Below are positions 1-32,000 of a stretch of 32,000 bases of DNA, piece after piece. How positions within the stretch are numbered: the first letter of the stretch is position 1; each line of letters begins with the position of its first letter. The notes under the pieces are model-generated. The model made no database searches. It saw only the letters and a list, made by a program, of their open reading frames with translations, and was not told where the DNA came from. This DNA is from Idiomarina loihiensis L2TR (lineage in GTDB: Bacteria > Pseudomonadota > Gammaproteobacteria > Enterobacterales > Alteromonadaceae). The position numbers and the translations under genes are program-made. The DNA is taken from NCBI RefSeq assembly GCF_000008465.1, contig NC_006512.1, positions 2,700,001 through 2,732,000 on the forward strand, read 5' to 3'.

Positions 1-80
1 GCAAAAATCTGGCTGCTAAGATCATCGGTTTTCAAGTCTTTAGGGATGACAAACTTCAACGTAAAGTCATATTCATTCAT
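1..80 (-). CDS. truncated hypothetical protein (5' end only; the rest lies left of the window)
   Basis: The minus strand reads AAGGAG-N9-ATG AAT GAA TAT GAC TTT... (MNEYDFTLKFVIPKDLKTDDLSSQIF) and stays open to the window edge. An in-frame ATG at 89 abuts the SD directly and is a less likely start. No family can be assigned from 26 residues. Confidence 0.4.
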   Translation of the reverse strand, partial: MNEYDFTLKFVIPKDLKTDDLSSQIF

Positions 81-114
81 TGTCGTCATCTCCTTTAATC
101 ATCTCAGTAACAGA

Positions 115-143
115 AGAATAGAGCTCAACCCTATGGTTGTCAA
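115..143 (-). promoter_or_regulatory. predicted sigma70 promoter for the truncated leftward gene (TTGACA-17-TATTCT)
   Basis: The minus strand reads TTGACA (143..138), a 17-nt spacer, then TATTCT (120..115). This lies ~20 nt upstream of the AAGGAG SD at 95..90. The -35 lies inside the 24-bp palindrome. Confidence 0.4.
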
Positions 144-155
144 TTGACAACCATA
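132..155. promoter_or_regulatory. perfect 24-bp palindrome TATGGTTGTCAA|TTGACAACCATA, a candidate operator
   Basis: I read this directly: 132-143 is the exact reverse complement of 144-155. It contains TTGACA on both strands and lies between the divergent genes ending at 80 (-) and starting at 272 (+). Confidence 0.5.
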
Positions 156-271
156 AGTTTAATGGCACACCTCTTGCTGTTTCTTATCCAAAAGCACCGT
201 TAACGCATAAATAATGCGCTAAACAGGCAAGCTTTTGCCACCCGGCAGGCAACTTTTGGTATGGAGGAATC

Positions 272-940
272 ATGAACATTAACTCATTAATCAACAGCGT
301 AAGCCAGTCAACACCTGCAATGACTAAGAGTGAAACGAATCAAGAACCACTTGATAACAAGGCTGAACAGAAAAAAACACAAGAAGAGAAAGAGACATTA
401 ATAGACAAAGCTTATCGCAGCATGCTGCTGAACCGCATGGGTGTTGATACCGAAAAGCTCGAAGAAATTGAGCAGAAAATAGAAGAGCTGGAAAGTAAAG
501 AAAACCTGAACAAAGAAGAAAAGGACAAACTTGAAAGCTTAATGTCAGCCCGAGACCAGCTTTTTGAAGATGCTATGCGCCGCCAGGCTGAAGGCGGCAA
601 TGACGGTAAACAACCCGTTAGTCCTGGCGATATTCAAAAAATTATAACCGAGGACTTTAACCCACGGGACATATCACCTAACGACATGAGTAAGCTTGCA
701 AATCAGTTGTTTGAGGCCGGTGCAATTAGCTCGCAGCAACGCAATCGCATAGATTTTCACACGGCTAAAACCGATCAGCAAAACACCTTAATGTCAGAAC
801 CAGAGCAAATTGACCCGGATGAACCCATGAACTTTGTGAAGCATTGGCAGGATCGCGTCAAAGCCAACGAACACTTCGACGCGTCACCACAGGAAAAGGC
901 GTTAGCCCAGGGTGTATTGGACGTTTTGCGGCAAGTCTAA
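272..940 (+). CDS. hypothetical acidic protein, predicted coiled-coil N-terminal half
   Basis: 222-aa ORF with the SD GGAGG 5 nt upstream of the ATG. A Glu/Lys-rich heptad-like stretch (EKLEEIEQKIEELESKENLNKEEKDKLESL) is present. I see no signal peptide and no motif I recognise. The stop overlaps the stop of the convergent yafO-like gene by 3-4 nt. Confidence 0.6.
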   Translation: MNINSLINSVSQSTPAMTKSETNQEPLDNKAEQKKTQEEKETLIDKAYRSMLLNRMGVDTEKLEEIEQKIEELESKENLNKEEKDKLESLMSARDQLFEDAMRRQAEGGNDGKQPVSPGDIQKIITEDFNPRDISPNDMSKLANQLFEAGAISSQQRNRIDFHTAKTDQQNTLMSEPEQIDPDEPMNFVKHWQDRVKANEHFDASPQEKALAQGVLDVLRQV

Positions 941-1335
941 TACCGATTACGGAATTTTTCTGCCATTATTCCTAGGGGTAGCATAACCGCACTGCTCCAT
1001 GCTTTGTTGTGAGCAGGAGGATCAAGAATTATCATAAGCAAATAGCAGTTGGGCGTCATAGCTGCCGGACAATAGACTAAGTGCGTATCACTTTTCTTAG
1101 CAAACTGAATGCAATGCAAAGGCCAAGGCTCATCGGGATCTTGTAGATGCAAATGCATTACTTCATTGTCACGAAGAACCGGGAAGGTATCTGGATGATC
1201 ATAGCGTTCATCGCGCCCGAACAGGTCAGGCACGCCCTCGCCACTTTTATAGCGCTTAAAGTCTTTTACTAATGCATCCAGTTCAATATCAGTTAATTGC
1301 TGACGAATCTGTTTGCTCTTAAAAACCCGAATCAC
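937..1335 (-). CDS. yafO: YafO-family type II toxin (ribosome-dependent mRNA interferase)
   Basis: MIRVFKSKQIRQQLT...DLFGRDERY...THLVYC...GIMAEKFRNRY aligns along its full length with my recollection of E. coli YafO (MRVFKTKLIRLQLT...DIFGRDALY...AHLVYC...GKMAEAFRMRF). The GTG start overlaps the stop of the upstream antitoxin gene (GTGA). Confidence 0.85.
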   Translation of the reverse strand: MIRVFKSKQIRQQLTDIELDALVKDFKRYKSGEGVPDLFGRDERYDHPDTFPVLRDNEVMHLHLQDPDEPWPLHCIQFAKKSDTHLVYCPAAMTPNCYLLMIILDPPAHNKAWSSAVMLPLGIMAEKFRNRY

Positions 1336-1625
1336 TCTTCAAAGTCATCCAGATCAGACTTTTTCGCTTCAGCTAAAAGCTTCTCTGCTTCGGCACTAAT
1401 AGCCTTTAGCCGCGCTGTCGTCGGCCTAAAAAGGGACTCTACTTTAGGGTTACAGGCTTCCAACTGGCGTACCATAGCTTCAAATAACTCAGCACCTACC
1501 ATGTAACCAGCGGTTTTATTGTGGGAAAGTACCGCCACAGGCTCAGCTTCAAAATACTGGCAGGGGTGTTTGCGCACGTCACTGGCAGATACCGTTTTTT
1601 CAGCCAATATAGTTTGTGTGTTCAT
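1332..1625 (-). CDS. yafN: YafN-like antitoxin (Phd/YefM superfamily)
   Basis: TILAEKTVSASDVRKHPCQYFEAEPVAVLSHNKTAGYMV...RPTTARL...DDFEE matches recalled E. coli YafN (ILAEKSVNITELRKNPAKYFIDQPVAVLSNNRPAGYLL...RPSAARL...NDFKE). The SD GAGG lies 6 nt before the ATG. A 4-bp overlap couples it to yafO. Confidence 0.85.
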   Translation of the reverse strand: MNTQTILAEKTVSASDVRKHPCQYFEAEPVAVLSHNKTAGYMVGAELFEAMVRQLEACNPKVESLFRPTTARLKAISAEAEKLLAEAKKSDLDDFEE

Positions 1626-1659
1626 ACTCTACCTCACCACTTTTACATCTATTGACTAA

Positions 1660-1689
1660 ATTATAGCCATAAAACATACGCAATTACAA
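1660..1689 (-). promoter_or_regulatory. predicted promoter of the yafNO pair (TTGTAA-18-TATAAT)
   Basis: The minus strand reads TTGTAA (1689..1684), an 18-nt spacer, then a perfect TATAAT (1665..1660), ~35 nt upstream of the yafN ATG. Confidence 0.4.
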
Positions 1690-1718
1690 ACAAAATAATA
1701 TACATAAATATGTACAAT

Positions 1719-2861
1719 TTAATTTTCTGTCTGTTTTTTCAAATCACTATTCTGCACTTCAATTTCACTGATGTACTTTGACTGATGCTCGCGTGCGAAC
1801 TGCACAGCTTTATTCGAGGCCTTTAGCGCACTCTCGTTGTTGTCATTCATTGCATAAACCGTTGCCAGGCTGTCCCATAAAACTTCGGACTTGTCGAATA
1901 CCTCAACGCCTTTCTCCAGAATAGTCTGCCCCCAGTCAACTTGGCCTTCATAGGCAGCCTTTAAGCCATACACGTTGTATTGCTGCACCGACATAGGAAA
2001 GTCGTAACCCACCGTCTTTTCGTAATCAGCATAAAACGCCTGCAACTGCTCCAGCGACTTAATTTCGATGTTTGGCACCGCGTTAAACCCACGAAAAACG
2101 GATTTAAGCCCTTCGACATTACCAATTAGTGCCGTGCTGTCATGGGTTTCGTTGGGGAACTGCTTTAACTCCCAGTTAAAAGCCGATTCCGGCTTCGCTT
2201 CCAGCACCTTCAATAAACGCTCATAGCTCTCGGCCATTTCATTAGGCTCATTCGCCATACTGACAAACCAACGTACCGCCGGCTTTTCTGCCTCTTGCTC
2301 TGCCGCTTTTATGTCATTGATAAGCGCAAAGTCATCCCACCAAAGGCTTGGGCTGACCGATATTGCGGCATTGATAAAATCCGAATGGTGAGTCGCCAGA
2401 TAACTGGTGTAGAGCCCCGACAGCGAGTGCCCAGTAACCACCGTATAAGGCGACACTCTGTACTTTTTCTGCAACGCTGGCATAAGCTCATCTTGCAAAA
2501 ACTGGGTGTACTGCTCAGCACCGCCAGAACGGTCAGCGTAGGCTTCCATTTTTGTGTGAGTAAAACGCTTTAAGCGGTTCTTCGCACTGACCCCGACAAC
2601 AATCATTTCCGGCACAATAGAAAACGTACTTAAAAAATTAACGTTACCCGCTATGTGCTCAAACTGCGTTGAGCCGTCCATAACCAGCAGCACCGGATAC
2701 TGAAAGCTGTCTGAATGCTCATAGCTTTCCGGCAACGCAACCCGCGCCGTTATCCCTTCATCAAGGAGCTTAGACTTCATAGTGAAGATTTCGGACGCGT
2801 GCGCGATTGTTGCAAAAATACAGGACAAAAACAGAGCTACAACTTTTAAATACAGGTGCAT
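1719..2861 (-). CDS. secreted alpha/beta-hydrolase, putative esterase family, with a helical C-terminal tail
   Basis: Signal peptide MHLYLKVVALFLSCIFATIAHA/SE. YPVLLVMDG and the nucleophile elbow GHSLSG are typical of the 'putative esterase' (enterochelin-esterase-like) fold. The last ~100 aa look TPR-like. Confidence 0.7.
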   Translation of the reverse strand: MHLYLKVVALFLSCIFATIAHASEIFTMKSKLLDEGITARVALPESYEHSDSFQYPVLLVMDGSTQFEHIAGNVNFLSTFSIVPEMIVVGVSAKNRLKRFTHTKMEAYADRSGGAEQYTQFLQDELMPALQKKYRVSPYTVVTGHSLSGLYTSYLATHHSDFINAAISVSPSLWWDDFALINDIKAAEQEAEKPAVRWFVSMANEPNEMAESYERLLKVLEAKPESAFNWELKQFPNETHDSTALIGNVEGLKSVFRGFNAVPNIEIKSLEQLQAFYADYEKTVGYDFPMSVQQYNVYGLKAAYEGQVDWGQTILEKGVEVFDKSEVLWDSLATVYAMNDNNESALKASNKAVQFAREHQSKYISEIEVQNSDLKKQTEN

Positions 2862-2991
2862 GGAGCCTTTAAGTTATTGGTTTGCAGTTACATGATAAAA
2901 CTATTCAGAGGCCACTACAATTGAAGATAATGCTCTACGGCGTTAGGTTAACTATGCTTAATCATTAAACATAACACAGAGCTACTATTAA

Positions 2992-3507
2992 ATGGCAGAT
3001 GTTCATAATACCGAACAACGGCGTAAAAATATGCGAGCCATAAAGTCCAGGGATACGTCGATTGAAATTCAGGTTCGAAGAATACTTTGGCACGCGGGTT
3101 ATCGATACCGCCTGAATGTGAAAGCTCTCCCCGGAAAGCCCGATATCTACCTACCTAAATACCGCGCCGTAATTCAAATCAACGGGTGCCTTTGGCATGG
3201 GCATAACTGTCCACAATTCGTGCTTCCAAAAACGCGAACAGAGTTTTGGAGAAATAAGATTAAAGATAACGTGAGACGCGACTTGAAAAGTGTCGCTGCT
3301 TTACATGATAAAGGGCTGCGGCTGCTTGTAATTTGGGAGTGCGCTCTTCAGGGTAAAGCACGTTTAGATAACCGCTACACTTATAACCTTTTGAATAGGT
3401 GGCTTTCATCGACAGAACTGTTGGCTAATATTGATAAACAAGGCCTTTCTTCGACGACACTATACGAGTTTAAGTCTCAAATAAATCCGTCTTTAACAGA
3501 ATCCTAG
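2992..3507 (+). CDS. vsr: very-short-patch repair endonuclease Vsr (T:G mismatch endonuclease)
   Basis: MADVHNTEQRRKNMRAIKSRDTSIE, GCLWHGHNC, KTRTEFW and LLVIWECAL match recalled E. coli Vsr (MADVHDKATRSKNMRAIATRDTAIE, GCFWHHHHC, ATRTEFW, VLIVWECAL). Confidence 0.93.
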   Translation: MADVHNTEQRRKNMRAIKSRDTSIEIQVRRILWHAGYRYRLNVKALPGKPDIYLPKYRAVIQINGCLWHGHNCPQFVLPKTRTEFWRNKIKDNVRRDLKSVAALHDKGLRLLVIWECALQGKARLDNRYTYNLLNRWLSSTELLANIDKQGLSSTTLYEFKSQINPSLTES

Positions 3508-3750
3508 TTAGCTGTTTATATTACTTTTTTAGCAGCCGAGCAGGCAACTCTTAATGCAGTGGCGTTCCAATGATCTTATCAATTAGCCCTAAGAAGAAGT
3601 TTATCCGAGAATTCGAAAAATAATTTTAGAAAATGGCTAAAAGGGAGGAGACATCCCCATGATATATACTCAACGAAACTGTGAATAGTTCTCCTCAATG
3701 TATAAGAACCTCCTTTGACCTAAAAGCTAATTTTTAAAGCTAAAATACGG

Positions 3751-3779
3751 TTGACTAACGCACTCAATGAGTGCATTAT
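3751..3779 (+). promoter_or_regulatory. predicted promoter of the methyltransferase gene (TTGACT-17-CATTAT)
   Basis: TTGACT at 3751-3756, a 17-nt spacer, CATTAT at 3774-3779, ~25 nt upstream of the ATG at 3805. The TTG used as the ORF start in the track is this -35 hexamer. Confidence 0.45.
3760..3774. promoter_or_regulatory. perfect 6-3-6 palindrome GCACTC-AAT-GAGTGC, a candidate operator for the methyltransferase HTH
   Basis: I read this directly. It lies entirely within the spacer and -10 edge of the predicted promoter. The architecture (15 bp, 6-3-6, AAT centre) resembles the operator recalled for M.SsoII (AGGACA-AAT-TGTCCT). Confidence 0.45.
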
Positions 3780-3804
3780 TCCGGTAGATCAAACTGGAAA
3801 TCAC

Positions 3805-5064
3805 ATGTCAAATATAGAACTTAAACAGCTTCGCGAACGACTTTGTCTGACTCAGTCGCAAGCAGCGTCGTTGGTTCACTCCAGCGTTCGTGCTTGGCAA
3901 CAATGGGAGTCAGGCGAGAGACAAATGCACCCAGCGATTCGGGAACTGTTCACTATCAAAACCAAAACATATCAGCGAGAGAGTCGAACTATGTCATTTG
4001 CCAAGCCAAGTGTTACTTTTAGGGATTTGAAAAAAAATTATCAAGAACTAGCCGAGTCGACTCATAGATCTGAACAGGCGAATGCAAAAGACTCCAGTAT
4101 AAAGTTTATCGATTTGTTTGCCGGTGTGGGCGGGATCAGGTTGGCTTTTGAAAAAGCTGGCGCAGCTTGTGTGTTTTCATCGGAAATAGATACGCATGCA
4201 CAGCTTACTTATTTTACTAATCATGGAACGGTTCCTTATGGTGATATTACCAAGATTGACGCTGACTCAATTCCTTCACATGATATCCTGTGTGCTGGCT
4301 TTCCATGCCAACCTTTTAGCCATATCGGCAGAAGGGAGGGATTTAAGCACCCTACTCAAGGAACTATGTTCCATGAAATTGTTAGGATTGCTGAGAAAAA
4401 GCGGCCAAGAGTTTTATTTCTAGAAAACGTGCCGGGAATTGTGAATCATGACAATGGGAATACTCTAAAAGTAATCCTCGACACGCTCACAGAGCTTGGG
4501 TATGAATGCAACCACACCATTCTGAATGCCAGTGATTTTGGAGTACCTCAGAATCGTAAACGATTTTACCTTGTGGCATTTGACGGTAAGGACTGCGGCT
4601 TTTCCTTCCCCCAACCACCAATGATAAAGGCAGATATCGGAACACTTTTGGAAAAAGGAGCTGAAGGCTATTCAATTTCTGAACACCTGCAGAAAACTTA
4701 CTTATTCAAAAAGGATGATGGCCGTCCGATTTTGATTGACAGAAATACGAAAGGCCCTATGAGGACATTGGTATCTAGTTACCATAAAATTCAGCGCCTA
4801 ACGGGTACATTCGTTAAAGATGGTGAAACAGGTATTCGTCTACTCACAGCGTACGAATGTAAAAAAGCCATGGGCTTTCCTGATGACTTCAAGTTCCCTG
4901 TCTCGCGTACTCAAATGTACAGACAGATGGGCAACTCCGTAGTTATTACAGTGATTGATGCTATTGCTGAAAAGATACTTGAGACCCTTTCTCATAAAAA
5001 GAGCCCTACGGAGAAAAAATCTGAACGCGACATGCCCGAATCTAATCTTGAGGTAGCGATATAG
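3805..5064 (+). CDS. DNA (cytosine-5)-methyltransferase, M.MspI-like (predicted CCGG), with an N-terminal XRE-type HTH
   Basis: Motif I FIDLFAGVGG, motif IV GFPCQPFS, motif VI FLENVPG, motif VIII QNRKRFYLV, motif X MGNSV. The N-terminal LKQLRERLCLTQSQAASLV...WQQWESGERQMHP forms an HTH. The variable region SISEHLQKTYLFKKDDG...HKIQRLTGTFVKDGETGIRLLT is nearly identical to my recollection of M.MspI. With the start at ATG 3805 the product is 419 aa (M.MspI is ~418 aa). Confidence 0.93.
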   Translation: MSNIELKQLRERLCLTQSQAASLVHSSVRAWQQWESGERQMHPAIRELFTIKTKTYQRESRTMSFAKPSVTFRDLKKNYQELAESTHRSEQANAKDSSIKFIDLFAGVGGIRLAFEKAGAACVFSSEIDTHAQLTYFTNHGTVPYGDITKIDADSIPSHDILCAGFPCQPFSHIGRREGFKHPTQGTMFHEIVRIAEKKRPRVLFLENVPGIVNHDNGNTLKVILDTLTELGYECNHTILNASDFGVPQNRKRFYLVAFDGKDCGFSFPQPPMIKADIGTLLEKGAEGYSISEHLQKTYLFKKDDGRPILIDRNTKGPMRTLVSSYHKIQRLTGTFVKDGETGIRLLTAYECKKAMGFPDDFKFPVSRTQMYRQMGNSVVITVIDAIAEKILETLSHKKSPTEKKSERDMPESNLEVAI

Positions 5065-6367
5065 GCATTTTGAGCTGAATTCTCTGGCCTCGACGCTTTG
5101 AGGGGTATGTCCAAGAAAAAGGCGCCCCTCTTCCTTTTCCTATAGCTGCTTTGAGCTCTTCAATGTAACTTTTAGCTGACTGCATTTTACACGCGCCAGA
5201 GTCAGCATTTCTCGTCAAAATAAAGTTGGCAAGTTGTATTTTCTCATCTATTAAATAATCAGCGTCATGTTGTCCCGTAACAGCCCACTGAATGATTTTT
5301 TCCATATAGGGGTTGAGTACTTCATCCGTATCTAAAACAAGCCCCTTTTCCGAGGTTAGAGAGTTAAACTCTTTCCACGAGCCCGCCTCCTGAAATATTT
5401 CTACTAGATTCCGAAAGTCACTATCATCGGGGGCAATTACCCTTACAAAGTCTTTAGCTTGATAATCGTGGCAGCTAACACGAGTTGCGATTGTATTCTT
5501 AACGCTAATATTCGCTATGTGAAATTCTTTAGGTGATAAATAGACTCTTAAGTGAATATCAGTTTTCGGGCTGCCACCATTCTTTAGTTTAGTAATTGTA
5601 TCTGTGGCTTCCAGTAGCTGAATGTGCTGCTTTTCTATTGGCAACTCAGAGACAACTGAATCTAAAACAGTATCATATTCAAAACATGCTTTCTCATTCG
5701 CCTGGTAAGCTGACAGATTATTTGGCTCATTAAGCTCTTCAACGAGGAATCGCTCGAATTTATTACCCGATTTACCATAATAACTGCCAGTTTTTTCCTC
5801 TACTTGAGCTAGTTCATCAGAAAAAGAACGTTGGTATAATGCTAGCGGCGGATGGAGTTCACTTTCGCCAGTTTCTTCAGCCTCATCCATGAGATCCTCG
5901 ACTTCAGAACAATAATTAGCGAAAAACTCATTCAGCTCTGAAAATGTTAACCAGTGAGTAGCTGGTGAGAAAAAGTAGCCATCCTGGACTTTTTTGCGTG
6001 TTGATATGAAAGTTGTATTTTCTTCTTCTCCATCTGGAAACAACAGGATTGAAGCTACGATATCGCCAGAAAATGAGGAGAACTGTTGAATTCCAAGAAA
6101 GTCGTAGAATGGGATTTTTGCTCGATCTGAGCGATAAGAATTACTGGCACGAATCAATATAAATTTGCTGTCTACTGTTTTAACAACAAAGTCACATTTA
6201 AACTGCTTATCGTAGCCATAGCCTTGATGTGAATGACTTACTTCAACCTCAAAACCGAGAATTAACTCATCCTTTTGTAAAGCTTCTAATAGCTCTCCAA
6301 CCTTATCCTTTACTTCTTTACCAGTCCGAGCTTTTTCGCCATTGCTTATTATTTGTGCGCTATCCAT
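5042..6367 (-). CDS. type II restriction endonuclease, MspI-like C-terminal catalytic core fused to an unrecognised N-terminal domain
   Basis: Residues ~190-441 contain KSGNKFERFLVEEL, NGGSPKTD-X19-K (ISVKNT), IIQWAVTG and GAPFSWTYPSKRRGQRIQLK. These are colinear with recalled R.MspI (LGKLYEKYILDIF, AGGSPKTD...NIKHS, FIRWCVTL, GLNWTYASGSKAKKMQFK; 262 aa). The SD AGGAGA lies 9 nt before the ATG. The gene converges on the MTase gene and overlaps it by 23 bp. Confidence 0.7.
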   Translation of the reverse strand: MDSAQIISNGEKARTGKEVKDKVGELLEALQKDELILGFEVEVSHSHQGYGYDKQFKCDFVVKTVDSKFILIRASNSYRSDRAKIPFYDFLGIQQFSSFSGDIVASILLFPDGEEENTTFISTRKKVQDGYFFSPATHWLTFSELNEFFANYCSEVEDLMDEAEETGESELHPPLALYQRSFSDELAQVEEKTGSYYGKSGNKFERFLVEELNEPNNLSAYQANEKACFEYDTVLDSVVSELPIEKQHIQLLEATDTITKLKNGGSPKTDIHLRVYLSPKEFHIANISVKNTIATRVSCHDYQAKDFVRVIAPDDSDFRNLVEIFQEAGSWKEFNSLTSEKGLVLDTDEVLNPYMEKIIQWAVTGQHDADYLIDEKIQLANFILTRNADSGACKMQSAKSYIEELKAAIGKGRGAPFSWTYPSKRRGQRIQLKMPISLPQD

Positions 6368-6752
6368 AATTCAATATCTCCTGATAAGTCGGCTAGCTAA
6401 TTTAATGCAGCTACCAGATACTCTAAAGTTACTCTTTCTATTGTGCTTCTTGGTATAAATAACTTGTCTCTTTTCAAGACTATCAGAGTTCTAAAGAAAG
6501 TATATCATCGACCATAAGATGCGATAGATTCGCCATACTTTCATCATTGCTTCTGACTTTTAAAATAAAAACGACTTAAAGCTTTTACCTTTCGAGCGTT
6601 AATTCGTTAGATAAGGTCGCGGGTATCTCCCATAGATAACGTGATGAGAAATACTGGCTAGCCAAACTAAATCAACCTCAGTTTTTACCCGATCAGCTTA
6701 CCGGCTTTGACTATGAGCACCTTCAGGTTCGTTATCTGAGCTGCCTTAAAGA

Positions 6753-8696
6753 CTAAATAACCTTTAATCCACTCCCCACCAAACTCAACCGCTCCTTAGC
6801 CCGCGTAATCCCCGTATACAGCAACTCCTTACTTAGCACGGGGCTGTCGTGGTCGGGCAACACCATAACGGTGTGTTTGAATTCAGAGCCCTGCGATTTA
6901 TGTACAGTCATGGCGTACACGGTTTCTATGTGGGTGAGACGGCTGGGTAATACCCAGCGCACGCCTTTATTTTCAGACTTGTTGGTCTGGTCGGGAAAGG
7001 CGACGCGCAGGTGGCCGTGTTCGGGGTCTTTAAAGGTTAGGCCAATGTCGCCGTTGTTCAGCTTCAGTCCGTAGTCGTTTTTGGTGACCATAACGGGACG
7101 ACCTTCGTACCAGGTGTTGGCGTTTACGCCGAGTATCTCGCCGACTTTTTGGTTAACGGCTTTTACGCCCCAGGGGCCTTCGCGCAGGGCGGTCAGGATT
7201 TGGAAGTTGCTTAGGTTTTGCAGGGCTTCCTGGGCGAGTTTGTTGATGTCCTCGGCGTTGGCGGTTTTAGTAACATTGCTGTTGGTGTCGGCATTGTTCC
7301 TGACGTGTAACGTCAGGCTACCCGAGGTCGTCAGGTTACGTTTAACCAAAGCTTCGAAGGCTGGATCGTCTAGGCTGCTGACTTCGTACAGGCTAACGGG
7401 GTAGTCTTCATCGGCGACTTTGGCTTTTTCCAGTTCCTGTTTTGTTGCGGCGTTGTCTTGTCGGTTAATGGCGTTAGCCAGGTCGGCAATAGGGCCGTGA
7501 AAACGGTAGCTTTTGCGGAATTTCACCACGTGTTGCAGGCGTTGCTCGCCATTGTTGTCTATTAACTCCGCGGGCAAAACAGGTGTGTCGGCAACGTGCT
7601 GTAACCACTGGGCGGTTTCTGTGTGGTAGTGGCCTTGGTCCGCGCCTTCACACAAATTGCCCAGCACTGCGCCGGCTTCTACGGAAGCGAGCTGATCTTT
7701 GTCACCAATAAGCACCAGCCGCGCGTTTTTGGGTGTGGCTTTTAGCAGCGCGGTCATCATTTCAATGTCTATCATTGAGGCTTCGTCGACTATCACAACG
7801 TCTGTGCGCAGTGGGTTGTCGGCGTGGTGTTTAAACGCGCGCGAGTTCGGTTTTACACCCAGCAGCCGGTGCAGCGTTTTACCTTCAGGTTTTATGGCGT
7901 CTAAGGCGTCTTTCAGGGTGGCGAGCTTTGCATCACCCCGCAGCCTATTCAGCTCGCTTTCTATGGACTCAGTGAGTCGCGCGGCGGCCTTACCGGTAGG
8001 CGCTGCCAACGATACGCGCAGCGGCGGTAGGCCGAGGAATAAAGTCTGATGCTGCAACGCAGTTAACAGGCGCACGACGGTGTAGGTTTTACCGGTACCG
8101 GGCCCGCCGGTTATGACGCTAAAGCGGTTGCGCACGGTGTTAGCGCAGGCCACGCGCTGCCAGTTAATCTCTTCGGCTTTGTCACCGTCAGGTTTATCAA
8201 ACAACTTGGCCAGCGTGCTTTTCAGTAAGTCGTCGTTGGTAACTGGCCGGTCGCTCATGCGCGCCTGTAAATCATTCTCTATAAAGGCTTCGTATTGCCA
8301 GTAACGACGCAAATACAGTTTGCCGTCACTTAACACCAGCGGCTGATTGCCTTTTCCGTCGACGTCTACGCAGTGACTTTGAATTAATGCCGCTTCAACA
8401 TCCGTACCAAACTGACGGAACAATTCGCTAGGATTAACGCAGTTCGGCGAATAGCGGTTTTCGGGCGGTAAATTCAGTACGCTTTCGGGTTCATTCTGCA
8501 GAGCCTTTATGTCAATACAGGTATGCCCGCGACCGGCTTCGTGCGAGGCACACAGGGCAGCCAGTAATACTTCACTGCGCGTTTCTCCGGCTTGCTGCAA
8601 AAACTCCACAAAGGCCAGGTCTATTGAGCGTATCCAGCCGGCATCACGCCACTCACGCAGCGCATCAAATAAGGTGTTTGAGGTTACTTCTGTCAT
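6753..8696 (-). CDS. recD: exodeoxyribonuclease V alpha subunit RecD
   Basis: Walker A ITGGPGTGKTYTV, Walker B VVIVDEASMID, C-terminal TVHKSQGSEF and YTGITRAK. The ATG overlaps the recB stop (ATGA at 8693-8696). Confidence 0.95.
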   Translation of the reverse strand: MTEVTSNTLFDALREWRDAGWIRSIDLAFVEFLQQAGETRSEVLLAALCASHEAGRGHTCIDIKALQNEPESVLNLPPENRYSPNCVNPSELFRQFGTDVEAALIQSHCVDVDGKGNQPLVLSDGKLYLRRYWQYEAFIENDLQARMSDRPVTNDDLLKSTLAKLFDKPDGDKAEEINWQRVACANTVRNRFSVITGGPGTGKTYTVVRLLTALQHQTLFLGLPPLRVSLAAPTGKAAARLTESIESELNRLRGDAKLATLKDALDAIKPEGKTLHRLLGVKPNSRAFKHHADNPLRTDVVIVDEASMIDIEMMTALLKATPKNARLVLIGDKDQLASVEAGAVLGNLCEGADQGHYHTETAQWLQHVADTPVLPAELIDNNGEQRLQHVVKFRKSYRFHGPIADLANAINRQDNAATKQELEKAKVADEDYPVSLYEVSSLDDPAFEALVKRNLTTSGSLTLHVRNNADTNSNVTKTANAEDINKLAQEALQNLSNFQILTALREGPWGVKAVNQKVGEILGVNANTWYEGRPVMVTKNDYGLKLNNGDIGLTFKDPEHGHLRVAFPDQTNKSENKGVRWVLPSRLTHIETVYAMTVHKSQGSEFKHTVMVLPDHDSPVLSKELLYTGITRAKERLSLVGSGLKVI

Positions 8697-11600
8697 ACCG
8701 GCTCCTTATCTGAAAGGTTCTTACCCGCAAAAAGTGTGTCCAGCTGCTCTATTAACTTCCGTGGCGGCCGGTCACAAAATGCCCCGCCGGTCTCCGCCCG
8801 GTGCCCACGCAAAAACAGATATACGGCACCACCTACATGGGTGTCATAGTCGTAGTCACTGCCTAGCCGCGCTTTTAGCAAGCGATGCAGTGCCAGGGTG
8901 TAAATGACGTATTGCAGGTCATAACGGCTGTGCAGAATTTTCTCGCGCATGGCTTGTTCGGTGTAAGCGTGGTCGTCTTCGCCCAGCCAGTTGGACTTAT
9001 AATCTGCCACGTAGTATTTGCCGTTGTGCTCAAACACCAAGTCGATAAAGCCTTTGAGCATGCCGTTCAGCACATTGGGTTCCAGCGCCGGGCGTTCATG
9101 CCCCGGCAGAATATGTTCGCGAACCAGAGCATCCAGTCTTTGTGCGTTAACTTCACTGGCACCAAACCAGAATTCCGGCTCAGCTTTGTATTGCTCCAGT
9201 GCGCTTAAGCTCACGCTTTCACCACTGTCATTAATGGGGAATTCGTTGTGCAAATAGGCGTCCAGCCAGTGCTCCAGGCTGTTTTGGTGTTCCTGCCAAT
9301 AAGGGCTGACACAAAAGCCTTGTACCAGCTCAGCGCGCTCGGCAGCGTCACCCGCTATTTGCGCAAAGCCGATATTGGCCGACTCTTCCAGTAGGTTATG
9401 CAGGAACGTACCCGGCCCCGCGCCTTTGGGTAAGTGATGAATGCTGTCCGGACTTGGCTCCGCGGCACTGGCGACTTCCGCTTCGTCATCGTCGCGCTCG
9501 TCCAACAGGTTCATTTCGTCTGGCGACTGCGGTGCCTGCACGCTTTTTGTCACGGCACCTTCGTACTTCAGCGCGCTGTAACTGGCTACCCACCAGCGTT
9601 CCAGCTTGCGGTCTGCGGGCATGCTGCGTGGTGTCAGCTTCGGCGTTGTTTGTTCCTGCTCCAGCGCACGAACTAAAGGCTCGTCGTCTTCCAACCGAGT
9701 TAATTGTGTGTGCGGTGCCTGTTGCCAACGCTCGTTGACTTCGGTGTAAAGCTCATCGGTTAGTGACTCACCGCCGTTCAACAAATAAAACAACGGGTTG
9801 TTGCGATGCTCTTTCACAGCTTCCAGCGCAATAAAAGTGGCGTATTGCGCGCGGGTCACCGCCACGTACATTTTGCGTAAGTCTTCCGCGAGGATCTCAT
9901 TACTTAAACGCTGCTTATTGTCGTCGTCTTTTGACCACAATACCTGTAGCTCACCGTTTTCATCGTGGTACACCGCCGGTGGTTTTATCCGGTAGGCTTC
10001 GGCCTGGGTGTACGCCACAAAGGGCATGAACACCAGCGGGTACTGCAGGCCTTTCGACTTATGAATGGTGATGATTTTTATCAGTTCGTCGTCGCTTTCT
10101 AAGCGCAGTTGCTGCTCGTCGCTCTGGGTACGGCTGTTGCTGCCAAAGCCGTGGCGTTCGTTCACCTGCTCGGCAAAATGGTTCACCAGCGCCGGAATGC
10201 CGTCCAGTACCAGGCTCTGCTGTTGCAGCAGCTCGGCAATGTGCAGCACGTCGGACAGTTGCCGTTCGCCATGAATACGGTCTTCAAGTAGCTTCGCGGG
10301 CACCTGATGGTCATGCAGCAGGCTGTGCAACATGGCCAGTACCCCCTGTCGCTGCCACTGGTCGTGATAACTTAAAAACTGCTCTACCCGCTGTTCCCAC
10401 TCGCGTTCGTGGCTGTGAATATGCTCCAGCTCGCTCAGCGGCAAGCCGAGTATCTGAGTAGCCAGAGCACTGCGTATCAGCGACGGGTCGCGCGGCTCGG
10501 CGCAGGCACTCACCAGCGCCAGCAAATCTTTCGCTACGCGCTGGGCAAATACCGATTCTCTGTCCGATAAATAAACGCTTTTCAGCCCGCGATCGCTCAG
10601 CGCCTTTTTAATGGCATTGGCTTCGTTAAAGTTGTTTACCAGCACCGCAATGTCACTGGTTTTGACACGCTGTTCCAGCTTATCGTCACCGTCGTAATAC
10701 CCCGCCTGCGGGTCATTAAGCAGGGAGGCTATCAAGTTAGCGTGGTGGTTTGCGGCAGCGCGGAAAAACGTGTCTTTATTGCGCTTTTCTTCACCGGACA
10801 CCGACCACAGCAGCGCCGGCGCGGTTTTTAAATTACTGGATAACAGGCAATGCTTGAAAGTGCGCTTCAGCCCATTTGCACCCACCGGGTTAAAGGGCAG
10901 CTGGTTTTCTGCTTCGGTTTTAAACAGAAAAGCACCGCGCGGCAGCTCTTCAGCGCGCTCAAACAGCGCATTAACGCCATCCACCATGGCCTGCGACGAG
11001 CGAAAGTTCCGCGCCAGATTATAATGCCGGCCTTCGGTATCGCGCCGGGCTTTTAAATAGGTATAAATATCGGCGTTACGGAAGCTGTAAATGGCCTGTT
11101 TGGGGTCACCAATCAGGAAAATACCGGTACCCGGGTGCGGGTCCGCCAGGTTATAAATGCGGTTAAAAATCTCGTACTGCACCGGGTCGGTGTCCTGAAA
11201 CTCGTCCACCATAGCCACCGGATACTGCTTGCGAATAGCCGCAGCTAAGGCTTCACCGCTGGGTCCTTTCAACGCGTCACGTAAACGCGTCAGCATGTCG
11301 TCGTGGCCCATTTCGGCGCGCTGGTTTTGCAACTCGGCAAAGCGGTTGCTCACCCAGAAAGCGGCGTGTTGTTTTACTTTAGCCAACTCTTCCTGCTGCT
11401 GTACTTTGCTGCGCTTAATACGTTCCTGCAGCTCGCCTAACACCGCCCAGCTTTGGGGCATATCGCCAAGTTTGGCATCGGCGAACTTCTGTAACTCGTC
11501 GGTGCTAATGTTTTTCCAGTTTGCCGCGGTGGCTTCGGGCTCAACCAGGTCAGGGTCGCCGCACCAGTCCGCAAATTTCTGAAACTGCTTAAGTTTGGTT

Positions 11601-12418
11601 GCCGCGCCTTTAGCTTGCGAGGTTTTATCAACCAATTCCTGCACAATAGGAGCAACTTCCTGCTTTATAGCAACCATTCGTTGCTGATGGGCGCTTTCAG
11701 CTTCGTTCAGCAAGCTGTGCAAGTCACCATCAATCGGTGCCTGTCCGCTTTTACTTAAGCTGTAAGTGAGCCCTAACAAGGTTTCCGGTGACTTAAAGTC
11801 TTCCAGCAACCGGGCACTGAGTTCGGCATCGGCCGGATAAATAAAGCGGCGGAAGTAGTCTCCGGCGGCCTGCAAACGCAGCTCTTCGTTGTCGGTTTCA
11901 ACGTCCTGACTGAACAAACTGCCGCTGGCAAAAGCGTGCTCTTTTAGCATGGACTGGCACCAACCATGAATGGTTTTCACTGCCGCTTCGTCCATTGACT
12001 GCGAGGCTAAATCCAACAGCCGCGCCAGATGCATCAGGTTTTGCCCCTGCGCTGCACAGTCTTCCCGCAGACTGGCTAAGAAGGGGTCACCTTCTACGGC
12101 TTCCGGATCACGAAAATAGGCAGCAGCTTCCGCCAATCGCGCGCGAATACGATCACTCAGCTCTTCGGTGGCAGCTTTGGTAAAGGTCATGACCAGAATG
12201 TTTTTCGGCACCAGTTCGCGGTCAAACGCGGTTTCCTCTGCACCATTATGCGAACCGTGACCGATAACCAAACGCACATAAAGCGCAGCAATAGTGTAGG
12301 TTTTTCCGGTACCGGCACTGGCCTCAATTAAGCGACTGCTGTTCAGCGGAAAGTCGAGCGGATTATCTAACTTATGCCCTAACGTATGCCCTGAGTTATG
12401 TGACGACAACTGGCTCAT
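8693..12418 (-). CDS. recB: exodeoxyribonuclease V beta subunit RecB (helicase-nuclease)
   Basis: 1241 aa. UvrD-type helicase motifs EASAGTGKTYTI and VDEFQDTDP. C-terminal RecB nuclease motif GFIDLVFEHNGKYYVADYKSN. 4-bp overlaps with both recC and recD. Confidence 0.97.
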   Translation of the reverse strand: MSQLSSHNSGHTLGHKLDNPLDFPLNSSRLIEASAGTGKTYTIAALYVRLVIGHGSHNGAEETAFDRELVPKNILVMTFTKAATEELSDRIRARLAEAAAYFRDPEAVEGDPFLASLREDCAAQGQNLMHLARLLDLASQSMDEAAVKTIHGWCQSMLKEHAFASGSLFSQDVETDNEELRLQAAGDYFRRFIYPADAELSARLLEDFKSPETLLGLTYSLSKSGQAPIDGDLHSLLNEAESAHQQRMVAIKQEVAPIVQELVDKTSQAKGAATKLKQFQKFADWCGDPDLVEPEATAANWKNISTDELQKFADAKLGDMPQSWAVLGELQERIKRSKVQQQEELAKVKQHAAFWVSNRFAELQNQRAEMGHDDMLTRLRDALKGPSGEALAAAIRKQYPVAMVDEFQDTDPVQYEIFNRIYNLADPHPGTGIFLIGDPKQAIYSFRNADIYTYLKARRDTEGRHYNLARNFRSSQAMVDGVNALFERAEELPRGAFLFKTEAENQLPFNPVGANGLKRTFKHCLLSSNLKTAPALLWSVSGEEKRNKDTFFRAAANHHANLIASLLNDPQAGYYDGDDKLEQRVKTSDIAVLVNNFNEANAIKKALSDRGLKSVYLSDRESVFAQRVAKDLLALVSACAEPRDPSLIRSALATQILGLPLSELEHIHSHEREWEQRVEQFLSYHDQWQRQGVLAMLHSLLHDHQVPAKLLEDRIHGERQLSDVLHIAELLQQQSLVLDGIPALVNHFAEQVNERHGFGSNSRTQSDEQQLRLESDDELIKIITIHKSKGLQYPLVFMPFVAYTQAEAYRIKPPAVYHDENGELQVLWSKDDDNKQRLSNEILAEDLRKMYVAVTRAQYATFIALEAVKEHRNNPLFYLLNGGESLTDELYTEVNERWQQAPHTQLTRLEDDEPLVRALEQEQTTPKLTPRSMPADRKLERWWVASYSALKYEGAVTKSVQAPQSPDEMNLLDERDDDEAEVASAAEPSPDSIHHLPKGAGPGTFLHNLLEESANIGFAQIAGDAAERAELVQGFCVSPYWQEHQNSLEHWLDAYLHNEFPINDSGESVSLSALEQYKAEPEFWFGASEVNAQRLDALVREHILPGHERPALEPNVLNGMLKGFIDLVFEHNGKYYVADYKSNWLGEDDHAYTEQAMREKILHSRYDLQYVIYTLALHRLLKARLGSDYDYDTHVGGAVYLFLRGHRAETGGAFCDRPPRKLIEQLDTLFAGKNLSDKEPV

Positions 12419-15400
12419 GACTTGTCCTCCGGCACCAGGGTTAAGCGCATGGGGTCATAAAGTTCGTCCATAAAGCGGCGGAAATGCGGTGATGCCTGAA
12501 TAGCTTCGTAACTTTCGGCTACGCGCCCGCAATAATCACTTTTGGTGACCAGCGCAGGGTCTTGAAAGCCGTCTTCTTCGTATTTTTGCCGTGCCGCTTC
12601 ATGCGCCAGCGCTTCGTCCTGACTGTTCTTGTCCATTGCGCTTAGCCAGGTCATGCCCACATCCAGATGCATGGGCTGCGGCTGCTGCGCTGACAGGGCC
12701 ACCAGTTCCAGTATTTGCTCCAGTTGTTGTACCGCAAGCTCAGCGGGCACCGGGGCCACCTGCAACTGGCAACCCCCTTTGGACACAATTAAAAGCCGTG
12801 TCGGCTTTTGTAAATTCAATAACAACAGACCAAGGTAATACGCGCTGGCGTGCTTCCAGCCGCCACTATTTATGCCTTTTCCGTTTTTAGCGGCAATATT
12901 GCTGGCCGAGGTAACCACCCATAGGCGCTCGCCGTTCTCATTACTGTGCAGCCCGGTTACTGTGTCATCAATAGTCAGCCCGCTGTGCTCAAAAAACACC
13001 GTTTCCGGAAACTCATTCACACCCGAATAACCAGCAATGCTCTGCTGATAGGTTTCCAGTATCTCCTGCGACTGCTCCAGTAACTGAAGTCCATTTTGCT
13101 CGGCTATTGCACCAATGCCCAGAGCCCCTTCGCGTTTAATTCGGTTCAGCTCTTTTAATAAAGAGGCTTCAATGCCAGCGCCATTCAGCAATGCTTTTTT
13201 TCCCGCATCTACCAAACGTGTAGTCAGTGACCAGCTTTGCAGGTTATCCATGACAAAGGCTTCGCTGTCGTCCAGGTCTTCGCTGTTGCGGCTAAAATAG
13301 GTATCCAGTCGCCAGTTAAAGTACAGGCGGGCGGGCTCTTCAATAAAACGTTTAATATCATTAATGCTCAGGGTGCGTTCCAGCTCGTCGTCCGCGGCGG
13401 TTTCCGAAGCCGTGCGGCTTGTAGAAGCCACCGCACCCTGATGCGCCTGTGCCCATTCACTGGCATAGGTGAAGTAGTCCGAGTCTTCCTGGTTAAAGTA
13501 ATACGGGTTAAACGGCTGTAATTTGTGCACAACGGTCAGGCTATTAATGTCCACTTCCCAACCCTGTTGCAGGTGATCACGCAATTGCGCCACCAGCACC
13601 GACGGTGTGCGCTCGCTGTTGTCTTTAGCGCTGTAACCTACCCAGCTTAAGTAAAAACAGTCACGAGCTGAAAGCATGGCCTCCAGAAACAAATAGCGGT
13701 CATCATCACGTCGCGAGCGATCACCCGGCCGATACCGGTCGGTCATTAAATCAAAATCGACACGCGGCGTTGAACGCGGGTAATCACTTTCGTTCATGCC
13801 CAGCACACACACGTACTTAAACGGAATGGCCCGCATGGGCATTAGCGTGGCAAAGTTTACCGCGCCCGCCAAAAAACGTTGGTTCAGGTTCTGCTGGTCA
13901 ACACGCTCTAACCAGGCGTCTTTAAATATGGGCAGGCGCAATTGGGATTCGTTATCCGCCTCGACGCAAATGTCCCGCAGCTGATACAGCTCGTCACTCA
14001 GTTTGGCTAACAGTAAGCGGTCACTGTCTTCTTCGGCCTCGAAAAACTGTTCCAGCAGCCACTCGCCCTGAGTTACCCACTCCGGTAAGCTGTGTTCACC
14101 CTGCGCGCGCTGCCACCATTGTTCCAGCGTGCGCACCACGTCTGCCAGACAACCCACTAATGCGGCGCTTAGCCCGGCCACTTCGGTATAAGGTTCTACG
14201 TTAGCCCAGGGTGAATCGTTTTCTAAATTAACGTCTGCCAAATCGCCCATGGCGTAACCGGCTATCATGCGTTTTAAGCCGAACCACCAGCTGTTGGTTT
14301 CTTCCGCTGCCGGCATATAAAACTGCGCGCGCTGCTCAGCATTCAGCCCCCAGCGTGCGCCGGCTTCTTTTACCCAGCGTTTTAACTGCGGCAGGTCGTC
14401 GTCACTCATGTCAAAGCGTTGCTGCACCGCCGGTACCGACAATAAATTGAATAAATCGGTCTGAGTAAAACGCAGCTGATCAACTTGTAACAACAGTTCC
14501 AGTGCTATCATTAACGGCCGCTGATGACGCTCGCCCTGGTCAGCAATGGTATAAGGAATGGCACGTGGGTCGCGCTCACCAAAGCGGTTGTGGTACCGGC
14601 CAAATACCGCATCAATGTAAGGCGCGTAGGTGTTCACGTCCGGCAGCATGACCATAACATCACGCGGTTTGAGTTCCGGGTCTTTGGCAAACGCGTCCAG
14701 TAGCTGGTCATGCAACACTTCCAGTTCCCGCTGCGGGCTGTGGCAAACATGAAATTGCAGTGACTTATCGGCGGTATTCGGCGTAGGCCAAAGCTCGCGG
14801 GTTTCCTGAACCGGGCGCAGATTTAGAATGTCGTCCTGCAACTGGGCTAATAAATGGTCGGTGTTATGCGGCTCAAACAGTTCCAGCTTAATGGTGTTAA
14901 AGGCTTCCTGTTTGGCCAGGGTTTCGTCGTATAAATCCAGCAGGCGAATGTAGTCACGACCCTGCTTACCCCAGGAGGCCAGCAACGGATGCGCCAGCTG
15001 GTGCAGTTCGTCGTCGTTCGGATCGTCGGGCAGTTCCGGTTTGTGTTTTAAGCGCGAAGAGGCTTTGACCGCCTGCCGCAAGGCTTCTTTGCCGTCGACA
15101 ATATCGGCCCAGTGGTACTGCGACGGGTTATGCACACACAACAGAATTTGCGTGTAGCCTTTTATGGCATCCAGCACCTGCAGCATTTGCTGCGGCAGCG
15201 AGGAAATACCAAACACCACCACCCGTGGCGGCAAACCCGCCGGACGCTCAGTTAACGCCTGCGCGGTATCTATAAAGCGCTGATGCAGCTCGGCACGGTT
15301 GTTCCAGTAGTCGTCTATGCCAATGTCGTTGCTAACTGCGCGCCACAATTCTGGCTGCCACAACTGTTCGTCTTCAACCGGCTGTTCCTGCTCCAGCATA

Positions 15401-15882
15401 TCCTGACCGCGCACCCAGTTATCCAGCCAGTCGGCACGGTACACCGCGTACTGATCAAACAAATCGGCCAGCCGCCCGCTTAGCTGATACAGCTTGCGAC
15501 CATCGCTGTCGTCGGAGGTGTAGTGCTTAAGCGGTGCAAAGTGCGGGTTATGTTCAATAAGTTCAGGCAACAAGCGCATTAACCGCCAGGTTAAGCGGTC
15601 TTTATCAAAGGGAGAGGTTTTGGGAATGTCGTCACCGAGCACGGCTCTGTATGCTTTCCACTGAAACCGTGCCGGCAGGGTGACATCTATCATGGCGGCA
15701 ATGCCACTGGCCTGGGCTAAATTAATTTTCAGCCACTGAGCAATGCCGTTACTTTGCACCAGTACGGTTTCCTGCTCCAGCGGCGCCAGCGGGTAGTTTT
15801 GGGTGAATGTAACCGCCACATCGGTTAGGTCTTCCAGCCGATGTCCATGCGCGACAATAAAGCCGGGGGTCAATTCACTCAC
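12415..15882 (-). CDS. recC: exodeoxyribonuclease V gamma subunit RecC
   Basis: 1155 aa. VLVQSNGIAQWLK...LPARFQW...SPFDKDRLTWRLMRLLPEL...DDSDGRKLYQLSGRLADLFDQYAVYRADWL is colinear with recalled E. coli RecC (ILVQSTGMAQWLQ...DDSDKRKLFQLSSKAADLFDQYLVYRPDWL). Confidence 0.97.
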   Translation of the reverse strand: MSELTPGFIVAHGHRLEDLTDVAVTFTQNYPLAPLEQETVLVQSNGIAQWLKINLAQASGIAAMIDVTLPARFQWKAYRAVLGDDIPKTSPFDKDRLTWRLMRLLPELIEHNPHFAPLKHYTSDDSDGRKLYQLSGRLADLFDQYAVYRADWLDNWVRGQDMLEQEQPVEDEQLWQPELWRAVSNDIGIDDYWNNRAELHQRFIDTAQALTERPAGLPPRVVVFGISSLPQQMLQVLDAIKGYTQILLCVHNPSQYHWADIVDGKEALRQAVKASSRLKHKPELPDDPNDDELHQLAHPLLASWGKQGRDYIRLLDLYDETLAKQEAFNTIKLELFEPHNTDHLLAQLQDDILNLRPVQETRELWPTPNTADKSLQFHVCHSPQRELEVLHDQLLDAFAKDPELKPRDVMVMLPDVNTYAPYIDAVFGRYHNRFGERDPRAIPYTIADQGERHQRPLMIALELLLQVDQLRFTQTDLFNLLSVPAVQQRFDMSDDDLPQLKRWVKEAGARWGLNAEQRAQFYMPAAEETNSWWFGLKRMIAGYAMGDLADVNLENDSPWANVEPYTEVAGLSAALVGCLADVVRTLEQWWQRAQGEHSLPEWVTQGEWLLEQFFEAEEDSDRLLLAKLSDELYQLRDICVEADNESQLRLPIFKDAWLERVDQQNLNQRFLAGAVNFATLMPMRAIPFKYVCVLGMNESDYPRSTPRVDFDLMTDRYRPGDRSRRDDDRYLFLEAMLSARDCFYLSWVGYSAKDNSERTPSVLVAQLRDHLQQGWEVDINSLTVVHKLQPFNPYYFNQEDSDYFTYASEWAQAHQGAVASTSRTASETAADDELERTLSINDIKRFIEEPARLYFNWRLDTYFSRNSEDLDDSEAFVMDNLQSWSLTTRLVDAGKKALLNGAGIEASLLKELNRIKREGALGIGAIAEQNGLQLLEQSQEILETYQQSIAGYSGVNEFPETVFFEHSGLTIDDTVTGLHSNENGERLWVVTSASNIAAKNGKGINSGGWKHASAYYLGLLLLNLQKPTRLLIVSKGGCQLQVAPVPAELAVQQLEQILELVALSAQQPQPMHLDVGMTWLSAMDKNSQDEALAHEAARQKYEEDGFQDPALVTKSDYCGRVAESYEAIQASPHFRRFMDELYDPMRLTLVPEDKS

Positions 15883-15972
15883 TCGCTGCTCTCCGTGTAG
15901 GGTTACTGTAAGACATCCATCCTAATCAATAGCGAATTATCTTACTAGTTATAGAGCAACTTATCGACGCGC

Positions 15973-16869
15973 TTATTTGGTCAGTAACTTGTCCTTGGCC
16001 TGCCGGTTGGCCTTGCGCATTTCGGAAAAGGCCGAGTCCTTTCTATAACGGCCTTTTTCTACATGGCGGATAATGGATACATCTTCAATATCCAGCGGCT
16101 TTCCGTGCGTGCCCAGTAACCAGCGAAACGCGCGGTCTTCATAGGCTTTAGCCCAATGGTCTTTCGGTTCCTGGTAGCAACTTGTCTGTTCACAATAACC
16201 ATAACGGCGGGCGGTATCACCGTGAGTAATTTGTACGGGACCCGTTGCTTTGCTGAAGGTATGGTAGTTATAACCGGCTTTTTTCAGGCATTCATCAGCC
16301 GAAATTTCACTCCCGTTACACAGAACGTCGTGCTCTTTGCTCAACAAAGCCGTGCGAGCAACTTTTTCAGGGAACACCAGAATACAGGACTCATTACTGA
16401 GTGCCTCTTTCAAGCTGGGAAAGGTATTTTCCCCAAACATTAAGTCGCAGTCGGTAAACCATATCCAGTCGGCTTTGGTCTCTTTCGCGGCCTTATTGCG
16501 ACCAATAGCGCGCCGCATTAAATCGTTCTTTTCAAGCGCTACGAAATTCCACTCAATATTATCAATTTTCTTACTGGCATATTCTTCAATTAAAGCAACT
16601 GTCTCTTTGTCTTCAGGGCAGTAGAAGCCGGTTAGGGTCACTTTAAAGTCTTTGGGTGCGTGGTCAACCAACGACTTCAACTGGTACACGAATAAATGCG
16701 AGTAGTTCCAGCAATGACTGACTATTTCGATATGCTCTGGGGGACTGGTTATATCATCAATTTCTGTAGACTGGGGGACATCGTAAAACCAACTGGCAGG
16801 AAAAGGGCTGGAAACTGCAAATCGTAAAACGAATTCTTTACTCTGCTGTAGCCAATGCTGTGTCGCCAT
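15973..16869 (-). CDS. GT-A fold glycosyltransferase-like protein (family uncertain)
   Basis: IEIVSHCWNY...(Rossmann-like start) and WIWFTDCDLMF (a DxD-type motif) suggest a family-2-like glycosyltransferase. I placed the start at ATG 16869 (MATQHW...). The upstream 22 codons (MFCNLCRKYHILFKKRKRGNNL) look non-coding. Confidence 0.5.
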   Translation of the reverse strand: MATQHWLQQSKEFVLRFAVSSPFPASWFYDVPQSTEIDDITSPPEHIEIVSHCWNYSHLFVYQLKSLVDHAPKDFKVTLTGFYCPEDKETVALIEEYASKKIDNIEWNFVALEKNDLMRRAIGRNKAAKETKADWIWFTDCDLMFGENTFPSLKEALSNESCILVFPEKVARTALLSKEHDVLCNGSEISADECLKKAGYNYHTFSKATGPVQITHGDTARRYGYCEQTSCYQEPKDHWAKAYEDRAFRWLLGTHGKPLDIEDVSIIRHVEKGRYRKDSAFSEMRKANRQAKDKLLTK

Positions 16870-17051
16870 TAAGTTATTGCCCCGTTTTCGTTTTTTAAAA
16901 AGAATGTGATATTTTCGACACAGGTTACAGAACATTAGTTCACTTTGTAACCTTGATATTATTAATGTAGCTTTGAATTGTTAACTATTTATTACCGTTA
17001 GTTAACCTTAACGTCGCTTCATATCCGCTAAGAAGTCAACAGGGCCTGCTT

Positions 17052-17666
17052 ATGGAAATCTTTATCGCCGTATTTTTCTTTGCCTTTTCAACCACCATAA
17101 CACCGGGTCCTAATAACATTATGATCATGTCGTCTGGGGTAAACTACGGAGTTAAAGCCAGCCTGCCGCACTTCCTGGGCATCTGCTTTGGCTTTCCGGC
17201 TATGGTACTGGTGGTTGGTATGGGTTTCGGTTCCATATTGGAACAGTTTCCACTGCTGCACCAACTGATAAAGATTGCCGGCACGCTTTATTTGCTCTGG
17301 CTGGCCTGGGTTATTGGCTCACAAACACCGAAAACCATTGAAAAAGGCGACCGCAATCCCCTGACTTTCTGGCAGGCGGTGCTGTTTCAATGGGTTAACG
17401 GTAAAGCCTGGGTTATGGCGACCGGCGCGGTTGCAGCATTTACCACCGTAGCTGGCACACTTTGGTCCGAGGTAATAGAGATAACAGCCGCCTTTTTGGC
17501 TGTAGCTTTCCCTTGTGTGGGAATTTGGCTCATTGCAGGCGCCGGACTGCGTCAATTGCTAACTAACCACACCGCGCAAAGAATTTTTAATATTTCCATG
17601 GCCTTACTACTGGTCTTTTCTGTGCTTCCTGTCGTAGAGGATATATTACAATTTTATTTTGCTTAA
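17052..17666 (+). CDS. LysE/RhtB-family amino-acid exporter
   Basis: 204 aa with ~6 predicted TM helices and the N-terminal signature FSTTITPGPNNIM typical of LysE/RhtB translocators. Confidence 0.85.
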   Translation: MEIFIAVFFFAFSTTITPGPNNIMIMSSGVNYGVKASLPHFLGICFGFPAMVLVVGMGFGSILEQFPLLHQLIKIAGTLYLLWLAWVIGSQTPKTIEKGDRNPLTFWQAVLFQWVNGKAWVMATGAVAAFTTVAGTLWSEVIEITAAFLAVAFPCVGIWLIAGAGLRQLLTNHTAQRIFNISMALLLVFSVLPVVEDILQFYFA

Positions 17667-17752
17667 ACCTTTATTGAGTTAACATAAAAATAACAACCTA
17701 GACTAAACTCGTTAATGGTTACCTAAAGGTTAAAACAGCACAGGGGTGAGCT

Positions 17753-18862
17753 ATGGATCTAAAAACTGAGCAAATATCTTTTGATCAGCTTATCTCTGAA
17801 CTATCAACCCGCCTTATTAACAGCGAGCCGGCTGAAACATACGAATGCATAGAAGAGGTTATTGCTGCCATCGGCGATTACGCCGACGCTGATCGCTGTT
17901 ATGTTTTTGAGTTTAATGACAGCCTCGAACACATGACTAATACCCATGAATGGGTCCGAACTGACTATCAGGCACACATATCAGACCTACAAGCGGTTAA
18001 GACGGCAGACTTACCCTGGTTTTTTGAGCAGATAAAGACCTACCATAAATGTATTGTGGATAATATTGATTTTTTACCTCCGGAAGCAACAGCCGAGAAA
18101 GCGGAATTTGAACGTGAACAAATTAAGTCGGTTATCTGTGTTGGCCTGGTTGCAAACCAACACCTGCTAGGTTTTGTCGGTTGCGACATGGTGCGACAAG
18201 AACGGCAGTGGACACCGGAAGAAATTCGTCGTCTGCGCCTGGTTGCCGATATGGTAGCGAATACGCTGGAGCGCCAGCGGACCTATTCTGAGCTCATTCA
18301 TACACAGCGAGCATTGGAAAAAGCCAACCGCATGCTGCAGGCACAAGTAGCACAGGACGGTTTAACCGGCATAGCCAACCGCCGCGCTTTCGATGAGCGT
18401 ATTACTAACGAAATACAGCGAGCCTCGCGTCATAAAACACCGCTGGCTTTACTCATTATTGATATTGATCAGTTCAAACCCTACAACGACCATTACGGGC
18501 ATTTGCAGGGCGACCAGGCTCTTAAGTCTGTTGCTGACGCAATGTTTGATCAGTTACAGCGCAATACCGACTTTATCGCACGTTATGGTGGTGAGGAATT
18601 CGTTGCGGTTATTTCCGCTACCAATGAAGAAAAAACGAAAGAAAGCATGAATCAACTATTAGAAGCCGTGCGGAATTTGAAGATAAAACATGAGCCCTCG
18701 GAAGTTGAGCCTTACCTGACTATCAGCATTGGGGGCTATATTCATAAGCCCAGGGCAGATGAAGACACTGAAGACTTAATTGCCCGCATGATATCTAAAG
18801 CAGACTCAGCGCTGTATCGCGCTAAGTCTGATGGTAGAAACCGGGGTTACTTAGACACTTAG
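17753..18862 (+). CDS. GAF-domain diguanylate cyclase (GGDEF)
   Basis: N-terminal GAF-like region, then LTGIANRRAF, IDIDQFKPYNDHYGHLQGD, the active-site RYGGEEF, and an RxxD I-site (RNTD) five residues upstream of it. Confidence 0.9.
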   Translation: MDLKTEQISFDQLISELSTRLINSEPAETYECIEEVIAAIGDYADADRCYVFEFNDSLEHMTNTHEWVRTDYQAHISDLQAVKTADLPWFFEQIKTYHKCIVDNIDFLPPEATAEKAEFEREQIKSVICVGLVANQHLLGFVGCDMVRQERQWTPEEIRRLRLVADMVANTLERQRTYSELIHTQRALEKANRMLQAQVAQDGLTGIANRRAFDERITNEIQRASRHKTPLALLIIDIDQFKPYNDHYGHLQGDQALKSVADAMFDQLQRNTDFIARYGGEEFVAVISATNEEKTKESMNQLLEAVRNLKIKHEPSEVEPYLTISIGGYIHKPRADEDTEDLIARMISKADSALYRAKSDGRNRGYLDT

Positions 18863-19725
18863 TTCCAGCTGGACAACTGCTTTTGAAGCTCTTTATCATC
18901 AACCTTTTTCAGGCTGGCGATAAGCTGCTGAGATTCCTCGTCATTCCCTTTCAGGGCGAGCAGTTGAGCTAACCGAAAGTTTGCCCAATGAGCTTTTGGC
19001 GCGCTGTCCGGTAACTCAGCGTCCAAATACTGTTGCAGTGCCACAATGCCTTTATCCAGGTGTTCTTCCGCCAAAACAGAGGTTTTACCAAATTGGTATA
19101 AAGCCATTACCGGAGCTTCGCCTTTCCTCGATTCACCCTCAGCCGCTTGTTCAAAAAAAGAGAACGCTTTTTCATAGTTCCCGTCTTTTTGTTCCTGAAA
19201 ACCAAGATAAACCAGAACGTCGGCGTTATTCGGATGCTCAGCTAAAATTTCATTCACTAGCGTCCGCGCCTGCTCTTCTTTTTCATGATGTTCCAGATAT
19301 TTAACTCGGGCAAATGCTCCTTCAACCGCATCGATTTCTCTCAAGGCTTCAATTTGCGCCAATGCTTTTTCGTCATCACCACCAGCTATTGAAGGTGCCA
19401 TCATATAAAACTGCAGTAACGCAGTGCGATATTCCAGCGAACCAGGCTCAAGCTCTACGGCTTTTTCAAAAGAGTCGACAGACTTGCCAGCATAACTGAG
19501 CGCACTGAAAAAAGAGTCCTGTGCCTGCTGGGCCATAACAATGCCCCGTATATGCCAGGCTTCAGCATTTTCAGGTTCATTTTTGACCCAGTCTTCCACG
19601 GTATCTTCGGCGTCATCCAGCCGCTGTTCGGACAAATGATTTTGAATAATTTGCTTAGTTGACTCCCCGGCATAAGCGCCGGGGAGAAATAAAGCAGCAG
19701 TCAGCACCAATACTAGCCATTTCAC
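18859..19725 (-). CDS. periplasmic TPR-repeat protein
   Basis: GTG start preceded by AAGGAGAG at 7 nt. Signal peptide MKWLVLVLTAALFLPGAYA/G. Repeated 34-aa-like helical units (AEAWHIRGIV..., YEKAFSFFEQAA...). It lies 15 nt downstream of the DUF885 gene, so it is probably co-transcribed. Confidence 0.7.
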   Translation of the reverse strand: MKWLVLVLTAALFLPGAYAGESTKQIIQNHLSEQRLDDAEDTVEDWVKNEPENAEAWHIRGIVMAQQAQDSFFSALSYAGKSVDSFEKAVELEPGSLEYRTALLQFYMMAPSIAGGDDEKALAQIEALREIDAVEGAFARVKYLEHHEKEEQARTLVNEILAEHPNNADVLVYLGFQEQKDGNYEKAFSFFEQAAEGESRKGEAPVMALYQFGKTSVLAEEHLDKGIVALQQYLDAELPDSAPKAHWANFRLAQLLALKGNDEESQQLIASLKKVDDKELQKQLSSWN

Positions 19726-19740
19726 AATAACTCTCCTTAG

Positions 19741-21612
19741 TTAGGCTTTTTTCTGCTCTTTAACCCATTGATCAACACGGCGCTCCAGAATATGCAGCGG
19801 TAGTGCACCACCACCCAGAACGGTGTCATGGAAGCCGCGAATATCGAACTTGTCACCCAGAGCATCTCTGGCTTCTTCACGCAGTTCCAAAATGCGGATC
19901 ATGCCAATTTTATAAGCTGTTGCCTGACCCGGCATAACCAGATAGCGACGAACTTCTGAACGCACAGCACCTTCAGCAATCGGCGTATGTTCCTGAAAGT
20001 ACTTAACCGCTTCCTCTTCGGTCCAGCCCTTAGCGTGCATACCGGTATCCACAACCAGACGTACCGCACGCCACATTTCCGTGGTTAAGCGACCAAAATC
20101 AGAATAAGGGTCTTCATAGGCACCCATTTCCTTGGCTAATTGCTCTGCATATAAACCCCAGCCTTCGGTGTAAACCGTAAAGCCAGCCTGAGTACGGAAT
20201 TCCGGTACTGACTCCAGTTCCTGCGCAATGGAAATTTGCATGTGGTGACCCGGGTTACCTTCATGATAGGCAATGGCTTCCATCTCATTTTTCGGCATAG
20301 AGCTCATGTCCGACAAATGCGCATAGTAAATACCTGGACGCTCACCGTCAGGCGAACCGGGGTAATAGTGCTGGGCTGCACCGTCTTGTTCACGGAAGGC
20401 TTCAACGCGTTTCACAACTAAGTCGGCTTTTGGCAAAATTCCAAAATATTCCGGCAGCTTTTCATTAATGTAAGCCAGGTACTCACGCGAATCTTCCAGA
20501 TACATCTCTGCGCCTTCGTCGTTATTCGGATAGAAGAAGCGCTCATCAGTACGGATATAATCAAAGAAGTCCTGCAAATCACCGTCAAAGTCGACTTTCT
20601 CTCTAATGGCTATCATGTCATTGGTCAGACGCTCGACTTCATCAAGGCCTATTTGATGAATTTCCTCAGCCGTTAAATCTGTGGTGGTGTAGTTCTTCAG
20701 CAAAGCATTATAATAAGCTTCGCCGTTTTCCAAGCGATGCACACCGGTTGCGACTTCGTCGGTGTTTTTAATATCGCTTTCCAGGAAGCTAATAAGTGCT
20801 TCGTAACTTGGCTGGAAACGCTCTAGTAGCACTTTGCGCACTTCTTTCTCGTATTTGTCGGCTTGTTCGGAGGAGATAACATCATTTTCCTGAAGCGAGC
20901 TAAGCTTACTCTTAGCATCTTCAAGCAAGCTTGAGTCGCCTTCCTCGTCAAACGGCGCACCGGAGGTCAGCCCTTTGGCTTCTTTAATAATTTGCTCATA
21001 CGCAAAACGCGGCGCGCGAACTCCATTCTCTACTTGCTGTTCGGCGCGCTGCAATAATTGTTCAATAGCGGTTGCACCACCTTCCAGACGGGAAATATAA
21101 GCTTCCATGTCTTCGGCAGTATCAACCCGGTGGAAGTTGATTAAAAACTGCGGCAGGAAGGTGTGCGCGCCACGCATTTGGTCAAATACGTAGTCCATGC
21201 CGCGGAATTCGGCATTACGCTTAGCCTGTTCGTATTGGTAAACCCAAACGTCGTAAGACGTCTGAGCTTCCAGGTTTAGCTTGTCGTAGTCAAAGTTAGC
21301 TTTCAGCTCTTCAACGGTTCCTTCTAACCACTCTAACTGCTTTTTCTCTGCGGCTACGGTCATATCGTCAATGTCGCCGTAGCGATCTTTGCGACCCAGG
21401 AAGGTCATTTGAATAGGGCTTTGCTGAAGTTGTTCTTCGTACTTTTCCTCAAACCACTGATTCAGACGTTCGGTTTCAGATTGCGAGCTTTGCTCAGTCT
21501 GTTTAGGTTGCTCAGCTGCCGTTTGAGAATTTTGGCCAGAATTGTTTTCTTGCGGTTGCCCACAAGCCGTTAATAAGCCCAAAACAGCCAGGGCGACAAT
21601 GGAATAACGCAT
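19741..21612 (-). CDS. DUF885-family lipoprotein (metallopeptidase-like HExxxGHH motif)
   Basis: Lipobox LLTAC/G at residues 13-17. YHEGNPGHH and the surrounding WRAVRLVVDTGMH are typical of DUF885 proteins as I recall them. Confidence 0.8.
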   Translation of the reverse strand: MRYSIVALAVLGLLTACGQPQENNSGQNSQTAAEQPKQTEQSSQSETERLNQWFEEKYEEQLQQSPIQMTFLGRKDRYGDIDDMTVAAEKKQLEWLEGTVEELKANFDYDKLNLEAQTSYDVWVYQYEQAKRNAEFRGMDYVFDQMRGAHTFLPQFLINFHRVDTAEDMEAYISRLEGGATAIEQLLQRAEQQVENGVRAPRFAYEQIIKEAKGLTSGAPFDEEGDSSLLEDAKSKLSSLQENDVISSEQADKYEKEVRKVLLERFQPSYEALISFLESDIKNTDEVATGVHRLENGEAYYNALLKNYTTTDLTAEEIHQIGLDEVERLTNDMIAIREKVDFDGDLQDFFDYIRTDERFFYPNNDEGAEMYLEDSREYLAYINEKLPEYFGILPKADLVVKRVEAFREQDGAAQHYYPGSPDGERPGIYYAHLSDMSSMPKNEMEAIAYHEGNPGHHMQISIAQELESVPEFRTQAGFTVYTEGWGLYAEQLAKEMGAYEDPYSDFGRLTTEMWRAVRLVVDTGMHAKGWTEEEAVKYFQEHTPIAEGAVRSEVRRYLVMPGQATAYKIGMIRILELREEARDALGDKFDIRGFHDTVLGGGALPLHILERRVDQWVKEQKKA

Positions 21613-21706
21613 AGCAGTGTCCTTTATTCTTCTTTTGATACAGGAAGAAAAACTATAGCGTGCTTGTTACACTAATGGAAATGCTTAAATTATAACCGAA
21701 GAGTTT

Positions 21707-21958
21707 ATGGCGAAACCGAACAAGAAAGGGCCGGTACGCACCGTGCAGATTTCTTGTCTGCAGTGCAAAACGCCCATATTTAAATATCGCAAAGGTGGCA
21801 AAGGCGCTTTAGTAAAATGCTTTATTGAGCGGATTGTTGAAGACCACACGACCACACCATGCCATTGCCCCGGTTGTGGGCAGGAGTTTGCGCGCGAAAC
21901 CATGATACGCGGCACCCCTGCTTACAAAATTATTGGCGGTAAAGTCCATTCAAAATAG
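21707..21958 (+). CDS. small zinc-ribbon protein (CxxC...CxxC), function unknown
   Basis: 83 aa with CLQC at 17-20 and CPGC at 54-57. It ends 7 nt before the next gene's ATG. Confidence 0.55.
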   Translation: MAKPNKKGPVRTVQISCLQCKTPIFKYRKGGKGALVKCFIERIVEDHTTTPCHCPGCGQEFARETMIRGTPAYKIIGGKVHSK

Positions 21959-21965
21959 GTGCAGC

Positions 21966-23072
21966 ATGTCAGTCTCAATTAGTGAAAAAACCAAACAGGC
22001 TTACCAACACGCCGTTGAACAGGCCAGCGTCTCACTTTTGCGGCAACCGCAGAACTCAATGGCCGACGAGCTGAGGCTGCTTGCGGAGCAACTGCAACCG
22101 AATGAGAAAAGAGACGTTTATGGCGGCGGCTCGCTTATTAATGATTTTGAAGACGAAGTGGCAGAGTTATTAGGCAAACCGGCGGCTTTGTTTTTGCCAA
22201 CCGGTACTCTGGCACAGCCTTTGGCTTTGCGCGTGCATGCCGATGAGCGCCAGCGCAACGGCGTGGCATTGCACCCAACCTCGCATTTAATGCTGCACGA
22301 ACACATGGGGTTTGAAGCTTTATGGAAGCTCAACGGCACTACCACAGGTTTTGCCGATAACCCCATAACACTTAACGACCTTAAGTCGGTGCAAACGGAT
22401 GATTTAGCGAGCGTACTACTGGAACTGCCCATGCGCGAAATTGGCGGGCAACTGCCGAATTGGGATGACTTAGTCATGCAGTCAGAGTGGGCGCGACAAC
22501 ACAATATTGCTATGCATCTGGACGGTGCGCGCTTATGGCAAGTGCCAGCAGCGTATGGTTGCTCACTGCCTGAAGTCTGTGAGTTATTTGACTCGGTTTA
22601 TGTCAGTTTTTATAAAGACTTAGGCGGTATTTCAGGAGCGATACTTGCGGGCTCAGAGGGCTTTATTGAGCAAGCGAAAATCTGGGCTCGCCGCGCTGGG
22701 GGTAATATTATTACGCAATATCCGCAAGTACTGTCTGCCCGCCACGGCCTGAAGGAAAACCTGCCAATTATGCCGGAAGCCGTAAATTACGCCCGCGCAC
22801 TTGGAGAGGCACTTAGCGCACTGAATGGCGTACGAGTTAACCCAGAAACACCGCAAGTAGCCATGTTTCATCTTCATTTTGCTTTAAAAGCCAATGAACT
22901 GAGTGAAAAAATAACGGATTATGCCAGCAATACCGGGGTCGTATTATTACCACTGCCAAGAGCTGAAATGAACAACGAAGCTATTTGCGAAGTTTCAATT
23001 GGCAGAAACGCCATGTCGCAGCCACAGAGTTTTTGGCTACGACACTTTAAGGCGTTTTTGGATACACTCTAA
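21966..23072 (+). CDS. threonine aldolase / beta-eliminating lyase family PLP enzyme
   Basis: DVYGGG, LFLPTGTLAQ, HLDGARLW and DSVYVSFYKDLGG (putative PLP lysine) are colinear with recalled E. coli LtaE (DVYGDD, IFLPTGTQAN, HVDGARIF, DSFTICLSKGLG). I chose the start at ATG 21966 (AGGTG SD) to avoid overlapping the upstream gene. Confidence 0.72.
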   Translation: MSVSISEKTKQAYQHAVEQASVSLLRQPQNSMADELRLLAEQLQPNEKRDVYGGGSLINDFEDEVAELLGKPAALFLPTGTLAQPLALRVHADERQRNGVALHPTSHLMLHEHMGFEALWKLNGTTTGFADNPITLNDLKSVQTDDLASVLLELPMREIGGQLPNWDDLVMQSEWARQHNIAMHLDGARLWQVPAAYGCSLPEVCELFDSVYVSFYKDLGGISGAILAGSEGFIEQAKIWARRAGGNIITQYPQVLSARHGLKENLPIMPEAVNYARALGEALSALNGVRVNPETPQVAMFHLHFALKANELSEKITDYASNTGVVLLPLPRAEMNNEAICEVSIGRNAMSQPQSFWLRHFKAFLDTL

Positions 23073-23076
23073 GTTA

Positions 23077-23496
23077 TTAATGTTGCTTTTTGCGGTCGCC
23101 CTTGTGGTGTTTGCGATGCTCGCCCAACACATGGTTCAGTGTGTCCAAGTAGCTTTTACCAAAGCCTTTAACGCGCTGTTTATTCATTTGTTCAGAACCC
23201 AGATGAACTTCTTCCAGCGAATTCGCTGCAATATCCAGTTCTTTGCTTAAACGCGCCAGCGCCACTTCCAGTGTGTAGGTCAGTTCATGAACTTTAGCCA
23301 TGTCCTGTGCAGTTAAATCGCCATTCACGATTTCCTGCAGTTTCGCGTTATACTCGTTCAGGTTCATAATAGCCTGTTCCAGATTCTCGGCTGGCTCAGG
23401 TTTAAAATGTTGGTATTGCTGATCATCGTCGTCGGCCATTGCCGCTACGTTAAAAAGCAGTGCCGCGCCTGCAGCCATCATGGACAAAAGTTTCAT
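23077..23496 (-). CDS. secreted helical protein with a His/Lys-rich C-terminus, function unknown
   Basis: Signal peptide MKLLSMMAAGAALLFNVAAMA/DD, an acidic mature N-terminus (DDDDQQ) and the C-terminal HRKHHKGDRKKQH. It is preceded by a promoter and a Fur-like box. Confidence 0.6.
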   Translation of the reverse strand: MKLLSMMAAGAALLFNVAAMADDDDQQYQHFKPEPAENLEQAIMNLNEYNAKLQEIVNGDLTAQDMAKVHELTYTLEVALARLSKELDIAANSLEEVHLGSEQMNKQRVKGFGKSYLDTLNHVLGEHRKHHKGDRKKQH

Positions 23497-23512
23497 AAAA
23501 ACCTCATTTATT

Positions 23513-23531
23513 GTTAATAGTTATCATTATT
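23513..23531. promoter_or_regulatory. Fur-box-like operator overlapping the -10 of the leftward promoter
   Basis: The minus strand AATAATGATAACTATTAAC matches the 19-bp Fur consensus GATAATGATAATCATTATC at 15/19 positions (14/19 on the plus strand). It overlaps the AATAAT -10 of a TTGTAA-17-AATAAT promoter (23554..23526, minus strand). Confidence 0.5.
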
Positions 23532-23611
23532 GTTCATGTGTCCGTTTTTTACAAGATGAACGGCGGTGAACCTGATACCCTTTAGCTTGATGTATCTCAA
23601 GGAGTGAAGCA

Positions 23612-25444
23612 ATGTTTTCCTGGTTTGAGCGCCGATTAAACCCTTTTCCTACGGAGGAACCGACTCAGGCTCCTACCGGATTTTTTGCATTCTGCTGGCA
23701 TTTCACCAAAGGGGCGACCCCTTTTATTGCAGTCACCGCAGCTCTTATGGCCGCTATTGCCATTGCCGAAGTCTGGTTGTTTGGCTTTTTAGGGCAAATT
23801 GTTGACTGGCTGTCAGCACAGGATAAAGAAACCCTATTAAACGATCAGTTCTGGCCACTGGCTGGCATGAGCGCTCTGGTGTTAGTCGGTTTGCCCTTGC
23901 TGGTCTGGTTCCACTCTATGCTGACCCACCAGACATTGCTGGGCAACTTCCCCATGCGCATTCGCTGGCTGGGTCACCGCTATTTGATGAAGCAGTCTAT
24001 GAGTTACTATCAGGACGAGTTTGCCGGCCGGGTCGCCACCAAATTAATGCAAACTTCACTCGCGCTACGGCAATGCATCATGACCTTTATTGAGGTGGTG
24101 AACTACGTCGCTGTCTACTTCCTCGGGATGTTTGTCATTATTGGTAATGCCGACTGGCGAATGATGCTGCCGCTGGCTTGCTGGCTTATTCTGTACGCTC
24201 TGTTGTTACGCTACTTTGTGCCTAAACTGGGTAAAATATCAGCCGAACAGGCAGATGCCCGTTCTAATATGACCGGACGCATTGTCGACTCCTATACCAA
24301 TATTCAAACCGTTAAATTGTTCTCACACTCCCTGCGCGAGGCTTCTTTTGCGCACGAGGGCATGGACACTTTTCTGGGAACAGTACATAAGCAAATGCGC
24401 CTGGTTACTCAGCTTTACGGCTTCCTCTATTTTATAAACTGCGCATTGTTGTTCAGCTCTGCTGCTACGGCCATTGTGCTGTGGATGGATAATGCTGTGA
24501 CTTTAGGCGCTGTTGCTGTAGTTATCGGTCTGGTTCTGCGCTTGTTTGGTATGTCGCAAATGGTCATGTGGCAAATGTCGACGCTGTTTGAAAGCATTGG
24601 TACCGTTCAGGACGGTATTGGCTCTATTGCGGTGCCACAGCGCATTATCGATGAACCCAATGCGCCCGCTTTAAACGTGACTTCCGGCGACATTAATTTT
24701 GACCATGTTCGCTTCCATTATGGCAAAGGTCATGGCGTTATGGATGACTTTAATCTGCACATTAAATCGGGTGAAAAAGTCGGTATTGTCGGACGCTCAG
24801 GGGCGGGTAAGTCCACTCTGGTCAATTTGCTGTTACGCTTCTACGACGTTGAGAGCGGCGAAGTTCGTATTGATGATAAGCCCATTCATAAAGTGCAGCA
24901 GGACAGTTTGCGCGCGAACATTGGCATGGTGACTCAGGACACTTCTTTGCTGCATCGCTCAGTACGTGACAACATTTTGTATGGGCGCCCCGATGCCAGT
25001 GAAGAGGACTTAATGAAGGCGGTGCGTCAGGCACATTGTGAGGAATTTATTGCAGACTTAAGTGACAGCAAGGGTCGTACCGGTCTGGATGCCCATGTCG
25101 GCGAGCGCGGCGTGAAACTCTCAGGTGGTCAACGCCAGCGAATTGCTATTGCCCGAGTCATGCTAAAAGATGCACCCATTCTGATTCTGGACGAAGCAAC
25201 CTCAGCGCTGGATTCGGAAGTAGAAAACGCCATTCAGGAAAACCTGTATAAGCTCATGCAGGGCAAAACGGTTATTGCTATTGCCCACCGCTTATCCACT
25301 ATTGCAGCTATGGACAAGCTGGTAGTGATGGATCAGGGGGAGATTATTGAGCAGGGCAGCCACGAACAGCTGCTTGCTCAGGATGGACTCTACGCCAAAT
25401 TGTGGCGCCACCAGTCCGGTGGCTTTTTAGCGGAAGAAGCTTAA
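23612..25444 (+). CDS. ABC exporter, fused permease/ATPase (MsbA/MdlB-like half-transporter)
   Basis: 610 aa with an N-terminal 6-TM domain. Walker A GRSGAGKST, signature LSGGQRQRIA, Walker B ILILDEATSALD, H-loop IAHRL. The SD AAGGAG lies 8 nt before the ATG. Confidence 0.9.
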   Translation: MFSWFERRLNPFPTEEPTQAPTGFFAFCWHFTKGATPFIAVTAALMAAIAIAEVWLFGFLGQIVDWLSAQDKETLLNDQFWPLAGMSALVLVGLPLLVWFHSMLTHQTLLGNFPMRIRWLGHRYLMKQSMSYYQDEFAGRVATKLMQTSLALRQCIMTFIEVVNYVAVYFLGMFVIIGNADWRMMLPLACWLILYALLLRYFVPKLGKISAEQADARSNMTGRIVDSYTNIQTVKLFSHSLREASFAHEGMDTFLGTVHKQMRLVTQLYGFLYFINCALLFSSAATAIVLWMDNAVTLGAVAVVIGLVLRLFGMSQMVMWQMSTLFESIGTVQDGIGSIAVPQRIIDEPNAPALNVTSGDINFDHVRFHYGKGHGVMDDFNLHIKSGEKVGIVGRSGAGKSTLVNLLLRFYDVESGEVRIDDKPIHKVQQDSLRANIGMVTQDTSLLHRSVRDNILYGRPDASEEDLMKAVRQAHCEEFIADLSDSKGRTGLDAHVGERGVKLSGGQRQRIAIARVMLKDAPILILDEATSALDSEVENAIQENLYKLMQGKTVIAIAHRLSTIAAMDKLVVMDQGEIIEQGSHEQLLAQDGLYAKLWRHQSGGFLAEEA

Positions 25445-26265
25445 TGAGTGAGTTCGTACGCTTCGTCCGATTCAACCTTGGCGAAGCGTACATCCAGTTC
25501 CATTAACCGTTTTTTCCCCCGGGCGGTCATGTCAGTAATAAACTGAAACTGTTGCCTGGGATCTATCGGGTAGGCTTTTAAGCGATACTTTGTGCCCCAG
25601 GGTTGTTCTGCTGCAGTAACCGCTATTGGCTTACCCAGTTGCAGATAAGGGCTGGTCAGCGCCACTTCCTCCAGCGCGTCGCGAATTTGATAGGCGTCGG
25701 CTTCTGGCTGAGTATAAAATTCAGCAATGCACATTAAGCTGGGACCACCGTTGTTAGCATTATGGATTAAGTTATCCCAGAGTTTTAAATGTGGTACCCA
25801 AATAACGGTGTCATCATTGGTTACCAATTCGACCGTACGCATGCCTATATGGGTAACTTCGCCATAACTACCGTCAACTTCTATCCAGTCACCCGGACGG
25901 TAGGGCATTTCATGAATAGCTACCACGCCAGCAATTAAGCTGCTGACGTAATCTTTTAAGGCAAAACCTATCGCCAGACCGGCAGCACCCAGTGTCGCCA
26001 CCATATTTTGCAAAGTGGGCTCAATAATACGCGGAATAATCATAACCAGCGCAATAACCAGAACCACTATGCGGATCATTGGCACCATTGCCAGAATGTA
26101 TAATCGCCTTTTTCCGTGCAAATGCGCGGCTACCCAGGGTAAAACGCGCTGGGTAAGCCAAACGACGGCCAGTGCCAGGGCAAAAATCACAGCAATTTCA
26201 AAAATGGCGAAGCCGTCCAGCGACTTGAATAGCCCGGCAACGTCTTTTACTGAACCTGTTTCCAT
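25441..26265 (-). CDS. small-conductance mechanosensitive channel (MscS family)
   Basis: Three N-terminal TM helices, then GAAGLAIGFALKD and the beta-domain GDWIEVDGSYGEVTHIGMRTVELVTNDDTVIWVPH, which is typical of MscS. Confidence 0.85.
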   Translation of the reverse strand: METGSVKDVAGLFKSLDGFAIFEIAVIFALALAVVWLTQRVLPWVAAHLHGKRRLYILAMVPMIRIVVLVIALVMIIPRIIEPTLQNMVATLGAAGLAIGFALKDYVSSLIAGVVAIHEMPYRPGDWIEVDGSYGEVTHIGMRTVELVTNDDTVIWVPHLKLWDNLIHNANNGGPSLMCIAEFYTQPEADAYQIRDALEEVALTSPYLQLGKPIAVTAAEQPWGTKYRLKAYPIDPRQQFQFITDMTARGKKRLMELDVRFAKVESDEAYELTH

Positions 26266-26288
26266 TACTTTCTCCTAAGCCCGCACCG

Positions 26289-27311
26289 TTAAAACCGGTC
26301 TAACCAAAAACCGCGGGACATGAGCAAATCCCTGACAACAGGGTAGCCGCGTGCAGTGACATACCAAAGCTCTTGCTCAAGCTCAATCAAGGCGCGTTGT
26401 TTAAGTACCTGTAACTGAATTTCAAGCTGGCTACCGGAAACTATCGGCAACGCCTGCACTAACTGTGTTTTAGTCATCCCCCGATGCAGCAGCAGGGCAT
26501 AACAAACAAAAGCAGTGGCATCGTTTATCTCTGAGGGCAGCGCCGGTGTGTCAAAGGCCTTTTCGCTGCCACGTTGATAACGGTCAGAATAGGCCGCAGC
26601 GACACCAGCATTACCCCGGCTTAACGCGGCTAAAGCCCGTAAACGGCCATCTCCGCGAGCCAGCCCCAGTTGCTCAAGGGCGTTTTGATCCAGCCCCTGC
26701 AATGTCCATAACTGATTTACCGGCACCGGCCAGACTTTTTCCAGAAAAGCCCAGGCCCAGCTGTCACAGACAATAACGCCTTTACCAGCTTCACCGGAGA
26801 GTACCTGAGAGAAGAATTCCCGCACCCAGCGCAAACCGTTCGTCTGGCGCAGAAAGCTGTGTGCTAACTGCGGCATTATCCAGGGGTTATTATCATCGGA
26901 CTTAGGCGAAAACTCCGGCATAGGAGAATCATCAGGGTCGCAAAGTGACTCTCTGTCGGGCAGGCTCACTTCCGCTAGACTATGCTTCTCAGCCCACTTT
27001 TGCACCGCTTCCTCAACACCAGAGTGAGGTGGCGCAATAATCCAGCGTAAGCTGCTATCGTCATCGTCATTTAACCAGTCAGAAAAGCAATCATCCAGGG
27101 TCTCTGCAGCGGTATCAAAACTCAGTTCCAGTACTTGCGATTGCTCTTCCTCACCTTCATGCTCTTGCTCAGGCGTGACCCAGCGAACAAATTTTTTCCA
27201 CCACTTTTTTATCTTTATCGTGGTGGGCACGGCAAGTTTTTCATAGTCATCGACTGTTACCCATTGCCACGTTTTTTCTGGCTCTTCGGCCATCCTGAGA
27301 ATCCTTTTCAC
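26289..27311 (-). CDS. hypothetical protein with a probable C-terminal winged-helix domain
   Basis: 340-aa ORF; the alternative start at ATG 27293 (MAEEPEK) has a better AAGGA SD. It has an acidic N-terminal third and no catalytic motif I recognise. The C-terminal ~80 aa (FVCYALLLHRGMTKTQLVQALP...LKQRALIEL...WYVTARG) resemble a MarR-type wHTH. It ends 23 nt upstream of the MscS gene. Confidence 0.6.
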   Translation of the reverse strand: MKRILRMAEEPEKTWQWVTVDDYEKLAVPTTIKIKKWWKKFVRWVTPEQEHEGEEEQSQVLELSFDTAAETLDDCFSDWLNDDDDSSLRWIIAPPHSGVEEAVQKWAEKHSLAEVSLPDRESLCDPDDSPMPEFSPKSDDNNPWIMPQLAHSFLRQTNGLRWVREFFSQVLSGEAGKGVIVCDSWAWAFLEKVWPVPVNQLWTLQGLDQNALEQLGLARGDGRLRALAALSRGNAGVAAAYSDRYQRGSEKAFDTPALPSEINDATAFVCYALLLHRGMTKTQLVQALPIVSGSQLEIQLQVLKQRALIELEQELWYVTARGYPVVRDLLMSRGFWLDRF

Positions 27312-27388
27312 AAATAAATAAAATATTGCTTAGCCCCGATAATAGAGTGCCTTGAAGCAGAGTCCAATGAAAATTTCGCAACCCGACT

Positions 27389-27417
27389 CTTGAAACCAAA
27401 TTGAGCAGTACACATAT
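27389..27417 (+). promoter_or_regulatory. sigma32 (heat-shock) type promoter for the sHSP gene
   Basis: CTTGAAA (27389-27395), a 14-nt spacer, then ACACATAT (27410-27417), versus the sigma32 consensus CTTGAAA-N13-15-CCCCATNT. It is located ~100 nt upstream of the ibpA-like ATG. Confidence 0.5.
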
Positions 27418-27517
27418 AGAAGTTAAGGCAGGTGTCTCTGAGAGAGCCGCCTTAACCGACACATGGTGTGTCACTTAATTAAACATTTTAAAGTTATTGC
27501 TTCAAAGGAGAATGACT

Positions 27518-27991
27518 ATGGCAACTATCGACTTAAGCCCTCTATATCGTAGCAGTGTAGGTTTTGACCGCATGGCATCTTTGCTGGATTCGGCACTACG
27601 CTCAGATACTGGTGCAACCGGATATCCTCCCTACAACATTGAACTGGTAGCAGAAAACCAGTACGCCGTTACACTGGCGGTTGCAGGTTTTGAAGAGGAT
27701 GATCTGGAAATTGAAGTAGAGAACGGTGTGCTTCGTGTGACCGGCAAGAAAGCCGAAGAAAACGAAAAACGCGAATATCTGCACCGCGGCATTGCAAACC
27801 GTGCCTTCGAACGTAAGTTCAGCCTGGCTGAACACATTGAAGTCACTGGCGCAGCCTTAAAGAACGGTCTGTTAACGGTCGGCCTGGTGAAGAACATTCC
27901 TGAAGCCAAGAAACCGAAACGTATCGACATTAGCAGTTCAACTAAAGACCTGCTGCAAGATCGTTCCAAAAGTAAGGAAAGTGCTGCTTAA
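27518..27991 (+). CDS. ibpA: small heat-shock protein, IbpA/Hsp20 family
   Basis: [26 protein letters not shown] matches recalled E. coli IbpA ([24 protein letters not shown]). The alpha-crystallin core is YPPYNIE...[10 protein letters not shown]...LEI...GVLRVTGKK. The SD AAGGAGA lies 6 nt before ATG 27518. Confidence 0.9.
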   Translation: [157 protein letters not shown]

Positions 27992-28009
27992 ACTTAAGCA
28001 CTGGATGAG

Positions 28010-28035
28010 GGGCGGCAATTAGCCGCCCTGTTTTT
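28010..28035 (+). terminator. rho-independent terminator of the sHSP gene
   Basis: GGGCGGC (28010-16), loop AATTA, GCCGCCC (28022-28), then TGTTTTT. The loop contains the stop codon (28019-21, minus strand) of the convergent 932-aa gene. Confidence 0.65.
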
Positions 28036-30817
28036 CCTGACGTTGCCACTCTACTGGGTGCCCACAGACGAACCCCTGGATATAGTCTACGCCCAGCTGA
28101 GTGAGCTTAATACGTGCTTCATCACTTTCCACACCGACTGCACATACCTCAATATCAAGAACCTTAGCAATGCGCACACAGCTGGCGACCAGCTCCGCAT
28201 CAACCGCATCTACCAGCATGTCCTGCACCCAAAACCTGTTAACCTTAATTTGCGTTAACGGTAATTGCCGCATAAGCCGGAACGAATTAAAGCCGGTACC
28301 AAACTGATCTAAAGCAGTACCAATACCTAAGTCCTTAAGCTCTCTGAACAGACGGTAAGTTTCATCAAAATACTCATTGGCATCAGGTTCTGCCACCTCA
28401 AAGACCAACTGCTCCGGCTGTAATATAGAATGCTTCAGGATTTGCTCTATAAAGCGAATAAAGTCGACATCTTCGAGGCTTTGCGCGGACAAATTAATAT
28501 GACAGCGCCAGGTGCGATTAGCTTCAAAGGGTTGTTCATTAAAATGCTCAATAACTTCCCTGACCAGCCAGCGGTCAGCTTTACCCATAACGCCTGCATT
28601 AAGAGCGGCTCGTAAAAACTGCTGCGGAGCAATAGCCTCGTCACTCTCGTTACCCGGCAGTCGCAATAACAACTCGAAGCAATGCTTATCTTCGCTTTTT
28701 GCGGCACTGACCAGTGGCTGCGCAAACAACTGCCAGTTTTCTTCCCGCAGTGCTTTTTTCAGCCGCGCTTCCCACTCTTCCTCAGCTTGCCCAATTAAAC
28801 GTATCTGATCAGCTTCGCTGTGCGTGTGTACTCTGTAGTCACCCTGCTGCATTGCCAGCTGCACGGCTTCCCGGGCTTGCCTCATGATAGTGCTGGCGGC
28901 CAGACTTTCGTCATGACTGTAAGCAATACCGGCGTGACCTGTCAGCTGAAAAATACGTTTTTCACTACTAAAACGAAACTCTCTGCAAACTTGCAGTAAA
29001 CGATGCGCCTGAGCAAACGCCGCTTGTTCATCTTCGTTCGTCAGCAGCGCAATTTCTGCTTCACTTATGCGTGCGACACGCGCGCTTTTAGGTGCTTTTT
29101 GCTGTAAGGATAATGTCAGCTGTAGTATGGCCTGATCACGGCCGTCAGCACCCGCTTGATCCGCAATAACCTGCAAACCATTAAGACGAATAATGGTAAC
29201 GCTGGTTGTCTTTTTTCTATCCAGACGGGATTGCAGCAGGCGCCGAAACTCGCGCACATTTAATAAGCCCGTTACGGCGTCGTGATGTGCCAAAAAGTTA
29301 AGATGAACTTCTGCTTCCATACGTTTTGTTACATCGGCCATACGCCCGGTATTGTCAGGAAACAATTCAATATCGAGCCACACTTTACGACCATCAAGCC
29401 GCTCAATAGAAACCAGTTGCCGTTGGCCTTCAATGCTAAAACCTTTTGGCCAGTGCATCTGAATTTGTTTCAGAGAGTGAGCCGCCAGAATTTTTATCAT
29501 TTGCCGGTTAACCTGTTTAATACTGCCGTCGGGGTTAACTCTGAACCAACCTTCTCCGGTTCGTCTTAAAATACGCCATAAACGCCGCCTTAAAATTTTG
29601 CGGTTACGTTTTAAATTACTAATGCGCTGTACCAGGCGACTAAATCGGTAGCGCTCAAGCGCCAGCAAAAACATAGTTGTGACTAAAGTCAGGCCGCTGT
29701 ACAACAGTAACCCGGAAAGCCCTTCCCATATTGGGTTATAGCGCGGTGAAACCAGTAGCCAGGCGGATATAATGGTCAGAACCATCAATACCGTTTGCCA
29801 TTTATGACCCGCCACAGGTTGCTTCTGCAGGCTACGGCCAATAACCACTCCGCCCCAGAGCAATAACGCATTAATTTGCCAGGATACAGAAGCCAACCGC
29901 CAGGGCTCCGACAGCCACGGCAACAAAATGGTCAACGCAATTGCCACCATCATTACTGCATAACCAATACGGTTGAAACGGGAGAACTTGAAGCGAAAAC
30001 GCGACCATTCCCATATAAACCAACTAAGAGCCAGGATCAGGAGCTGGCTGATATACACCTTCAACTCCGCAGCAATGTCCGGTGAGTATGGTGTGAAGTA
30101 AGTAATCCAGATACCACTGTGTGATAAAAGTGCGAGGGTAAAGGTTAATGTCAGACCGCCAAAGGAAATTAACAGGCGGCTACCGAACAACCGCGCTGAA
30201 ACTGCCGCAGCTAAAGCCAACAGAATAAGAATACCGGCGTTAACCCCCAAAGCTGTTTGTTGCTGCTGCAGGCGCAGTTGTAGGTCGCCTGGCTGCCACA
30301 GACCTATAGACGGCATTTGTTCCGGCCATTGCTGCACCGACACAGCCAACCAGACAATTTTGTTAGCGGGTAAGGTTACCGGCAGAATTTGCTCATGAGA
30401 TAAATAATTTCGCTGTAATAGCGGGGTGGAAAACCGACTGATGTTACTGCTTTCTATTTGCCCATTTTTATCCAGTAAATAAACCCCAACTTGTTCCAGG
30501 TAAGGGTCGGCGAAATGCAGGTGAAGAGTAAGCGGCGCGTTACTGCGATTAAACAAAGGAACCACGCCCCAGACATTGGGTCGTTCACCTGCGTAGTTAT
30601 GAGCCTGCAACTGCTCCGGGCTTAACCATCGCTGCGGTTCATCAATAGCAATGCTCTCAACTTGCAGGTTGGCATTGACCACCCGGTAATTGAAGTGTTC
30701 ATTCAGCATTAAGCGCGAGCTTTGCGGGGAGACGGTTAGAGGATCCTGAGCAAAAGCCGGTGGTATCAGAGTTAACGCTAACAGTAGTGCGGCAAACAAG
30801 TAGTTAAACATAACCAT
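28019..30817 (-). CDS. 7TMR-DISM membrane sensor with a degenerate GGDEF domain and an EAL domain
   Basis: Signal peptide plus a ~160-aa periplasmic domain, 7 TM helices, a PAS-like linker, a GGDEF-fold domain (TGLLNVREF...) whose GGDEF motif reads ISEAE, then an EAL domain (FELLLRL, INLS, FEVAE, LDQFGTGFNS, KVNRFW, VGVES, QGF). Confidence 0.88.
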   Translation of the reverse strand: MVMFNYLFAALLLALTLIPPAFAQDPLTVSPQSSRLMLNEHFNYRVVNANLQVESIAIDEPQRWLSPEQLQAHNYAGERPNVWGVVPLFNRSNAPLTLHLHFADPYLEQVGVYLLDKNGQIESSNISRFSTPLLQRNYLSHEQILPVTLPANKIVWLAVSVQQWPEQMPSIGLWQPGDLQLRLQQQQTALGVNAGILILLALAAAVSARLFGSRLLISFGGLTLTFTLALLSHSGIWITYFTPYSPDIAAELKVYISQLLILALSWFIWEWSRFRFKFSRFNRIGYAVMMVAIALTILLPWLSEPWRLASVSWQINALLLWGGVVIGRSLQKQPVAGHKWQTVLMVLTIISAWLLVSPRYNPIWEGLSGLLLYSGLTLVTTMFLLALERYRFSRLVQRISNLKRNRKILRRRLWRILRRTGEGWFRVNPDGSIKQVNRQMIKILAAHSLKQIQMHWPKGFSIEGQRQLVSIERLDGRKVWLDIELFPDNTGRMADVTKRMEAEVHLNFLAHHDAVTGLLNVREFRRLLQSRLDRKKTTSVTIIRLNGLQVIADQAGADGRDQAILQLTLSLQQKAPKSARVARISEAEIALLTNEDEQAAFAQAHRLLQVCREFRFSSEKRIFQLTGHAGIAYSHDESLAASTIMRQAREAVQLAMQQGDYRVHTHSEADQIRLIGQAEEEWEARLKKALREENWQLFAQPLVSAAKSEDKHCFELLLRLPGNESDEAIAPQQFLRAALNAGVMGKADRWLVREVIEHFNEQPFEANRTWRCHINLSAQSLEDVDFIRFIEQILKHSILQPEQLVFEVAEPDANEYFDETYRLFRELKDLGIGTALDQFGTGFNSFRLMRQLPLTQIKVNRFWVQDMLVDAVDAELVASCVRIAKVLDIEVCAVGVESDEARIKLTQLGVDYIQGFVCGHPVEWQRQEKQGG

Positions 30818-31064
30818 GCTCCACCAGGAGTGCTTTTACTGTAGCTTCGGGTTCTTCCAGAGCTTGTAACCAGACGGCATCACAAATTTCCGAGTAGAAC
30901 AGCAGCCAGTGCCGCTGGTTAATACTCAAACGCCAGCAAAACTGGTCCGCAGCCCATTCTTTTTCACGGATGGTAGCACCAATACGCTCACAAAGTTCGT
31001 TCACCCAAAGCTCATGGTCAGCTTCCGGTGGCGTACTTTTTAGCGTAATGACGTTGTCTTCCAT
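30804..31064 (-). CDS. hypothetical 86-aa protein
   Basis: The ORF starts 9 nt after the recQ stop (TAAAGAGTAACAATG) and overlaps the downstream sensor gene by 14 nt. I recognise no motif. Confidence 0.5.
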   Translation of the reverse strand: MEDNVITLKSTPPEADHELWVNELCERIGATIREKEWAADQFCWRLSINQRHWLLFYSEICDAVWLQALEEPEATVKALLVEHGYV

Positions 31065-31073
31065 TGTTACTCT

Positions 31074-32000
31074 TTACCCGTTAAATAATTGCCGCTCGCT
31101 GGCTCCGGACAAGAAAGCTTCCACGGCCTGCATAAACTCATTGCCATAACGTGCCAGTTTAACTTCTCCAACACCATTGATTTCTAACATATCTTTGGCT
31201 GTTGTGGGATAGTGTACGCACATTTCCACCAGTGCCGCATCACTGAACACCACAAAAGGCGGCACCTGATCACGGTCAGCAATGTCTTTACGCAACTTAC
31301 GCAAACGCCGGAACAAAATTTTATTATAGTCACCCCGGTCGGTAATTCGGGTTTTGGTTGCAGTTAATTCTATTCGCGGCTTAGCCAGTTCCAGCGGAAC
31401 TTCGCCTTTTAACACAGGGCGGGCTGCATCAGTGAGCTGAAGTGCTGCAAAACGCCGAATGTCCTGCAGAATAAGCCCTCGGTGAATGAGCTGCCGTAAC
31501 ACCGAAAACCAGTGCTCCTGAGTTTCCGACTTGCCTAAGCCGTACGTGCTCAACTGGTCGTGTCCCAGCTCGAGAACACGTTGGGCTTTTGAACCACGCA
31601 AAACCTCAACTACATGGTTAATACCAAACTGCTGACCGACTCGGTATACACAGCTCAGTGCTTTTTGAGCGTCTTCCAGACCGTCGTAGCGCTGGGGCGG
31701 ATCCAGACACAAATCGCAGTTTCCGCATTCCTTATCCGAGTATTCATTAAAATAATTCAACACCACCAGCCGCCGGCAGGTCTGCGCTTCTGCCATAGCC
31801 TGCATAGCTGAAAACTTTTGCGCCTCGACCAAGCGCCGCTGCTCATTCTCCTGATCTTCTATCATGCGTCGTATCCATTGCGCGTCGCGCGGGTCATAAA
31901 GCATGACAGCCTCGGCTGGCAGACCATCTCGGCCAGCACGCCCGGTTTCCTGATAGTAAGATTCAACGCTGCGGGGAATATCAAAATGAATGACAAAACG
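31074..32000 (-). CDS. recQ: ATP-dependent DNA helicase RecQ (3' part; the 5' end lies right of the window)
   Basis: The frame is open to the window edge. It reads FVIHFDIPRSVESYYQETGRAGRDGLPAEAVMLYDP (helicase motif VI), the zinc-binding CGNCDLC, an RQC region and a C-terminal HRDC (PPFVVFSDAALVEMC...LEINGVGEVKLARYG). Confidence 0.95.
   Translation of the reverse strand, partial: RFVIHFDIPRSVESYYQETGRAGRDGLPAEAVMLYDPRDAQWIRRMIEDQENEQRRLVEAQKFSAMQAMAEAQTCRRLVVLNYFNEYSDKECGNCDLCLDPPQRYDGLEDAQKALSCVYRVGQQFGINHVVEVLRGSKAQRVLELGHDQLSTYGLGKSETQEHWFSVLRQLIHRGLILQDIRRFAALQLTDAARPVLKGEVPLELAKPRIELTATKTRITDRGDYNKILFRRLRKLRKDIADRDQVPPFVVFSDAALVEMCVHYPTTAKDMLEINGVGEVKLARYGNEFMQAVEAFLSGASERQLFNG

Follow-up and report, generated by a model that had tools for sequence, protein, structure and literature searches.

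In the window, the whole 32,000-nucleotide stretch of Idiomarina loihiensis L2TR DNA that was analysed, a restriction endonuclease gene of 441 codons occupies positions 5042..6367 of the (-) strand. The open reading frame, its match to the Pfam family PF09208 and its full-length homologues, which share 25-86% identity with it, identify the product as a long-form member of the MspI family. The gene is convergent with that of a C5 cytosine methyltransferase with an N-terminal HTH domain (3751..5064, (+) strand; Pfam DNA_methylase, E 2e-94, and HTH_31), and the two overlap by 23 bp (5042-5064). Since alignments of methyltransferase homologues begin at residue 19, the ATG at 3805 is probably its true start. 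Nearby lies a gene (2992..3507, (+) strand; Pfam Vsr, E 6e-30) for a Vsr very-short-patch repair endonuclease, an enzyme that usually accompanies C5 methyltransferases. The endonuclease, methyltransferase and Vsr genes are located on a low-GC island that adjoins recBCD. Homologous methyltransferases adjoin the enzyme in 32 of 33 genome loci, namely in the 32 with flanking DNA (about 50-80% identity in 24 of them, across several phyla).

The first ATG of the endonuclease gene (6365-6367) is preceded, as read from the sequence, by the Shine-Dalgarno element AGGAGA (6377..6382, (-) strand) with a spacer of 9 nt. The N-terminal extension that begins there is real coding sequence, because it is conserved across phyla and folds confidently when modelled alone. 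In comparison with the homologue from Paraperlucidibaca, the N-terminal part is 74.5% identical, versus 66% for the C-terminal part.

MspI-like core and its longer relatives

The MspI-like catalytic and recognition core, as delimited by Pfam, phmmer and Foldseek, comprises residues 194-441 and the stop codon (5042..5788, (-) strand). Residues 182-434 match positions 4-259 of the 259 positions of the Pfam Endonuc-MspI model (PF09208, E 2e-113), and the score of 378.6 bits, compared with a gathering score of 25.6, places the protein in this family. Residues 25-261 of MspI (PDB 1sa3) align with residues 195-433 (phmmer, E 1e-10). Foldseek assigns the MspI/HinP1I-type fold to the core, with 1sa3_A as the first match (E 6.9e-15, TMt 0.75, 260 columns) and the HinP1I structures 2fkc and 1ynm as the next. 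The similarity of the C-terminal half to R.MspI, on which the preliminary description had staked its interpretation, is thus real. R.MspI (262 aa, PDB 1sa3/1yfi) resembles the C-terminal 250 residues over its whole length, and these residues are a complete MspI-like unit.

The D...x-K catalytic motif and the GGSPKTD sequence are shared with R.MspI. The latter was correctly placed at residues 264-270 by the preliminary description, and the estimate of about 170 extra residues ahead of the MspI-like region also holds, with about 178 residues upstream of the core. The catalytic motif D270-x17-S288-V-K290 (5498..5560, (-) strand) has the form D-x17-(N/S)-x-K in a GGxPKTD context and corresponds to D99...N117-I-K119 of MspI. 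In the alignment with 1sa3, S288-V-K290 stands opposite N117-I-K119. The suspected serine in the place of Asn117 is therefore present, and none of D270, S288 and K290 varies among 38 homologues. R.MspI differs from the long-form family by having Asn117 instead of the invariant serine, and by the absence of an N-terminal domain. R.BsuFI from Bacillus subtilis, which also recognises CCGG, is like the present enzyme in this respect, with Ser254 as the equivalent of MspI Asn117 (PMC7559349). By homology, the core would recognise and cut CCGG through one active site (D270, S288, K290). The specificity is likely to be C^CGG, since CCGG is the site cut by MspI and by BsuFI, the characterised members.

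The N-terminal domain heads MspI-family proteins of about 390-460 aa in several phyla, in at least 187 sequence clusters. In a census of homologues with and without the extension, as the preliminary description had advised, both domains were present in 187 of 232 collected proteins and fused in 30 of 33 genome loci. A PADLOC model derived from REBASE, PDLC03449 (399 positions), spans both halves, and the NCBI name of the long-form proteins is 'MspI family type II restriction endonuclease'. The two-domain architecture is thus the dominant form among the relatives, and not the new variant of a CCGG enzyme that had been envisaged. As in BsuFI-type long forms, which share the N-terminal domain (PDLC03449 matches both parts) and an adjacent C5 methyltransferase, both domains are encoded here in one open reading frame with a C5 methyltransferase gene beside it. 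However, Firmicute-type long forms are only about 25-29% identical to the present enzyme, and the linker is longer and acidic here. The Bacillaceae relatives of 390-395 aa have the S-x-K motif at residues 247-255. The residue numbering and the length of BsuFI, which we take to be 395 aa, indicate that BsuFI probably carries the N-terminal domain too. Natural forms with only the C-terminal domain also exist (loci L024 and L033), and MspI itself is likewise without the N-terminal domain.

Fold of the N-terminal domain

The N-terminal domain (residues 1-162; 5882..6367, (-) strand) is probably non-catalytic and, according to AF2 modelling, Foldseek and profile searches, forms a domain of its own, with a nuclease fold of PD-(D/E)xK type. 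When modelled alone with AF2, it reaches a pLDDT of 90.3 and a pTM of 0.84. The predicted elements (helix, three strands, helix, strand, helix, strand, helix) follow one another as in PD-(D/E)xK nucleases. The top Foldseek match is the Can2 nuclease domain, with E-values of only about 1e-3, and Can2/Card1 nuclease domains, NucS and XisH are among the matches. The closest fold matches among restriction enzymes are PspGI (probability 1.00, TMq 0.63), SgrAI and PfoI, all of the CCGG family. The preliminary description had surmised an extra alpha/beta domain followed by an acidic linker and had recommended modelling and a fold search. Both features are found, the domain has about 160 residues, and its confident model is PD-(D/E)xK-like.

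A profile search retrieved the domain from 241 clusters at E <= 0.001. Profiles of 35 and 77 sequences gave no Pfam or PDB sequence match for it; against PDB sequences, all that they produced were spurious matches of helices to designed aq_1966 fusions. In a Pfam scan of 112 N-terminal domains, the only matches that stood out from sub-threshold noise were to DpnII (up to 4 members, E ~0.004) and, once, to RE_BsaWI; NCBIfam gave no match, and there was no significant profile link to a Pfam or PDB entry of the CCGG family. The proposed Pfam search of the N-terminal part thus found no family. The identity of the domain appears to be undescribed.

The domain is acidic (pI 4.8), which is unusual in a DNA binder, though not in restriction enzymes. 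The flexible linker that follows (residues 163-193; 5789..5881, (-) strand) is more acidic still (pI 4.05). It is recognised by low pLDDT, by composition, and by a length that differs among homologues. The acidic stretch EVEDLMDEAEETGESE is found at residues 153-168. In the full-length model, residues 160-200 are the low-confidence part (pLDDT 48-71), the two domains have pLDDT values above 90, and the pTM is 0.60, versus 0.84 for the N-terminal domain alone.

Conserved motif and lost catalytic residues

No nameable motif had been seen in the extension, but one was missed. S77-Y-R79-S-D81-R82-A-K84 (6116..6139, (-) strand), just past strand 3, follows the pattern S-x-R-x-D-R-x-K, which is the most conserved element of the domain (R82 100%, D81 98%, R79 94% and S77 93% in 212 domains). 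Residues 77-83 (S-Y-R-S-D-R-A) match residues 189-195 of NgoMIV (T-I-R-S-D-R-A; NgoMIV residues 184-203 were checked in PDB 1fiu), and the same register places D89 opposite NgoMIV E201, and S75 opposite K187. R79-S-D81-R82 is located five residues past the predicted strand 69-74, in agreement with the R-(D/E)R motif of the CCGG family, which comes four residues beyond the catalytic position of strand 3. Seven positions beyond the last motif arginine, an acidic residue is present both in the N-terminal domain and in the CCGG-family enzymes. About 10% of the N-terminal domains are without the middle residue and have contiguous R-D-R or R-E-R, a variation equal to that between NgoMIV and BsaWI. 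One member with a contiguous motif matches Pfam RE_BsaWI over strand 3, motif, helix and strand 4, at a sub-threshold E of 0.019. Short-peptide searches with the motif region did not find a CCGG-family chain.

In NgoMIV, PspGI and EcoRII-type enzymes, the R-(D/E)R motif reads the CC:GG half-site (PMC4652773, PMC5389614), and its aspartate hydrogen-bonds the N4 amino groups of cytosine (PMC5389614). According to register and predicted secondary structure, R79, D81 and R82 would be equivalent to R191, D193 and R194 of NgoMIV. With the CCGG family (NgoMIV, Cfr10I/Bse634I, SgrAI, BsaWI, AgeI, PspGI, Ecl18kI, EcoRII-C and PfoI), the domain appears to share the PD-(D/E)xK fold, with its alpha-beta-beta-beta-alpha-beta core, and it has in common with them the element [ST]-hydrophobic-R-x-D-R past strand 3. 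In contrast to these enzymes, it has only about 160 residues instead of 260-340, Ser/Thr in the place of the catalytic lysine, an unconserved PD aspartate and no significant profile match, and its fusion partner, an unrelated (EcoRV-branch) nuclease, bears the catalysis.

The catalytic residues of the fold have been lost. Position 75, where the catalytic lysine is expected, is threonine in 57% and serine in 40% of the domains (one or the other in 210 of 212), and never lysine. Position 59, the site of the strand-2 aspartate, is Asp in 35%, Asn in 26% and Pro in 25% of the 212 domains. It co-varies with position 73 (D/N with R/K, P with an aromatic residue), a pattern more suggestive of packing than of metal binding. 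Helix 1 carries no conserved acidic residue (Glu) in the 212 domains, and D89, the last acidic residue, is the only one kept (80%). The permuted active site PD...K-x12-13-(E/D) is absent from the domain, which is thus not an active member of the CCGG family. Judged by these positions, it is probably catalytically dead. D59 and D89 are both present in this enzyme and hardly vary within its closest clade. A catalytic triad might survive in a subgroup (16 of 212 domains) that combines D59, K73 and E87.

The domain is autonomous, as it occurs without the core and the core occurs naturally without it. Stand-alone homologues of 147-158 aa are encoded beside genes for C5 methyltransferases and Mrr_cat-DEAD-helicases. 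For five of them, an origin as contig-end fragments can be rejected, since they are complete open reading frames with flanking genes. Many other N-only matches are probably fragments, and the homologue P0185, from a genome with many tiny unannotated open reading frames, was left out of the interpretation. The methyltransferase beside one stand-alone homologue belongs to another subfamily and is only 24% identical to the present one. This comparison thus lent no support to a common CCGG specificity, and members of the N-terminal domain family may not all read CCGG. In PADLOC, the partner helicases are similar to methyl-directed enzymes of type IV.

Possible roles of the N-terminal domain

Conservation of the N-terminal domain equals that of the catalytic core, which implies functional constraint. 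With a probability of about one half, we interpret the protein as a long-form (BsuFI-type) MspI-family enzyme, in which the N-terminal domain is a dead nuclease fold that serves as a DNA-reading effector or dimerisation module. An effector or second-site DNA binder was among the suggestions of the preliminary description. We judge it to be the most likely role: a separate, probably non-catalytic domain is present in the same chain, and the R-x-D-R motif suggests that it binds DNA. The domain would be a site-specific DNA-binding module, tethered by the flexible acidic linker. Its target may be a site that contains CC:GG, to which it would probably bind as a dimer assembled on the DNA, and it could in this way recruit, pair or allosterically license the MspI cores with their single active sites.

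Such an arrangement would be type IIE/IIF-like. Sau3AI, EcoRII and NaeI follow the same logic: a single chain holds both a catalytic domain and a distinct effector domain that binds DNA but is not catalytic. In the present enzyme, DNA binding is only presumed. The effector domain of EcoRII has a B3-like fold, different from that of the N-terminal domain. Sau3AI has two MutH-like domains, one catalytic and the other a non-catalytic effector, the latter being itself a degenerate copy of the nuclease fold (bioRxiv 10.64898/2026.04.21.719898), and the N-terminal domain may act in a similar way. However, the domains of Sau3AI are duplicates, whereas those of the present enzyme come from different nuclease lineages.

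More tentatively, the domain may represent an undescribed family of pseudo-nuclease readers derived from NgoMIV/PspGI-type CCGG enzymes, in which catalysis was lost while the R-(D/E)R half-site reader was kept, and act as a portable specificity module that is either fused to MspI-type cores, giving a two-site (type IIE/IIF-like) CCGG enzyme, or free. If this scheme, which we hold to be less likely than not, applied as a whole, the fused chain would carry two evolutionarily unrelated CCGG readers, and the free subunit of 150 aa would recognise the target for Mrr-nuclease/SF2-helicase motors that have C5 methyltransferases as partners.

Less probably, the domain is mainly a protein-protein module without sequence-specific DNA reading, which either dimerises the enzyme, so that two single-site cores cut both strands together, or contacts the methyltransferase or other partners. 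A means of dimerisation would be of use, as MspI-type monomers with one active site cut the strands sequentially (PMC5389614). The acidic character of the domain would also fit, and the stand-alone homologues could form complexes with the large helicase-nucleases encoded beside them. However, the invariant or near-invariant residues N9, K12, Q55, S77, R79, D81, R82 and K84 are polar or charged, as is typical of base and phosphate contacts and not of a hydrophobic interface, and the motif is in register with a known base-reading motif.

It is unlikely that the domain is a second active nuclease, so that each of two catalytic domains would nick one strand. The second nuclease-like module contemplated in the preliminary description agrees with the fold, with D59 and D89 in the present protein and its closest clade, and with the existence of the D59, K73, E87 subgroup. 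Against the idea stand position 75, which is never Lys, and helix 1, in which no acidic residue is conserved. Moreover, D59 is replaced by Asn or Pro in about half of the family while the RxDR motif is invariant, and MspI and the natural C-only forms function without the domain.

We consider it quite improbable that the domain senses DNA modification, for example hemi- or fully methylated CCGG, and adjusts restriction to it. This had been proposed earlier, the system employs C5 methylation, and the helicases beside the stand-alone homologues are similar to methyl-directed enzymes. Yet Pfam, PDB and Foldseek searches revealed no likeness to the 5mC readers SRA, MBD or Mrr/McrB-N, the aspartate of the R-(D/E)R motif hydrogen-bonds the cytosine N4 amino groups (PMC5389614), and nothing found suggests reading of C5 methylation. 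Finally, an annotation artefact, with translation from a downstream start such as M159, can practically be dismissed: this in-frame internal methionine does have GAGGA 4 nt upstream, which the preliminary description had overlooked, and a 282-aa gene call (P0002) begins at its equivalent, but the first ATG has a strong Shine-Dalgarno sequence, M159 is not kept among the homologues, the N-terminal domain is at least as conserved across phyla as the core and folds with a pLDDT of 90, and P0002 derives from a contig of 1,056 bp.

MspI is the textbook example of a monomeric enzyme that has one active site and cuts a palindrome. If, as in the effector or dimerisation reading, most relatives, BsuFI probably among them, have a tethered second domain that reads CC:GG, two-site or dimer-on-DNA control may be common, and MspI would be the stripped-down exception of its family. 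The N-terminal domain would then exemplify the reuse of a nuclease fold as a sequence reader. As it is without a Pfam model, a new domain family could be defined. Site-pair dependence or star activity might also be usefully different in the long-form enzymes compared with MspI. The stand-alone relatives hint at an unstudied helicase-nuclease arrangement in restriction-modification. If the domain is indeed a portable module, the Mrr-helicase together with the free subunit would constitute an uncharacterised ATP-dependent type of restriction-modification system.

Architecture of the endonuclease

The restriction endonuclease gene (441 aa; 5042..6367, minus strand, in the ORF list) has AGGAGA ahead of its ATG, with a spacer of 9 nt as read from the sequence. 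The Pfam MspI model (259 positions) falls wholly within residues 182-434 (E 2e-113), PDB 1sa3 (MspI) aligns to residues 195-433, and GGSPKTD occupies residues 264-270. The MspI-like unit thus lies late in the protein, and about 178 residues precede it, forming a domain of about 160 residues (N-domain) and an acidic linker. The preliminary description of an extra domain before an MspI-like core was therefore accurate, with Pfam, the 1sa3 alignment and the AlphaFold models in agreement. It had also tentatively placed a serine at the position of MspI Asn117, and S288-V-K290 is indeed found opposite N117-I-K119 in the alignment to 1sa3. D270, S288 and K290 are unchanged throughout 38 homologues. 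In Foldseek searches, the top match of the full-length AlphaFold model is 1sa3 (E 6.9e-15, TMt 0.75), and HinP1I comes next. The N-domain modelled alone has a confident fold (pLDDT 90.3, pTM 0.84). In the full-length model only the linker is poorly predicted (pLDDT 48-71), and pTM drops to 0.60, so that no fixed orientation between N-domain and core is predicted.

A start downstream of the first ATG is unlikely, since the N-terminal part is no less conserved than the core (74.5% versus 66% identity with Paraperlucidibaca). The linker contains an in-frame ATG, Met159 (around 5891-5905, minus strand), with GAGGA 4 nt ahead, and initiation there would yield an MspI-sized protein. This ATG is probably accidental, because the methionine is not conserved among homologues. 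According to a passage in PMC7559349, citing Xu et al. 2005, Ser254 of BsuFI is at the position of MspI Asn117. This numbering implies about 137 extra N-terminal residues in BsuFI, a characterised CCGG enzyme, matching the Bacillaceae relatives (390-395 aa), in which S-x-K is found at 247-255.

A CCGG-family motif in a probably non-catalytic domain

No sequence method places the N-domain in a family. Pfam gave nothing beyond a sub-threshold DpnII match (E 0.005), NCBIfam gave nothing, and N-domain profiles built from 35 and 77 sequences had no real match in the PDB. In the model, the fold is that of a PD-(D/E)xK nuclease core, with the predicted order helix, three strands, helix, strand, helix, strand, helix. 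Foldseek matches in the PDB were Can2/Card1 nuclease domains, PspGI (probability 1.00, and the highest TMq, 0.63), NucS/EndoMS, XisH, SgrAI and BamHI; PfoI was added when the full-length model was searched. PspGI, SgrAI and PfoI are members of the CCGG family.

The best-conserved element of the N-domain, S77-x-R79-x-D81-R82-x-K84, directly follows strand 3. R82 and G16 are invariant among 212 N-domains, and D81 (98%), R79 and Q55 (94% each), S77 (93%), K12 (90%) and N9 (88%) are nearly so. In CCGG-family enzymes, the CC:GG half-site is read by an R-(D/E)R motif past the strand-3 catalytic lysine, and the active site is permuted, PD...K-x12-13-E (PMC4652773, PMC5389614). The NgoMIV segment, checked in PDB 1fiu, reads I184-S-C-K187-W-T-I-R191-S-D-R194-A-Q-N-A-R-S-E201, and its N-domain counterpart I72-R-A-S75-N-S-Y-R79-S-D-R82-A-K-I-P-F-Y-D89. 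NgoMIV T189, R191, S192, D193, R194, A195 and E201 thus correspond to S77, R79, S80, D81, R82, A83 and D89, and the catalytic K187 to S75. About 10% of the family has a contiguous R-D-R or R-E-R without the middle residue, the same difference that separates NgoMIV, Bse634I and SgrAI from BsaWI (PMC4652773). One such member has a weak Pfam RE_BsaWI match (E 0.019) spanning strand 3, motif, helix and strand 4.

The N-domain itself is probably not a nuclease, judging from the alignment. Of the 212 N-domains, 210 have Thr or Ser at position 75 and none has Lys there, and a conserved acidic residue in helix 1 was sought in the family alignment and not found. Strand-2 position 59 (D 35%, N 26%, P 25%) co-varies with position 73, D/N occurring with R/K and P with F/Y/H, a pattern that points to packing of neighbouring strands and not to metal binding. 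D59, K73 and E87, with K-x13-E spacing, occur together in 16 of the 212 members (e.g. the 403-aa protein P0073); these, unlike the rest of the family, might conceivably keep a triad and still be catalytic.

Distribution and genomic setting

The preliminary description suggested that the fusion could be a new architectural variant, which it is not: the endonuclease is an ordinary member of a widespread, already catalogued long-form MspI/BsuFI family. A whole-protein search found 88 relatives, nearly all of 400-450 aa, some of which (Pseudidiomarina, Flavobacteriaceae, Latilactobacillus) are named 'MspI family type II restriction endonuclease' at NCBI. The N-domain profile alone, searched against 1.84 billion cluster representatives, matched 241 clusters at E ≤ 0.001, nearly always as the N-terminus of 385-460-aa proteins. 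Sorting of 232 collected proteins by local HMMs, one per half, found both domains in 187, the N-domain only in 42 (mostly short fragments) and the C-domain only in 3. The PADLOC model PDLC03449 (REBASE-derived, 399 positions) matches both halves of the endonuclease, and its positions 1-149 match the N-domain of another protein.

A survey limited to a single genome of each species yielded 33 loci, distributed over Gammaproteobacteria, Bacteroidota, Campylobacterota, Bacillota and Actinomycetota. The fusion is a single ORF at 30 loci, one is N-terminally truncated, and two are core-only. A C5 methyltransferase lies alongside at 32 loci (about 50-80% identical to the Idiomarina enzyme at 24), with none on the 2.9-kb contig of L027. 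The core-only genes, from Saprospiraceae MAGs (L024:4968-5741 and L033:4992-5699; 236-258 aa), adjoin the same methyltransferase type; no N-domain remnant was found there in any frame, and they are in effect a natural N-terminal deletion of the long form. P0001 (102 aa, from a 41.8-kb NCBI/JGI contig) shares 86% identity across the first 70 residues, after which come unrelated sequence and a stop, and it looks like a copy of the endonuclease gene, from a related genome, that a frameshift has inactivated. In L042 (CP062975.1, an 897-kb record), a 199-aa N-domain homologue (8001-8600) is surrounded by numerous very short ORFs that have no Pfam match; an altered genetic code or extensive pseudogenisation may be the cause.

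In Idiomarina, the C5 methyltransferase gene (3751..5064, plus strand; Pfam DNA_methylase, E 2e-94) converges with the endonuclease gene, and the two share 23 bp at their ends. Homologue alignments begin at residue 19, corresponding to the ATG at 3805, which is probably the true start instead of the ORF finder's TTG. Residues 19-73 form an Xre-type HTH (Pfam HTH_31 and Aca2_YdiL). Its match to PDB 7xi5, a 'transcriptional regulator' of 65 aa (E 4e-13), suggests that the cassette regulates itself without needing a separate C protein. A gene for a Vsr mismatch endonuclease (2992..3507, plus strand; Pfam) lies upstream, and recD and recB lie downstream in the ORF list. The cassette sits in an acquired island, since GC is 36-46% in 1-6700 versus 53-57% in the abutting recD/recB (6750-12400), and a YafO toxin (937-1335) with its Phd/YefM-type antitoxin (1332-1625) and a putative esterase (1719-2861), all on the minus strand, lie in the low-GC block.

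Stand-alone homologues and a possible role

The N-domain is an autonomous module. MspI and two Saprospiraceae genomes have the core without it, and complete ORFs of 147-158 aa encode the N-domain alone (L001:468-938, L006:414-878, L007:1570-2016, L008:548-991, L044:2419-2895). In a complete gene for a 312-aa protein (L002:4001-4939), it is joined to an unassigned C-terminal half. A C5 methyltransferase lies beside these genes, L002 included. A protein of about 560 aa (Mrr_cat-DEAD/ResIII-Helicase_C) adjoins three of the five small genes, and the L002 gene follows a helicase protein of that kind and also a GHKL-type (HATPase_c_3) ATPase, making four such contexts. PADLOC recognised no system in these contexts, the 312-aa locus included. 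They may represent an uncharacterised ATP-dependent restriction-modification arrangement, with the small protein giving specificity. A non-catalytic protein that keeps the base-reading motif in the company of a methyltransferase and a nuclease-helicase would most simply be a target-recognition subunit, and this reading supports a DNA-reading role of the fused N-domain as well.

In the proposed mechanism, the MspI-like core, with its one active site, would be the cutter acting on CCGG; MspI-type monomers, having a single active site, cut one strand after the other (PMC5389614). The tethered N-domain would bind DNA through R79/D81/R82. With a single R-(D/E)R motif reading one half-site only, two N-domains would probably pair on one CCGG site; AgeI monomers pair likewise (PMC5389614). 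Pairing would unite two cores or keep the enzyme at a second site, and the outcome would be two-site or dimer-dependent cleavage, type IIE/IIF-like. In Sau3AI, the effector is likewise a non-catalytic nuclease-like domain (bioRxiv 10.64898/2026.04.21.719898); here, the effector role is a proposal. MspI belongs to the EcoRV-like and NgoMIV-type enzymes to the EcoRI-like superfamily branch (PMC4081073), and core and N-domain would thus come from different branches. This hypothesis on the origin and role of the N-domain has moderate support, and it is in the apparently undescribed N-domain family, with its likely origin and role, that the interest lies.
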